DNA of 64,000 nucleotides, from assembly GCA_045648945.1 (NCBI GenBank), contig JAZROX010000045.1:26362-90361 (forward strand). The letters are read 5' to 3'. This document shows, one piece after another, positions 1 through 64,000 of this stretch (the first letter of the stretch is position 1; every line of letters begins with the position of its first letter). Origin of the DNA: Candidatus Enterousia sp. GTDB taxonomy: Bacteria > Pseudomonadota > Alphaproteobacteria > Rs-D84. Below the pieces are notes generated by a model. The model had not been told where the DNA came from, made no database searches, and saw only the letters and a list, made by a program, of their open reading frames with translations. The position numbers were made by a program, and so were the translations under genes.

Positions 1-23
1 TTAAATTAAACATAGTTTATCCG

Positions 24-629
24 TTATTTTTTGTTTCCTTTGCGCGTTAGAACAAATCCCAAACCCAAAACCAACGCAACCAAGATTACATAAAATACCC
101 AACCGTTATCGCCCGGTTTAGAAACCTTTACTGGGCTATTTTTTTTTTGCGCGTCTTCATCGGCGCTTTCTGTTTTCGGAACTTCGCGTTCAACGATTGC
201 ACCCGGCCGGTCGGCGTGTGCGTTTTTGAATGCATCGGCATCCGCCGCCAATGCCTTTTTATTTTCCGCCGCAACGGATTTTGCATCATCCGTCATATCA
301 ACCTCTATCGCGGCGCGCAAATCGTCCGCCATAGAATCGGCAAAACCCTGGAAGCATTTTTCACCAATAACCAAAACCGGAACGCCACCCGATTCGTATT
401 CACATTTTTTCAATGTATTTGTGAAATCTTCACGGTTTGCCGCTTCACTTACATTGACCAAAGTGACGTGCAAATCTGGATATTCGTAAATCAAATTGTT
501 CGAAATAAAATCACGCGCGTGATGACAATGCGGGCATGTCGGCATATGATAAATCGTAATATCCGCCGCGTTCGCAGAACCAATAAATGCCGCACCTGCC
601 AGTGCCGATAACAATAAAGTTTTTTTCAT
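24..629 (-). CDS. Secreted thioredoxin/glutaredoxin-like protein with a CPHC redox motif, an N-terminal signal peptide and a C-terminal TM anchor
   Basis: ORF translation begins MKKTLLLSALAGAAFIGSANA (signal peptide), carries a CPHC motif and a GGVPVLVIG glutaredoxin-like motif, and ends in a hydrophobic C-terminus. Confidence 0.55.
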   Translation of the reverse strand: MKKTLLLSALAGAAFIGSANAADITIYHMPTCPHCHHARDFISNNLIYEYPDLHVTLVNVSEAANREDFTNTLKKCEYESGGVPVLVIGEKCFQGFADSMADDLRAAIEVDMTDDAKSVAAENKKALAADADAFKNAHADRPGAIVEREVPKTESADEDAQKKNSPVKVSKPGDNGWVFYVILVALVLGLGFVLTRKGNKK

Positions 630-773
630 TTTTTCTCCTTTTTGTGATTTTTGTTTGATTGATTATAGAAATAATATGCGCATCGGTGCAAGCCATTTTT
701 ATAAAAAAATAAACTATTTTTCCTGTGGCGATAAAAAAATTATTCGATACAATGTTTTCCAAAGGAGTTAAAG

Positions 774-1364
774 ATGTTCAACCTGAATGATTTTCCATTG
801 CCGTTTCGTGAAACAGATTTGGTTCCGTATATGTCGGTTGAAACCGTGCGATTGCATCACGATAAACATTTGGGCGCGTATATTGCGAATCTGAATAAAC
901 TTATTGCGGATACAAAATACTCAGATATGGATTTGCGCGAGATTATTGTAAATTCTGTGCGTGACGAATTCGCGCAAAAAATATTTAATAATGCGGCCCA
1001 GGTTTTTAATCACGAATTCTTTTTTAATTGTTTGGGGCGTGGTGGCGATACCACGGTTCCGGATTTAATATCCGACGCGTTTGGCGGCGTGGCCGCATTC
1101 AAAGAAAAATTTAAACGCGTTGCAAACGATGTCTTTGGTTCGGGTTGGGTTTGGGTGACACGCGACGGTGATAAATTTGAAATTATATCCACCAAGAATG
1201 CAGATACACCAATCGCACACGGGAAAAGACCGGTCTTGGCCCTGGATCTGTGGGAACACGCGTATTATATTGATTATCAAAACCGCCGCAGCGATTTTAT
1301 CGATACTTTTTTGGAATACCTAATTGATTGGAAATTTGTAATTGATAATTTGGATGTAGACTGA
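774..1364 (+). CDS. sod: Fe/Mn-family superoxide dismutase
   Basis: Hallmark DLWEHAYY motif and His ligands (HHDKH). Length 196 aa. RBS aaggag upstream of the ATG. Confidence 0.9.
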   Translation: MFNLNDFPLPFRETDLVPYMSVETVRLHHDKHLGAYIANLNKLIADTKYSDMDLREIIVNSVRDEFAQKIFNNAAQVFNHEFFFNCLGRGGDTTVPDLISDAFGGVAAFKEKFKRVANDVFGSGWVWVTRDGDKFEIISTKNADTPIAHGKRPVLALDLWEHAYYIDYQNRRSDFIDTFLEYLIDWKFVIDNLDVD

Positions 1365-1392
1365 GAACAAACGCGGGCACTTGTCCGCATTT

Positions 1393-1695
1393 TTATTTCA
1401 CCATTTGTATAAGTCGCACATCATCAAATTCCGGACAACGATTAAACACAGACTGCGCACGTGGGCACAGACATAAAATCTTGCGCCCGGTTTTACGTGC
1501 AAATTCTACGACACATCGCACCAGGTTTTTGCATATATCACCATCATCATATTCTGGGGCAATGTGCGTATGTTCAATAATCAATCGATTTGGCCCAACA
1601 ATGGCGATTTCTATTTCACCAATTTTCGCGTCGCCACGCCGCGCGCAGAACCCGTGACCATTTTGTAATTCTATGTATTCTATATCGACTGGCAT
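1393..1695 (-). CDS. Small GNAT-like N-acetyltransferase (YjdJ-type, ~100 aa)
   Basis: Internal ATG (MPVDIEYIELQ...) of the long ORF. Length and the GPNRLIIEHTHIAPEY...RKTGRKILCLCP pattern are typical of short GNAT proteins. The N-terminal part of the track ORF overlaps ldh in another frame and is likely not coding. Confidence 0.5.
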   Translation of the reverse strand: MPVDIEYIELQNGHGFCARRGDAKIGEIEIAIVGPNRLIIEHTHIAPEYDDGDICKNLVRCVVEFARKTGRKILCLCPRAQSVFNRCPEFDDVRLIQMVK

Positions 1696-1787
1696 TTCTG
1701 TTTTCCCCCGCATAAAAAAATAGCACGCGCAGGCGCGTGCATAAATATGAATGTTTGCCAACGGGCGGGTATGTTTTCCCCACGCGA

Positions 1788-2717
1788 TTAAATGCGTGAA
1801 AAATTCTTTTGAATAATTTTTCCACTGCGGCGCAGGGCGGCGGATTCGGTCGGCGACATTTTTGGGGCCAATGTCATAACCACACCATTCGCACCAACAA
1901 CGCGCGGCAAAGACATTGCAACCGTGTGCGCACCAGTACCGGCAACAATGGACACCGTTAAAATTCTGTGCTCGTCGTTTATAATGCACTTTAATAAATC
2001 GGAAACCGCGGCACCTATGCCGTCCCATGTTGCGCCACGTCCACGAATTATCTCGTACGCCGCGTTACGCACACGATATTCGATAGTTTCACGCGTTGAT
2101 GCGGTTAATGGAATTTTTGCCTGACGACAAAATTCTTCCAAACAAAGGCCGCCGACGGTGACGCCCGACCAATCGATAACACTGCTATCGCCATGTTCGC
2201 CCAGGACGTACGAATGAATCGATTGTGGCGACACGTCCAGTCCCCGTGACAATATCGTACGCAAACGCGCAGTATCCAACATTGTCCCCGTGCCAATAAC
2301 ACGCGACGGGGGTAATTTGGAAAGCGATTGCGCCAACATGACCATAACATCCAACGGATTCGTGACCAGGATTAAAATCACGCGTTTCGGATCAACATTT
2401 TCCATGACGCGCGGGACAATATCACGAATGACCGCGGCATTGTTTTGTAACAAATCAGTACGCGTTTCGCCCGGCCTCTGGTTTGCGCCGGCGGAAATAA
2501 TGACTATGTCTGAACCACGAATTCCGCGATAATTGTTCGCCGCAGAAATCTTGACATCAAAACCGAAACTGGCCGCGTGGCCCAAATCTTCTGCGGCGGC
2601 ACGCGCACGCACAGCGTCGCGGTCATACAGCACAATTTCGTGAACCAGACCCGTATTTTTCACCGCGGTCGCGACGGCCGAACCGACCGATCCCACACCA
2701 ATAATTGATATCTTCAT
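1788..2717 (-). CDS. ldh: L-lactate dehydrogenase (LDH/MDH family)
   Basis: Rossmann N-terminus MKISIIGVGSVGSAVA. GANQRPGETR loop with Gln at the LDH-discriminating position. 309 aa. Confidence 0.8.
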   Translation of the reverse strand: MKISIIGVGSVGSAVATAVKNTGLVHEIVLYDRDAVRARAAAEDLGHAASFGFDVKISAANNYRGIRGSDIVIISAGANQRPGETRTDLLQNNAAVIRDIVPRVMENVDPKRVILILVTNPLDVMVMLAQSLSKLPPSRVIGTGTMLDTARLRTILSRGLDVSPQSIHSYVLGEHGDSSVIDWSGVTVGGLCLEEFCRQAKIPLTASTRETIEYRVRNAAYEIIRGRGATWDGIGAAVSDLLKCIINDEHRILTVSIVAGTGAHTVAMSLPRVVGANGVVMTLAPKMSPTESAALRRSGKIIQKNFSRI

Positions 2718-2817
2718 GCTTTCATCCCTTTTGAATAATTATACCACAAAAAACATTTGATAAAAACATTTATATTTTGCTAGGATTCTCGTCGTGCGAA
2801 ATGAAAGGAACGGATAA

Positions 2818-3567
2818 ATGAAAAAAATTCTGTGTTTCGGAAATGTGACCGATAAATATAAAAATGCGATTGAACGCGCCATGCGCGAATGCGATAGCAT
2901 TGCGGGTTGGATGTGTGCGCCCGATGGTGACAAATTGCCGGACACAGATGAAGATTTTATTTTGATGAAGTGCGATATTCATTCGGATGATTTCTTGCGC
3001 CACATTATCGCGATAAACAAAAAATTAAATAATGGCAATAAATTTTACCTGACGCATTGTGCGGTGATGTTTAATCGCGCGGGCCGGCGCCCGCCATTTA
3101 TCTTGACCGACGCGGCGTGCGTGCCGATGCCGGACATGGAACAATTAACTCACATTGTGCAAAATGCAGCAAGATTATTCGGTCATGTTTTCGGCACATC
3201 GCGTGCACCGTTTATATCGCTGATTTCGGCGGGCGGTGATACAAACACCAAAATTGCACCGATGCTGCATGAATGGCACGCGGCGCACGCGGGCGATTTT
3301 CCGGCGGATACACTGCGTGTTGAACAATTGGATGTTGCCTTGGATGCGGATATTCGCACCGAAAAACATTTAACCGGTGAAATTGCGGACATAATCGTTG
3401 TTGATAACATAAACACCGGCAATGCGATATTCAAATCTTTATCGGTGTTGGGTAATTGGGAACCATCGTGCTTTTTGATGGGCGGGAAAAATACAATAAT
3501 ATTAAATTCCCGCGGGGCAACGGAACAAACCCTGACACACAATATCGCATTGGCATGCCGACATTAA
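2818..3567 (+). CDS. Phosphate acetyl/butyryl-transferase family protein (Pta/Ptb catalytic-domain type)
   Basis: Motifs IVVDNINTGNAIFKS and ISLISAGGDTNTK match the Pta C-terminal-domain conserved blocks (FPDLNTGN, LSYSTG). Confidence 0.55.
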   Translation: MKKILCFGNVTDKYKNAIERAMRECDSIAGWMCAPDGDKLPDTDEDFILMKCDIHSDDFLRHIIAINKKLNNGNKFYLTHCAVMFNRAGRRPPFILTDAACVPMPDMEQLTHIVQNAARLFGHVFGTSRAPFISLISAGGDTNTKIAPMLHEWHAAHAGDFPADTLRVEQLDVALDADIRTEKHLTGEIADIIVVDNINTGNAIFKSLSVLGNWEPSCFLMGGKNTIILNSRGATEQTLTHNIALACRH

Positions 3568-3570
3568 AAA

Positions 3571-3594
3571 AAACGGACGCCACGGCGTCCGTTT
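3571..3594. terminator. Bidirectional rho-independent terminator between the pta-like gene and proS
   Basis: Hairpin aaacggacgcc acggcgtccgttt flanked by A and T runs. Confidence 0.6.
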
Positions 3595-3609
3595 AGTTTC
3601 ATGTATATT

Positions 3610-4890
3610 TTACTTATGCAGAAGTTTCGTGATTGCGTTTTTCACATCCGCGATACATGTATCGATTGCAAATTCGTTTGGTAATGTGGACGTGTCAAAA
3701 TCGTTCACACGATATTTAACCTCTATCGCATTTTTATCCATATTCTTTTGTGATACAATCAAACGAATAGGTGCGGCAATTAAATCTGCATCGGCAAATT
3801 TTTCACCGGCACGCGCATCGCGGTTATCCAATAAAACCTCCATTCCATCGAGTTTCAAATCGTTATAGATTTGTTCCGCCATCGCAAATGTTTTATTTTC
3901 TTTATCTGGCAAACCGATTACTTCGACCGCAAAAGGCGCGGTTTCCATATTCCAAATCGGGCCGTTATCATCGGCGCTTTCTTCAATAATTGCCGCCATT
4001 GTACGACCAACGCCAATTCCATAGCACCCCATAATCGGGGTCTTTTCTGCACCGTCCGCCGCCGTGTATGTCATGTGCATGGAATCTGTATATTTTTTAC
4101 CCAATTGGAAAATATTGCCAATTTCAATACCACGAACCTTTTGCAATTCTTTACCACATTTTGGACATTTGGTTGAATCTGTATCTTCCAATTCTTTATT
4201 CGCGCGGAAGCCACAATCACAAATATACAAAGTGTCTTCACCCATTTCGTTAATCAGTTGAAATTCATGTGCGACCTTGCCACCCATATCGCCCGTTGAC
4301 GACAAAACATCGGTAAAGTTTTTCAAACCGCAACGGCGAAAGATTCTGTAATACGCATCGAAACAACGTTGATAATATTGTTCCAAATCTTCCTGGGTTT
4401 CATGGAAAGAATATGCATCTTTCATAATAAATTCACGTGTCCGTATCAAACCCGCGCGCACACGCAATTCATCACGGAATTTTGTTTGAATTTGATACAG
4501 CATAAACGGCAATTGACGATAAGACGTCAAAACAGAACGCGCATAATCGGTCACAACCTCTTCATGCGTTGGGCAAATCAAATAATCGGTCCCCGATGCA
4601 CCTTTGAATTTTGCAATAACACTCATCGCGTCATAACGGCCTGTTTCACGCCATAAATCGGCGGTGCAAACAACGGGCATCAAGATTTCTTGGCCATCAA
4701 TAGCATTCATTTCATCACGAATAATATTTTCAATTTTGTGAACAACGGACCAGCCAAGCGGTGTCAAAGTATAACCGCCCTGGAAAGTTTGGTATATATA
4801 ACCGCCTTTGATGGCAATTTTGTGTCCACGGGTTGTTGCGCCGGCGACATCGCCAATTAAACGCCGTACACATAAGTTTTCAATTTTCAT
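3610..4890 (-). CDS. proS: Prolyl-tRNA synthetase (short bacterial form without editing domain)
   Basis: Class II aaRS motifs (FRDE, GCYGIGVGR), a zinc-ribbon insertion CDCG...CPKCG and an anticodon-binding C-terminus. 426 aa. Confidence 0.85.
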   Translation of the reverse strand: MKIENLCVRRLIGDVAGATTRGHKIAIKGGYIYQTFQGGYTLTPLGWSVVHKIENIIRDEMNAIDGQEILMPVVCTADLWRETGRYDAMSVIAKFKGASGTDYLICPTHEEVVTDYARSVLTSYRQLPFMLYQIQTKFRDELRVRAGLIRTREFIMKDAYSFHETQEDLEQYYQRCFDAYYRIFRRCGLKNFTDVLSSTGDMGGKVAHEFQLINEMGEDTLYICDCGFRANKELEDTDSTKCPKCGKELQKVRGIEIGNIFQLGKKYTDSMHMTYTAADGAEKTPIMGCYGIGVGRTMAAIIEESADDNGPIWNMETAPFAVEVIGLPDKENKTFAMAEQIYNDLKLDGMEVLLDNRDARAGEKFADADLIAAPIRLIVSQKNMDKNAIEVKYRVNDFDTSTLPNEFAIDTCIADVKNAITKLLHK

Positions 4891-5714
4891 TTTTTTAAAT
4901 CCTTGGTTTCCATATATTTATCTGAAATTATTTTGTGCATTGTTTCTGCCATTTGTTTTCTGTCCATACCCGCCAAAGGCGGCGGCGGCAACATATACAC
5001 ATTTACGGTAAATCCACCCAAAACCATCACATGAAATATTTGACCAAACGCGCTGCGTTCGCGGGAACACCGCGGGCCTTGTGTCTGTTTTGCATTATCA
5101 AAGTATGCGTAATGTTCGGCCAGGTCTTCTTCACTTATCGGGGTTCCGTCGTGATAGCAATAACGCGTCACGACCGGTTGCACCGTAACGTCGGTTCCTT
5201 CGGCAACGTTGAAAAGGCTGCTTTTGAATTCTTTGACATATGCGCCGTTTGTTGTTGTGCCTTCGGGAAAGATATAAAGCGGGTATTTGATTTTTGATAT
5301 TTCGTCTTGGACCAACTTTAACGCATCCATCGCGTGCGAAGGACGGCGATCAATAAACACCACACCAAACTTATTCGCAATATATCCAACCAAAGGCCAA
5401 TGGCGCACATCGTTTTTGGAAATAAAACTGCCCCCGAACATTACCGGGAAAGTCGCAATTTCGAAAACCGATATATGGTTGCCCGCAACCAATAATGGGC
5501 GTTTTTGTGAAATCTGGCCATGCTTTACAATTTTGATACTTGCCAGAACCAGCAAGATTTTCATAAACACCGCCATATATTTAACAGACCACCGTGACCG
5601 CGACGGCAACAAAATAATTATCGGCAATTGCACCACAACCATTATCCAAAATGCCGTAAAACGCAGAGCCCCGGTGATTGTATTAAAAATATTTTGCTTA
5701 CGAACGTGCGACAT
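4887..5714 (-). CDS. olsA: Lyso-ornithine lipid / lysophospholipid O-acyltransferase (PlsC family, OlsA-like)
   Basis: HX4D motif GNHISVFE plus FPEGTTT. The ATG at 5714 overlaps the upstream olsB-like stop (ATGA-type coupling). Confidence 0.6.
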   Translation of the reverse strand: MSHVRKQNIFNTITGALRFTAFWIMVVVQLPIIILLPSRSRWSVKYMAVFMKILLVLASIKIVKHGQISQKRPLLVAGNHISVFEIATFPVMFGGSFISKNDVRHWPLVGYIANKFGVVFIDRRPSHAMDALKLVQDEISKIKYPLYIFPEGTTTNGAYVKEFKSSLFNVAEGTDVTVQPVVTRYCYHDGTPISEEDLAEHYAYFDNAKQTQGPRCSRERSAFGQIFHVMVLGGFTVNVYMLPPPPLAGMDRKQMAETMHKIISDKYMETKDLKK

Positions 5715-5715
5715 T

Positions 5716-6672
5716 TTAATTATCCTCGGTTTCCGGTGTGTCATCATCAATAAATTCCGCGTCCGCCGCATCTTCACGCAACAAAAATTCAAAGAACGCG
5801 CCCAACATATTCAACGGCCCCGTAATCGGCATTAACATAATTTTACCCAGTGTCTGCATCGGGTGCGGTTTCACATCCAAATGGTCCAGTGCGTTTTCAC
5901 GACCATAGAAATGTTTCTGATACGCGGCGTCCATATTCTTGCTCTGCATCATGACAAAGACATCGTATGTGTTAAACGGTTTATCAATAAACACGCCCGA
6001 CCCAAACGTTGCCCCCATACGCAGGTAACCTTTGATAAGAGGCGTCATTTGTTTTTTTGCAATTTCTTCGTCAACAAATGCGCGCGGCAAAATATTCATC
6101 TTGGACATGCGTGGATCCGCGCCGTCGGCAAAGTTTTCCGGTATCACGCGTGCGCGCAACCGCAACGGTGAAAGATGATTATAGTATAAATACGATATCG
6201 CCTGGGCCGATTCAACGGGTTTCTGGCCAACCCAAGACGCCACACCAAATAGAACCGCAATACGACGACGCAACACATATTCACTTAACCCCGCCCACAG
6301 CATACGCATAACCAACGCATTTTCGCGATATTCGGCGGCCACGCACGCACGCGACATTTCGGCAATATTGTCCGATGCCTTTTTAATCTTGGAAATATTG
6401 AACTCGGTTTCGGTATAGAACCCGCCCATTTTATCGGCGGCCTTTTTATCTATGATTCTGTACGTGCCAACAACCCGTCCATTATGAAACACGGCCATAT
6501 AGTCGGCATACCGGTCAAAATCATCAAATTCTTCGTGCAATTCATGTTGTTCGGCCGTTGCGGATGCGCCTTCTTCTACAACAAAAACGTCATAGCGCAA
6601 ATTGCGCACCATGCGGCGTTCTTCTTTATTCCGTGTAAGGCGAACTTCGAAATCACGAACCTTGATAGCCAT
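5716..6672 (-). CDS. olsB: Ornithine-acyl-ACP N-acyltransferase (OlsB-like, hemolysin-like acyltransferase)
   Basis: 318 aa GNAT-related fold. Conserved adjacency and translational coupling with a PlsC-family gene, as in the olsB-olsA operons of alphaproteobacteria. Confidence 0.55.
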   Translation of the reverse strand: MAIKVRDFEVRLTRNKEERRMVRNLRYDVFVVEEGASATAEQHELHEEFDDFDRYADYMAVFHNGRVVGTYRIIDKKAADKMGGFYTETEFNISKIKKASDNIAEMSRACVAAEYRENALVMRMLWAGLSEYVLRRRIAVLFGVASWVGQKPVESAQAISYLYYNHLSPLRLRARVIPENFADGADPRMSKMNILPRAFVDEEIAKKQMTPLIKGYLRMGATFGSGVFIDKPFNTYDVFVMMQSKNMDAAYQKHFYGRENALDHLDVKPHPMQTLGKIMLMPITGPLNMLGAFFEFLLREDAADAEFIDDDTPETEDN

Positions 6673-6765
6673 AAAACAATCCCTTGGTTATTTGGTAACT
6701 ATTGTATAAAGAATACCAAACATTGCAAGTCCGTGCAATCTTTTTATTTTTTTATTTACAAAAGC

Positions 6766-7182
6766 TTAATGTTGGTGTATTTGTGCCGCGTATTTCGCAA
6801 TTTCGTTCTTTAAACTGGGGTCCGCAGACATGTTTGCAAATTCTGACGGGTCTATCCATTTATAATCGGTGTGTTCATTTGATAATTTCACCTTGCCACT
6901 CAAATATTTTGCCAACAAAGTAATCCCAACGGTTTGTCTTTCTTTGGCCGGTGTCATAAAAGACCATAAAGACCAAGGCCTGAACTCGATTTCAACCTTT
7001 AGACCGGTTTCTTCAAAAACTTCGCGCTTTATTCCGTCAACGATTTTTTCGCCATATTCGATTTTTCCCCCAGGAATATCCCACAGTTCTGCGAAAACAT
7101 CTTCTTCGTTGCTGCGTTTTAAAACCAGAATTTTTCCGTCTTTTTGTATAATTGCTTTCAGTGCAACCTTAAATTCCGCCAT
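6766..7182 (-). CDS. NUDIX hydrolase
   Basis: Nudix box GGKIEYGEKIVDGIKREVFEETGL. The ATG at 7182 (MAEFKV...) gives a typical 138-aa protein. The track ORF uses an upstream TTG. Confidence 0.8.
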   Translation of the reverse strand: MAEFKVALKAIIQKDGKILVLKRSNEEDVFAELWDIPGGKIEYGEKIVDGIKREVFEETGLKVEIEFRPWSLWSFMTPAKERQTVGITLLAKYLSGKVKLSNEHTDYKWIDPSEFANMSADPSLKNEIAKYAAQIHQH

Positions 7183-7260
7183 TTTGCTCTCCTGTGTGTT
7201 GTCCACATTGATATTACCGCATAAATTCACAAAATCAAGATTTTTATAGACAGTCCACCC

Positions 7261-7286
7261 CGAACCAGTGACATACGGATTAACAG
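7261..7286. repeat. 26-bp direct repeat (left copy) bounding the defense island: cgaaccagtgacatacggattaacag
   Basis: Identical 26-mer recurs at 15962-15987. Putative attL. Confidence 0.7.
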
Positions 7287-7299
7287 TTATAACCAATTG

Positions 7300-7830
7300 T
7301 TTTTACTGTATTTTTTAAGTCCAGAGTGAGTGCGGGCTACAGCCGTTTTTTCGTGTAATTTTTGTATAAGTAAAAATAGCGGTATAACAAATGTATAATT
7401 TTGCGATTGTATTTTGTTGGAACATAATGCAAATATATCCAATGTTTTCCGTGGGTTTTGGCGAATTTTCCGTAATTTTGTTTTAAATTTTTCCGTTTGA
7501 TTTTTATGCGATTTTTTGCCTTGTATGAATTTTGGATAAAACCCGAAAAATTGGGATGCTGTGCGATACATTTTTATACACTTGTATAACAACATAAAAA
7601 TTTCATGGTTGTATAAAATTTCGCCAAATTCGTATAACAGCACGTATAGCAACTGTATAATCCAAAAATATATATGCCATGTATAAATTCATGCAAAATT
7701 ACAAATATAACGAATGTATAATTTTGATTTTCTTATTTGCAAACTTTTTGCAAATTCAGTCCGTGACTTACGTTTTGAAAATAGTTGATTATCTGATTGA
7801 TTTTTGTTCAATGATTATATACTATCCTCA
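7300..7830. repeat. AT-rich non-coding region with ~10 iteron-like TGTATAA(C/T) motifs
   Basis: gtataa copies at about 7357, 7383, 7392, 7585, 7611, 7632, 7655, 7681 and 7723. The track ORF 7287-7652 is probably spurious. Confidence 0.5.
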
Positions 7831-7832
7831 TT

Positions 7833-8225
7833 ATGAAACATGTGTTATTTGGTTTTAAGATGTTTATGAAAAATGTGCTATTATTCGTATGGCGCATGGT
7901 TTTTAATTTGGCTTATTATATAGCCTTGTTATTTGTACCGTGTTTTAGTAGCAGATTAAATTTTTGGCATATGGTTTGGTTTGTGATAACGACTGTGTAT
8001 TTGTATAACCATTTGGGGCAGGCAATGGTTTTTGTTCCGTTTAATGGCTATGCGTTAATTTTTATTGTATGGGTTTTTATGATAATGAAACCATTTATAA
8101 AAACAGTGGGCTGCCAATTGGGAACTCTGGAATTAAATAAAGCGGATAGTTCTAAACAGGAATTTGAAGAAAAACTTAAACAAGCCAAAAAGAATTTGGC
8201 TCTCAAGAAGGGTGAGGGTAAATAA
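7833..8225 (+). CDS. Hypothetical small membrane protein (island cargo)
   Basis: 130 aa with 3-4 predicted hydrophobic helices and a Lys-rich C-terminal tail. AT-rich codon usage matches the rest of the island. Confidence 0.45.
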   Translation: MKHVLFGFKMFMKNVLLFVWRMVFNLAYYIALLFVPCFSSRLNFWHMVWFVITTVYLYNHLGQAMVFVPFNGYALIFIVWVFMIMKPFIKTVGCQLGTLELNKADSSKQEFEEKLKQAKKNLALKKGEGK

Positions 8226-8617
8226 TGTTAAAACATGTTTTTGATTTTGGCGACAATAAAAATTTGGCAAGGAACAAACTGTTTGAAGTGGTTTCTAAAG
8301 GTGTTGATTTGTTAGCTAGTGATTATATTAACGAAGAATTGCTGAATTCTTGGAAAAAATATGCAAAAACCGTTCTTGAATTAGTGGATGAAGCGTACGG
8401 AACGCATTATTCGTCAGATTTTTATATATCTGATACGATGCTTGGAAGTAGTTATTTTAGTGCATATTCTTTGCATTTACATGATGTATATAACCACATC
8501 ACTCCGGGATTAAACCCGATACACATCCCATATGGACAATCTCCACAAGATTTTAAAGGAAAATTACAAAGATCTCTGAATGAATTATTAAATATTTTGT
8601 CAAAATTACAGAAATGA
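8225..8617 (+). CDS. Hypothetical protein (island cargo)
   Basis: 130-aa ORF whose start overlaps the stop of the previous ORF (coupling). No recognisable motif. Confidence 0.4.
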   Translation: MLKHVFDFGDNKNLARNKLFEVVSKGVDLLASDYINEELLNSWKKYAKTVLELVDEAYGTHYSSDFYISDTMLGSSYFSAYSLHLHDVYNHITPGLNPIHIPYGQSPQDFKGKLQRSLNELLNILSKLQK

Positions 8618-8632
8618 TATGAAAGTGACATT

Positions 8633-9535
8633 GTGCACTTTTCTTTTATAATTAAAAACGAGCATATATTGTTAAACAAAGAATTTCCTTTACAACACCC
8701 ATTAAAAAACGATGATATAGATACCTTGATGAAAAAGTTAAGGATGATGGTTCGTACCATGGAACAATTTCATCCCCAAGCGACAACAGATAAAGGATTG
8801 ATGGGAATCCATAGTTTAACCGCTGCAATCATATCACTAGCCGCAGAAGCGTATGATGCTTTGCAAAAAAATAGAGTATTTGTAGCATCTTCAATTGCTT
8901 GTCAGATAATAGAACTTTACATACAGTTGTTGTGGTTAGATAAACATTTTTCAACACACGGTGCAGACTATATTGATTTTGGATATGTTGAGCAAATAGA
9001 TATGCTGCGAGTGCATCCAGACCGAAAAGATGAAGTTTTGGCAAAAATAAAGCAAAATAACTGTAAACGTTTTTTGTTAAATAAACCTAAGAATGACAAT
9101 TTGTTGGATAAGCGAAATTACAGACCACATTGGTATCCTGGGACATTAAAGACAATTTCTAATGAGTGTTTTAAAGATATGTGGGACCAAATCAAAAATG
9201 TGCCACAGTTAACTGATTATTATGGTGACATGGATGTAAATTATGAGAACTATCAAATATTTTGTGGATTTAAACATTTTTCGCCGTACATAGTTCGTAA
9301 ATGCTTTGCGACGATGAGCTCCTTTGCAGAGGATGCACCTGAAGATACTAAGTGGATCGCTAGTGTCATTGTCGTTCAGAGTTTGTGTGTTATTTGTGAA
9401 ATAATGGAACAGCATGGAGATCATATTTTCAATTCAAAACCAGTTGCGACAGATGGACTGATGCTATCGTCTATACAAAACTTGATAAACGGTGACAATG
9501 TATTGTATTCTGTGAATTATCAAATAATTATCTGA
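8633..9535 (+). CDS. Hypothetical protein (island cargo)
   Basis: 300-aa ORF with no recognisable motif. The true start may be an internal Met (~8738). Confidence 0.4.
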   Translation: MHFSFIIKNEHILLNKEFPLQHPLKNDDIDTLMKKLRMMVRTMEQFHPQATTDKGLMGIHSLTAAIISLAAEAYDALQKNRVFVASSIACQIIELYIQLLWLDKHFSTHGADYIDFGYVEQIDMLRVHPDRKDEVLAKIKQNNCKRFLLNKPKNDNLLDKRNYRPHWYPGTLKTISNECFKDMWDQIKNVPQLTDYYGDMDVNYENYQIFCGFKHFSPYIVRKCFATMSSFAEDAPEDTKWIASVIVVQSLCVICEIMEQHGDHIFNSKPVATDGLMLSSIQNLINGDNVLYSVNYQIII

Positions 9536-9581
9536 GAATTTTTGTATGAAAAGTATTTAATGAATACTGAATTGTATATTT

Positions 9582-11009
9582 TTAGTTATTAAAAGTTAAA
9601 AGCAGTGAATTGGTAAATATGGTCAGAGTTTTACATGCACGAGTTGCAGCAACATAGAAGTTCTTTTTGTCAAGCAAATGAGCGTCCAATATAATTACAT
9701 TATCAAACTCTAGGCCTTTTGTAAGTAGGGTGCTGCCTATACATTGTTTATGTAAATTTCGTCCTGTTCTGCGTATATGATTTTTATAATCGTACATCGC
9801 ATTACAAATAGAACAGTTAGATACTATAGCATTTTGTAAAACTTTTATTATTGTGTTTAACAATTCGGGTCTTTGATACTTTAGCTTCAATACATCTCGC
9901 ATAAGCTTTATAATGTAAAATAATGATGTTTTACTGATTTTATCGTCGAGCAAGTTATCAACATGTTGTTTTAATTGGTTTGCCTTCTCTTTTTCTTCGA
10001 TTTTTGTTTTCTTTTTCAATCCGTTATTATTGAACCACGTATCAATATCTGTTTTATTGAACAAAAATTGTTCACACGTTTCTTTAAAAAGAGAGAATTG
10101 ACTAGTAGATGTGAGTAACGTGTCTAAGCGTATAGCTAAATTATAAAAATCTGGATCGTCTATGGCTTCTAGCAACTGAAAATGCGATAATGCTAAATTG
10201 TTTCTCAACGATTGTCTTTGCCGTAACATGGAATTTGCAATTATCAAAGTGTTCGGAATTCGTGATAAACGTAAAACTTGGCGTCTATAATTAAGATCGT
10301 TATAAACTGTGCCAGTGACGTGTATAATGTTTATGGCCGGCCAATTTTGCGATAAATCAACATCATTGCCTTGTTCCAAATATTTTCTTAGTGTTTTTAA
10401 AGATTGTCCTAAAATAGGGTTGTTGCCGTTGAGCTCCCATCTCCATGGCTGTTCCAGTGAGCCCGATGCATCAGAAAAATCGTTTAGTTCGCTATCAAAA
10501 TCGACCAAAGGTTCACCAAAATTGAAAATTCCTTGCATTGGGTCCCCCAATAAATGCATAGGTATCGCGTCCTTTAATTGCATAAGCATATTATGCTGAT
10601 TTGCAGTGCAATCTTGATATTCATCAATAAATATCCCTGAGTATGTTTTTTTTATTATATTACGTATCGGCTGCTTAGAAAACAATTCGGCCACCTTAGG
10701 TATGATGTTTTTATAGTATCCATTGGTGTTTTGTTCTGGTACAGATGCAGTAGCAAAGCCCAACACATATTTTTGGGCATATCCACATATCGTTTCTATA
10801 TTATATGCAGAACTGGGGATGCCACATTTTAACAATTTTTCCCTTATTGATGCGATTCCTGCATGAGTATGTGTTAAAATAAGTTGTTTGCCTAAGTTTC
10901 TGTCGTTAGCAAATTTTACGCAATCGGCGATAAAATGGGTTTTGCCATATCCAGCAGGCGCTATAATTTTTGTTTTTATTCCCATTACAAATTGTTCTAT
11001 ATTTACCAT
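9582..11009 (-). CDS. gajB: Gabija GajB, UvrD-like helicase
   Basis: Walker A APAGYGKTHF, UvrD motif II FIDEYQDC and motif VI VAATRA. 475 aa. Immediately downstream of, and coupled to, the OLD-family ATPase gene. Confidence 0.8.
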   Translation of the reverse strand: MVNIEQFVMGIKTKIIAPAGYGKTHFIADCVKFANDRNLGKQLILTHTHAGIASIREKLLKCGIPSSAYNIETICGYAQKYVLGFATASVPEQNTNGYYKNIIPKVAELFSKQPIRNIIKKTYSGIFIDEYQDCTANQHNMLMQLKDAIPMHLLGDPMQGIFNFGEPLVDFDSELNDFSDASGSLEQPWRWELNGNNPILGQSLKTLRKYLEQGNDVDLSQNWPAINIIHVTGTVYNDLNYRRQVLRLSRIPNTLIIANSMLRQRQSLRNNLALSHFQLLEAIDDPDFYNLAIRLDTLLTSTSQFSLFKETCEQFLFNKTDIDTWFNNNGLKKKTKIEEKEKANQLKQHVDNLLDDKISKTSLFYIIKLMRDVLKLKYQRPELLNTIIKVLQNAIVSNCSICNAMYDYKNHIRRTGRNLHKQCIGSTLLTKGLEFDNVIILDAHLLDKKNFYVAATRACKTLTIFTNSLLLTFNN

Positions 11010-12641
11010 TTACTCACCGATCCATTCAGATAAAGCAGTCCATGTTCTTTTTGTATAACAATCAGGTATTGTATCCCATTTGTCAAATATAGTTTTCCCT
11101 AAAGCTTCTCCCTTGTCGATTCTTTTATACCATTCGTTTCCTTTGTCAATGGCATAATTAGCAATTTTGATTCTATCTTCTGGGCAATCCTGCAACCCTG
11201 TTACAGACGGATGTGATAATAAGAGTTCTTCTATTATTGACCATGGTAAATCCTTAAAAATTTGATGCTCTATATCATTACCATTCTCGCAATCAAAAAT
11301 TTTGACGTCTAGGACTTGCAAGTCTGCTTTCTTATCATTTATATCATTTTTATCAGAATCAATAAAAACGCATGTATCAAAACCCAATTCTTTGAGTTTT
11401 TTTGCTCGTTCTATGGTGGTGCTTCCTTCGCCTAGAATATAGAAACAGTCATTTAAGGACATGGAATTTTTATTATTTTTTTGTCGCCATTTGTCCAATG
11501 CTCTACAAATACCTATCTCTGTTTTCCCTTCGCATATGATGATTTTTTTACAAAAAAAACCTTCCGGATTTGCCCTAACGACAGCTTGCCAATTGTCTTT
11601 TTCAGGAATGTTTGTAATAGAGACAAACTTGTTGTCATCGGACTTTTTTACAAGATACAAATCACTTGAAGCAAGTTCCACAATAGCATCACGTGAATGA
11701 GTAGTTAGAAAAATTTGCCCATTGTTTTCATCTTTTAATATTGATACAATTTGTTTAATTCTATCTGGTTCTAATCCTTGTTCTATTTCATCTATTAACA
11801 CTATCCCCCCTTGTTTGGTCAATGCTAATTGGATAGCTATAGAAAAAATGCGTTTTGAACCTTTACCTCTTAAACGTAAAGGTATATTGTTATAATCGTT
11901 TAAACAAATTTTAGTGTCCTTTATAGCAATATCCCTAAAATCGATGGATGTTTTTAAGCCTTCTGCGTTTAATCCGAGTTTGGTAGAAGTTTGGCTTATT
12001 TCATTGGTTGTTTCTAATGTTTGTGGAAAATCAATATTATCAATTTCAGATTTCACTGCTCTCAACCTATCGATAATTATGTTAGAATTTTCTGGTGCTC
12101 CAGAAATCTCTTTAAATAATTGATACAGTGGAGAACCTTTATTCCACGAAAAGTGATTGTCAACATAATCTGATATAAAAAAACAATTTAATTTTGCTCT
12201 ATCTGTTGCACTTATTGCTTTAGGTTCTTGGCGATTTGTAAAGATTTCCCATTTCGGTTCTAGGGTTTTATCTACGGTCAGCCTTATTGTATAAACATCT
12301 TCTAAATTATCATCGTCAGTTAAATCATCTATTACTTCTTTTGTGCTTCTATTATACTGTCTCTTATACAATCCAAACTTTTCTTCTGTTTGTAATACGT
12401 CTGGTATTTCAGAAAGAGTAACTTCGATTTGTATTTGTTGGTTTGTATCACCATCAAAAAAATCTGTGTCGTAAAACTGGAGAGTGTAATTAGGGCATAA
12501 AGCATAATAAATTGAATTTAAAACCGTTGTTTTCCCGCAATCATTCCTACCAATAAGACAAACAAAGTTTTTATCAAAGGTTTCAGATAATGATTTTATT
12601 GTACGAAAGTTTTTTATATCTAATTTTACTATCTTGCTCAA
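11010..12641 (-). CDS. gajA: Gabija GajA, OLD-family ABC ATPase fused to TOPRIM nuclease
   Basis: Walker A GRNDCGKTT, Walker B VLIDEIEQGLEP, and TOPRIM motifs IIICEGKTE and FIDSDKND in the C-terminal third. 543 aa. Confidence 0.8.
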   Translation of the reverse strand: MSKIVKLDIKNFRTIKSLSETFDKNFVCLIGRNDCGKTTVLNSIYYALCPNYTLQFYDTDFFDGDTNQQIQIEVTLSEIPDVLQTEEKFGLYKRQYNRSTKEVIDDLTDDDNLEDVYTIRLTVDKTLEPKWEIFTNRQEPKAISATDRAKLNCFFISDYVDNHFSWNKGSPLYQLFKEISGAPENSNIIIDRLRAVKSEIDNIDFPQTLETTNEISQTSTKLGLNAEGLKTSIDFRDIAIKDTKICLNDYNNIPLRLRGKGSKRIFSIAIQLALTKQGGIVLIDEIEQGLEPDRIKQIVSILKDENNGQIFLTTHSRDAIVELASSDLYLVKKSDDNKFVSITNIPEKDNWQAVVRANPEGFFCKKIIICEGKTEIGICRALDKWRQKNNKNSMSLNDCFYILGEGSTTIERAKKLKELGFDTCVFIDSDKNDINDKKADLQVLDVKIFDCENGNDIEHQIFKDLPWSIIEELLLSHPSVTGLQDCPEDRIKIANYAIDKGNEWYKRIDKGEALGKTIFDKWDTIPDCYTKRTWTALSEWIGE

Positions 12642-12709
12642 TTTTTATTTCTCCTAAAAGTTTTATATGCATGTGATTATGGCGAATGGTTCTTGTTGTA
12701 TTATAGTTT

Positions 12710-13606
12710 TTATTTCAATAATTCTTCCAACACACCTTTTTGCACCATGGCAATGTTCAAGATGTAATCTGTGGTGTTAAATGTGTCGTGCAATGGGCGT
12801 TGGGCAGTTTGCCAACCTAGACCATCAGTAATCCAAATGAATTGGTGACCGTCTTTAGACCATTGTTGATAAATTTTTGCATATTCGCCTGCTGTGGATT
12901 TTAGTTTTGAACCGCCACCACCGTAAAAGTTGGTTTCGATCAGATATAATTTATGTGGTGTGTTTATAGCAAAATCTATTCGTTTGGAAGAGTTTGTAAC
13001 GGTTATATGCTTACCCCATTCACTGTAAATTTTGTCTGCGGTAGCTTGGGCAATGTAGTCATATCCGTTTCTTTTACAAATATCTTTGATAAATAATTCT
13101 GTCAATGTTTCCATTGATGTGCCACTACGATTTTTGCGACCATTTGAATCAAGCCCGACTTCTACACCAAGGAAATAATCTGGAACGGATTTTATTGTTC
13201 GGTCAGAAATCAAATCTAATAAGCCAGATTCTTTCATGAATTTTGCAGCGTCTTTTGCGGACATTGGTTTTGTAAAATCAAAACTAGTTGTAGCGAAAGA
13301 GTTTGCGTGATCGATCAAAGAAATTTTTTTATGGCGTTCTGCGAGTAATGCAGGAATAATCTTAATTATATTTGGATATTCGCTTAAAAGTTGCTCTGCT
13401 GCCTTTTCAATATCTGGTTTGCCAATAAGGGTGTTAAGCAAATTCAATGATACTTCCGCTTCATGGTAATTTTTACATACCTTTTGCCAGTTCACAAAAT
13501 AATCCCAAGATTTGATAGTTTCTTTCAAATTATCAATCAAATACGCAAATACTTCGTCTTCGTTTTTACAACCTAGTAATTTATCAAATATTTGGGAATA
13601 TTTCAT
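12710..13606 (-). CDS. DpnII/MboI-family type II restriction endonuclease (predicted GATC-specific)
   Basis: 298-aa ORF terminal in a Dam-MTase / second-MTase / REase cassette, the same order as dpnM-dpnA-dpnB. Family assignment rests on context and size. Confidence 0.55.
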   Translation of the reverse strand: MKYSQIFDKLLGCKNEDEVFAYLIDNLKETIKSWDYFVNWQKVCKNYHEAEVSLNLLNTLIGKPDIEKAAEQLLSEYPNIIKIIPALLAERHKKISLIDHANSFATTSFDFTKPMSAKDAAKFMKESGLLDLISDRTIKSVPDYFLGVEVGLDSNGRKNRSGTSMETLTELFIKDICKRNGYDYIAQATADKIYSEWGKHITVTNSSKRIDFAINTPHKLYLIETNFYGGGGSKLKSTAGEYAKIYQQWSKDGHQFIWITDGLGWQTAQRPLHDTFNTTDYILNIAMVQKGVLEELLK

Positions 13607-14388
13607 TTTTTATCCTTTTTTTCAGATATATCATATAACCTTTTTTCAGCCAGTTCAACAAATTGTGACTCTTGGTCTATGCCAACAAACAAACGTCCAT
13701 GTTTTATTGCAGCAACACCTGTTGTGCCACTGCCCATAAAAGGATCCAGAATCAAATCGCCAGGATTTGTAGATGCCAAAATAATACGTTCCAATAATTC
13801 TACTGGTTTTTGAGTCGGGTGTTTGCCAAATTTCTTTTCTTCTTTAGTGGGTGTTCCAATAGCCCAAACACTTCGCATTTGGCAACCTGGCTTTTTAATA
13901 AAGTCTTTTGGGAAATCGCCATTCTTCATAGCTTCATAATTAAAAGTATGTTTTGCTTTTTTGTTTTTGCGCGCCCAAAGTAGGGTTTCGTGACTTGCGG
14001 TAAAGTACCGGCAAGACATATTCGGACTGGCATTTGGCTTAAACCAAGTTATGTCGTTTAAAATATGGAACCCAAGTAATTGCATAGCAAAGCCGCACGA
14101 ATATATGCTGTGGTATGTGCCGCTGACCCATAATGTGCCATTGGGTTTCAAAACACGATGACAGGCACAGAGCCATTTTTTATGAAATTCAAAATCATCA
14201 CTAAGACCGTGTGATTTATCCCAATCGCCTTTATTCACAGATACAACACAACCATTTTGACATGTGATACCACCGTTGGAAAGCATGTACGGTGGGTCTG
14301 CAAATATCATATCAAATGTATTTTCCGGAAGTTCAAGTAACTTTTCAAGGCAGTCTGCACAATAAAGACGATACGATTTCTTAGTCAT
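13603..14388 (-). CDS. DNA N6-adenine/N4-cytosine methyltransferase (DpnA-like second methylase)
   Basis: FADPPY catalytic motif near the N-terminus and a SAM-binding DPFMGSGTT motif near the C-terminus (beta-class order). Confidence 0.75.
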   Translation of the reverse strand: MTKKSYRLYCADCLEKLLELPENTFDMIFADPPYMLSNGGITCQNGCVVSVNKGDWDKSHGLSDDFEFHKKWLCACHRVLKPNGTLWVSGTYHSIYSCGFAMQLLGFHILNDITWFKPNASPNMSCRYFTASHETLLWARKNKKAKHTFNYEAMKNGDFPKDFIKKPGCQMRSVWAIGTPTKEEKKFGKHPTQKPVELLERIILASTNPGDLILDPFMGSGTTGVAAIKHGRLFVGIDQESQFVELAEKRLYDISEKKDKK

Positions 14389-15313
14389 AGTTAGTTATAA
14401 GTAATTCACGAATTGCATCACGACCATCTGCCTTGGAATTTATAAGACGTTTAGCCAAAATACGGTTAATTTTATAATCTTTGTACAAATCATCGAAGAA
14501 TGGATCATCAATGTAATTGGTTGGATCTGAATTGCTCAACATCTGCAAAGCCCCCATTTGATGACATTTATCAAAAACCTGTTTCAAACGTTCCTGTTCT
14601 GCATCGTCAAAATCGCCAACGGCATAAGAATTGAAAGATGATGTTTCACGAATTGGACGATATGGAGGATCATAATAAATGAACGTATCGGCTTTTACAT
14701 AATCTGGTGTAGCCCCAAAGTCTGCCTGCATAATAGTAGCAATTTGCAAAGCTTCAGACACGTTGCGTAAGTTTTCTTCATCCAAAATACGTGGATTTGT
14801 ATATTTGCCCATTGGAACATTGAATTTGTTTTTGCTGTTTACACGGAACAACCCATTAAAGCATGTCCGGTTCAAGAATATCGTTAGGGCAGCGCGGCGA
14901 ACAAAACTTGTGCGGTATACATTGGCATCAACATTTTTATCACAGTCGTTATATTCATCGCGTCTGGCATAATAATATGCCTTTGTGTCATCTGTATGTC
15001 TGTATTCGGTTTGAATTTTAGTTAATTCAACAATCAAACTTTCCACATCGCGTTTTATGACGTTGTAAAGAATCACCAATTCTGGGTTGATATCGAATAA
15101 AAACGCTTCCCGGATTTGATATCTATTATATATGTCAAAGAATACGGCACCGCCACCGACAAAGGGTTCTATATACCGTTTGATGCCCCCCATCTTTAGT
15201 TTCAAAGGAAGTTTTTGTTCAATTTGTTCCAACAATTGCCCTTTACCGCCGGCCCACTTCAAAACAGGGCGACATTCGGTATAATCTGGCAATCTGGCTG
15301 GTATCGCTATCAA
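14381..15313 (-). CDS. Dam-type DNA adenine methyltransferase (DpnM-like, GATC)
   Basis: N-terminal LKWAGGKGQLL motif typical of Dam/DpnM (D12 class), plus DPPY. Confidence 0.8.
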   Translation of the reverse strand: MIAIPARLPDYTECRPVLKWAGGKGQLLEQIEQKLPLKLKMGGIKRYIEPFVGGGAVFFDIYNRYQIREAFLFDINPELVILYNVIKRDVESLIVELTKIQTEYRHTDDTKAYYYARRDEYNDCDKNVDANVYRTSFVRRAALTIFLNRTCFNGLFRVNSKNKFNVPMGKYTNPRILDEENLRNVSEALQIATIMQADFGATPDYVKADTFIYYDPPYRPIRETSSFNSYAVGDFDDAEQERLKQVFDKCHQMGALQMLSNSDPTNYIDDPFFDDLYKDYKINRILAKRLINSKADGRDAIRELLITNYD

Positions 15314-15361
15314 AAATTATCCTTTCCTTATTGCTATATTAGAAGAAAATAGCAGATAAAA

Positions 15362-15625
15362 TCAAGGTGTTTTATAACGTTTTTGTGGTTTGTTTTTCCA
15401 CATGGCTGCCATTTGGAATAATTTGTGCTGGATACGGCGGAGCAACCATGCTTGCCGGCAGGTTAGGTTGCCGTTGTTTGTTCTGCGTATGGCGTTCTCT
15501 AATTCGTGCAGTGATCGGCATGCTGCGAAATAAAGCATAATAAAATCGGTTTTGTTACTGGGTTCAATTTCCCGAAAATGTTTGTACTTCATAGACAATC
15601 CTTTTAAGGTTGTCGCATTCATCAA
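15362..15625 (-). CDS. Small basic hypothetical protein; possible regulator or recombination directionality factor of the island
   Basis: 87 aa, Arg/Lys-rich. A perfect palindrome at 15706-15738 lies upstream of its start. Confidence 0.3.
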   Translation of the reverse strand: MMNATTLKGLSMKYKHFREIEPSNKTDFIMLYFAACRSLHELENAIRRTNNGNLTCRQAWLLRRIQHKLFQMAAMWKNKPQKRYKTP

Positions 15626-15705
15626 TATCTTTCGGAGAAAGTCCAGTCATTTGTTCGTTTCCTCGCAAATAAACATTTTTCGCGCTGATATAACAAATGT
15701 ATAAC

Positions 15706-15738
15706 GGTGACATACTTCCGGACGTTCCGTATGTCACC
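15706..15738. promoter_or_regulatory. Perfect inverted repeat GGTGACATAC-N13-GTATGTCACC (operator or recombinase-binding candidate)
   Basis: 10-bp arms. The GTGACATAC half-site also occurs inside the 26-bp island-boundary repeat. Flanked by ATAACAAATGTATAA repeats (15690-15704, 15811-15825, and 7384-7398 at the other island end). Confidence 0.5.
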
Positions 15739-15942
15739 CATTTTTGGAAGTTATGAAAGCCTTGTAAATCTTGGTATAGCGGGTTTGCCAGTAATTGAAA
15801 AAAATCCCGTATAACAAATGTATAATTTTTTGATTATATTTGGCTGTATTCTGGTATTTTTAGGTCGTATTTTTTCTGAAAATGTAAAGTGGTTTTTGGG
15901 ATAAAAAACGCCACAAACACGCGGGTTTGTGGCACTAGATCG

Positions 15943-15987
15943 TGGCTCGGGCAACTGGACTCGAACCAGTGACATACGGATTAACAG
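15943..15987 (-). pseudogene. 3' tRNA fragment (T-arm, acceptor 3' strand, CCA; anticodon loop CTGTTAA resembling tRNA-Asn GUU) forming the right island boundary
   Basis: Reverse complement reads CTGTTAATCCGTATGTCACTGGTTCGAGTCCAGTTGCCCGAGCCA: perfect T stem-loop ACTGG-TTCGAGT-CCAGT, 7-nt acceptor strand, discriminator, CCA. No complementary 5' half is present. Contains the second copy of the 26-bp direct repeat (15962-15987). Confidence 0.55.
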
Positions 15988-16239
15988 GGGGGGATAGAGG
16001 TGGGCTTGTAGGACGGCGTGTGAGGTGCAGAAAAACGTCGTTTTTTTGCGCGCGGATATGTTACAACTGTGAGGTGTTTTTGGATTTGTGGCCCAGTGTA
16101 GCAAAAAAATTGCACTATCGTGTAGCCACATGTGCCTAAATGATGCAAAAGGAAGGATATGCCGGCCGTATTCGCGGAATATTTTTTCGCTTGTGGAAAA
16201 GTATCATAACTTGTACTATCCAATTGAAAGGAGTCAAAA

Positions 16240-17265
16240 ATGAAATGGGCGATTATATTCGCAATCATCGTACTTGGAATCGCTGGATACTTTATGTTTT
16301 CCGGTAATAAATGGGATAAAACATTTGATCAAAATCCAAATGTTATAACCCAGAAAGTGCATTTTACAAATCGATATGGTGTTGATTTGGTTGGCGATTT
16401 ATATATGCCAAAAAACATAGATAAAAATCAAAAATATGCCGCTATCGCTGTATCCGGTCCATTTGGTGCGGTCAAAGAACAAGTCTCGGGTCGATATGCC
16501 CAAGAAATGGCAAATCGTGGTTTTGTGACTTTGGCCTTTGACCCGTCTTTTACCGGCGAAAGCGGTGGCAAGATTCGGGATGTCGCGTCGCCCGATATAA
16601 ATACCGAAGATTTTTCTGCGGCGGTGGATTACCTGGTGACTTTGCCATTTATCGATGAAAATAAAATTGGCATTATCGGTATTTGTGGTTTTGGTGGTTT
16701 TGCATTAAATGCGAATGCGATGGATACACGTATTCGTGCAACCGTCACATCAACAATGTATGATATGACACGTGTTTCGGCGCATGATTATAATGATACA
16801 AAAAGTGCCGAGCAATTATATGCCGAACGTGTTCAAATGAATAACCAAAGAACCGCGGACGCAAAAAGTGGCAAAATCGCAAAATCCGCCCCATTACCAG
16901 CCCCAGAAACTTTGACCGATGATACGCCGCAATTTGTGCGCGATTATGTTGCATTTTATAAAACGCCACTTGGCTATCATAAACGTTCGGTTGGTTCACA
17001 ACGTGGTTGGAATGCAACATCTGGGTTGTCTTTGATAACTATGCCGATATTGGCCTATGCAGACACAATCAAAAACCCGGTGTTAATGATACACGGCGAA
17101 AACGCGCACAGCCGTTATTTCAGCGAAGATGCGTTCAAAAAATTGACCGGCGATAACAAAGAATTATTGATTATTCCGGGGGCAAATCATACAGACCTGT
17201 ATTATAAAATGGATGTGATACCGTTTGATAAAATGGAACAATTCTTCAAAACAAATTTGAAATAA
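16240..17265 (+). CDS. Alpha/beta-hydrolase fold protein (dienelactone-hydrolase-like, Cys nucleophile GICGFGG)
   Basis: N-terminal TM/signal. GxCxG nucleophile-elbow-like motif. 341 aa. Confidence 0.5.
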   Translation: MKWAIIFAIIVLGIAGYFMFSGNKWDKTFDQNPNVITQKVHFTNRYGVDLVGDLYMPKNIDKNQKYAAIAVSGPFGAVKEQVSGRYAQEMANRGFVTLAFDPSFTGESGGKIRDVASPDINTEDFSAAVDYLVTLPFIDENKIGIIGICGFGGFALNANAMDTRIRATVTSTMYDMTRVSAHDYNDTKSAEQLYAERVQMNNQRTADAKSGKIAKSAPLPAPETLTDDTPQFVRDYVAFYKTPLGYHKRSVGSQRGWNATSGLSLITMPILAYADTIKNPVLMIHGENAHSRYFSEDAFKKLTGDNKELLIIPGANHTDLYYKMDVIPFDKMEQFFKTNLK

Positions 17266-17277
17266 AAAGGATAACAC

Positions 17278-17835
17278 ATGAAAAAATTACTATCTGTTTT
17301 AATGATGGTTTGCGCGGTATTCACAAATGCGAAAGCAGAGGAGGCGAATATGACGAACGATAAAATCTTGGTTGCTTATTTCAGTGCCACCGGAAACACA
17401 AAATCTGTAGCTGAAAAGTTGGCAGCCGCGATAAATGCCGATTTGTTCGAAATTATGCCTGAACAACCGTATACAAGCGATGACTTGAATTGGCAAAACG
17501 ACCAAAGTCGTTCTTCTATTGAAATGGGTGACAGAAGTTCAAGACCAGCAATCGCATCAAAAATCAAAGATATATCACAATATAAAATTGTATTTGTTGG
17601 ATCACCAATTTGGTGGGGACGTGAACCGTCAATTATGGATACGTTTATTGAAAGTTATGAATTTTCGGACAAAACGGTTATCCCGTTTGTTACATCCGGC
17701 AGCAGTGGTATCGGCGATTATGGGGCAAACCTGCAATCGTTAGCCCCAGGAGCAAAAGTCCTGACCGGCAAACGTTTTACAACCGATGTTACCGCGGAAG
17801 AATTAAAAGCCTGGGCTACTGCGCAAATGCAATGA
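17278..17835 (+). CDS. Flavodoxin-like protein with N-terminal signal peptide
   Basis: VAYFSATGNTKSVAEKLA flavodoxin FMN-binding signature. IVFVGSPIWWG motif. Confidence 0.7.
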   Translation: MKKLLSVLMMVCAVFTNAKAEEANMTNDKILVAYFSATGNTKSVAEKLAAAINADLFEIMPEQPYTSDDLNWQNDQSRSSIEMGDRSSRPAIASKIKDISQYKIVFVGSPIWWGREPSIMDTFIESYEFSDKTVIPFVTSGSSGIGDYGANLQSLAPGAKVLTGKRFTTDVTAEELKAWATAQMQ

Positions 17836-18176
17836 GAAAGGAAATCATAAAATTCATAGATAAAAAATATAACGCCGCCCCAGAATATCTGTGGAGGCGT
17901 TATCCAACATATTGCGTCTTTCGGCATGCGGGCAATAAAAGATGGTTTGTGCTGGTGGGCACCGTTCCACGCAGCGTCTTGAAACTGCCGGGCGATGGCG
18001 AGATTGATTTTATCAATTTAAAAACCGGCGATGCGGAATTCTTTCGTGGCGTCAGGGGTATTTTACCGGCATATCACATGAACAAAAACCATTGGATTAC
18101 GGTATTGCTGGATGGAACATTGCCGATAAAAAACATTCAGCATTTGATTGAAACATCATATGAATTAACATTGTGA
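17832..18176 (+). CDS. MmcQ/YjbR-family protein
   Basis: 114 aa. The pattern YLWRRYPTYCVFRHAGNKRWFVLV is characteristic of the YjbR family. Start overlaps the previous stop. Confidence 0.55.
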   Translation: MRKEIIKFIDKKYNAAPEYLWRRYPTYCVFRHAGNKRWFVLVGTVPRSVLKLPGDGEIDFINLKTGDAEFFRGVRGILPAYHMNKNHWITVLLDGTLPIKNIQHLIETSYELTL

Positions 18177-18196
18177 CAAATCAATTCGCGGGGAAA

Positions 18197-20428
18197 TTAT
18201 TTTCCAAATTTCCCACTGCGTGGGAATCCGACCGGAATGGTGCGGCCCTGGGTCGCGCGTTTACCCACCCATGGTTTCCAATCGTCCAATTTTGTTGTGC
18301 CACGGCCCGTCGTCCATCCAAAACCATCCGCCGCATCAAAGAACATCACATCCAAAACGTATGTCCGTTCGGCATTATACTTTTGCAGAATTACGCCCTT
18401 GCCACGAATCATTTCTGGGATTTCAGATGTGGCGAATATTAGCAATTTATCGTTTGAACCGGACATTGCGATTGTGTCCCCGGCAACCATCACACAGAAT
18501 GCCGCCGGATTTTTGTCATCGACATTCATTACCTGTTTCCCGGTGCGTGTTTGTGCAACGCAATTTTCGCCCGCAACGATAAACCCGTTTCCATGTCGTG
18601 ATACCACCAAATATTTTGCAGATGTATCCAACACGAACGCGCGCACTATATTTTCTTCGGCCCCAATGTCCGCCATCATACGCACAGATTCGCCAAATCC
18701 ACGTGCCGATGGCAAATCGTTTGCGGCCAATGTGAACATGCGCCCCGATGAACCGAACAGATTTATTTTATCGGTGGACATCGCATGGAACGCGCACTGT
18801 AATTCATCGCCTTCTTTGAATTTCAAATCCAAAGAATTCAAATCCAAATGTCCCTTGGCCGCGCGAATCCAACCCATGGTCGATAAAATTATCGTAAGTG
18901 GTTCTTTTTCAATAAATTCATCGGCATTCACGGTTACCTCTTCGGTCAATGCCGCCCATGTTGTGCGCCGCCGCCCCAAAGCAGTTTTTTTATCATATTG
19001 TTTTTTAATATCGGCAAACCATGCCTTGATCTGCGCATTTTGGATGTCCGTATCGCCCAACAACGCGATAAGTTGTTCCCGTTCCGTGCGCAGCTCTTTG
19101 TCTTCGCGCCGAATTTCCATTTCTTCCAATTTTCGCAATGCACGCAGACGGGTGTTCAAAATAGATTCAACCTGAATTTCGGTCAGACTGAATTCCGCCA
19201 TCAATACCGCCTTGGGGTCGTCTTCGGTTCGGATAATTTCAATCACACGGTCCAGGTTCAAATACACAACCAATAAACCGCCCAATATTTCCAAACGCCG
19301 GTCAATGTTGCCCAGGCGCCATTTTGAACGCCGCAACAGCACGTTCTTTTGATGCGCGATAAATTCCAACAAAACATCGCGAATGCCCATAACCCGCGGC
19401 GCGCCATTGGAATCGATAACATTAAAGTTCATATTGAATTTATATTCCGCATCCGTCATTGCGAACAAATGCGCCATCATTTTATCCGCCGGAATATTGC
19501 GCGACTTTGGCGTTATAACAATACGAACATCGGTGGTGGATTCATCGACAATATCGTCAATCAGTGGCAATTTTTTCGCGTCAATCATTTCGCCAATTTG
19601 TTCCACCAATTTGGATTTAATAATACCGTATGGAATCTCGGTAATTACAACCTGGTACCCGCCGCGTTCCAATTCTTCGATTTCATACCGTGCACGAATG
19701 CGGAATGCGCCTTTGCCCGTTTCATAGTTTTTTACAATTGTGTCAAAATCGTCAATCAATACACCACCTGTTGGAAAATCGGGGCCAATCATTTTACGCA
19801 TAATCTGGGCGGTTGTAGAATCAGGTTTGTCCACCATTAACGTCAATGCATCACAAACCTCGGCCACGTTGTGTGTCGGAATGTTTGTTGCCATACCAAC
19901 CGCGATACCCATTCCGCCATTTGCCAACAGGTTCGGAAACGCCCCCGGCATAACCACCGGTTCGGTTGTAGTGCCATCAAAGTTCGGCATCATATCAACA
20001 CTGTCTTCGTCAATGCCGTCCATAATCAGCATTGCCGCCTCGGTCATTTTTGATTCGGTATAACGATATGCCGCCTGGGGGTCGCCATCAATATTTCCAA
20101 AGTTACCCTGGCCATCAATCAATGGATAACGCACGGAAAAATCCTGGGCCAATCGGACCATGGCATCATAAACGGACGAATCGCCGTGCGGGTGATAATG
20201 CCCCAACACGTCACCGACAACCGTTGCACATTTGCGGAATGCCGCCGCCGGCGATAATTTTTGCCGCAACATAGAATATAAAATACGCCGGTGCACGGGT
20301 TTCAGACCATCACGCACATCGGGCAGGGCGCGCGACACAATCGTACTTACCGCATAGGACAAATACCGCGTGGAAAGCGCGTCTGATAATTGTTGTGAAT
20401 CAATTCTTTCTTGTATTTCTTTTACCAT
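18197..20428 (-). CDS. parC: DNA topoisomerase IV subunit A
   Basis: Type IIA topoisomerase A-subunit motifs ([12 protein letters not shown], catalytic Tyr region AAMRYTE-like). 743 aa without a GyrA-box-rich long C-terminus. Confidence 0.75.
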
Positions 20429-20474
20429 AGCAACATAAAATTAGAACATTTGAAAAAAAATAACAACCAAAAAA

Positions 20475-20583
20475 TAGTGGCTAGTGGCCAGTGTTAGTGG
20501 TTAGTGGATATCTGGAATTATTTTGTAATAACGGAGAAATTCCAGAAATTACTAACCACTATCCACTAACACTAACCACTAAT
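20475..20583. repeat. Long imperfect inverted repeat built from TAGTGG/CCACTA hexamer arrays (5+5 copies) around a central tctggaatt...aattccaga
   Basis: Left arm tagtggctagtggccagtgttagtggttagtgg. Right arm ccactatccactaacactaaccact. Lies between parC and the small-protein operon. Confidence 0.6.
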
Positions 20584-20850
20584 CTTGTTTTTTATTTCAC
20601 GTATGCGGGCCAAAATTTCCCGCAAATCGGCGTCAGTGATGGATGGAGCAGGGCGGCTGCGCACTTCGTCGGCCAAGACAATACAAAGCGTGGCCAACAA
20701 TGAATTTTCTGGTAATGGCCCAATTTTATCAAGGATTTGGCGCGCGCGGGCATCCACCATTTTACCCAATTCAACCAGGCGGCCTTCTTGGCCATCTTCA
20801 CACCCCATTGGGTAGTTTTTGTTTACAATAGGTATCGATACGACGCTCAT
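20572..20850 (-). CDS. Small conserved protein, possibly ZapA-like cell-division protein
   Basis: 92 aa. The LLATLCIVLADEV segment resembles the ZapA IAALNIAxEL helix. 4-bp overlap with the upstream coiled-coil ORF. Confidence 0.3.
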   Translation of the reverse strand: MSVVSIPIVNKNYPMGCEDGQEGRLVELGKMVDARARQILDKIGPLPENSLLATLCIVLADEVRSRPAPSITDADLREILARIREIKNKISG

Positions 20851-21056
20851 GTTAACTTCTTTAATAATGTCACCGATTGATCAATCAATTCGACCGCATG
20901 GGCGTTTTTTGCGCGCAGGTTACGAACCTGTTCGGTTAAAATTGCGACTTCAAGGTCGGTTTGTTTGCCGGCGTTTACGGCCGTTGCCCGCAGACGGGCC
21001 GCCGCCTCGTCCAATTTGGTCAATTCTTGAAAAATCTGGTCCTTGATATCCGACAT
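20847..21056 (-). CDS. Small coiled-coil protein (ZapB/ZauP-like candidate)
   Basis: 69 aa with heptad-like Leu/Ala spacing and an ATGA overlap with the downstream ORF. Confidence 0.3.
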   Translation of the reverse strand: MSDIKDQIFQELTKLDEAAARLRATAVNAGKQTDLEVAILTEQVRNLRAKNAHAVELIDQSVTLLKKLT

Positions 21057-21140
21057 ATCGCTATTTTAAGATATTTTTTATATGCGTTCAACCCTAAAAT
21101 GTGATATAATCGTCCTGGAAAAGTTTTTTAGGAAAGCAAA

Positions 21141-22010
21141 ATGAAAAAGAAAATTGTGTATATATCGGGCGCAGATGTGTTTGATGTGAACGATGTCCGT
21201 GCCGCTTTTGACGAGGTTAGAAATGCCCTGAATCTGGATTCAGATACGATATTGTTTGGTGTCCCCGTGGACGAGGCCGAATCTGTGCAGAGTGCAGATG
21301 CGTCCGCGGCGGCGGCCCAAGTGGACGCTGTGGTGCCCCCGGTTGTTGATACCGAATCGGAAAATCCCGGGCCAGATAAAGAAGAAACAGTTATCGATGA
21401 ACCGGTATCCCCGGTCAAAGATTCCGAGACCGAAACCGGGACACCGGTTGTTCCAATTCTGTCCATATTGGCGTCCAATGAAGATGACGAAATCGAATCG
21501 GAACCCGAAACGGCGACCGTTGAACCGGAACCGGTTGTGGAAATCGAGGAATCTGTCCAGGTTGAATTGAACGAGTCGGACGATTCCGAACCGGATGAAT
21601 CCGAACCTGATATTGCGGACATGATAAATGACGATCTGCCATCAGAACCCGGCGAAAAAACATTGGAAGAGTTATTAGAAACGATGACCCCACTGCGCGA
21701 AGATGCGGCTGCACCCGTCAAGAAAAAGGCAACCAAGAAGTCAGAACCAGAACCCGTTGCAGAACAAATTGATGAAATAGATGCGACACTTGAAAATTTG
21801 GCCAGTGAATTTGCCGAAAGTCAAGACAAAGTTGCCGATTCTAAAAAAAGTTCTGAACGTGGAAAAATTGGCAAACTGAAAAATATATTGCCATTCAAAA
21901 AGGTCAAACGTGATGATTCGGGATTGATGGGCGATTTGTTTGGTTGGGCCGGTATCGCCGCAAACGATGATGATTTTACGATACCCGGTTTTTTTAAACA
22001 AAAGATGTAA
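21141..22010 (+). CDS. Highly acidic, Pro/Glu-rich hypothetical protein
   Basis: 289 aa with long D/E/P/S low-complexity segments (EPEPV repeats), a globular N-terminus and a basic C-terminal patch. The antisense ORF 21128-21736 is rejected. Confidence 0.5.
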   Translation: MKKKIVYISGADVFDVNDVRAAFDEVRNALNLDSDTILFGVPVDEAESVQSADASAAAAQVDAVVPPVVDTESENPGPDKEETVIDEPVSPVKDSETETGTPVVPILSILASNEDDEIESEPETATVEPEPVVEIEESVQVELNESDDSEPDESEPDIADMINDDLPSEPGEKTLEELLETMTPLREDAAAPVKKKATKKSEPEPVAEQIDEIDATLENLASEFAESQDKVADSKKSSERGKIGKLKNILPFKKVKRDDSGLMGDLFGWAGIAANDDDFTIPGFFKQKM

Positions 22011-22013
22011 GGC

Positions 22014-22460
22014 GTGAACAGTATAACACAAATTCAAAAAATGCTTGAAAGATCCGGTTTGCGGGTCAATGGCATTGACGATGGTTTTGTGTATTTAGAA
22101 GACCCGTCTTGTATTTTGCGTGGATTTGAAACGTTTCTGGGGTACGCGTGGGATATTTTATTATTGATAACCGCATTTTTAATCATGGGTTGGGGCATAT
22201 CAATGATACGTGGCGCAAAAAACGATATCATAAACAATATGAAAAATTTGATTTTAATATTTAGTATTTTAACCGCATTGCCACTTATATTGAACGTTAT
22301 TTATGGCGGTGATTTAATTGGTGCGGGTTGCAAAACATTGAAAGTATCCGTTTCCGAAGTCAACGAAATCTTGGCGACCAAGGTTCAAACAAAATCTTTG
22401 GATGCATCGCTTTACGAAGATATTGATATATATGATTCCGGTCCAAATTCAGGTATTTGA
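22014..22460 (+). CDS. Hypothetical membrane protein
   Basis: 148 aa with two hydrophobic helices. GTG start directly after the previous stop. Confidence 0.4.
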   Translation: MNSITQIQKMLERSGLRVNGIDDGFVYLEDPSCILRGFETFLGYAWDILLLITAFLIMGWGISMIRGAKNDIINNMKNLILIFSILTALPLILNVIYGGDLIGAGCKTLKVSVSEVNEILATKVQTKSLDASLYEDIDIYDSGPNSGI

Positions 22461-23159
22461 ATTATACACAATATTGGCGCACCCCGGAATCCCTGAAAGA
22501 CTGTACAGCATATCGCCCGATACAACATAATGATCAATCAGTTTTATACCAACCGCGTCCAGCATTGCTCGTAATTGTTTTGTGACCTCTATATCCTGCG
22601 TTGAAAAAGATGTCTCACGGCGTGGATGATTATGCATCAACACGATACCTTTGGCATCAATCGAGATAGCGTGTTTTACAATTTCTACATTATATAAAGA
22701 CGATTCGTTATATGTTCCTTTGCTGTGCATTTCGTCTTCCAATAACCGACCAATTTCGTCCAGGTATAATACATGAACCTCTTCGACATCTTTGTGACCA
22801 ATCTTTAATTTGCAATAATTCGCCAATTGTTCCCGGTTGTGTAATATCGGCGTGTCACGGAATTTGCATTCGTATCCATCAAGCAAGATTTTTTGAACAA
22901 CCTTGATAAAAATTGCAGTGTTGCGTCCCATGCCACGAACCGTGCACAAATCATCAATTGATGCGCATAGTATCGGATACATGCCGCCAAATTTATTATA
23001 CAGCATTCGTGCCAAAGGTCGAACATCACGACGTGGAATCGCATAACTTAGCAATAATTCCAGCGTTTCATATTTTGCCAATTTATCATCAATGAAATTT
23101 TGACGTAACCTTTCACGATGACCGTTGCGCAAATAAGAATCTTCTGTTTTGTCCGACAT
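22449..23159 (-). CDS. radC: RadC-like JAB/MPN domain protein
   Basis: JAMM-type motif HNHPRRETSFSTQD and an N-terminal helix-hairpin-helix region. 236 aa. Confidence 0.8.
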   Translation of the reverse strand: MSDKTEDSYLRNGHRERLRQNFIDDKLAKYETLELLLSYAIPRRDVRPLARMLYNKFGGMYPILCASIDDLCTVRGMGRNTAIFIKVVQKILLDGYECKFRDTPILHNREQLANYCKLKIGHKDVEEVHVLYLDEIGRLLEDEMHSKGTYNESSLYNVEIVKHAISIDAKGIVLMHNHPRRETSFSTQDIEVTKQLRAMLDAVGIKLIDHYVVSGDMLYSLSGIPGCANIVYNSNT

Positions 23160-23160
23160 A

Positions 23161-23928
23161 TTATTCTTGAATCATTTTTTCTGTGAATATTGTGACGCCG
23201 TCTTCGGTAATTCCCAACGTGTGTTCCCATTGTGCAGAAAGCCCCCCGTCAACCGTGCGTGCGGTCCAACCATCTGCATCAATCTTGCAATCGGGTTTGC
23301 CGGTGTTAATCATGGGTTCGATTGTGAACACCAAACCCGGAACCATTTTGACCCGATCCCACATTTTATCATAGAAATGAAAGATTTGTGGGTCGTCGTG
23401 CATAACCTTGCCGATACCGTGGCCAACAAAGTCGCGCGATATTGAAAAACCATGCGGTTTAACGACCACCTCAATAGTTTTGCCGATTTCGGATAATGGT
23501 ACGCCCGGTGCACATACCGCAATTGCCGCATTCAATGCGTCTTGGCATGTTTGAACCAATTCCCGTGCGCGGGGCGACACATTTCCAATCATAAACATAC
23601 GCGAAGAATCGCCATGAAAACCCTTATATTCTGCGGTTAAATCTACATTTACAATATCCCCATCCTTTAATATAACATCATCACTTGGTATACCATGCAC
23701 AATTACGTCATTTACAGATGTGCAAATACTTTTCGGATATCCCATATATCCCAAATCCGAAGATCGTGCACCGTTTGATTTAAGAAAATCCGCAACCATA
23801 CGATCAATTTCGCCGGTTGATATGCCCGCCTTGATATACGGTGTGATATAATCAAAACAACGCGCAACCAAATCGCCAACCACACGCAGACGTTTAAAAT
23901 CTTTGGGTGCATATACCGATGCCAACAT
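23161..23928 (-). CDS. map: Methionine aminopeptidase type I
   Basis: Pita-bread fold metal ligands (D..D..H..E..E pattern) and VNDVIVHGIP. 255 aa. Confidence 0.85.
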   Translation of the reverse strand: MLASVYAPKDFKRLRVVGDLVARCFDYITPYIKAGISTGEIDRMVADFLKSNGARSSDLGYMGYPKSICTSVNDVIVHGIPSDDVILKDGDIVNVDLTAEYKGFHGDSSRMFMIGNVSPRARELVQTCQDALNAAIAVCAPGVPLSEIGKTIEVVVKPHGFSISRDFVGHGIGKVMHDDPQIFHFYDKMWDRVKMVPGLVFTIEPMINTGKPDCKIDADGWTARTVDGGLSAQWEHTLGITEDGVTIFTEKMIQE

Positions 23929-23929
23929 T

Positions 23930-24919
23930 TTAATTCCTCCGTTTAATAGACATTTTATATGTTTTTAATACCAATTTTAATGCGAAATCGCGCAACAAAA
24001 TCTCCGCCGGCATACCGGTGGTCCGAATTTGTGCCTCTAATTCATTAAGCCGAACCAAAACCGCGGAAATGTCGGGTCCGGTCCATATCTTCATTGCCGC
24101 GTTAAATTTGTCGGTAACCTTCCAAAACAGACGTGGTAATTGCCCATCAATCACCGCGGTCAGCAGTGTTTTAAAGTGTCGGTCCAACATGCGTACCAAC
24201 ATGTTCGGTTCGGCGTTATCATACAACAACCGGTCCAGTGCCAACATCGTTTGTTGAATATGTCCGGCCGTCAAAGAATATAAAAAATCATCGGTGTTCG
24301 CCGCACCCGTATCCGGCAGACATTTTTCCACATCTTCAAAATCGACCGTTTTTTTGTCATCAACATACAATGCGATTTTGTTCAAAAAACCACGCGTAAT
24401 TCCGCGGTCGCCCCCAAGGTGGTTAAGCATATATGACATGGCGTCCGGTGAAATCTGTTTAATCCCGGCATTTGTGAACAATTCGTTCCGTATCAGGTTT
24501 TCCAATGTTTTTGCATCATCGGTATAGCACGCAATTGCCGCAATGTTTGGCCCAGATTCGAACAAAGTTCGCAATCCACCACCCGCCCGCAGGTCACCCG
24601 CGGTGATAATCACCATCGCGTCCAATCCCGGATGTTCGACCAAATCTTTGATAACCTTGGCATCTGAATCGCCGGCGTTTGAAATAATAACCATTTTGCG
24701 GCCGCCAAACATAGATGGGGTGCATGCCTCGGCAAAAAGTGCGTCTTGTTTGTCGCGCAAATCGCCAGAATCCAACGCAAATATATTGTCTTTATCAATT
24801 GCCAAAATATCGATTGATTTATCGCACAACTCATCGACCAAACCCGCATCGGGCCCGTATATTAAAACGGCACGCACGGACAATATACCTTTGGCAAAAT
24901 CAGATTCTTTCCATTTCAT
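23930..24919 (-). CDS. holA: DNA polymerase III delta subunit
   Basis: 329 aa with a LIYGPD N-terminus. Follows lptE as in the conserved leuS-lptE-holA arrangement. Confidence 0.7.
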   Translation of the reverse strand: MKWKESDFAKGILSVRAVLIYGPDAGLVDELCDKSIDILAIDKDNIFALDSGDLRDKQDALFAEACTPSMFGGRKMVIISNAGDSDAKVIKDLVEHPGLDAMVIITAGDLRAGGGLRTLFESGPNIAAIACYTDDAKTLENLIRNELFTNAGIKQISPDAMSYMLNHLGGDRGITRGFLNKIALYVDDKKTVDFEDVEKCLPDTGAANTDDFLYSLTAGHIQQTMLALDRLLYDNAEPNMLVRMLDRHFKTLLTAVIDGQLPRLFWKVTDKFNAAMKIWTGPDISAVLVRLNELEAQIRTTGMPAEILLRDFALKLVLKTYKMSIKRRN

Positions 24920-25386
24920 TTATTGTCTGTTCCGTTTTCATGTTCATATGTTTGTGCGATGACGCGTGCGCTAATTTTATCCGCCAAAACCGTAATAGTG
25001 TTTGATACGGCGTTATTATACGATGCATTCGCCGCAACCAAATATCGCACAAAGGTATACGATTCAGACGCGGTTTCATTGCCGGTGGCAATTACATCGC
25101 CATTGTGTTTTAATACGTATCGTGCGGTCAAACGAATTTCCTGCCACGTGGCGGCGCCGGTTGGTTCCAACGCCTTGTACTGTGTAACCGGATTATTTAA
25201 TGTCACGTACAGGCTGTATGGCGCATTTTCACCATGTGGCCCACCAAACTTTGTATTTAACGCATTACGTAATTCGATACCGTTAATGCCGCGTATCGCC
25301 GGAACATATATGTCCGTGGCATCCCCAGAAAACATCGGCCTAAACCCGCATCCACATAAAAAAACAAACAAAAGAATCTTTTTCAT
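24916..25386 (-). CDS. lptE: LPS-assembly lipoprotein LptE
   Basis: Lipobox LFVFLCGCGF, ~156 aa, immediately upstream of and overlapping holA. Confidence 0.65.
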   Translation of the reverse strand: MKKILLFVFLCGCGFRPMFSGDATDIYVPAIRGINGIELRNALNTKFGGPHGENAPYSLYVTLNNPVTQYKALEPTGAATWQEIRLTARYVLKHNGDVIATGNETASESYTFVRYLVAANASYNNAVSNTITVLADKISARVIAQTYEHENGTDNK

Positions 25387-25468
25387 ATCGCATACCCATT
25401 AAAATAAAAATTTTCTTGAAATTTATTCATATAATACTTAGAGTTTTATTAAATCGCAAGGGGGAAAG

Positions 25469-26710
25469 ATGAATATTTTTTTGGTATTATTGATATCGGT
25501 TTTTATGGCGGGTTACTATATGTTTTTTGGCCCATCCGCCCGTGTCCCGGAACAAGAAACAGATTACGCGATTTCTGTGGCCGACCTGCGATCGGTTGCC
25601 GAATGCGCAATTGCCGCACATAATGCAAAAATTGCGGGTGGGTCATTCGAAGATGTTTGTGTTACACAAAATAAAATCAAAAGTGAATTTATATGTTTGG
25701 ATTCGCGATTTGCAACAACCACATGTGATGCGGGTGGAATCAAACGTCCGAAATACAGTTTTATTATAACAACGACATCGGCGCTGCATTCATCGGATTA
25801 TAACGATATGATGGAAATATTGGAACAAAACTTTTCAACCAGTGGCACACTTGGTATATATCAAGATGGTGTCGTTATCGCCGGTGGAACAACGTCTAAA
25901 CGCACGGTGCCCGAAGCGATTCAGAAAAGTCTGAATTTGGAAAACGGCCAATTGGTTTACATGACGCACTATGATAGTCCGGATCCACAACGTGTCTTTT
26001 CGGGGGGCACATCCGATAATATTACATGCCCGGCCGGAACAACCAAGACATATCGATTTGGCCGATGGCAATGTATTGGATATAATTTAAAGACCAGTTG
26101 CGGCGGCGATACGGTTTGGGATTCTACATTGATGGAATGCGTCCCGGACGAAAGTCGTAAACCATTGTGTTCCGGTGAACAAACCGCCGTCATGGTCGAT
26201 AATGTTTGGGAATGTATAAATCCATTTGGTGAACGCACGTGCCCGAACAGTATGTTGGCCCGATTGAATTATGAAACATTGGAATGGGAATGCGTCGAAG
26301 ACCCAAACAAAATGAAGGCTGCGTCCAAATGTGTCATGGCAAATTCGCGTGTAATTCGCGGGCGCAGTGGTGCAACTTTGCGTTTAATTGCGTCATCATG
26401 CACGGATTGTGAAAAAATGGTTATAAACGAATCAACATGCGAAACGGTCTGTGTTCCCGATGTGGCAAAATTGTCGTTGCCGGGGTGCTATCCGGGGCGT
26501 GCGATGGAATGCACCGGGGCGTCACGCGCGTTCTATTTTGGTTTTCCAAATCGTTCATATGTATCCAACATTGCGGGTTTAAGTCCGTCAGAAGTCCCGT
26601 TTGATTCCGCGCATTCCCAGAATCGTAAATTTAATTGTTTGGATTGCGGAACGGGCACAATAGATAAATCGAAATCGATTTACCCTTATATCGCGGTGTG
26701 CAAAGATTAG
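25469..26710 (+). CDS. Cys-rich secreted/membrane-anchored hypothetical protein
   Basis: N-terminal hydrophobic helix and >20 Cys in repeated CxxG and CxD contexts. 413 aa. No enzymatic motif. Confidence 0.45.
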   Translation: MNIFLVLLISVFMAGYYMFFGPSARVPEQETDYAISVADLRSVAECAIAAHNAKIAGGSFEDVCVTQNKIKSEFICLDSRFATTTCDAGGIKRPKYSFIITTTSALHSSDYNDMMEILEQNFSTSGTLGIYQDGVVIAGGTTSKRTVPEAIQKSLNLENGQLVYMTHYDSPDPQRVFSGGTSDNITCPAGTTKTYRFGRWQCIGYNLKTSCGGDTVWDSTLMECVPDESRKPLCSGEQTAVMVDNVWECINPFGERTCPNSMLARLNYETLEWECVEDPNKMKAASKCVMANSRVIRGRSGATLRLIASSCTDCEKMVINESTCETVCVPDVAKLSLPGCYPGRAMECTGASRAFYFGFPNRSYVSNIAGLSPSEVPFDSAHSQNRKFNCLDCGTGTIDKSKSIYPYIAVCKD

Positions 26711-26717
26711 ATAACCT

Positions 26718-28313
26718 TTATTTTGCCACTTCGAATGCACCGGCATCCAACATTTCACGAACTGCGTAATGCTTAATCTTTTTTGCGGACGTTTGTGGCA
26801 ATTCGTTTTCCGTTATGGCGAAATGATTAACCCATTTATACGGCGCGATTTTAAGGTTAGACGCCTTTAACAATGTTGCCACGCGTGCCATTGATGTGCC
26901 CGGCGCAACCTGAAACACTGCAAATGGAACGATTTTGCCGTTGATGGTATACTCAAATACGGCCGCCGCCAATATTTCATCATTTTGCAGGTATAAATCT
27001 TCCAATTCATCGGGATATACATTTTTACCACTGTCCAAAACGATAACTTGTTTTTTTCGTCCCTTGACGGCCAATCGTCCCCGCGAATCAAAGACACCAA
27101 TATCGCCCGTTTTGTACCAACCGTCTTCAAACGAATCCCGGTTTGCCGCATCGTTATCAATATATGCCGGCATAACCATTGCGCCACGAACCCAAATTTC
27201 GCCAATCCCGTTTTTATCAGGATTATGAATTTTAATTTCGTTTCCATCCAATGGCCCCGCATAGTGCATAGAACCATCCGGCAATTTAAACGCAAAATTA
27301 AAGTTCGCCGGACCCGTTGTTTCGGTTAATCCATAGCAATCACCAACAACAAACCCCATGCTTTCATAGAATCGGCGAATCGATGGTTTAAGTGTTGCAC
27401 CCGCCGAAACCAAAACGCGCGTGTTACCACCAAATATATCGTGGACCGGCTTTGTCACCCGACGAACCAATGCGCCCAATCCAATCGCATTTAAAACATG
27501 ACGCATCGACACAACGATTCGCATCAGCGTATAAACATGTTTTTCCCGCGCCGATTGAATAATCTTTTTATAGAACGTTTCCCATATGCGCGGAACGGCC
27601 GGTATCACTTCGGGTCTATATTCTTGGAAATCACGCAAGAATTCCCGCGGATTTAATATCGGTTGCAACAGCAATCGCCCATCCAATACCAACGGGGCAA
27701 TTATATTTATCACAACACCATATATATGATACAGCGGCAAAAATCCATAGAAGATAAAATTCGGATCTATGACCGCACGATAAAATTGTGCCCCATTGCC
27801 CAATGCCAATAAGTTTCTATGCGTAATTCCGACAATCTTTGGATTACCGGTTGAACCCGATGTAAACGACATCATCGCCAAATCATCGCGTCCACATTTT
27901 GCGGCAACAAAATCTTTTTCATCTGTATCATCAATTGATTCGATATCAAACATTTTTGGCCCATTCGGAATAAAATAAGATTTCTGCGCCAATGCCAATT
28001 TACAATTGGTGCGTTTCATCATATTTATGTGTTCGCTTTGTGCCAACCCGGTATCCAACATCAATACGCGTGCGCCTTGGGATAAAATCGCAAAATAAGA
28101 TTTTATAAATTCCGGTGTGTTTCCGGACAGAATCGCAACGGTATCCCCAGCCTTGATTTTAAACTTTTTTACCAATACCACCGCGCGCCGTTTTACCGCA
28201 CGTAATAAATCAGAATATGTTTCGTTTTGGCGAACAAAGAAAACGCGTTTCTTGTTTTCGTTGCATGCGCGAACCAACATTTCATATACATTTTGTAAAT
28301 CTTGTATTTTCAT
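26718..28313 (-). CDS. AMP-dependent synthetase/ligase (long-chain acyl-CoA synthetase-like)
   Basis: AMP-binding signature SFTSGSTGNPKIVGITHRNL. 531 aa. Confidence 0.8.
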   Translation of the reverse strand: MKIQDLQNVYEMLVRACNENKKRVFFVRQNETYSDLLRAVKRRAVVLVKKFKIKAGDTVAILSGNTPEFIKSYFAILSQGARVLMLDTGLAQSEHINMMKRTNCKLALAQKSYFIPNGPKMFDIESIDDTDEKDFVAAKCGRDDLAMMSFTSGSTGNPKIVGITHRNLLALGNGAQFYRAVIDPNFIFYGFLPLYHIYGVVINIIAPLVLDGRLLLQPILNPREFLRDFQEYRPEVIPAVPRIWETFYKKIIQSAREKHVYTLMRIVVSMRHVLNAIGLGALVRRVTKPVHDIFGGNTRVLVSAGATLKPSIRRFYESMGFVVGDCYGLTETTGPANFNFAFKLPDGSMHYAGPLDGNEIKIHNPDKNGIGEIWVRGAMVMPAYIDNDAANRDSFEDGWYKTGDIGVFDSRGRLAVKGRKKQVIVLDSGKNVYPDELEDLYLQNDEILAAAVFEYTINGKIVPFAVFQVAPGTSMARVATLLKASNLKIAPYKWVNHFAITENELPQTSAKKIKHYAVREMLDAGAFEVAK

Positions 28314-28442
28314 ATAATCCCCCGGGGTTTATGAATACCCCATTATACCCCAGAGCCATAAGGAAAAACAACCTAAAATTGATTTATATCCTATATCTTG
28401 ACCCGATTCACAAAAATCCCGGTTTTTCGGCGTTTTTTGAGT

Positions 28443-28469
28443 AACCCGATTCTGTGACAGAATCGGGTT
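28443..28469. promoter_or_regulatory. 27-bp perfect palindrome AACCCGATTCTGT-G-ACAGAATCGGGTT upstream of the acyl-CoA ligase gene
   Basis: 13-bp perfect arms. Located ~130 bp upstream of the ligase start on the minus strand. Confidence 0.5.
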
Positions 28470-28736
28470 GTCGCCGCAACGCACCGTATTTACGCGAAAA
28501 ATCATAAATGGTCAATATATAGATGTAGATTTATAATTTTTTATCTATATATTGTATTTTTCGTTTTTTGCGAATCGGTTTTCATCAAATTTTTTCAAAA
28601 TTATTGACACAAAACGTGTTTTGGTGCCCGATTCGGGATGTGACGGGCGTCCTGAACACCGCGGATAACCGGCATTTTTAAAAGTCCAGTAAAAAAATAA
28701 AAAAAATTTCATTTTCTTGGTTGTGAAAAAACTATA

Positions 28737-28786
28737 AAAACTATATATTGTTACGGAAATGGTAAAACGAACACAATATCTTGTGT
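28737..28786. promoter_or_regulatory. Tandem NrdR boxes upstream of nrdD
   Basis: acacaatatcttgtgt (28771-28786) fits the acaCwAtATaTwGtgt consensus. A weaker box aactatatattgtta lies ~33 bp upstream. Confidence 0.6.
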
Positions 28787-28812
28787 TTTTTTGACAAAAA
28801 TTGGAGTTTGAT

Positions 28813-30855
28813 ATGTCTGATAATGTAAAAGAGGTTAAAATGCAGGTCGCGCCGACATTTATTTGTAATGTGATGAGCGTTAAAAAACGTTCTGGTGAAA
28901 CCGTCGCGTTCGAGGCCAAAAAGATTTATGATGCGATTAAAAAGGCGGCCGTGGCCACCAACGAAATATCTGATGAGCATGTTGTCCAAATCACAAACGA
29001 TGTTTTGACCGATTTGGACAATAATTTTATGGGCAAAACTCCGTCGGTCGAAGAGATCCAAGATACAGTGATTCGCAAATTGATGGATGCGCGCGCATAC
29101 AAAACGGCCGAGGCATATATTATATATCGTCAAAAGCATTCTGAAATTCGCAACGCAAATATCGATGCGGTCGATGTTATCGAAAGTTATGTTGGTGGTT
29201 CGAATTGGCGTATCAAGGAAAACGCAAATATTGGTTATTCTATTGGTGGTCTTATTTTGCGGACCAGTGAACGTGTCACCGCGGAATATTGGTTGAATAT
29301 GTTCCCCGAAGAGATTGCCGATGCGCATCGCAGTGCCGCGATTCATATCCACGACCTTGGGTGGTTGACCGGTTATTGCGCGGGTTGGTCACTTCGCGAA
29401 TTGTTGTACGAAGGTTTCAACGGTGTTCCGGGCTACCTGCAGTGCGAACCGGCAAAGCACATGGCGACGGCGATTTCGCACATGGTAAACTTCCTGGGTA
29501 CATTGCAAAACGAATTTGCCGGGGCCCAGGCGTTCTCGTCCGTGGATACATACCTGGCACCATATGTCCGCATTGATAAAATGTCATATTCAGATGTGAA
29601 AAATGCGATGCAGACATTGGTCTTTAATTGCGCGGTGCCGTGCCGTTGGGGAACACAGACACCGTTTATTAACTTTACATTCGATTGGACATGTCCAAAG
29701 GATTTGCGTGAACAACGCCCGTTTGTTGGGAAAAAACAGGTCGATTTCACCTATGGCGACCTGCAAGAAGAAATGGATATGATAAACAAGGCGTTTATCG
29801 AGGTTATGACCGAAGGCGATGCCCAGGGCCGTCCATTTACATTCCCGATTCCGACATATAATATCACGGACGATTTTCCGTGGAACCATCCGAACGTCAA
29901 ACCTTTGTTCGATTTGGCGGCAAAATACGGAATTCCGAATTTCCAGAATTTCTTGAATTCTGATTTGAATCCGACGGATGTTCGTTCTATGTGTTGCAGA
30001 CTGCGTCTTGACGTGCGCGAATTGCTGAAACGCGGTGGTGGATTGTTCGGTTCTGCGGAAAAAACCGGTTCGATCGGCGTTGTTACGATGAACCTGGCGC
30101 GCCTGGGCTATCGTCACAAGGGTGATCGCGAAGGCTTGTATCGCGAATTGGAAAGACTTATGAACATGGGGCGTGAAGTTTTGGAAATTAAACGTCGCGT
30201 TATATCCAAGCATATGGAAAATGGTTTGTATCCATTTACCCGTCGTTACCTGGGCAATTGGAATCATCACTTTTCCACAATTGGCGTGAACGGTGCGAAC
30301 GAAATGGTTTTGAACTTTACGGATGGCAAAGAAAACATTGCGACCCCGTTTGGTAAAAAATTCGTTTTGGATTTAATGGACTTTATGCGTGACAAATTGG
30401 CCACGTTCCAAGAAGAAACCGGAAATCTGTATAATCTTGAGGCGACACCGGCCGAAGGTTGTTCATATCGCTTTGCAAAAACCGATGTGAAAAACTTTCC
30501 GGATATTATAACCGCCGGCACGCGTGAGGCGCCGTATTATACGAATTCAACGCAATTACCGGTGAACTTTACCGATGACCCGTTTGTTGCACTGGAGCAC
30601 CAGGAAGAATTGCAACGCAAATACACGGGCGGCACAATGTTGCACCTGTATATGGGCGAACCGGTATCCAGTGGCGAAGCCGCACAAAAGATTGTCCGAA
30701 CAATCTTTGAAAACTACAAGATTCCGTACATGACACTTACCCCGACATTTTCAATATGTCCAAAGCATGGGTATTTGCCGGGTGCGTATGACTTTTGCCC
30801 AAAGTGCGATGCAGAATTGGGAATTTGTACCGAATGTGCATCAAACAAGGCGTAA
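28813..30855 (+). CDS. nrdD: Anaerobic ribonucleoside-triphosphate reductase
   Basis: ATP-cone-like N-terminus, class III RNR core, C-terminal Zn-ribbon CPKHGY...CPKCD...CTEC and a glycyl-radical region. ATG at 28813 follows a ggag RBS. Confidence 0.85.
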   Translation: MSDNVKEVKMQVAPTFICNVMSVKKRSGETVAFEAKKIYDAIKKAAVATNEISDEHVVQITNDVLTDLDNNFMGKTPSVEEIQDTVIRKLMDARAYKTAEAYIIYRQKHSEIRNANIDAVDVIESYVGGSNWRIKENANIGYSIGGLILRTSERVTAEYWLNMFPEEIADAHRSAAIHIHDLGWLTGYCAGWSLRELLYEGFNGVPGYLQCEPAKHMATAISHMVNFLGTLQNEFAGAQAFSSVDTYLAPYVRIDKMSYSDVKNAMQTLVFNCAVPCRWGTQTPFINFTFDWTCPKDLREQRPFVGKKQVDFTYGDLQEEMDMINKAFIEVMTEGDAQGRPFTFPIPTYNITDDFPWNHPNVKPLFDLAAKYGIPNFQNFLNSDLNPTDVRSMCCRLRLDVRELLKRGGGLFGSAEKTGSIGVVTMNLARLGYRHKGDREGLYRELERLMNMGREVLEIKRRVISKHMENGLYPFTRRYLGNWNHHFSTIGVNGANEMVLNFTDGKENIATPFGKKFVLDLMDFMRDKLATFQEETGNLYNLEATPAEGCSYRFAKTDVKNFPDIITAGTREAPYYTNSTQLPVNFTDDPFVALEHQEELQRKYTGGTMLHLYMGEPVSSGEAAQKIVRTIFENYKIPYMTLTPTFSICPKHGYLPGAYDFCPKCDAELGICTECASNKA

Positions 30856-30906
30856 AAAAATAAACAAATAAATTAACAATCAAAAAAAACAGGAAAGGAG
30901 AGTAAA

Positions 30907-31092
30907 ATGATTGCAAATACACAACAAAGAACACCATGTGAAAAATTCTCACGCAGTATGGGATTTATCCGTCCGGTATCTAACTTTAACATTGGGAAAT
31001 ATTCTGAATTCTGCGAACGGAAAACATTCACCGAAGCGAACAGTTTAACCGCCGGTGCACGCCACACCGAATTGATGAAAAAGGCCGCATAA
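30907..31092 (+). CDS. Small ORF between nrdD and nrdG
   Basis: 61 aa preceded by a very strong RBS aggaaaggagag. No known motif. Confidence 0.35.
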   Translation: MIANTQQRTPCEKFSRSMGFIRPVSNFNIGKYSEFCERKTFTEANSLTAGARHTELMKKAA

Positions 31093-31095
31093 GAA

Positions 31096-31797
31096 ATGAA
31101 CACGATTCAGATTGGTGGATTGGTATCATTCACAACGATTGATTATCCGGGCAAATTGGCGTGTGTGCTGTTTTTGGTTGGTTGTCCAATTCATTGTGTA
31201 TATTGTTCAAATCCCCATCTGATACCCGTGGGCGCCGGCGAATACGATCCCGAAAAGGTCTTTGATTGGTTAAAATCGCGTGTTGGGCGGTTAGAGGCAG
31301 TTGTCTTTTCGGGGGGCGAGGCATTAATGCAAGGCCCGGCTTTATTGGATTATATGCGCCGCGTGCGGGAATTGGGTTTTTCCATTGGTCTGCACACCAA
31401 TGGATTTTATCCGGAAAACCTGGCCGCGGCGTCGTCTTTGATCGATTGGGTTGGGATTGATTACAAGGCAACCAAGACAAATTATGAAAAATTGACGGGC
31501 GTAAATATTGCATACGACCGTTTAATTAAAAGTTTGGATACGTGGGCCGCAACCGGCAAACCGGCCGAGGTCCGCACGACATGCGATCCGCGCTTTGTGA
31601 CGCCGGATGATCTAAGAAAAATTGCGCATGATGTTGCGTCGCGTGGTTTTAAAAACTTTGCGGTGCAAAAATATATTCCGCACTTTGAAGACGACGCACA
31701 CGCGACAACGCCCGCAATGCGCAACGCATTTTTTAATGATAACGCGTTGCGCGATGAAATAAATTCCCTGTTTGAAACCGTAACCTGGCGGGAATAA
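31096..31797 (+). CDS. nrdG: Anaerobic RNR activating protein (radical SAM)
   Basis: CPIHCVYC radical-SAM CX3CX2C cluster. 233 aa. Confidence 0.8.
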   Translation: MNTIQIGGLVSFTTIDYPGKLACVLFLVGCPIHCVYCSNPHLIPVGAGEYDPEKVFDWLKSRVGRLEAVVFSGGEALMQGPALLDYMRRVRELGFSIGLHTNGFYPENLAAASSLIDWVGIDYKATKTNYEKLTGVNIAYDRLIKSLDTWAATGKPAEVRTTCDPRFVTPDDLRKIAHDVASRGFKNFAVQKYIPHFEDDAHATTPAMRNAFFNDNALRDEINSLFETVTWRE

Positions 31798-31906
31798 TCC
31801 CCTTCGCTGGCGAAGGGGACAGGCCACCAACGGTGGCGGGGTAGTGGCGTTGAAAAAAATTACGCAGCGAAATAAATTCCTTGTTTGAACCCGTTACCTG
31901 ACAGGA

Positions 31907-32866
31907 TTAATCATTCGGCATATATACCGGCGCATTTCCCATTGTAAAGAATCGATTTGCAACCGTATCGTACATGCCAATTGCATTATCATGCCGCGCC
32001 GGTACATAGTTATGAATCATAACATCGTTTTCATAAACAGTTATATACGCAATATCACCATCAAAAATAGAATGATTGGCATATTGTGTTGAAAAATCGC
32101 CTATAAACCATACGTATGCACTACTTGACAGCGTTCTGGTACCTGTATATTCAATTCCATTTATGGTTCCGTACATATTATCACGTGTTTTGGTGCGGTC
32201 CAATACATCTTCCATTGTGTACCATACTCCTGTAGTTATCGGAATAAGTTTCGATATATTGCCGCCCGCCGGATAATTCGGTACGGTTATTATATGTGGT
32301 GCCCAATAACCGTCGGCGGACACACCAAAAAACATGCCATTATCTGCACCAAAAATCGAGTTATATTTTGTGGTGGACAGGCTGTTAAACCGAAACTTTG
32401 CTTTGACTTTATATGTTTGCAGTGTTGGATACCAACCGTAATCTACTATCGCGTCTTTGGTTGATATGTGTGACAATGCCGTATATCCCGCGGGCATGTT
32501 TTGTTCCACAACACTGTTGATAGACACCAACCAACAATCCGTCGGGTCATTTGGGTTGTATTTTATACACGTGAATTCTGCGTCAATTGCATCCTGAACC
32601 CCGCTGTTAAAGTCACCGGCGGTGACCAAGGCGTCCGTTTGTTCGGCGTATTCGCCGGTCGAATCGTAAATATTTTTTGTGCCGACCGTGCCCGCGGTGC
32701 CGGTGTTGGTCAAAACCTGGGCTACGCCGTCATTCGCCGGAATTGCGTCTTGCTTTTGTGCGACCGCGGTGTCAACGAATGCCTTGGACGTCGCAACATT
32801 TTCGCCCGCCGCAAACACGTCACCAGCCATAAACCCACAAACCAAAAACGTTAAAATTTTTTTCAT
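31907..32866 (-). CDS. Secreted paralog-family protein A (conserved ~100-aa N-module plus beta-rich C-terminal domain)
   Basis: Signal peptide MKKILTFLVCGFMAGDVFA. N-module GENVATSKAFVD...KQDAIPA...VLTNTGTAGTVGTKNIYDS...CIKYNPNDPTDCWL is shared with the ORFs at 54289, 60209 and 60935. Confidence 0.6.
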   Translation of the reverse strand: MKKILTFLVCGFMAGDVFAAGENVATSKAFVDTAVAQKQDAIPANDGVAQVLTNTGTAGTVGTKNIYDSTGEYAEQTDALVTAGDFNSGVQDAIDAEFTCIKYNPNDPTDCWLVSINSVVEQNMPAGYTALSHISTKDAIVDYGWYPTLQTYKVKAKFRFNSLSTTKYNSIFGADNGMFFGVSADGYWAPHIITVPNYPAGGNISKLIPITTGVWYTMEDVLDRTKTRDNMYGTINGIEYTGTRTLSSSAYVWFIGDFSTQYANHSIFDGDIAYITVYENDVMIHNYVPARHDNAIGMYDTVANRFFTMGNAPVYMPND

Positions 32867-33201
32867 AATTTGCTTCCTTTGATTGAACAAAAATAACCGC
32901 CAAGAATCCTGACGGTCGGGGTGTTAGCAAATCACTCATGTTATTGATTCTGATGACCTTTACATATACGTCACCAGCACCCCGACATACGGGGGACTTT
33001 AATATTGCGGTGCAAAAACACGAAATTCGCAATGGATTACGATGCTTTGCACCGAACATGAGCGGGTCTGCTACGACCCCGAACACAGATTTCCATCTGG
33101 TTCAAGCGCATTGTATTAGAAAAAAATTTTTATGGCAAGTGCAAATTAGATTTTTATTTGCGTTTTGAAAAAAAATACTATATGATGGTGCCACGGTTCC
33201 A

Positions 33202-33295
33202 GGATGGTTGGCAGAGCGGTTGAATGCATCCGACTTGAAATCGGACAAGGTATGAAATAAGACCTTCGGGGGTTCAAATCCCTCACCATCCGCCA
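33202..33295 (+). tRNA. tRNA-Ser (anticodon UGA) with long variable arm
   Basis: Acceptor GGATGGT/ACCATCC, anticodon stem CCGA/TCGG with loop CTTGAAA, long extra arm, T-loop GGTTCAAATCC, discriminator G and encoded CCA. Confidence 0.85.
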
Positions 33296-33455
33296 GTAAA
33301 ATCGGGCATCCCGTGGTAATTCCACGGGATGTTCTTTTTCGCCCCGTTTCCGGCAGTTTTTATACACGACATTACCAGTATATATCATTGTTTTTACCAA
33401 CTATGCCATATTTTACCATATTTATATACCTTACCCAAAAACGCGATGCCACTTT
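33290..33455. repeat. Direct repeat copy 1: tRNA-Ser 3' end (last 6 nt), its terminator hairpin and ~130 bp downstream
   Basis: ccgccagtaaaatcgggcatcccgtggtaattccacgggatgttcttttt...attaccagtatatatcat recurs at 38922-39090 with ~90% identity over the first 100 bp, degenerating beyond. The terminator hairpin is at 33308-33339. Confidence 0.75.
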
Positions 33456-33570
33456 TGAGTGCTTTTTCTATTAAAACCAAACAAAAAAACAGTTTCTTGT
33501 TATGAAATTAGTTGACAAAAGTTTTTGATGTGTTATTTTATCGGTGATATAAATTCAAGGCGTTTATATT

Positions 33571-34692
33571 ATGTTGATTGATTATAAAAATTATGTTAGC
33601 TCTTTAATTCGTTTTTTTGCACAAAAAAAATGGGAATATTCCTTTTTAAATGGAGATGTTATTTTTATAAAAAACTATACTGATACTGTCACTAGAAAAA
33701 TTAAACCTGAATATTTATTGAACGACTCGCTGTTTTATTCAAAAGTTGTTGAAAGCTTTTCTGCTCTGAATATACCCGTCAAAATAATAAATTCAATAGA
33801 AAATAAAAATTCTGATACAGATTTTATAATTGCTGGATTACAATTAGCTAATAACTCTTTAAAGAAAGATATCGTGAATCACGAATCTTTTTACTCATTG
33901 CAACCAGTTGTGCGTTTAACAAAAACCTCCATGGGAGGACAAAACAATAATATGCTAACATCGTTTATAAACTTATGTTCGGTTGATATAAACACTTCCT
34001 TAGATGAATATATGCAACGTGTGGATCAATGGATTTCTGTTTTTTCGAACCTTTCTTTACATACAAGTGGCTTTAAATTGATAACCAAAAAAATCCAAAA
34101 TAATAGGTTTTATGATGGGGTACCTTTTTATAATGGATTAAAGTTAAAATTCGTGTATCAAAACGTTGATATAGCCGTTGCTAATTTGTTTACCGTTAAT
34201 TGTAAACAAGGTTCAATTCTGGTTTCTGATTTCGGTTCTAGCTATGAACGTGTGTTAGGATGTATCAATGGGAATGATAACTTTTTTAAACCCATATATC
34301 CTAGTTTTCAGGTTTTATATGGCAACTATGTTATAAACGATAGGTTGCGAACGGCAGTTCTGATGTGTATGTCAGGTATAACTCCTAGTGCACATGGCAA
34401 TGGACAAAAATTAAGGAATATAATAAAAGAGGCTACAACAGTACCAGAAATTAGTAGACTAAAAGAAGTCATAACTTATTATTATATGTATTATTCAAAG
34501 TTTATAAATTCTAAAATAGAGTTGCCGTATGTATCCAGTATGATAGAAAAAGAGATTGAACAACAGCAGAAAAAGATTATTTCTGGTAAATATGATAAAA
34601 AAAATGTTACTAAATCAATAGATAATGTTTGTAGCGAAATCATTTTGAAGCAAGTCTTGCAAAGACAATCTATGTTAACCAAATTTAAATAA
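33571..34692 (+). CDS. Hypothetical protein (AT-rich island gene 1)
   Basis: 373-aa ORF with island-type low-GC codon usage. No confident motif. Confidence 0.45.
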   Translation: MLIDYKNYVSSLIRFFAQKKWEYSFLNGDVIFIKNYTDTVTRKIKPEYLLNDSLFYSKVVESFSALNIPVKIINSIENKNSDTDFIIAGLQLANNSLKKDIVNHESFYSLQPVVRLTKTSMGGQNNNMLTSFINLCSVDINTSLDEYMQRVDQWISVFSNLSLHTSGFKLITKKIQNNRFYDGVPFYNGLKLKFVYQNVDIAVANLFTVNCKQGSILVSDFGSSYERVLGCINGNDNFFKPIYPSFQVLYGNYVINDRLRTAVLMCMSGITPSAHGNGQKLRNIIKEATTVPEISRLKEVITYYYMYYSKFINSKIELPYVSSMIEKEIEQQQKKIISGKYDKKNVTKSIDNVCSEIILKQVLQRQSMLTKFK

Positions 34693-34706
34693 TAAAAAGT
34701 TACATT

Positions 34707-36827
34707 ATGAATGTATTTGAGACCCCACAATTTTTTCGAGAAGAAATATTAAAACTTTCAAACTTAGTTAATCGTGAAGAAGATAAATATACTGGCAAGT
34801 CCTTAATCTGTGTTTTTTTTACATCCTATTGCGGTGTTGGTTGTCCTTTTTGCTTTTTTTCCAGCCCTTCTCCAATACATGGAGAAAATGTAGAAAATAA
34901 GTTTAATGCTGATGGAGTTGATAAATTTATAGAATTCGCTAACAGTGCGAATGTAGGATATCTGCAAATATCTGGTGGTGGTGAACCATTTTTAGAAAAA
35001 GAGGCTATTATAAAAAGTATAGAACATATCAATGCGGATAGAATAATTTTAGTAACCAGCGGCATATGGGCCTGTAATATTGAGAATGCTGAAAAATACC
35101 TATTAGATTTGAAAAATGCTTTAAGTCGTAGAACCAACAAAACAAGACTATCTATTAGATTAAGTGTCAGCAAAGATCATAATATTAAATTGAAAAATCG
35201 TCCTCTTTATAACTTATTACAATTATTTGAAAAAAAATATAAATATGACGAGGATTTCACATTACAGCTAAAGACCTTTGATAACGATGATACTTTGACA
35301 ACTTATCTGGACAAATTTAATCCTGGGTGCAAAATAGAATACATTGGTAAAAATTGTTCTGATGATGAAAATCATATCAAAGTTATGCCACAAAAATTCA
35401 GAGTAATTTTTGATTCTGGTTATTCAGTAATAATCGGTCAATCTAGAATTTTTAATTCCAATCTTAGACCAAATATGAATATTCCAAATTCTATTGCAAA
35501 TACAATTAATGTATACGATCAGGATACCTCACAAAGCCAGTCTGATTTTCCATCTCTAGTTTTTAATTCAAACGGAAAACCAGGAATAGATTGGATTATT
35601 GAGTACAATGGAAATGTTTGTGCATGGCAAAACCGTGTTCAAGACAATTTATTAAACATATATGAAGACAAGTATGATTATGTTGTGAATAAAACATTGT
35701 CAGATCCTTTGACTTTGTCTTTTATAGAAAAGGGCGCAAAATATAGAGAAAAAATCATACAAGAAGTTGCCCCGCACACCGTAAAATTGGTAAAGGCTGT
35801 TAGTATACGTGATTATGCTGGAACATTATTGTTTGAAGATGAAAAGACCAGACTATATTACACATTACGCGTTTTGCAAGATTACATGAAAGAAGGGAGA
35901 ATAAATCAAGAAATATTTAGGCAACTGCCTTCAGAGATTCGATCGATACTGCAATTAACACAACAAGATTTAGTCGCATTGTATAAAAAATCTAATTATT
36001 CAATATTATCACAAGAACTAAGCAAGAATCATAACGCACAAACTTTTGGGGATTTTTTAGAGTTGGTCAAACTAGGACACTATAAACTCAATGCGTATGA
36101 TATACAAAAAGCTATCAAATATTACAATTCCATAAGTGGTTGCCAGATAAGTAGTATAGACGAGATACCTCATTTGACGGGAATTGATGTCGAGAGACGC
36201 TTTACAAAAAGAGTAATGACAATGAAAAAATTAGGACAAAATACAACAGGTTTGAAACATATATACATATACCGTCACGGAGAAACTTTTTGGAATACAG
36301 AAGGTATTGTTAAAGGTCAAATGGATGATCTAAACGTAAGTTTTACTGATAAAGGGTTAGAACAAATAAATACAATTGCGCAAGATATGAAGTTTAATCA
36401 AATTGAAGAAATATATGCATCTGATTTGGCAAGAACTAAAAATACCGCTCTGTTAGCTAATACAGATTTACAGCTTCCATTATCTTTTCATTCTGAATTA
36501 CGCGCATTGAATATGGGAAAATATCAAGGAAAACCATTCAAAGATTTTATTAGTGATCCTGCTGTACAAACAGCTTTCATAAACCACGATATTTGCATTC
36601 CTGATGGTGAGAGCATTAATCAGTTAAATACTAGACTTTTTACATTTTTAAACAAAATTGTATCGCAAACCACAGCTAAAAATATCGCAATAATTATGCA
36701 TAGTGCAGCTATAAGCAACTTAAAAGCCTATATTACAAAAGAAAAATATGAAGATATAGAACGATGTGAAATTTTATATGCAAATAAAAAATTTACAGTA
36801 ATAAAAACTAGACAAAAGACGTATTAA
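34707..36827 (+). CDS. Radical SAM domain protein fused to a C-terminal histidine-phosphatase (PGM-branch) domain
   Basis: N-terminal CGVGCPFC (CX3CX2C) and GGGEPFL SAM-binding motif. C-terminal IYRHGETFWN (RHG catalytic motif) and IIMHSAA second His. 706 aa. Confidence 0.7.
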   Translation: MNVFETPQFFREEILKLSNLVNREEDKYTGKSLICVFFTSYCGVGCPFCFFSSPSPIHGENVENKFNADGVDKFIEFANSANVGYLQISGGGEPFLEKEAIIKSIEHINADRIILVTSGIWACNIENAEKYLLDLKNALSRRTNKTRLSIRLSVSKDHNIKLKNRPLYNLLQLFEKKYKYDEDFTLQLKTFDNDDTLTTYLDKFNPGCKIEYIGKNCSDDENHIKVMPQKFRVIFDSGYSVIIGQSRIFNSNLRPNMNIPNSIANTINVYDQDTSQSQSDFPSLVFNSNGKPGIDWIIEYNGNVCAWQNRVQDNLLNIYEDKYDYVVNKTLSDPLTLSFIEKGAKYREKIIQEVAPHTVKLVKAVSIRDYAGTLLFEDEKTRLYYTLRVLQDYMKEGRINQEIFRQLPSEIRSILQLTQQDLVALYKKSNYSILSQELSKNHNAQTFGDFLELVKLGHYKLNAYDIQKAIKYYNSISGCQISSIDEIPHLTGIDVERRFTKRVMTMKKLGQNTTGLKHIYIYRHGETFWNTEGIVKGQMDDLNVSFTDKGLEQINTIAQDMKFNQIEEIYASDLARTKNTALLANTDLQLPLSFHSELRALNMGKYQGKPFKDFISDPAVQTAFINHDICIPDGESINQLNTRLFTFLNKIVSQTTAKNIAIIMHSAAISNLKAYITKEKYEDIERCEILYANKKFTVIKTRQKTY

Positions 36828-36869
36828 ATGAGTATTATGTAGCTTGGTTAAGTAATAATCTAAGATAAG

Positions 36870-37586
36870 GTGTGTCCGATGAATGTATTATTGAACGGTG
36901 GTGGTTGCGCCGAAAAAACAAAAGAAATTTATACTTTTTTAAATAAAATCATAAACAATTCAAAACCTATATTGTGTATTCCCCTTGCCCGGGATAGAGA
37001 TGATAGTGGATATGAAAATTCTAAGGTTTGGTTGCAGAATGAATTAAATGACATTGATTATTCTGGTTTGGTTATGGCAGATTCATCCGATTATATATCA
37101 AAGATGAATTTAAATGATTTTGGATTGATTTACATTAGTGGGGGGAATACGTACAAATTATTGAAAGAATTAAAGGATACAGAAGCATTTAATAAAATAA
37201 GAGCCTATTTTCTTTCTGGTGGTATTATTTATGGATCTAGTGCCGGGGCGGCAATATTTGGCGCTTCTTTACGTTCCATAGCATATGCCGATAAAAACGA
37301 TGTTAAATTGCAAAATATTCAAGGATATGATTTGTTTTCCGGAATATCAATAGCCGCACACTATACTAATAAAAATGAAGAAAAAACTCAAATTGCAACA
37401 GAATACCTGATACAATTATCAAAAACTGAACCAGTTGTAGCTTTACCAGAAGAAGATACTATATATATACACGATGGTCTTGTTACCGTGTTTGGTTCTC
37501 GCGATTATTACATATTCAGGAATGGTGTTCGAAAAGCATTTACTACTGGCCAAACCATGCCAAAAGAAGTATTTTTGAATCTGTAA
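36870..37586 (+). CDS. Peptidase S51 family (dipeptidase E / cyanophycinase-like)
   Basis: ISGGNTYKL and GSSAGAAIFG nucleophile-Ser motifs typical of S51. 238 aa. Confidence 0.6.
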   Translation: MCPMNVLLNGGGCAEKTKEIYTFLNKIINNSKPILCIPLARDRDDSGYENSKVWLQNELNDIDYSGLVMADSSDYISKMNLNDFGLIYISGGNTYKLLKELKDTEAFNKIRAYFLSGGIIYGSSAGAAIFGASLRSIAYADKNDVKLQNIQGYDLFSGISIAAHYTNKNEEKTQIATEYLIQLSKTEPVVALPEEDTIYIHDGLVTVFGSRDYYIFRNGVRKAFTTGQTMPKEVFLNL

Positions 37587-37640
37587 ACATTACTGAATTG
37601 TTAAAATCAATTGATGTTGACAAATGTAAATTGCAGTTCT

Positions 37641-38525
37641 CTATTTTGTTGCCATTTTTTGGTTGCAGACTAATTGTCCGCATGCGCCTGCAATATCTTG
37701 TCCTTTGCTAATTCTAATAATTGTTTGTACACCTACGCTTTCCAATCTTTGTTTAAATATATTTGCTTTATCCTCTTTTGCACGAGACATTGAGATTGTT
37801 TGCGTTTCGTTATACAATAATATTTGAACTTTAAAATATTTAGGGTCAATCAATTTTATTAGGTCTGCTAAATGCTTTTCAGAATCGTTCACATTGTTTA
37901 TTAACATATAACTTAATGTCACTCTTTTATTGGTCTGAATTACATATTCTTTGCAAGCCCCCAACAGTGTGCTTATATCATATTTTTTATTAACAGGCAT
38001 CAGTTGTGAACGTTGGTTGTCGTAAGGAGAATGCAACGAAACAAAAAATTTGATGTTTTTTAATTCATTTTGTAGCGTGGCAAGCTCTGCTATTTTGTCT
38101 ACTATACCTACCGATGATATAGGAATTGTTTCCAAATTTGGGTCGTATTGGCTTATTCGTTTGCAAAAATGTTTCAAATTGATAAAATTATCTAGCGGTT
38201 CCCCCATTCCCATTACCACGGCACTATATTTAATATTTTCTGATTCTATATTTCTGTATATTAAATCAGACCTGATAAGTCTGATTTCATCCAGCATTTC
38301 ATTATGAGATAAGTTAGCATAAAATCCATTATGACCAGTTGCACAAAACAAGCAGTTCATTTTACAACCCGCTTGTGAAGATATACAAATATGGTATCTA
38401 TCGTACGGGATCCCATTTCTTTGGTTTATTCTGTAGTAAACAGCCTCGCACAAATTACCGAAATTTGTGCGAAATATGTACTTTATGCTTCCGTCTTGAG
38501 ATCTCAAAGAATTCAGAATTTTCAT
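37641..38525 (-). CDS. RlmN/Cfr-family radical SAM RNA methyltransferase homolog lacking the N-terminal accessory domain
   Basis: HICISSQAGCKMNCLFCATG, MGMGEPLDNF and C-terminal DIAGACGQL retain both mechanistic Cys of RlmN/Cfr. Only 294 aa (about 70 residues shorter at the N-terminus). Confidence 0.65.
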   Translation of the reverse strand: MKILNSLRSQDGSIKYIFRTNFGNLCEAVYYRINQRNGIPYDRYHICISSQAGCKMNCLFCATGHNGFYANLSHNEMLDEIRLIRSDLIYRNIESENIKYSAVVMGMGEPLDNFINLKHFCKRISQYDPNLETIPISSVGIVDKIAELATLQNELKNIKFFVSLHSPYDNQRSQLMPVNKKYDISTLLGACKEYVIQTNKRVTLSYMLINNVNDSEKHLADLIKLIDPKYFKVQILLYNETQTISMSRAKEDKANIFKQRLESVGVQTIIRISKGQDIAGACGQLVCNQKMATK

Positions 38526-38921
38526 ATAACAGACCCTTGCTAATTACATATTAGAATAAAAAAAACAAGTTTCAACCGGTTTTATATAAAAAACACAACA
38601 TTCAGCTTGTTATTAGAACACAGATATCCTGGTAATATACTTTGTATCAAATGTGGTGATTCTTGCATATAGACAAATTTTCCCAAATTTCGAACATCTT
38701 TTGAACCATAGGTAATATCTATTTGATATTACTTGATTGTTTGTAAAGACATTACTATCAAAAAGGTGCGTTTTATTTATCACTTTTTTTAACAATGTAA
38801 TCGGTGCTTTTCGCATAATTTTGGCTTTTGTGCACTACAAATATTGTTGGCTGTACTTGTTATAAAATCTATTTTTTCGTTCACACGGGCAAAACTTCCT
38901 GTTTTTCGAATACCTTTTGAG

Positions 38922-39090
38922 CCGCCAGTAAAATCGGGCATCCCGTGGTAATCCCACGGGATGTTCTTTTTTGCCCGATTTTCCGCAGTTTTTGGCTATG
39001 ATATTACCAGTGTATATCATCATCCGCGCCCAAACCGCCAAAATTCACCACAACCATATACCTTGCCCAATTTCCCGATGCCAGTTTTCC
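38922..39090. repeat. Direct repeat copy 2 of the tRNA-Ser 3'-end/downstream segment
   Basis: See 33290-33455. Includes a second copy of the terminator hairpin catcccgtggtaatcccacgggatg and its T-tract. Confidence 0.75.
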
Positions 39091-39145
39091 CTTGAATGGC
39101 CGCGTTTTTCTGTTAATATCGTAACCGATAAACAAAGGATTTTAC

Positions 39146-40162
39146 ATGGTTGATGCGAATTTAAAAACAGAAGCAAAATTGACGTTGCCAGAGAGGGTTG
39201 ATAATAACCTGGGTTATTCAATCAAAGTTTTGTCTGAAGGAGTAGCGTCTTTACTTAAACTTCCAGAGAAAGTTGTTGATACAGTCGTAATATCTGGTGC
39301 CACCTTGTTTAAACCATTGGTCGCATATTTTAACGGTAAGGCTACTATTATAAGTGCACGGAGTTTTGTGGAAACCCAAAATATTCGTAAAGAATTGAGT
39401 CAGTGTCAATTGGCAATCAATGTTGCAAAAAACTTGGCAATTAAACATCAATCTGGTCAAGAAATCCCGAAAGGAATTGTTGATACAGACACTTTATTTG
39501 CTATACAAAACGCAGCAGCAGAAACAACGGATAAAGATTTTTTGGAATTTTGGGCACACTTGTATACAGAAGAAGCATGCAAACCTAATACGATAAGCAA
39601 AAAAACTGTTGAATTATGTAAAGTATTAGATAAACAAGTTGCAGAAATTTTAGAAAAAAAGATATTCCCATACTGTGCTAGCGGATTCTTTTTTGCGGCC
39701 AGAGAATTTAGTGTTTATGAAGTTTCTAAAGCCGAAGATTATGGTTTCCTAACACAAAAGGATATTTTATTAAATCCAAAAGCTCCTAATGATAATGTAA
39801 TATTACAATTTGGTCAGTATACAGTTGTATGTAGAATTGGTTTCAGTGTTTTGCCATCACATCCAAATTTTTCATTATCTATGTCTGGAGAAGAAATACG
39901 AAATATAATTATTAATAAAGGTATGAATATTGACTTTGATATATTGATAAATTGTTTAAAAGAAGCTTCAAAAAATTGGCAATTATCTGATAAATTTAAA
40001 GACCATATTGTTAAATTTGTGCCAGGAAAACAAATTGATACAAATTTTATTGTTGTTCAAAATGATAAAATCATTTACCCGGAGAGTTGGCAGAATAAAT
40101 CTGTACGGGATTATAATAATGCATGTTTAGAAACGTTAGATATCAAATTAATACCAGCTTAA
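39146..40162 (+). CDS. Hypothetical protein (AT-rich segment beyond second repeat)
   Basis: 338-aa ORF. No motif recognised. Confidence 0.4.
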   Translation: MVDANLKTEAKLTLPERVDNNLGYSIKVLSEGVASLLKLPEKVVDTVVISGATLFKPLVAYFNGKATIISARSFVETQNIRKELSQCQLAINVAKNLAIKHQSGQEIPKGIVDTDTLFAIQNAAAETTDKDFLEFWAHLYTEEACKPNTISKKTVELCKVLDKQVAEILEKKIFPYCASGFFFAAREFSVYEVSKAEDYGFLTQKDILLNPKAPNDNVILQFGQYTVVCRIGFSVLPSHPNFSLSMSGEEIRNIIINKGMNIDFDILINCLKEASKNWQLSDKFKDHIVKFVPGKQIDTNFIVVQNDKIIYPESWQNKSVRDYNNACLETLDIKLIPA

Positions 40163-40785
40163 TATAATTGATTTTCTCCAGCAATTGTGAACAAATCATT
40201 AACGTTGATTTTTAATTTTCCAGACAAGATTTCATTGATTTTGTCTGGGTTCATGTATGCGATGTCCAAATAACGATAAAACTGGCGCGGGGACGTGTGC
40301 AGATTGCGGATGATATTATCAACCCCACCATCGCGTTCATATAATTCTCGATACTTCCATGCGGTGGCAAAGGCTTTTAGAATCAGATGGTTGTTGTCGG
40401 TGACATTTAATATACCGTTTTTACCACGGTCGTATACCGTGTTGACGTATTTGCGTAAGAATACTTTTTCAGTAATTGTTATGCTGTTGTCGCCAATTAT
40501 GTATTCCATTTTATCCGCATTTTGGTTTACATAATGTTCAGATACAAATTGTTGCAATTTTGCGGAATCGGTCGTAATTGTATAAATCAGCTGTTCCTGC
40601 GAACACACAACTTTTTCAATCAGAGATTGAATTAAATTGCGTTTTTCTGCGAAATTCATGTTTGCAATATCTATGTGTTTTAATGTAGTGGCCAGGTTTA
40701 TGGGCAGATTCGACATATCACTGTTCAGAAAATCTGTTATCGTTTTTATAACAATTTCATCTACTACGCTAAGCATGCCAAACAA
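40159..40785 (-). CDS. Hypothetical protein
   Basis: 208-aa ORF. No motif recognised. Confidence 0.35.
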   Translation of the reverse strand: MFGMLSVVDEIVIKTITDFLNSDMSNLPINLATTLKHIDIANMNFAEKRNLIQSLIEKVVCSQEQLIYTITTDSAKLQQFVSEHYVNQNADKMEYIIGDNSITITEKVFLRKYVNTVYDRGKNGILNVTDNNHLILKAFATAWKYRELYERDGGVDNIIRNLHTSPRQFYRYLDIAYMNPDKINEILSGKLKINVNDLFTIAGENQLY

Positions 40786-40823
40786 CCTTTTTATGACTTG
40801 TAATTATCAGATTGACATATTTT

Positions 40824-41603
40824 TTATTCTCTGCCTTTGCCTAGATTTATGTGCTGTTGTTCCGACTTCATGAGTTTATATGTCTTTGCACCAGGCTTTG
40901 ATATGATTTCGGTCATCGTTTGATTGTTTTTATCATCTGTTTGAACCATAATTGCGGCCCCTTCATCAACAGCGTATCCCCATTTGTTTTCTTTGGTTAG
41001 CATCTTCCTTATAGAATTTCTGGACACAGAACCTTCAACATCTTTGTTTTCAGATTTAGTATTCCAATGTGGAACGAAATATCCACGAACCAACCCCAAT
41101 GCTGGTTTTGTTTTGAGTGTTTCAAGATTGCCGCTGTCAAAATCATCATCTTCATCGTTGCCATAATACTCAAACCAAGCACATCCACCGGCACTATTAC
41201 CCGCCATAATTATCCCTTGGTCGTATGCTTGACGTAATAGCTTATCAACCCCCGTATCACTCAACACTTTCATGAGATACGTGACATTGCCACCACCAAC
41301 ATAGATAATATCTGCCCCTAAAATAATCTTTTTAAGATCATCTGCATTTGGTCTTTTGGAAGCGTCAATCAAATTCAAATTTTCTACAACACATCCAAAT
41401 TGTTCAGTAAAATACTTTTCGATTGCCAAGAAACGAGATAAATCATCACCATGTGCAGCACCAATAAATACCAGTTTTGGGTGCTGTTTGCCGGTAAGTT
41501 CTACCATTTTTTTATCAATCTCGAATGTTTCCATCGGCTTTTGTATTCCATTCTTCATCTGACCAAACGAACCACCACCGATTGCAATAACGGTTTTTGT
41601 CAT
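40824..41603 (-). CDS. Peptidase S51 family (cyanophycinase/peptidase E-like), second copy
   Basis: GGGNVTYLM and AGNSAGGCAW motifs. 259 aa. Confidence 0.55.
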   Translation of the reverse strand: MTKTVIAIGGGSFGQMKNGIQKPMETFEIDKKMVELTGKQHPKLVFIGAAHGDDLSRFLAIEKYFTEQFGCVVENLNLIDASKRPNADDLKKIILGADIIYVGGGNVTYLMKVLSDTGVDKLLRQAYDQGIIMAGNSAGGCAWFEYYGNDEDDDFDSGNLETLKTKPALGLVRGYFVPHWNTKSENKDVEGSVSRNSIRKMLTKENKWGYAVDEGAAIMVQTDDKNNQTMTEIISKPGAKTYKLMKSEQQHINLGKGRE

Positions 41604-41700
41604 TTTGTATTTCCTTGTTTAATTTTATGGTAATTATAACATATCCCCCTGTAAATTGCTACATTTTTGTGGTATAGTTATTGAAACAAAAGGATAAAAA

Positions 41701-42270
41701 ATGTCTGAATTTGTAAAACCAGAAGAAATAATTGTTGATAATTTTGTGTTGCGACCGATCCCGGCGACAAAGGAATATGCACAAATGATATATGATATCT
41801 TTGTTGCGGACACTGAGACCTTTCGGCACTGGTTTCATGGTGGTATGTGGAAATCTGCGGATGAAGTCCTGGCATATTATCAAAACAAAGCAAAAAATGA
41901 TGAACCTAGATGGAAGTACGCCATGTACGGTATATTCAAAGACGGTGAATTGTTGGGTGAAATCGGTCTAAGCGGCATTGACACCCGGAACCAAACCGGC
42001 CAAATCGGATATTGGTTGAAAAAATCTGCACGTGGTGCCGGGATTGTTGATAAATTGATCCCAGCTATCGAAAAATTGGGCTTTGAAACCCTGAATTTGC
42101 GTAAGATTGATATATCATGCGACACCGATAATATTGCATCTCGCAGGCACGCCGAGAAAAATGGCTATGTGCTTGAGGGGGTAAACCGAGAAAGAGATCT
42201 GTGGCGCGACGGTTCCATCCACAGCACATCCATGTTCGGCAAATTGAAATCTGAATGGAATAATAAATAG
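41701..42270 (+). CDS. GNAT N-acetyltransferase (RimJ/RimL-like)
   Basis: 189 aa with an acetyl-CoA-binding motif region RGAGIVDKLI. Confidence 0.6.
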   Translation: MSEFVKPEEIIVDNFVLRPIPATKEYAQMIYDIFVADTETFRHWFHGGMWKSADEVLAYYQNKAKNDEPRWKYAMYGIFKDGELLGEIGLSGIDTRNQTGQIGYWLKKSARGAGIVDKLIPAIEKLGFETLNLRKIDISCDTDNIASRRHAEKNGYVLEGVNRERDLWRDGSIHSTSMFGKLKSEWNNK

Positions 42271-42395
42271 CCTTGCCCCGTTTTTATATAAATCAGGGCT
42301 GTCACATGGCCCTGAATATTTTTTATCTACCCGCTTGACAAACATATTTTTTAGTGTTATATATACCACCAGACAATAACCAAAAGGGGTCTGTA

Positions 42396-43250
42396 ATGAG
42401 AAAGAGTCTGAATCAAGAATTAAGAGAAGCGTTTGTTGCTAATGATGCAGAACGCGTAAAATCTTTGTTGGCCGCTGGTGCTGATAAGAATCGCCGTGTA
42501 AGAAATGAATATCTGTTATGTAATTGCAGTCACAACGAGACAGAAGAAAATATTAAAGTTACAAAAATGCTGCTTGATAATGGTGCAAACCCTAACTGGG
42601 TTGATCCGGATCCGAGTTGGTATGAAACTCCATTGATGGAAAGTTTGTACTATTTTAACTTTAATCTGGCGCAATTATTGATTGATAACGGTGCCAAGGT
42701 TAACATGCACAGCAGTGGTGACACGCCGTTGACATGGTTTGCCGGCCGAACCGATGATGGTCATTTGGCAACTATTAAATTCTTGCATAAAAACGGTGCA
42801 AACCTTGATGCCAAGAATTATAAAGGCCAAACAGCCCTTATGAGAGTTGCTGGATTTGACACTATCATTTCTGCTGATTTGTTTTGCGATAAAACCGATT
42901 GGCTTATTGAACCGATTGAATATTTGTTATCGAAAGGTGCGAAAGTCAACCTGCGTGATAAGGAAGGCAAAACCGCATTGCTGCATTCGTTGGGTCAAGA
43001 TTGGAACAAATATTACAGTTGGAACAATGAAACGGCACTTCAATACAAAGACAACTTTTCGGCGACTTTCTATTATGAAATTCCAACGATATTGTTGTCA
43101 AACGGTGCGCATGTAGGCATAAAAGATAAATCTGGTAAGAATGCCATGAATTATGCGGCGGCGGATGAAGAAAAAATGGACTTGTTCGCACGTGCAATCG
43201 ATGATTCAAACAAATTCTTGCACAGAAAAATCGTTGTTATGTCCAGATAA
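42396..43250 (+). CDS. Ankyrin-repeat protein
   Basis: At least five ANK repeats (LLAAGADKN, LLDNGANPN, LIDNGAKVN, LHKNGANLDAKNYKGQTALM, LLSKGAKVNLRDKEGKTALLH). ATG at 42396 preferred over the track start. Confidence 0.75.
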   Translation: MRKSLNQELREAFVANDAERVKSLLAAGADKNRRVRNEYLLCNCSHNETEENIKVTKMLLDNGANPNWVDPDPSWYETPLMESLYYFNFNLAQLLIDNGAKVNMHSSGDTPLTWFAGRTDDGHLATIKFLHKNGANLDAKNYKGQTALMRVAGFDTIISADLFCDKTDWLIEPIEYLLSKGAKVNLRDKEGKTALLHSLGQDWNKYYSWNNETALQYKDNFSATFYYEIPTILLSNGAHVGIKDKSGKNAMNYAAADEEKMDLFARAIDDSNKFLHRKIVVMSR

Positions 43251-43277
43251 AAAGACAATAACCAAAAGGTATAAAAA

Positions 43278-44105
43278 ATGAAAAAACGTTTTCCAGGGGT
43301 CAACCCCAAAGAAATCGCCAAACAAGAGGTTGCAAACGCAACTGGCATCAGCAGAAGCACCTTTATGGATGAAAAAGGTATTCCTTCAGCCGGTGATTTG
43401 CACCCTGTTTATGTCAAACCGTACAGTAAACCGAAGTTTGATTTAAAAACATGGCTGTTGACGAATTTAAAGGTAAATTTGTTTGCACCGATTTTTTGGG
43501 CTGTGATCTTTGGTGGTATAAACGAGTATGACCACCCGATACGTGCGATGTTTTATAACGTTTATAACCCAAAACCAAAAGCACAGTCGGAAAAAAGCCC
43601 GGTGCTGGGAATTGAAACGAAAAACAAGCCGTTTTTCTGGGTCAATTTGTCGTTTGCATTATCATATATGCTTCTAACTGCTGGCATCTTAATGCGTCAT
43701 TACCGCAAAGATAAACGTAGCGAGACAGCAAGATTTGCAAATGAAAATGCAACAGTTGACATGATGTTGGCGATTAAATCCATAAAAGAAGCCGGTAAAA
43801 AAGTCAACTTGAACGTAACGGATGAAACCGCCAAGAAACTGATCGAGGTATGTCCGCATATTATATCACGCATGTCTGCCGATGAACGTGTCTATTTTGA
43901 TATGCTGATTGACGGTGATATTGAAAGCAAGAACGAGGAAATGTTCAAAAACTTTGCTCTTGCGGTTATGGATGGACACTTGCGTTCAAATCCGGAAGAT
44001 TTGCAGATGGTTTTGGATGCCTTTGATGAAACATCCATCGCATTATTGCTGTCAGATATGTACAGACAAAATCTGTTATCTCAGCAAAAGCAAAAAAATA
44101 AATAA
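43278..44105 (+). CDS. Hypothetical membrane protein
   Basis: 275 aa with two central hydrophobic helices. Terminator hairpin at 44108-44136. Confidence 0.45.
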   Translation: MKKRFPGVNPKEIAKQEVANATGISRSTFMDEKGIPSAGDLHPVYVKPYSKPKFDLKTWLLTNLKVNLFAPIFWAVIFGGINEYDHPIRAMFYNVYNPKPKAQSEKSPVLGIETKNKPFFWVNLSFALSYMLLTAGILMRHYRKDKRSETARFANENATVDMMLAIKSIKEAGKKVNLNVTDETAKKLIEVCPHIISRMSADERVYFDMLIDGDIESKNEEMFKNFALAVMDGHLRSNPEDLQMVLDAFDETSIALLLSDMYRQNLLSQQKQKNK

Positions 44106-44133
44106 TAAAAGGCCCTCGTTTGAGGGTCTTTTT

Positions 44134-44688
44134 TTAATCTGTTTCTTTACGTTTTTCATAAATCAGAGAATCGCATTTGCCGACACATTTGGCCCATGAT
44201 GCCATTGGCAAGCGTTTGACCAATGTATACCCGTTGCGTTTGGCGACATTTTCAGACATTGTGTTCCCATCGTCTATGTCCAGCGTGATTTTATCAAAAC
44301 CAAATGCAAATAATTCGCTTTCCAGTGCAGTTAATGCCTCACTCATATAACCATGCCCATTTTCCTTTTTAACCAGCCAGTAACCGATTTCACAGCCATT
44401 ATCGTGGATATCAAAGAACCGGATCCGTCCGATAATGTTATCATTCTGGTAAATATAAAAACACACACCTTGATTTGTTTTGATTTGATTTGCCCGTTTA
44501 TTTAAGTATGCCACCACATCTTCAACGGTGTTTAGTTCGCCAAAGTGCCCCTGCCATTCCATAAAATAATCACGATTTTGATCAATAATACTCAAAAGCT
44601 TTGTTGCGTTTTCTGCTGTGGGCGCAACCACACGCAACACCAATCTTGGTGTCTTGATCTCGGTTGGAAATTGCGATAATGCTTTCAT
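44134..44688 (-). CDS. GNAT N-acetyltransferase (RimL-like)
   Basis: 184 aa with a GNAT core. Confidence 0.6.
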   Translation of the reverse strand: MKALSQFPTEIKTPRLVLRVVAPTAENATKLLSIIDQNRDYFMEWQGHFGELNTVEDVVAYLNKRANQIKTNQGVCFYIYQNDNIIGRIRFFDIHDNGCEIGYWLVKKENGHGYMSEALTALESELFAFGFDKITLDIDDGNTMSENVAKRNGYTLVKRLPMASWAKCVGKCDSLIYEKRKETD

Positions 44689-44740
44689 TTGTCTTCCCTG
44701 CCATGCACAAAACTATTAACTATATTTGTACATCTATTGA

Positions 44741-45652
44741 TTACTTGCGTTCTTTGCTTTTATTTATAGTATTTTTCTCAAACCATTTTATGTAATCGGA
44801 CATGGTCCATTCCTGTTCTATTTTATCATGCAGTTTACTTATCATTAAATACTTATGATTTGTACTAAAAGTATACAATTCCCCGTTTATATTTAATAAT
44901 AGTACTCTATAATCTCCATCTTGAGGTTTGATAACTTTTATCGGCAATTTGGAATCTTGCATTAATTTACAGAAATTATATACATTACCGGGTCCATTTG
45001 AATTTATTTGTTTTAATACCGTTTCTATTGCCGCAACAATTGTTTTTGTCTTTCTGTCGCGCTTTGATCCATATTTCAGAAAAGTTCCAAAATCAGAACA
45101 CTTTTTCTCATATTCTGGCCATGACATAACCGCTGTTATTTCGTATGGTATGCCAGCCATACGTTCTTTTATGTGATGTATCTTATTGCCAACTTTTATT
45201 TCATCCATAATGAAAGGGATATCTGGATAAAGTGGATGACATGATCGGTGTTCAACTATATTTCTCTGCGGTTCGATGGCATACCATTTACCATCGCCCA
45301 TTTTCACACATGGTAAAGTATGGTTAGCTTTACTATCTATCAAATGGTCTGGATGCGTGCTTATCATAATCTTAACTTCTAATTGCTCGTTTTTTGGCAG
45401 TGTTGAATTTAGATAACAAAATGTTTTGGCTTCGGTTCCGCACGACCATTGATAACCGCTTTCATAAATATCTTTGCCGCTTATTGCAAAAAAACGTTCG
45501 AAATCTGTAGATTTTTCGGTTATACCTGGGTAATTCTTGGTTCTGTTGATAAGTATATCAGCTTTATCACCCGCGTCTCGATGTTCTGGGTGCCGTTGTT
45601 TTTGCAATATAGCTTTAATCGAATTTATTCTTTGTTCGTCTGTCATAGTCAT
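44741..45652 (-). CDS. Hypothetical protein with possible transglutaminase/papain-like Cys-His core
   Basis: YQWSCGTEAKTFCYL resembles the catalytic-Cys region of transglutaminase-like proteases. Downstream His/Asp candidates. 303 aa. Confidence 0.35.
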   Translation of the reverse strand: MTMTDEQRINSIKAILQKQRHPEHRDAGDKADILINRTKNYPGITEKSTDFERFFAISGKDIYESGYQWSCGTEAKTFCYLNSTLPKNEQLEVKIMISTHPDHLIDSKANHTLPCVKMGDGKWYAIEPQRNIVEHRSCHPLYPDIPFIMDEIKVGNKIHHIKERMAGIPYEITAVMSWPEYEKKCSDFGTFLKYGSKRDRKTKTIVAAIETVLKQINSNGPGNVYNFCKLMQDSKLPIKVIKPQDGDYRVLLLNINGELYTFSTNHKYLMISKLHDKIEQEWTMSDYIKWFEKNTINKSKERK

Positions 45653-45668
45653 AATTATACCATATTTT

Positions 45669-47057
45669 TTAGTTAATTATTATCTGTTTGTCTACATTTA
45701 TATTTTTTGCAAACATTTCATCATGCGACACCAACAATATCGCACCACGATATTGATTCAATGCGTCTTCCAGTATCGCAATACTTTTGATTTCAAGGTT
45801 GTTAGTCGGTTCGTCCAGAATCAGCAAGTCAGGCTGATTTTCGCCGCCCAGTATTGCCGCCAATGTCGCCTTTAATAATTCCCCACCCGACAAAACACAT
45901 GCGCGTTTATTTGACGCGTCCCCGCGGAAACCAAAGTTCGCCGCAATCGCATGTGCATCGTGTTTCAAAACGCCAGAGATATCCATTATATTTTCAACAA
46001 TGGTTTTATCCCTGTCCAGCACCGATAAATCTTGATTCAAATACGCAATTTTACCAAATGTTTTAACTGTGCCGGATTCTGGTTTCAAATCACCACAAAT
46101 GATTTTAAGTAAAGTGGATTTGCCCGAACCATTTTTGCCGGTTATACGAATGCGTTGCCCACCGTACATAGAAAAATCAAACCCGTTAAAGATGCGCCGG
46201 TTGCCATATCCAAAACCCAGGTTCGATATTTGAATCAGTTCTTTGCTGTAAAACGGCTTGCTGGGCAACGGAATTTTGATTTTATCATCCACCATTTGTG
46301 CCGATAATTCCGCCTGCAAATTCATTTGTGTATCCAGTTTCTTTTGAATTATTGCACGCTTTTTTGCTTCGGTCTCAATGCTTTTCCCTTTAAGGGCATT
46401 TGCATCAATACGGCTGCGGCGTGCATTGGCGATTTCTTTCTTTTGCTTTGCCTCGTGATGTTGCCGCGTATTCTGGGCTATGTTGATAGTCTCGGTCAAA
46501 CGGCCAATTTCTTTTTTGGTATTCACATATTTGGAATATATGGTTTCTTGCTCGGCGCGTTTTTGTGCAACATAGAAATCATAGTTTCCGCCATAGACTT
46601 TGATTTTGCCGTTTGCTATTTCAATAATTTTATCCATTTTCTGCAATAATTCCCGGTCATGGGATACAATTACCGTCCCGAATGGGTAAGACATCAAATC
46701 ATTGAAAAATCGTTGTTTGGCATCACTGTCCAGGTTATTTGTCGGCTCGTCCAGCAACAGTATCGCCGCACCGCTGTTAAATGCACGACGCAGTTCGGCA
46801 CTTTGCCGTTCACCGCCACTTTTGGAATCCAATGCGTTTATTTGATTCAGCATGTAAACGGACGCATTTCGTGCAACATTGCCAGCGTCCGGCACGATAT
46901 CACCGGCCAACAATTTCAACAGTGTTGTTTTGCCGGAACCATTGTCGCCAACAATCGCGACCCGGTCTGAATCAGAAAATGCAACAGACACACCATCCAA
47001 AATCGGATTTAATGAATCATAAGAAAAAGATACTTTTGATAAAGAAATTACGAACAT
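45669..47057 (-). CDS. ABC-F family ATPase (tandem ABC domains, no TMD)
   Basis: Two Walker A motifs (GDNGSGKTTLLK, GKNGSGKSTLLK), two LSGGE signatures, and an interdomain linker rich in K/E/Q. 462 aa. Confidence 0.75.
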   Translation of the reverse strand: MFVISLSKVSFSYDSLNPILDGVSVAFSDSDRVAIVGDNGSGKTTLLKLLAGDIVPDAGNVARNASVYMLNQINALDSKSGGERQSAELRRAFNSGAAILLLDEPTNNLDSDAKQRFFNDLMSYPFGTVIVSHDRELLQKMDKIIEIANGKIKVYGGNYDFYVAQKRAEQETIYSKYVNTKKEIGRLTETINIAQNTRQHHEAKQKKEIANARRSRIDANALKGKSIETEAKKRAIIQKKLDTQMNLQAELSAQMVDDKIKIPLPSKPFYSKELIQISNLGFGYGNRRIFNGFDFSMYGGQRIRITGKNGSGKSTLLKIICGDLKPESGTVKTFGKIAYLNQDLSVLDRDKTIVENIMDISGVLKHDAHAIAANFGFRGDASNKRACVLSGGELLKATLAAILGGENQPDLLILDEPTNNLEIKSIAILEDALNQYRGAILLVSHDEMFAKNINVDKQIIIN

Positions 47058-47280
47058 GATAAAAACCTTTTAATATTGTAACCAACGGGCGCATATTTCT
47101 ATGCACAGTTTATTCAGATAAGAATTACAATATTACATACGCATCGGTTTTTATCCTTTTGTTTCAAGGGAATTCTAGCATATTGAGCCCAAAAGTCAAA
47201 TTTTATTTTTGTGCAATATGTTTGTTGACCTGGTATGTTTTGTGGTACAATGGCTCTATAATCATAACAGAGGGGTTATC

Positions 47281-48420
47281 ATGGTCAAAATACCAACAAT
47301 TAAAGAAATGGAAGATTTTTTGCTAAGGGATTCCAAGACAAGTGATTTAGTTGCGGCTGGCGATACAAAGGCGAAATCCCCAGATACAATACTTACCGCA
47401 AGACAAGTCCGGCACGCGGTATCTGTATTCGCGCGTGTGCTGATAAATGTGTATTGCGGGTGGCCTTTTCACAATGAAATACTGAAACGAAAAATTCTTC
47501 GGATATTGACAGATATTTATAACGATGCGCATGAGATTACATCGCTGGAATTACTGGAACAATTAAGACCATGTATTGAAATTATACCAGATAATCATAT
47601 AAGTCTTCGAATGGTTGGGTATGATAAGGGAGTGCGTACAGGATTGCGCAAACAACGACCAAATGTTGGTTCCAATGTTGCAGGTGCCGAGAAGTTTATT
47701 GTCGAGTTAAAAAAAGGTATCGGTATCATTGGTGTTCGAACATTATCAAAATGGTCCGCAGAAGAACAAGAAAGTTTCGAGCAACAATGGCGAATAATTT
47801 TGCCAAAGGCAAAAACCTTGATAGTTGATTTACGAAATAATGGTGGTGGCGACAGTACCCCAACAGATATTTTAGCATCACATATACTGGGGCAAGAGTA
47901 TCCAACAGCACGCCGAGAATTTATCCGTAATAATCCAGATGCAAACGCAGTCAAAAACCTCTACAAACGACCCGACATCGAGAAGTTTAAAGTAGATTCA
48001 ATTGAAGACCCCGTAATTTTTGAAGATAATACTAAAAAACCGTTGCCGAAATTCAACGCCGAAAAGGCGGGATTTAGTGGACCGATATATATTTTGATAA
48101 ACGGTGGTGTAATGTCGTCTGGCGAAATGTTTTGTACCAGTATTCGCAATTATCCAAACGCAAAATTTATTGGTGTAAACACGCGTGGGGGCGAAGTTTA
48201 CGGATATAACTATGCGCACCTCTTACTGCCGCACACCAATATAAAATTCAATGTTGGTTGTGTGTATCGTGAACTGTTTGTTAAGAACATTGAATTGAAC
48301 GGATACAAACCAGATATTGAATGCGAAGATGGGACAGATGCAATGGATGTAGCACTCACGCAGATTGATTGTAGCAATATCAAAAAGCCTTTGACGCGCA
48401 ATAATAGTTTAGAAAAATGA
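47281..48420 (+). CDS. S41-family C-terminal processing peptidase-like protein
   Basis: LIVDLRNNGGGDS motif (S41 signature LxxDLRxNxGG). ATG at 47281 chosen. Confidence 0.55.
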   Translation: MVKIPTIKEMEDFLLRDSKTSDLVAAGDTKAKSPDTILTARQVRHAVSVFARVLINVYCGWPFHNEILKRKILRILTDIYNDAHEITSLELLEQLRPCIEIIPDNHISLRMVGYDKGVRTGLRKQRPNVGSNVAGAEKFIVELKKGIGIIGVRTLSKWSAEEQESFEQQWRIILPKAKTLIVDLRNNGGGDSTPTDILASHILGQEYPTARREFIRNNPDANAVKNLYKRPDIEKFKVDSIEDPVIFEDNTKKPLPKFNAEKAGFSGPIYILINGGVMSSGEMFCTSIRNYPNAKFIGVNTRGGEVYGYNYAHLLLPHTNIKFNVGCVYRELFVKNIELNGYKPDIECEDGTDAMDVALTQIDCSNIKKPLTRNNSLEK

Positions 48421-48453
48421 CATCATAAAACAACCGCTAAATTGGCGGTTATT

Positions 48454-48840
48454 TTATATTTGATGTTGGTCATCTGGTTTGGTACTGTTTTCTATATCCT
48501 GCACCGCACTCATTGCACCAACCACTTTTGTCCCTTCAAGCAATGATTGCCGTGTCACCCGCCGTTTCTGTGTAAATCCAGCTTTATCTGCAAACATGAC
48601 CGTTTTGCCATAGCCAGTTGGCAATTTAAAATAACTGTGTGCTATTTGTTCGTCTGTAAATTTGTCGGACACAAGTTCACGAAAAACCTCAAGTTTTTGC
48701 TTGTCACGCCACGTGGGCCAGGCATCTGCATCGGCTATCTGCCTAGCAAGACCCGCACGTAAAAGTTCTACATCTGTTGTATCCATATTTAGACCCACCT
48801 TATGGCTTGTATTGTACCATAAAAAATTGATATGTACCAT
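48454..48840 (-). pseudogene. Remnant of a helicase/type III restriction-like N-terminus (Q-motif plus motif I only)
   Basis: EQIAHSYFKLPTGYGKTVMF (Walker A-like PTGxGKT) with no downstream helicase motifs. 128-aa ORF. Confidence 0.3.
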
Positions 48841-49333
48841 AAAAACGACAAATAGCGCCCAAATACAGACAAGTTATATTTCTCTCTTTTGTGCCGGTTT
48901 TTGTCGCATCAAATTATAATCTGCCATCATCTTAGCAACGGCCCCTGGTAAATCTTTTTTTATTGCATCAACGGTTATGTATGAATTTGCAAAAGATTTT
49001 TCAAACATTTGCTGAACCACATTTGAAAAATGAAAAAAGTTGCTTAATATGCAAAAAAAAGAAATATGCAAAATAAATTAATATTTATGTATGGGAAATT
49101 GTGCAACAGAATTCTATTCCGCCAGTATTCTCAGGATTACGGTATCCTACATAAAAAGCCTGCGGTTCTGCGGGATTTTTCATGCGTTGACTTATGCTTG
49201 GGCGAAAAATGCCCTTTTTTACGCCATAATATTCCGCTTTCTATACCCCCCCATGTTCCGATAGTCAAAAGACAAAACAAGTTGAACTTATGCGCAAAAC
49301 ATTTATAATATAAACCATGTATAAGAAAAAGGA

Positions 49334-50413
49334 TTGGACATGAAACAACTTATAAAACCGCATAAATTAAATCCAGGTGATTTGGTTGCAACTGTGTCTT
49401 TGTCTTCTGCGATGGCTGGCAAAATTCCGGGACGTTATAATTATGCAAAAAAACAATTTGAAGATACATTTGGTGTTAAAATTATTGAAATGCCAAACTC
49501 GTTAAAAACAGACGAATTGTATAACAATCCTCAATTAAGATTAGATGATTTAATGATGGCGATAAAAGCCCCTTCAATCAAAGCGATTCTTACAAACATT
49601 GGGGGAGATGATACTGTGCGTTTATTGCGTCATATGACTGATGAACATTTTGAGATTATTCGTAATAATCCAAAAATATTTTTGGGTATGTCTGATACAA
49701 CAGGTAATCATTTGATGTTTTTTCATGCGGGTGTTTCTTCTTTTTACAGCGCATCTCTTATGTTTGGTTATGGTGAAAATTGTGGTATTCCAAAAATTAT
49801 GGTTGAAAATACCAAAAAGACTTTATTTGATAATTCTCCAATTGGTGAATTGCCACAATCTGATGAATTTATTGTAGAAAAAATTTATTGGGATGATAAA
49901 AACGATGTGTTAAGAAAACGAACACACACCGATGGGTGGCATTTTATCCAAGGAAATAAACCTGTTCGTGGACGGTTGCTGGGCGGATGTATGGAATTAC
50001 TGGCAATGACAAACGGAACAAAAATATGGCCAAAAATGGACGATTGGGATGGTGCTATTTTGTTTGTTGAAAATAGTGAAATAAGAGCAATCCCAGAACA
50101 ATTTGGCGATTTTTTGCACAATATTGCAGCGATGGGAATACTGGAAAATTTGTCTGGTATATTATTTGGACGCCCAGGTGGTGAATTTTCAGCAGGTAAA
50201 GAATCCGAACAAGATAAGTGGCTGTCTCTTTATCCACAGTTTGAGAAACGCCTTGTTAAGGTATGTGCAGAATACGGTCGCAGCGATATGCCAATTGTTA
50301 CGAATATGGATTTTGGTCATACTGTACCACAAATAATATTACCGTATGGCGCATTAACAGAGATAGACCCAATAAATAAAAAAGTTTCAATATTGGAAAG
50401 TGCAGTATTGTAA
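49334..50413 (+). CDS. S66-family LD-carboxypeptidase (LdcA/MccF-like)
   Basis: 359 aa with a GDLVATVSLSS N-terminus and a Ser-His-Glu triad arrangement (GMSDTTG...H...E) typical of S66. Confidence 0.6.
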   Translation: MDMKQLIKPHKLNPGDLVATVSLSSAMAGKIPGRYNYAKKQFEDTFGVKIIEMPNSLKTDELYNNPQLRLDDLMMAIKAPSIKAILTNIGGDDTVRLLRHMTDEHFEIIRNNPKIFLGMSDTTGNHLMFFHAGVSSFYSASLMFGYGENCGIPKIMVENTKKTLFDNSPIGELPQSDEFIVEKIYWDDKNDVLRKRTHTDGWHFIQGNKPVRGRLLGGCMELLAMTNGTKIWPKMDDWDGAILFVENSEIRAIPEQFGDFLHNIAAMGILENLSGILFGRPGGEFSAGKESEQDKWLSLYPQFEKRLVKVCAEYGRSDMPIVTNMDFGHTVPQIILPYGALTEIDPINKKVSILESAVL

Positions 50414-50564
50414 TATTGCGTATTTAGGTATGGGAAAGTTTGCAACAGAATTTCTCCCCGCCACGAATAGAAAATGTTCGATTAGGCCTTATATTCAACG
50501 GTCAAAAAACTTGCATACAATTTCTATTTCATTATAATCGAAACAAAAATTAAAGGTTCGGCCA

Positions 50565-50876
50565 ATGGTTATGATACACTATAATTCCGATGAATTGATG
50601 AATTTGGTAAAAGTTTTTTCTTATGCCGTTGAAATCATTCGTGATTACACACCACAAAATGCCCGCGAGGTCAGTATTGTGCAGGATTTGCAACGCCTGT
50701 TACAATCCAGAAATTATGACGAGGCGGAAAAAACAATTATGCACGCCAGTGCGGCATTTAAACGCGAATTCGATTATACACCTGTGACGGACGCGGTGGC
50801 ATATTTCAAAGGTGCGGTCCCCACAATAAACGAAAGAAAAATAGCAATGTTTATTCAAAAGATAAAAAGCCGGTAA
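50565..50876 (+). CDS. Hypothetical protein
   Basis: 103-aa ORF. No motif. Confidence 0.35.
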   Translation: MVMIHYNSDELMNLVKVFSYAVEIIRDYTPQNAREVSIVQDLQRLLQSRNYDEAEKTIMHASAAFKREFDYTPVTDAVAYFKGAVPTINERKIAMFIQKIKSR

Positions 50877-51094
50877 CAAATGGCGGTTTTAAACGCGGGA
50901 CATTTGTTGCGGTACAACGCCAACTTTTCGGTGCCTATTGACTTTTAAATAAAATGTCCTATAATTAAAGGCATGAAAACAGAAATTGCATTTTGTTCGT
51001 TCACTTGGTGGCTGTAGTCACAGCCAGTATTTTTCACACCCATTATATTTTTTAACTTCATTTAGTTTAATCAATTAAACCAAGGATTTTTATT

Positions 51095-52093
51095 ATGAAA
51101 AACAATGAACAAAAAGTTATGTTAACCGGTGTGCGCCCAAGTGGGAACCTGACATTGGGCAACTATCTGGGCGCCATCAAAAATTTTGTAACGCGCCAGA
51201 GCCAGTACAAAAGTTATATCTTTGTGGCGGACCTGCACGCGATAACATCGCCACGCGACCCGGCGGAATTACGGACCGCGGTCAATGACTGTATAGCCAT
51301 GTATTTGGCATGTGGTGTCGACCCAGAACAAACAACCGTCTTTCGTCAAAGCGATGTTCTGGAACATGGCATTATGGGCTTTATAATGACATTCCAGACG
51401 CACATGGGCGAATTGTTACGTATGACCCAGTTTAAGTTAAAATCGCAAAACACGGGCAAAAACGGCATTGATACGGGGCTGTTTGTGTACCCGCCATTGA
51501 TGTCTGCCGATATCTTGCTGTATAACACAGATATTGTGCCGGTGGGCCTGGACCAGCAACAGCATGTAGAACTAACGCGCGATTTGGCGCAAAGGTTTAA
51601 CAAACGATATGGCGATACGTTTAATGAACCCGATGTCTATATTGCGCCCGTTGGAAACAAGATATTGAACCTGCAAAACCCGACCGAAAAGATGAATAAA
51701 TCGGACGGGCCGAACCCGGGGACGATATTCTTGATGGACGATTTGAAATTGGTTCGTAAAAAGATAATGTCTGCGGTCACAGACAGTGAATCTGTGGTGC
51801 GATTTGATGAAGAAAATAAACCCGGAATTTCGAATCTGATAAGCATTTTGGCCGCAACGACCGGCGAAAGTATCGAAAGTATCGAGAAACGCTTTGCGGA
51901 CCGTGGATATGGCGATTTTAAGCGTGCGGTTGCCGATGCGGTTTGTGATTTGATTGGAAATATTCAATCAAAATATCAGCAATTCAAGAATCCGGATGTG
52001 TTAAATGCGATTTTTGCCGCGGGCGCCGAACGTGCACGCACCGTTGCATCGGAAACTTTGAACCGTGCCAAGGTCGCATTGGGGTTGAAATAA
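51095..52093 (+). CDS. trpS: Tryptophanyl-tRNA synthetase
   Basis: HIGH-like TGVRPSGNLTLGNY and KMSKS-like KMNKSD motifs. 332 aa. Confidence 0.9.
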   Translation: MKNNEQKVMLTGVRPSGNLTLGNYLGAIKNFVTRQSQYKSYIFVADLHAITSPRDPAELRTAVNDCIAMYLACGVDPEQTTVFRQSDVLEHGIMGFIMTFQTHMGELLRMTQFKLKSQNTGKNGIDTGLFVYPPLMSADILLYNTDIVPVGLDQQQHVELTRDLAQRFNKRYGDTFNEPDVYIAPVGNKILNLQNPTEKMNKSDGPNPGTIFLMDDLKLVRKKIMSAVTDSESVVRFDEENKPGISNLISILAATTGESIESIEKRFADRGYGDFKRAVADAVCDLIGNIQSKYQQFKNPDVLNAIFAAGAERARTVASETLNRAKVALGLK

Positions 52094-52159
52094 TTATATT
52101 TAACTTAACGTGCCACAACAAAAAACGCCCAACCGGGCGTTTTGTTGTTTATGACATCT

Positions 52160-52984
52160 TTACCGTTTCAAGATTTTATTATTTTTGGCCAACAGGGCAT
52201 TCAGGCTGTCATACGCCCTATCAAAATCGGTAAGATTTTTTTCAATAATAGAATCATTTATACTAATATCGGCATTTAATTCCGCTATCTTGTTTTTGTT
52301 TTTCGTATATTCCGGTTTAATCCGTGCAACTTCGCGGATTTTAAAGTTCGGTTCGGTTTTTTCTTCGTCGGCAAAGACCATATCAATATCACGTAAATAC
52401 GCTTCAAATGTTTTCTGTTGATGCGGGTCGTTGAACATATACAGGTACCCCGCATCGATAATCATATCCATAGCCGCGAACTTTTCCGCCGGTATATCTA
52501 ATATACGTATAACACGTTCAAACGTGGGAATTGTTGTCCCGGGTTTTATAGGTGTATATTGCTTGATAAAATTCCATTCCGGGTCGGATTTGTCCATCTG
52601 GGCCACGTACGGCATAACAATTTTGTTCAATTCCGCAATACCGGTGGCACCAAAGAAAGCACCAATCGGGTAACGGGTGTCTATGCGTGAAAAATATTTT
52701 TGTTGTGCACCCAAGAATATATCATTATTGCGGTTTTCCAAAGAATCCACGGTTTTCTTGAGCCTGTGATTTTTGTCGAATTCGGGCGCCTTGATCATAT
52801 ACGTGAATTTCGCGTCTTTATTTTTGCGAATTTCACCGTTCAGGTGCGCAATCTCGTGCCGTGCCTTTTTGCGTTCAAAATAATGCGTAAAGACGAACCC
52901 ACCTAAACCCAAAACCGCGATAATAGCGACGCACAGTGCAATATTGCTTGAATTTCCGGATTTTTGATTATTTTCTTTGTTCAT
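52160..52984 (-). CDS. Hypothetical membrane-anchored protein
   Basis: Starts at internal ATG (MNKENNQ...) followed by a TM helix IALCVAIIAVLGLGGFVF. Terminator hairpins flank the gene (52124-52150 and 53044-53076). Confidence 0.45.
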   Translation of the reverse strand: MNKENNQKSGNSSNIALCVAIIAVLGLGGFVFTHYFERKKARHEIAHLNGEIRKNKDAKFTYMIKAPEFDKNHRLKKTVDSLENRNNDIFLGAQQKYFSRIDTRYPIGAFFGATGIAELNKIVMPYVAQMDKSDPEWNFIKQYTPIKPGTTIPTFERVIRILDIPAEKFAAMDMIIDAGYLYMFNDPHQQKTFEAYLRDIDMVFADEEKTEPNFKIREVARIKPEYTKNKNKIAELNADISINDSIIEKNLTDFDRAYDSLNALLAKNNKILKR

Positions 52985-53092
52985 ATTCTTGGTCCTTTTG
53001 TAATTCTCTACACTTTTATAGCACAAAAAAGCGAAATGGCAACAAAAAAACCACGAAAACGTGTTTCGTGGTTTTTCAGGCATGAAAATCTA

Positions 53093-54091
53093 TTATATCA
53101 GTTTGCCCATCGCGACGGCGGTATCGCTCATGCGGTTTGAAAAACCCCATTCATTGTCATACCACGCGGTCACGTGCAGCAATTTATCATCCAGCACGCG
53201 CGTCTGGGTTGCGTCGAATATTGAACTGTGCGCGTCGTGCGTAAAGTCAACCGACACCAATGGCAATTCGTTATACCCGAACGTGTTCGACACATTTGCG
53301 CGCATCGCATCGTTCACGGCATCCACGGTCGCAGATTTTTTCAGGTTCACAACCAATTCCACCACCGACACATCCGGCGTAGGCACGCGAATCGCAATCC
53401 CATCCAATTTCCCGGCAAGTTTCGGTAACACCAAACCGATGGCCTTGGCGGCGCCGGTACTGGTCGGAATCATAGACAGTGCGGCGGCACGTGCGCGGCG
53501 AAAATCTTTGTGGTTTTTATCCAACAATTGTTGGTCGCCGGTATAGGCATGCACGGTCGTCATCCATCCCGATTCTATGCCGAATTTTTTATCCAACACG
53601 GCGGCGACGGGCGCAAGGCAATTCGTGGTGCACGATGCATTCGACACAATAATGTCATCCGCGGTCAAAGTGTCCTGGTTAACACCAAACACAATCGTTT
53701 TGTCGGCCCCCGCGGATGGCGCAGAAACCAAAACCCGCTTTGCGCCGGCGTCGATATGCACGCGCGCCTTGTCCGCCGCGGTGAACAGCCCCGTGCATTC
53801 CATAACCACGTCAATGCCCATCTCTTTCCATGGCAATTTAGTCGGATCTTTTTCCGAAACGCATTTAATTTTATGTTTGCCGACGATGATAGTATCACCA
53901 TCCAATTTCACATCCATCGGCAATTTGCCGTGCACAGAATCATATTGTAACAGATACGCATTCTGTTCCGCCGGCGCCAAGTCATTGACGGCGACGAATT
54001 CGATATCATCACGTCCCGATTCCAACGCCGCGCGCAGAACCAACCGACCGATACGGCCGAAACCATTTATTGCAACTTTTACTTTTGACAT
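53093..54091 (-). CDS. gap: Glyceraldehyde-3-phosphate dehydrogenase
   Basis: INGFGRIGR NAD-binding motif and active-site SCTTNCLAP. 332 aa. Confidence 0.9.
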   Translation of the reverse strand: MSKVKVAINGFGRIGRLVLRAALESGRDDIEFVAVNDLAPAEQNAYLLQYDSVHGKLPMDVKLDGDTIIVGKHKIKCVSEKDPTKLPWKEMGIDVVMECTGLFTAADKARVHIDAGAKRVLVSAPSAGADKTIVFGVNQDTLTADDIIVSNASCTTNCLAPVAAVLDKKFGIESGWMTTVHAYTGDQQLLDKNHKDFRRARAAALSMIPTSTGAAKAIGLVLPKLAGKLDGIAIRVPTPDVSVVELVVNLKKSATVDAVNDAMRANVSNTFGYNELPLVSVDFTHDAHSSIFDATQTRVLDDKLLHVTAWYDNEWGFSNRMSDTAVAMGKLI

Positions 54092-54288
54092 ATTTACCTT
54101 CCTTTTGTTTACGTTCGCCGTATCATAGCACCATTTTTTTAAAAATCCAATGCGAATTTTTACATTGGGTCGGTCCGAACGTAATGCGTCATCCTGGCAC
54201 AGGCCGGGACTAGATGCCGCGGGGTGGGGGGGTGTATGGAATTATTCTTCAAACATGGCACAAACAAAATGGGCCGCCGCAACGTTTT

Positions 54289-55140
54289 TTAATTTACACT
54301 TGGTATAAAATTATTCGGATTATAATAAGGAAAGAAAGTTGTATATGTGGTCACGCCGTCTTCGACAAACATTGGCGCAAAACTAAATCCACTCATATCA
54401 GTATTTGCATCAATGTAAATACGGACATATTTGACAATATAACCCGTTTGGTTGACATAAGTAAAAGTTTGTCGGTTTTCCTTTGTAAAACGCCAACAAT
54501 CAATAAAACCTTTATTTGGGGTAAGCCATGCGAGCGAAACCGTATTCCCGAACCCTCGGCCGCAATTGCCGTCACTAAACCTTTTGTTGTTCCACAAATA
54601 CATCCCGCCCCTACCGCCATAATACACAGATGTTGGAAACTGGTAATCTCTGGTCAATTCAAATTCAAAATAAGTATCTGCGGTGGCAACACCATTGAAC
54701 GAATACATCCCGTTATTTACCGTAACCGTGACACCATTAAGTGTTTTAGTTTGGTTTTCTGGTGCGGGCAGTCGATTTGGACTCGCACTGCGTATTTGTA
54801 CCAGCCAACAATCCGTCGAATCGTTTGGATTCCATGCAATACATTCAAATTCAGTGTCTATGGCGTTTTGCACGGCGGTGTTAAAGTCCCCGGCCGTCAC
54901 CAATGCGTCTGTTTGTGCGGAATACGATGCGTTCGAATCATAAATGTTTTTTGTGCCAACCGCACCGGGTGTTCCGGTGTTTGTCAGTACCTGGGGCGCG
55001 CCATTGTTTGCCGGAATTATGTTTTGTTTTTGTGCCACGCCCGCATCAACAAAGGCCTTGGATGTTGCGACATTTTCACCCGTCGCAAATGCCGCACCAC
55101 ACATTACCGAACAAACAAAAAATGTTAAAAGTTTTCTCAT
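54289..55140 (-). CDS. Secreted paralog-family protein B
   Basis: N-module ~80% identical to protein A (GENVATSKAFVDAGVAQKQNIIPANNGAPQVLTNTGTPGAVGTKNIYDS...CIAWNPNDSTDCWLV) with a divergent C-terminal domain. 283 aa. Confidence 0.6.
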   Translation of the reverse strand: MRKLLTFFVCSVMCGAAFATGENVATSKAFVDAGVAQKQNIIPANNGAPQVLTNTGTPGAVGTKNIYDSNASYSAQTDALVTAGDFNTAVQNAIDTEFECIAWNPNDSTDCWLVQIRSASPNRLPAPENQTKTLNGVTVTVNNGMYSFNGVATADTYFEFELTRDYQFPTSVYYGGRGGMYLWNNKRFSDGNCGRGFGNTVSLAWLTPNKGFIDCWRFTKENRQTFTYVNQTGYIVKYVRIYIDANTDMSGFSFAPMFVEDGVTTYTTFFPYYNPNNFIPSVN

Positions 55141-55469
55141 AATCCCGCCTCCTTGGTGATAATCAAAAAAACCACTGAAGCAACAGTGGTTGGAGGTTCA
55201 AGACAATTTATGTGCAAATTGTGTGCTTATTTTATCGGGAAGCCCGATATTATTCACAACCCTCCAACCCAACGGTTGGAGATTTTTACGTCATAAAGAC
55301 GGCACATAAACACGGGTCTTGACACCCCACCGATGGAACACCCATCGACGTATGAAATTTACCAAGATTTCAAATTTGTTGCAAGACTTATTTGCGCGTT
55401 CGTGAAATTAATTTTGGAATTTTTGCGCGGGACCTTGAATTTGCGGGTTTTGCCGGTTATAATTGCGTT

Positions 55470-56354
55470 ATGAATAAACATGATTCTTATATTATTACTG
55501 GTCCGACCGCGTCGGGAAAATCAGATTTCGCACATGCATTGGCGCGGCGCGTCCATGGTGCAATCATAAATTGCGACAGCGTGCAAATCTATCGCGGCAT
55601 AGAAAATATTTCTGCCTCACCCTTTGCCGGTCGCGCGATTGCCGATGAAATAGACGGCGTGCCGTATCGGCTTTTTTCTGTTTTAACTTTAGATAAACAA
55701 ATCAGTGTCGCGGACTATATCAAAATGGCGCGCGAACAATACGATGATGTCGTCGCGCACGGCTATGTTCCGATTTTTGTCGGCGGAACGGGGTACTATA
55801 TAAATGGAATTATAAATGGTATTTCGGACATACCAAATGTGTCGGATGAAAACCGCCGCCGCGCACGCGAATTGGTCGCACGCGATATGGCCATCGCACG
55901 TGCAATGGTTCCAAACTGCACGGCGACCGACCCGCAACGCGTTGCCCGCGCGGTCGAGGTTTTCTTAGGCACCGGCGTCCACCTGAACGAATGGCAGAAA
56001 ACACCGCGCGCGGGTGCGATTTTGCCTACGCCGTTCAGAATTCTGATAAATCCGCCAATTGATGAACTGCGTGCGCGAATCGCCGCGCGTATTCCGAAAA
56101 TGATAACCGGTGGTGCCATGGCCGAGGCCGAATATATTATAAAAAACAACCTGAGCCCGAATCGCGCAATCGGTGCAGAACAAATGTGCGCGTATCTGGG
56201 TGGTGAAATTACGCGCGATGCGGCGGTGGAAAATTGGACGATTAAGACAAATCAATATGCAAAACGGCAAAGAACGTGGTTCAAAACACAATTCTTTGCC
56301 GATTTAGTCATCAATCATATTCCGAATGCGGAAGATTTGAATTTGATTATTTAG
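55470..56354 (+). CDS. miaA: tRNA dimethylallyltransferase
   Basis: P-loop ITGPTASGKS and a conserved DSVQIYRG motif. ATG at 55470. Confidence 0.85.
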   Translation: MNKHDSYIITGPTASGKSDFAHALARRVHGAIINCDSVQIYRGIENISASPFAGRAIADEIDGVPYRLFSVLTLDKQISVADYIKMAREQYDDVVAHGYVPIFVGGTGYYINGIINGISDIPNVSDENRRRARELVARDMAIARAMVPNCTATDPQRVARAVEVFLGTGVHLNEWQKTPRAGAILPTPFRILINPPIDELRARIAARIPKMITGGAMAEAEYIIKNNLSPNRAIGAEQMCAYLGGEITRDAAVENWTIKTNQYAKRQRTWFKTQFFADLVINHIPNAEDLNLII

Positions 56355-56937
56355 TATGCTCTTTCAAAACATTCATAAGGTCCGTATTACGGTTCCGGCG
56401 ATATGTCGTAAAGTCGGGATATGTAAACCGTACCACCGTTTTATCGCGCAGGGTGATTTCTTGGATAATTGTGTCGCCCTGTCTTAATATAACCTTGGTG
56501 TACAGAGGTTGGGTTTCCGGGGCACGTGGCGCCGGTTTTGGTTTTTTGACCGGTTTTTGTTCTTTTTTTGTGGCCCTTGCGGATTCAATCCATGTTAAAA
56601 ACCGGTTGTTCAGGTCCGTATACGCACGATCTGTGCGCGCCCGCATATTGGTGTTGTCTGCATATTTCGGCGATTTCGACACATATACCGATAAATAATC
56701 TGCCATGAAATTCGCCAAGGCCCGACGGAATTTCATATCGCACGATTTATCAATTAATGACAAAAATATCAAAGATTTTTTGATAATTTCTTTTTCAATT
56801 TGTTCGGTGTATGCGCGTTGTGTGCGCCATGTTTGCTTGGTTTGTTCAAATGTCTTGAACGAAGAATGGTTTTCATACATGTGTTGCGAAATATAGTTTT
56901 CAAAATCGCGTTGTGTTTGCGTTATTTGCGGTTCCAT
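56347..56937 (-). CDS. Hypothetical protein
   Basis: 196-aa ORF with a basic Pro-rich segment KKEQKPVKKPKPAPRAPE. Confidence 0.4.
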   Translation of the reverse strand: MEPQITQTQRDFENYISQHMYENHSSFKTFEQTKQTWRTQRAYTEQIEKEIIKKSLIFLSLIDKSCDMKFRRALANFMADYLSVYVSKSPKYADNTNMRARTDRAYTDLNNRFLTWIESARATKKEQKPVKKPKPAPRAPETQPLYTKVILRQGDTIIQEITLRDKTVVRFTYPDFTTYRRNRNTDLMNVLKEHTK

Positions 56938-56979
56938 AATATCACCCTTTGGTTGTTTTTATGGAACGATTATAATACG

Positions 56980-57726
56980 TTATTTTGTTTTGTCAAGCCG
57001 TGAGTCCCGCAATCTGTAATATTCACAAATCGCTTCGGGCGCAATGTCGGTCATACGCATTTTGCGGCGAACGCGGAAAATTCCAAAAAATTCCCGCTTT
57101 AACGGCCCGAATCCGGCGTATTCCCAATCTATGATGCCCGTGATTTTCATCTGTTTTGGGTCGACCAAGATGTTGCTGCACATGTCGCCGTGAACCATGC
57201 CTATGTTGCGGCCGCCCCGGCCGGTTGGTCGCATATCGTTTAATTCCGGCAATTCTGCATGAAACAGAGTGTATATGATTTGCCCCAATTCTTGGCCGAT
57301 TTCTGCGCGATGCGCCCGAATTTTTCTAAGTGGTAAATCCATCAAAATTTTCCCCGTAATAAAGTCGGATTCATACACTGTGTATGCACTAACGGTGTGG
57401 ATTTTTATTTTCGGCACGCGTATGGGCAATATCGGCGCAACCGCGTCTGTTATACGTTTTTCGCGGGCAAATCTGATATTGGAATCATCGCGCATGTGAA
57501 ATTTTCGAATTTTATAAACGCGGCCCGATGTGGTTATAAACGCCAAGCATCCGCCGCCTTTGGCAAGGCGAAAATGTCGCCAGTCTTCATTTGGAAATGC
57601 GTTTCGCAGCGCCGTCAATTTCGCATGATAATCAAACAATTTTTCGCGCCGGAACCATTGCCGGGCGCGCCGTGTCGGAATAAAGTATGCCAGGATATAA
57701 AGCGTATTAAAAAATGTTCGCCACAT
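56980..57726 (-). CDS. Aminoglycoside phosphotransferase / protein-kinase-like fold protein
   Basis: Brenner motif HGDMCSNILVD and downstream IDWEYAGFG (APH-like). 248 aa. Confidence 0.6.
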   Translation of the reverse strand: MWRTFFNTLYILAYFIPTRRARQWFRREKLFDYHAKLTALRNAFPNEDWRHFRLAKGGGCLAFITTSGRVYKIRKFHMRDDSNIRFAREKRITDAVAPILPIRVPKIKIHTVSAYTVYESDFITGKILMDLPLRKIRAHRAEIGQELGQIIYTLFHAELPELNDMRPTGRGGRNIGMVHGDMCSNILVDPKQMKITGIIDWEYAGFGPLKREFFGIFRVRRKMRMTDIAPEAICEYYRLRDSRLDKTK

Positions 57727-57792
57727 AGATTATCTTTTGTTTGGTAAAATAATACTGTTGAAACATTGAAAAAAAATAGGTATTTTATCCAT

Positions 57793-59994
57793 ATGTTTAA
57801 ATCGGGAACAATTGTAAAAGTTTTATTGCCAAACGTTGTAAATCGTGGTTACGATTATCGGTTGAATACGGATGCGGATTTGGGTGCCTTTGTTCGTGTT
57901 ACATTGATGAACCGCCCGTATATTGGTGTGATTTATGGCGTGGGTGATGGTGCGGTTGCGCCCGACAAGATTAAAGATGTGTCCATGGTTTTTCCGTGGA
58001 AACTTTCGGTTACCGATTTACAGTGGATTCAAAAAATGTCTGAATGGACATTGATGGCGCCGGGTGCGGTGCTGCGTTTGATTATAAATGTTCCAGATGC
58101 TTTTTCTGAACCCCGGGTCGAACAATTATATTCTTATAACTTTGATGCGCCGAAATCTAAAATGACTGAAAGTCGCCAAATGGTTTTGGACGCGTTCGAA
58201 TTAAACGATAACGAACCAATGTCGGGACCCGATATTCAATCTATTGCGCGCGTGGGGCCGTCGGTTGTAAAAACCATGATTGCACGCGGCATGCTTATCC
58301 CGACCTTGTCGCGCCCGATTGATAAATCATTTGCATATCAATACCACGATATGGGCAATATAGAACTAAACCCGGAACAACGCGCCGCCGCCGATAAAAT
58401 CGGCCACGATATAGAAAACGGTGGCTTTTCGGTGAACCTGGTTGACGGCATAACGGGCAGTGGTAAAACCCAGGTTTATTTTGATTCCGTATGGCGCGCG
58501 TACAGTGCGGGTAAATCTGTATTGTTGATGATGCCGGAAATTGCGCTGACCACCCAGTTTATAAAAAGATTCGAATCCCGTTTTGGTGCGCCACCCGTTG
58601 TATGGCACAGTAATTTAACCGCGGCGCGACGGCGCGATATATGGCGCGGTGTTATGCAGGGAAAAATCAAAATTGTTGTTGGTACGCGCAGCGCGCTGTT
58701 CCTGCCGTGGCAAGATTTGGGTTTGATTGTTGTTGATGAAGAGCATGATTCTTCATATAAACAGGAAGATATGGGAAATTACCATGGTCGCGATATGGCG
58801 ATTCTGCGTGCAAAGTTGGCGGGGTTCCCGGTGGTGTTGGCGTCCGCAACCCCGTCAGAAGAAACAATGCATAATATCGAAATAGGGCGCTATGGCCACT
58901 TGGTTTTGCGGTCGCGGTATGGTGGTGCCGAATTGCCAACAATCGAAACCATAGATATGCGTGAACATCGGCCCGACGAATATGATGTGAACGATGAAAA
59001 CGAAGATAAACGTGCCGGGGCGCTATCGCCAATATTATGTGATGCGATTAAAAACACGTTGGATAATCATCAACAGATTATGTTGTTTATAAATCGTCGC
59101 GGCTTTGCGCCAATTGTTCAGTGTAAAAAATGCGGTTGGGTTGCAACATGTGGCGATTGTTCGGTGGGCATGACATATCACAAAAGAATCGGAAAATTAT
59201 TGTGCCACATGTGTGGGCGCACTATGAGTATGCCGAATGCGTGCCCCGATTGCGGGGGGGCGATTTCTATGCGTGGTGCGGGATTGGAAAAGATAGAAGA
59301 AGAGGTTAAATCGCGTTTTCCAAACGCGCGCACCGCGATTGTATCCAGTGACACAATGATGTCGCGCGGCGCGTTGGAACGTCTGGTTGCAAAAATGGAA
59401 TCCGGCGAATTGGATATAATAATCGGAACACAAATCTTGGCCAAGGGACACCATTTTCCGCACCTTACTTTGGTTGGGGTCGTGGATGCCGACATGGGTT
59501 TGTTCGGGACGGATTTTCGCAGTCCCGAACACACATTTCAACAATTATTCCAGGTTGCCGGTCGCGCGGGTCGTGGTGCGATGCCGGGACGTGTTTTATT
59601 ACAGACATATCAACCGACGCATCCGGTGTTGACCGCAATATGTGCCGGAAATCGTGACGAATTTTTACGCACAGATATGGATGCGCGCCGGGCCGCAAAA
59701 ATGCCGCCGTTTGGGCAATTGATTGCGGTGATTGTCGAATGCAAAAAAGAATCGGTATTAAAAAATTTCTGTGATGATTTGGTGCGCGCAATGCCGAACG
59801 TAAATGGTGCACGAATAATGGGACCGGTTATGGCGCAAATATACGTAGCGCGGAATTGGTATCGTATGCGGTTTTTGATATCGGGTGATGCGCGTGCACA
59901 TTTGCAACCATTGGTAACATTGTGGTTGTCGCGCGTAAGCGTGCCCGCAAACGTCCGCGTCAAAATTGACGTTAACCCAATGAATTTTATGTAA
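57793..59994 (+). CDS. priA: Primosomal protein N' (replication restart helicase)
   Basis: Walker A GITGSGKTQVYF, DEEH box VVDEEHD, and Cys-rich Zn-binding region CKKCGW...CGDC...CHMCG...CPDCGG. Terminator at 60003-60032. Confidence 0.9.
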   Translation: MFKSGTIVKVLLPNVVNRGYDYRLNTDADLGAFVRVTLMNRPYIGVIYGVGDGAVAPDKIKDVSMVFPWKLSVTDLQWIQKMSEWTLMAPGAVLRLIINVPDAFSEPRVEQLYSYNFDAPKSKMTESRQMVLDAFELNDNEPMSGPDIQSIARVGPSVVKTMIARGMLIPTLSRPIDKSFAYQYHDMGNIELNPEQRAAADKIGHDIENGGFSVNLVDGITGSGKTQVYFDSVWRAYSAGKSVLLMMPEIALTTQFIKRFESRFGAPPVVWHSNLTAARRRDIWRGVMQGKIKIVVGTRSALFLPWQDLGLIVVDEEHDSSYKQEDMGNYHGRDMAILRAKLAGFPVVLASATPSEETMHNIEIGRYGHLVLRSRYGGAELPTIETIDMREHRPDEYDVNDENEDKRAGALSPILCDAIKNTLDNHQQIMLFINRRGFAPIVQCKKCGWVATCGDCSVGMTYHKRIGKLLCHMCGRTMSMPNACPDCGGAISMRGAGLEKIEEEVKSRFPNARTAIVSSDTMMSRGALERLVAKMESGELDIIIGTQILAKGHHFPHLTLVGVVDADMGLFGTDFRSPEHTFQQLFQVAGRAGRGAMPGRVLLQTYQPTHPVLTAICAGNRDEFLRTDMDARRAAKMPPFGQLIAVIVECKKESVLKNFCDDLVRAMPNVNGARIMGPVMAQIYVARNWYRMRFLISGDARAHLQPLVTLWLSRVSVPANVRVKIDVNPMNFM

Positions 59995-60106
59995 ATTGCG
60001 ATATCGATTCGTTTTTCGAATCGGTTTTTTTTGCCGATTCGGTGGCGATTTTGGCCTGGTTGACAAATATTTTATTATGAAAGCGCGCTAAGTCATTGAT
60101 ATTTCG

Positions 60107-60125
60107 TTTTTTTTTTTTTTTTTTT
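60107..60125. repeat. Homopolymeric T19 tract (followed by gT7) about 85 bp upstream of paralog-family gene C
   Basis: Read directly in sequence: 19 consecutive T. Confidence 0.9.
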
Positions 60126-60208
60126 GTTTTTTTGCCTTTGACTCGCCGCCGCGATTTTTTCTAAACTTTTAATCAGGGAATGAATAAGCAACAAAGGAGA
60201 AAAATCCC

Positions 60209-60619
60209 ATGAAGAAATCCAAAAATATAATAATTTGTGGCGCAATTGCATCTGTGTGCACGGTTGGTGCATTTGCCGAAAACGAAAACATCGTGACGTC
60301 CAAGGGATATGTGGACAGTGCGGTCGGCACAAAACAAAATACAATACCTGCGGCAGAAACAAACAGCGCCACCCCGGGGACCAGTGTAGTTATGTACACC
60401 GGCACGGCGGGAACAATTGGCGAACGCGCTATATACGACAGTACTACATATACATCCAATGATGCAAATAAATTGGTGACGGCGGCATCGTTAAATGGAA
60501 CGGTAAATAACATACCGACAATAACAACATCTAAATTGACATGTTCGAACAGCCCTGATTGTACACTGTGGGATTTGTCTGACCAGACAGTATTGGGGCA
60601 ACAGCAACAAGGGAATTAA
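60209..60619 (+). CDS. Secreted paralog-family protein C (N-module only, 136 aa)
   Basis: Signal peptide plus ENENIVTSKGYVDSAVGTKQNTIPA...YTGTAGTIGERAIYDS...KLTCSNSPDCTLWDL. Terminates right after the shared module. Confidence 0.55.
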   Translation: MKKSKNIIICGAIASVCTVGAFAENENIVTSKGYVDSAVGTKQNTIPAAETNSATPGTSVVMYTGTAGTIGERAIYDSTTYTSNDANKLVTAASLNGTVNNIPTITTSKLTCSNSPDCTLWDLSDQTVLGQQQQGN

Positions 60620-60630
60620 AATGCTGTGCC

Positions 60631-60885
60631 GTCATCCTGAACTTGGTTCAGGATCCCGTCGATGCCGCCTGATACACGTCATCCCGCCGAAGGGCGGGAC
60701 CCAGTGCGAACGAAGTGAGCACTTGCGTCGCAGACAGTACATGTGTGTCACGCGCATTGCGCGTTCCACATTTCCTGCGGAGCAGTCAACCTTTGCCTAA
60801 GGCTTCGGTTGATGGGTACCGCCCTTCGGCGGTATGACGGGACCGCGACGGAAATGAAGAGATCCTGAAACAAGTTCAGGATGAC
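60631..60885. mobile_element. 255-bp palindromic MITE-like element with 25-bp terminal inverted repeats GTCATCCTGAACTTGGTTCAGGATC / GATCCTGAAACAAGTTCAGGATGAC
   Basis: Nested internal inverted repeats cccgccgaagggcggg / ccgcccttcggcgg. Related fragments occur at about 54190-54235 and 28600-28660. Confidence 0.6.
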
Positions 60886-60934
60886 GTGCAAAAAAGGATG
60901 ACGAAAAAACAATAAACAAAAAAAGGAGAAAGAT

Positions 60935-61864
60935 ATGAAACGAATATTAGCGGGAACGGTGTTGATGGTGATGGCATTACCGTGCTATGGCGCGGGTGAA
61001 AACATACCAACATCGCGTGCGTATGTTGATTCTGCATTAAGCCTGAAACAGGCGAAGTTCCCTGCGGCGAATTCTGGTTTGGGTTCGGGAACCAGTGTTT
61101 TAACATATACCGCGACCAGTGGTACAATTGGTGAACGTGCATTATATACGGACGCGTCCAGTTACGATGCATCGAATGATGCAGATAAATTGATAACTGC
61201 GTCGGCATTAAACGGTGCGGTGACATCATTACAGACAGATACAACAACGAAATTGGTATGTGCGAACCCGGGGACATGCGACCTGTGGAATATTGTTGAC
61301 CAAACGGCCTATGCCGGCGGCAGCAGTTCCGGCGGTGGAACGACGTTGGAACAATGCGTTTTTAGTGGTTTATCGGATTATATGCCTGCACAAGAATATT
61401 ATCGTGACAGCACGTGTTCAAAATTGCTAAACGGTAATTCTGTTGGAAATAGCATTTGCAGTGCAGATGTATTCAATTCATTGTCATACGGTGAATGGGC
61501 GGTTCAATTGGTGGACAAAGAAACAGAAAATACAACCGTTTATGTGCAAGGGACCAGTACTTGTAGTAGCGTAGAGCCGTCCGCCGTGAGTCAGTGGGTG
61601 CTATCGTTCGATCAGAGTCAGCTTCAGCAAGATTATGCATTAAATCTATCCAATGCTCCAACATCCAGTCTAGTAGGTTCGTATTGTCATTGTAAAATTA
61701 CAAATGTGATTGGTACGGGGTGTACCGCACCGTGGGTTTCTTATGATTATGAAGCGTATTACTCAGCAGTCGATTGTGCCGGCAACTGTGCAAATGATTG
61801 TGCGTATCAAGTCTATAACAAGATTAACAACGGCGAAAGTTTGTCCCCGTATCAATATGACTAG
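60935..61864 (+). CDS. Secreted paralog-family protein D (N-module plus Cys-rich C-terminal domain)
   Basis: GENIPTSRAYVDSALSLKQAKFPA...YTATSGTIGERALYTD...KLVCANPGTCDLWNI. The C-terminal 200 aa are unique, with 12 Cys. 309 aa. Confidence 0.6.
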   Translation: MKRILAGTVLMVMALPCYGAGENIPTSRAYVDSALSLKQAKFPAANSGLGSGTSVLTYTATSGTIGERALYTDASSYDASNDADKLITASALNGAVTSLQTDTTTKLVCANPGTCDLWNIVDQTAYAGGSSSGGGTTLEQCVFSGLSDYMPAQEYYRDSTCSKLLNGNSVGNSICSADVFNSLSYGEWAVQLVDKETENTTVYVQGTSTCSSVEPSAVSQWVLSFDQSQLQQDYALNLSNAPTSSLVGSYCHCKITNVIGTGCTAPWVSYDYEAYYSAVDCAGNCANDCAYQVYNKINNGESLSPYQYD

Positions 61865-61926
61865 GAATAAAGAATGTTTATAACAGTAATATTACAAATC
61901 TAAAAAATCGCCGTTTGGCGATTTTT

Positions 61927-62886
61927 TTACACCACCTCGGTCACGGCGCGTAACGACCCATCGCGCGAAAGTTGTACAACACGAATCTTTTTCTTCATTT
62001 CTTCTATCAATTCGCCACGGTCATATGCCGGTTGAGTATGTAAAATGCGATCTGCAAATGCGGCATACGCGGCATCGGCACTTTCGGCATGAATCGTTGT
62101 ATAGAAATGTTCGTGACCCGTCCCCAGCATTTCCCACATAACCGCCGCATTATCCGTTGATATTTCACCGCCGATTATAACATCCGGCGTCATACGCACA
62201 ACCAAATCCAACAATCGTGCATAGTTAAATTCATTTGTCTGTTCGGTGCGCGACAGTACAAAGTGCACGCGGTTTTTTTGCGGAACGCGGACCTCGCGCG
62301 CGTCTTCAACCGTAATCACGCGACTGTTTTGGTCAATCAGTGTCAACATGTGATTAAGAAAAGTAGTTTTTCCGGTCGCGGTTGCACCACTTATAAGAAT
62401 GGGGCTGCCGTCGTTTATCGCGCTCATCAACCGGTCGTATGGATCGTCGGGACGATTCGTTTCGCGTGGTTTAACCTTCATCAATTTTTCCCCGCGTTTC
62501 AAATGATAGTTTTCAAAAGATGTGTCGGTCACGCCCTCGCCACGAATATTTAACGCCACGCCGCCCGTTACATCGCGTTCGTCATATTGAACATTTGGGC
62601 CGGCAATCGCACTGAACCGATGATTCCCCGGCAATGTTGCATAAACAACCGGCATTCCATGAATCGGGTCAAACGGCCGTTCATATATATTTGCGATGGT
62701 ATGAATCAAATCCACCAAGTATTGTTTGGTAAGTGTCGGCGCATCATACGCAACCCACGGCACGCGTGCACCATGCAGACGCATCCAAACCTCGCCTTCG
62801 TGGTTTATTGCGATTTCTTCCACAAAAGACGGTCGGTAAAATTCCGACAATGGTTTCAGTAAAGATTCCAGTACAACATTTGTCAT
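61927..62886 (-). CDS. VirB11/TrbB-family type IV secretion ATPase (orphan)
   Basis: Walker A GATATGKTT, VirB11-type His box, and GGEISTDNAAVMWEMLGTGH. 319 aa. Confidence 0.7.
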   Translation of the reverse strand: MTNVVLESLLKPLSEFYRPSFVEEIAINHEGEVWMRLHGARVPWVAYDAPTLTKQYLVDLIHTIANIYERPFDPIHGMPVVYATLPGNHRFSAIAGPNVQYDERDVTGGVALNIRGEGVTDTSFENYHLKRGEKLMKVKPRETNRPDDPYDRLMSAINDGSPILISGATATGKTTFLNHMLTLIDQNSRVITVEDAREVRVPQKNRVHFVLSRTEQTNEFNYARLLDLVVRMTPDVIIGGEISTDNAAVMWEMLGTGHEHFYTTIHAESADAAYAAFADRILHTQPAYDRGELIEEMKKKIRVVQLSRDGSLRAVTEVV

Positions 62887-62966
62887 CTATAAATTCATTT
62901 TATCATAAATCGGTGCTTGAATCAAAATTGTTTATTTGTTAGAATTAAAAAAAAGAGAGAAAGAAA

Positions 62967-63527
62967 ATGAAGAAAATATTTTTAACAATCTTTTGTTTAA
63001 CCTTGGCCCTGGCGGGGTGCAGCCACGATGACCGGCCGTACAATGCCGAAGATTTTGCAAACGGTGGTGATGACGCACCATATTATAATGAACGGACCAG
63101 TACGTTTATGCAGGCCGATAATGACTATGCCGGAATTGATTCTTATCGTCCAAAATCCGATTTAGAAAAGGAAGAAATAAATAAACGTTGGACAACTTCG
63201 CGTATGGAAACCCGTTGGCAGGAATACAAGGGAACGATGATTCGGGTTCAAATACTTTTGGGAAATACCGATTTGCGTGAAATGCGCCTGCGTTTGATAC
63301 AAAATGCCGATGGTATGGATATTGATGGCGATATTCGCACCGTTTTGGGCAAGGTTGCAGATTATGAAATGAAACGTGTGTGTGGCCGTAATGCCGATAG
63401 CATTGTTTTGGTTTATGATAAACCTTCGTTTGAAACAATGCGGCCATCACCGTTCTTTGATTATAGGATAGAGGCCGATGGCGCGACAATGCGCGAATAC
63501 GGTTTCCGTTGCGTTTACAACAAATAA
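62967..63527 (+). CDS. Hypothetical lipoprotein
   Basis: Lipobox LALAGC after the signal peptide. 186 aa. Confidence 0.5.
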   Translation: MKKIFLTIFCLTLALAGCSHDDRPYNAEDFANGGDDAPYYNERTSTFMQADNDYAGIDSYRPKSDLEKEEINKRWTTSRMETRWQEYKGTMIRVQILLGNTDLREMRLRLIQNADGMDIDGDIRTVLGKVADYEMKRVCGRNADSIVLVYDKPSFETMRPSPFFDYRIEADGATMREYGFRCVYNK

Positions 63528-63553
63528 AAAAAACTAACAAAAAAGGATGAAAA

Positions 63554-63886
63554 ATGAAAAAAATGCTTGGTGTGTTTGGTTTGTGTGGTGCGCTGGTTTG
63601 CGCGGGATGTGATGCGGGTGATGTAACCGCTCAAAACGGCGATACGGTCGTTATCAATTTTGCGGGTTACCTGAATGGTGTTCAATTCCCGGGTGGAACG
63701 GCGGAATCTTACCCGTTGGTTTTGGGCAGTGGCCAATTCGTTCCGGGCTTTGAAGAACAATTGGTTGGTGCGAAAAAGGGCGAAGAACGTGATGTTAATA
63801 TCACATTCCCGACACAATATGTTCCGGATTTGGCCGGCAAAGACGTTGTGTTCAAGGTCAAAGTTGTTGATATTCAAAAGAAATAA
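63554..63886 (+). CDS. FKBP-type peptidyl-prolyl cis-trans isomerase (lipoprotein)
   Basis: FKBP domain signature GDTVVINFAGYLNGVQF...GSGQFVPGFEEQLVGAKKGE. Lipobox LVCAGC. Terminator at 63907-63934. Confidence 0.75.
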   Translation: MKKMLGVFGLCGALVCAGCDAGDVTAQNGDTVVINFAGYLNGVQFPGGTAESYPLVLGSGQFVPGFEEQLVGAKKGEERDVNITFPTQYVPDLAGKDVVFKVKVVDIQKK

Positions 63887-64000
63887 TTTTGAATCGGTTT
63901 AATAAAAAACGTCGGATTTTTCCGACGTTTTTTATTATTTGCTTCTATCCAATTGGGTTTTATAACTGGATTTTTTTGCGTATTTTTCGGCAATAAGTTT

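Follow-up and report, generated by a model that had tools for sequence, protein, structure and literature searches.

A nested composite of CGTC-tagged REP units in a leader of a variable secreted-protein family from an uncultured alphaproteobacterial lineage

Introduction

The CGTC-tagged REP superfamily was defined by Di Nocera, De Gregorio and Rocco (2013, BMC Genomics 14:522; PMC3733652). Its members are characterised by an unpaired CGTC or TGTC tag, an 8–9-bp stem starting with A-T pairs, a 4–5-nt loop and a short CCA-like tail (PMC3733652). They occur mostly as head-to-head dimers, often as heterodimers, with spacers of 20–100 nt, and those between genes of the same direction lie near the 3' end of the upstream ORF; REPs are generally located near the ends of genes, and their transcription is presumed (PMC3733652). 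CGTC repeats have been reported from five phyla, and no associated transposase has been found for them. Neisseria dRS3, which was equated with CGTC-1, and Rickettsia RPE-4 and RPE-6 were placed in the same superfamily (PMC3733652).

In Neisseria, dRS3 inverted repeats flanking RS elements make up the NIME arrays (Bentley et al. 2007; PMC1797815), mosaics that adjoin variable cell-surface genes. These arrays differ between strains and have been proposed to promote recombination and the exchange of adjacent genes; they were stated to be unknown outside Neisseria (PMC1797815).

Here, we describe a 255-base palindromic element at positions 60631–60885 of a 64-kb window (the whole stretch of DNA that was analysed) from an uncultured lineage of Alphaproteobacteria. 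The element is a new instance of the known CGTC-tagged class, and its nested architecture and tight association with the leaders of a single gene family are unusual. A full-text literature search using the repeat sequence and its peptide translations retrieved no relevant paper.

Structure and classification of the element

The element is located 10 nt past the stop codon of one gene (paralog C) and 48 nt ahead of the start codon of the next (paralog D), and stands out as GC-rich in a window with a G+C content of ca. 0.40. Its ends form a 25-nt terminal inverted repeat, 60631–60655 on the plus strand versus 60861–60885 on the minus strand. This repeat, described as perfect in the first-pass annotation, was indeed present at both ends but matched at 24 of 25 positions, the sole mismatch (G versus T) lying in a loop; a match of such quality was obtained in 0 of 100 shuffles. 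The inverted arms reach 74 nt with 80% complementarity (60630–60703 with 60813–60886), and the nested inverted repeats noted earlier correspond to GC hairpins at 60678–60699 and 60817–60838. Folding of the whole element as RNA yielded −150.5 kcal/mol (shuffled sequences: −90.9 ± 4.7 kcal/mol; z = −12.6) and folding as DNA yielded −90.1 kcal/mol (z = −14.2), in agreement with the earlier suggestion that the whole element can fold into one long hairpin.

The position of the palindrome directly behind the stop codon of C might suggest that it is no more than a transcription terminator of the usual kind or a GC-rich palindrome arisen by chance, and one consensus terminator-like match did overlap the right end of the element on the minus strand. 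However, the coding strand lacks a T-run (plus-strand sequence after the element: GTGCAAAAAAGG), the plus-strand terminator scan was negative here, and the folding z-scores given above are at odds with chance. As described below, the units and the core also recur in many loci and genomes. This recurrence and the missing T-tract already contradict such a reading, which we regard as extremely improbable.

The palindrome is a composite of four CGTC-tagged REP units, all of which carry an unpaired terminal CGTC tag (at 60630 and 60677 on the plus strand and at 60839 and 60886 on the minus strand). Every tag points outward, and the units form two nested head-to-head dimers, with an outer pair of the CGTC-2 type and a CGTC-1-like inner pair that encloses a 111-nt core. 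The outer units pair as ATCCTGAA / TTCAGGAT around the loop CTTGT; their stems, ATCCTGAA(C) with loops of 3–5 nt, fall within the published 8–9 bp and have the published A-T start. In particular, the outer-left unit (60630–60657, plus strand; tag at 60630–60633) has a 9-bp stem, ATCCTGAAC / GTTCAGGAT, with the 3-nt loop TTG, or alternatively an 8-bp stem with a 5-nt loop, and ends in the tail CCC. The outer-right unit (60859–60886, minus strand) reads CGTCATCCTGAACTTGTTTCAGGATCTC and has an 8-bp stem with the loop CTTGT. An extra half-site, CGTCATCCT (plus strand: AGGATGACG), is located at 60895–60903 on the minus strand, 17 nt outside the outer-right unit, as a direct repeat. Tandem half-sites resembling it (GTCATCCTGAAC, with a period of ca. 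20 nt) precede full units in six other loci (L071, L083, L096, L097, L116 and L117).

The inner units have a 7-bp stem (TCCCGCC or TACCGCC) and a 4-nt loop (GAAG), with an unpaired A where the published CGTC definition has A-T closing pairs. The inner-left unit (60677–60702, plus strand) carries the CGTC tag, the stem TCCCGCC / GGCGGGA and the tail CCC(AG). The inner-right unit (60814–60839) reads CGTCATACCGCCGAAGGGCGGTACCC on the minus strand, and a unit identical to it was present in seven further loci (L171, L186, L202, L207, L210, L215 and L223). The tails of the four units were CCC, CCC(A), CCC(A) and CTC, compared with the mostly CCA tail of the published class. At the centre of the core between the inner units (60703–60813) lies a TGTC-tagged palindrome, ACGCGCA-T-TGCGCGT (60746–60767).

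Peptide-level comparisons pointed to the same two subclasses. The outer-left and outer-right units translate in frame to RHPELGSGS and RHPELVSGS, respectively, and the latter resembles the published Sulfurovum CGTC-2 insert RHSELVSGS; the two are given as one base apart, with the comparison made by encoded peptides only. Likewise, the inner-left unit translates to VIPPKGGT and resembles, by encoded peptides only, the CGTC-1 units (VIPAKAGI) in the supplement of Di Nocera et al.

Overall, the element shares with the CGTC-tagged REPs the tag and the head-to-head dimers and, in broad terms, a short perfect stem, a 4–5-nt loop and a short C-rich tail, as well as a position near the 3' end of an upstream ORF of the same direction and membership in a class with no known dedicated transposase. 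It differs in that its dimers are nested round a conserved core with spacers of 112 and 205 nt, which exceed the usual 20–100 nt, and in that copies here are few and confined nearly entirely to the leaders of a single family, in contrast to a dispersed occurrence behind many genes. A search of Rfam with the whole window at gathering thresholds and with the element at E-values up to 10 returned nothing beyond a tRNA and two snoRNA-like matches attributable to chance, and no family for the element. Further copies were also sought by a protein search with a spurious 59-aa ORF spanning the element, which gave no candidates, and by a metagenome scan with a 24-mer from the core, which gave 0 matches.

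Distribution of the outer unit among genomes

The outer 25-mer was used for an exact search of one genome per species. Exact matches were found in at least 120 DNA stretches (at least 142 matches) from many phyla; therefore, the 25-mer is not unique to this site. Hosts among the matches listed included Sphingomonadales, Bacteroidota, Treponema, Elusimicrobia, Campylobacterota, Melainabacteria, Dependentiae, Chloroflexota and many candidate-phyla-radiation lineages. Among these matches, the exact 25-mer thus occurs in many more groups than the five phyla of the original description, including the candidate-phyla-radiation lineages, Bacteroidota, Spirochaetota, Elusimicrobiota and Campylobacterota.

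Of the 142 matches listed, 131 (92%) had C or T in front of GTC. Partners within 200 nt were arranged head-to-head in 66 cases, tail-to-tail in 14 and in tandem in 9–11 on either side, and the median dimer length was 89 nt; the tail was CTC in 50 matches and CCA in 33. Across the very diverse bacteria among the matches listed, some units stood alone and others were paired, and partner units often had different stems that were still perfectly paired. The 25-mer was also found in viral contigs (28 stretches). Its identity across phyla and its presence in viral contigs indicate spread as DNA.

These observations also bear on the earlier designation of the element as a MITE with terminal inverted repeats. 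The part of that description that concerns a small repeated palindrome was borne out, since the element recurs in related loci and is without coding capacity of its own. A classical MITE would derive from an insertion sequence by internal deletion and would be mobilised in trans, through binding of a DDE transposase to the 25-bp terminal repeats. Such an origin would be compatible with the 24/25 match of the ends, the length of ca. 255 bp without coding capacity and the variable presence among relatives. However, each terminal repeat proved to be a REP unit that folds on itself and carries an unpaired CGTC tag, i.e. a self-complementary hairpin that also occurs alone, and the architecture is nested. 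The frequent combination of partner units with different, compensated stems fits the recognition of a structure rather than of a duplex end. No target-site duplication was found in the flanks: only TGC is repeated on either side of the copy in the window, and there is none at the nine further copies described below (left ...agcgc, right gctct...). Furthermore, relatives differ by a whole 1.9-kb cassette and not by the element alone. Neither a transposase domain nor a HUH-type gene was detected in the window ORFs tested or in a motif scan of loci: a Pfam search of 16 window ORFs (the paralogs, their neighbours and ten more, including the island by a tRNA gene) revealed no recombinase or transposase domain, and a crude regular-expression scan of the window and loci L001–L140 for the HUH-Y1 transposase motif gave 0 matches. 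A MITE in the strict sense is therefore very improbable.

Association of the inner module with a secreted-protein family

Four paralogs in the window share a common signal peptide and an N-domain of ca. 125 aa, whereas their C-terminal parts are variable. Paralog C (136 aa; 60209–60619, plus strand) consists of the signal peptide and the family N-domain only. Paralog D (309 aa; 60935–61864, plus strand) has the N-domain and a variable C-terminal part, and it ends at an intrinsic terminator; the 3' end of D carries this ordinary terminator and no repeat. None of the paralogs had a match in Pfam, PHROGs or PDB. The identity between family proteins was 30–59%, as opposed to 89–99% for PriA in close relatives.

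The inner dimer with its core (60677–60840) is a repeated element of ca. 160 nt in its own right. A search of metagenome contigs with the family N-domain yielded 76 loci. Nine full copies of the inner dimer and core were found in related metagenome contigs (L171, L180, L186, L202, L207, L210, L215, L223 and L230), each 20–120 nt upstream of the start codon of a family gene. Most of them sit after an upstream terminator-like hairpin, with a ribosome-binding site downstream. The inner element of the window was 81–84% identical to seven of the nine copies, with weaker similarity to L180 and L186.

Under strict criteria, 27 units fell within the 300 nt that precede a family start codon, over a combined 18.9 kb, and only 1 in the other 187.5 kb of those loci, which corresponds to a ca. 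270-fold higher density; 15 of 63 related loci had at least one strict unit in this 300-nt interval. The 64-kb window itself contained this cluster and one degenerate unit but no other strict unit, and no strict unit was found in ca. 110 kb from close relatives. Thus, in the loci compared from this uncultured lineage, nearly all CGTC clusters lie a short distance ahead of genes of a single variable secreted-protein family. The link between the repeat and the gene family proposed in the first-pass annotation is real, although it concerns the 5' leaders and not the 3' ends of the genes.

The module copies were better conserved than their surroundings. Core identity reached 94–99% among six copies (L171, L202, L207, L215, L223 and L230) and was lower for L180, L186 and L210, while flank identity was 65–96% (upstream 81–96%, downstream coding sequence 65–89%) and hence below core identity. 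In particular, positions 60712–60784 of the window were 100% identical over 73 nt to positions 1–73 of another contig (L129). There, the stretch lies upstream of a D homologue with 59% amino-acid identity, at another locus with a different neighbouring gene, and the housekeeping genes of the genomes sharing this stretch differ by 10–25% in DNA. The copies also differ in presence, orientation and unit combination; for example, the family locus L172 has the left flank of module-bearing loci but lacks the module. Instead of movement of the module, duplication and gene conversion of the conserved 5' region of the family could have multiplied the copies.

Strain-specific cassette containing C, the element and D

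Homologues of PriA identify the source as an uncultured alphaproteobacterium. Comparison with the closest relative (L121) delimited a strain-specific segment at 59998–61921 that contains C, the element and D. PriA of this relative is 99% identical to that encoded in the window, and the segment flanks are 96.9% and 96.4% identical in DNA. In place of the segment, the relative has 530 bp with an unrelated small gene, between priA and a virB11-like gene. More generally, C-type and D-type genes form a two-gene cassette that is found at differing loci in relatives. A presence/absence comparison had been proposed in the first-pass annotation; the module varies between loci, as in L172, and the whole cassette is absent from L121.

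The gap between C and D is 315 nt here versus 40–150 nt in relatives, and its content varies among lineages. In the lineage of L137–L140, it contains a single unit, CGTCATTCCGACAAAAGTCGTGATGACG, and in that of L130–L134 a long inverted repeat of the (TTAGTG)n type. A promoter-like site was found ahead of C at 60138–60167, behind a T20 tract, and a promoter scan between the element and the ATG of D detected no promoter-like site. Because no promoter dedicated to D is visible, C and the element are probably cotranscribed.

Hairpin conservation and rearrangement of the module

Conservation of base pairing was assessed at the level of the local unit hairpins and of the left and right units paired with each other. 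Within the local hairpins, 99.5% of cells were paired and six pairs had changes on both sides, with a covariation score obtained in 0 of 500 shuffles; the hairpin of the inner-left unit, for instance, showed compensatory changes across 10 copies. In contrast, left–right unit pairing was 84.8%, under the shuffled mean, with 0 compensatory changes. Because the local hairpins were kept and the pairing between the arms was not, the conserved feature is the small REP hairpin rather than the long hairpin.

The maintenance of the unit hairpins by compensatory changes would also be expected of an element that acts purely at the RNA level, in a leader or between cistrons, with its hairpins setting mRNA stability or translation and its copies arising only through gene duplication, without DNA mobility. 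Consistent with this explanation, the element lies in a probably transcribed stretch between C and D, with no promoter-like site detected ahead of D, and in other loci it is placed between an upstream terminator and a ribosome-binding site; REPs in general are also located near the ends of genes and presumed to be transcribed (PMC3733652). However, it is difficult to reconcile with a module that is present or absent among loci with the same flank (L172), that occurs in both orientations and that is conserved far above the adjacent coding sequence, including 73 identical nucleotides in genomes whose housekeeping genes are 10–25% apart. Exact matches of the outer 25-mer across phyla and in viral contigs also argue against a role confined to RNA. 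An exclusively RNA-level element is therefore unlikely.

Several features of the nine copies indicated rearrangement. Two of them (L215 and L186) carry the core in reverse with respect to the gene, and L180 has a mosaic core whose switch point is the central palindrome. The units come in three variants (CCCGGC, ACCGCC and CCCGCG), which are variously combined at either end. In addition, the inverted repeat of these copies runs 9 nt into the flanks (ccagagcgc / gctctcggg).

Reversed cores raise the question of an inverton, in which the inverted REP units would serve as invertase sites and flipping of the core would act as an on/off switch for the family gene downstream, in the manner of the invertible promoters that precede surface genes of gut bacteria. 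The arrangement itself, inverted repeats around a core of ca. 110 nt directly upstream of secreted-protein genes, is suggestive, and both core orientations were found with the same flanks, ccagagcgc / gctctc (L215 and L186 versus L171, L202, L207, L223 and L230). Core conservation exceeding that of the flanks and the termination of three contigs inside the element (L129, L174 and L210) are also compatible with inversion. Nevertheless, no sigma-70-like promoter was found in the core in either orientation (window, L202 and L215), and no invertase domain was present among the window ORFs tested. Opposite orientations were observed only at different paralogous loci and never at one locus; a search for contig pairs with both flanks at least 98% identical and opposite core orientation found none. 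The repeats are also much longer than typical invertase sites, and units have been swapped between ends. For these reasons, an invertible switch appears quite unlikely.

Comparison with other repeat systems and possible roles

As judged from shared layout and setting, the Neisseria NIME array is the closest analogue of the module. In both, GC-rich palindromes of 20–26 nt and of the CGTC-1 class bracket modules of 50–150 nt (111 nt for the core here) and adjoin divergent secreted- or surface-protein genes, and the modules here are present or absent and swapped between loci. The inner unit reads (A)TCCC-N10-GGGA(C), however, in contrast to ATTCCC-N8-GGGAAT in dRS3 (consensus ATTCCCNNNNNNNNGGGAAT). 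Moreover, the clusters are short, with 2–5 units as opposed to long arrays, the host is alphaproteobacterial, and no phage or recombinase of the dRS3-targeting kind was seen.

Likewise, REPINs, which are mobilised by RAYT transposases (Bertels and Rainey 2011; PMC3116915), consist of two inverted REPs and a spacer forming a larger hairpin, are non-autonomous and have singletons that resemble decayed dimers. The tag of REPINs is GTAG instead of CGTC, and no RAYT-like (HUH-Y1) gene was detected by the crude scan of the window and L001–L140, nor is one known for the CGTC class. REPINs are also vertically inherited and lineage-specific, unlike the present 25-mer, which is identical across phyla.

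The Correia repeat-enclosed elements of Neisseria and the ERIC elements of enterobacteria are palindromes of 100–160 bp that are often found upstream of genes and are transcribed into long hairpins altering mRNA processing or expression. The element resembles them as a palindrome upstream of a gene. It differs from Correia elements in having neither TA target duplications nor the Correia terminal inverted repeat sequence.

Taken together, the locus is probably best explained as a composite of CGTC REPs that constitutes a repeated leader module of a hypervariable secreted-protein family, lies within the strain-specific C–D cassette and may act at both the DNA and the RNA level. Roles in recombination, gene conversion and transcript stabilisation, which were suggested in the first-pass annotation, are plausible. 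At the DNA level, the inverted hairpin units might act as recombination or mobilisation sites, either for a putative enzyme or through template switching between inverted repeats. The module would thereby be moved, flipped and reshuffled, which might help the exchange of adjacent variable genes, as proposed for the NIME arrays. At the RNA level, the stable stem-loops could shield the C message at its 3' end or present a double-stranded target for cleavage, and the element might uncouple the expression of C and D. Published analogues are the REPs in the malEFG operon of E. coli and the Neisseria Correia elements, which are cut by RNase III.

A more far-reaching possibility is that the CGTC units are the working sites of a dedicated NIME-like recombination system in gut-type Alphaproteobacteria, which would flip, swap or transfer the leader module together with adjacent genes and drive the diversification or phase variation of secreted proteins. 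We consider this tentative and rather doubtful on the present comparisons. CGTC REPs are widespread, but here they are not scattered, forming instead a small mosaic found almost exclusively in the leaders of one variable secreted-protein family. This provides a second, independent case of the arrangement proposed in Neisseria to speed the exchange of surface-antigen genes. With its small number of polymorphic copies, all linked to a single gene family, this lineage could reveal the long-missing enzyme acting on CGTC repeats, and it is a tractable place to seek both the responsible enzyme and effects on expression. If, on the other hand, the module is only a leader hairpin copied together with its genes, the locus would be an ordinary REP cluster.

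Related sequences near the other paralogs

Three other sites in the window had been linked to the element in the first-pass annotation. The piece 3' of paralog B is a genuine CGTC unit (CGTCATCCTGGCACAGGCCGGGAC; 54187–54212, plus strand), albeit degenerate and single; the chance expectation for its pattern was 0.03 per window. This unit is located 21 nt inside the left edge of a segment carrying paralog B (54166–55433), which is missing from two relatives (L122 and L125), where the genes gap and miaA are direct neighbours. In contrast to this unit, the piece near 28650 (cgtcctgaacaccgcgg) did not withstand comparison: it has only ca. 10 nt in common with the element, forms no hairpin and matched none of the loci compared, and is therefore no better than chance.

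GC hairpins do follow paralog A, as had been pointed out, at 31800–31859, but they lack a CGTC tag and belong to a different, two-hairpin GC module (CCCCTTC..GAAGGGG and GGCCACC..GGTGGC, then GGGGTAG). The same two-hairpin architecture was also found in the family-gene leaders of L171 and L207. The module behind paralog A is bracketed by 53-nt direct repeats of the 3' end of nrdG.

Secreted-protein family and its genomic slots

Paralogs A–D belong to a large secreted-protein family in which a conserved N-domain of ca. 125 aa (GENxxTSKxYVDxA...KQ) is joined to highly variable C-terminal parts, as seen in the window paralogs and in metagenome loci matching this domain (L169–L244). The four family genes lie at 31907–32890 and 54289–55140 on the minus strand and at 60209–60619 and 60935–61864 on the plus strand. 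The family had no matches in Pfam, PHROGs or PDB. The slots that hold its genes are strain-specific and flanked by conserved housekeeping genes.

In relatives, a conserved small gene (MSDYLQEV..., 122–158 aa) separates priA from a virB11-like ATPase gene (in the interval 3753–4282 of L121 and 12203–12656 of L122). In the window, this small gene is entirely replaced by a cassette consisting of paralog C, the REP element and paralog D (59998–61921). Immediately 5′ of the promoter-like site that precedes paralog C, a run of approximately 20 T is followed by a G and seven further T (60107–60133), and this tract is possibly a site of phase variation by slipped-strand mispairing.

At paralog A, the 3′ end of nrdG occurs as a 53-nt direct repeat (81% identical) bracketing a 60-nt GC module with two hairpins (31747–31912), and in the relative L122 nrdG directly adjoins the family gene without this repeat-flanked arrangement. 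The repeat around the module, together with its absence in L122, suggests that the paralog A cassette arrived along with flanking sequence of its donor.

The 3′ part of a tRNA-Ser (33273–33388) is duplicated at 38905–39020 (83%) within 33202–39020. The intervening ca. 5.6 kb have a low G+C content (0.30–0.34) and look like an integrated island. A domain search found no integrase domain in the four ORFs inside this segment or in one ORF just outside it.

Distribution of the repeat units

The outer 25-mer of the REP element, GTCATCCTGAACTTGNTTCAGGATC, exact with one free position, was present in genomes from very many bacterial phyla, with at least 120 matching genome stretches when one genome per species was scanned. 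Cultured isolates of Sphingomonas, Pedobacter, Salegentibacter, Treponema bryantii and Thalassotalea were among the matches listed. Viral contigs matched in 28 stretches, some of which carried three to four copies. CGTC repeats were recorded from only five phyla in the paper defining them (Di Nocera et al. 2013; PMC3733652), and REP similarity across taxa is low according to a 2025 survey.

Short repeats of the (ACTAACC)/(TTAGTG) type recurred in arrays, often arranged as long inverted pairs, near family genes of several relatives (the C–D gaps of L130–L134, L129 at 1290–1315, and L177) and occurred once in the window (20551–20582). These arrays are a further repeat type within the same mosaics as the CGTC units.

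Half-sites comprising the tag and the 5′ stem half (GTCATCCTGAAC) were found in tandem, spaced ca. 17–21 nt, ahead of full units in several unrelated genomes (L071, L083, L096, L097, L116 and L117). The window carries a minimal form of this tandem, with two copies of AGGATGACG, at 60878–60911.
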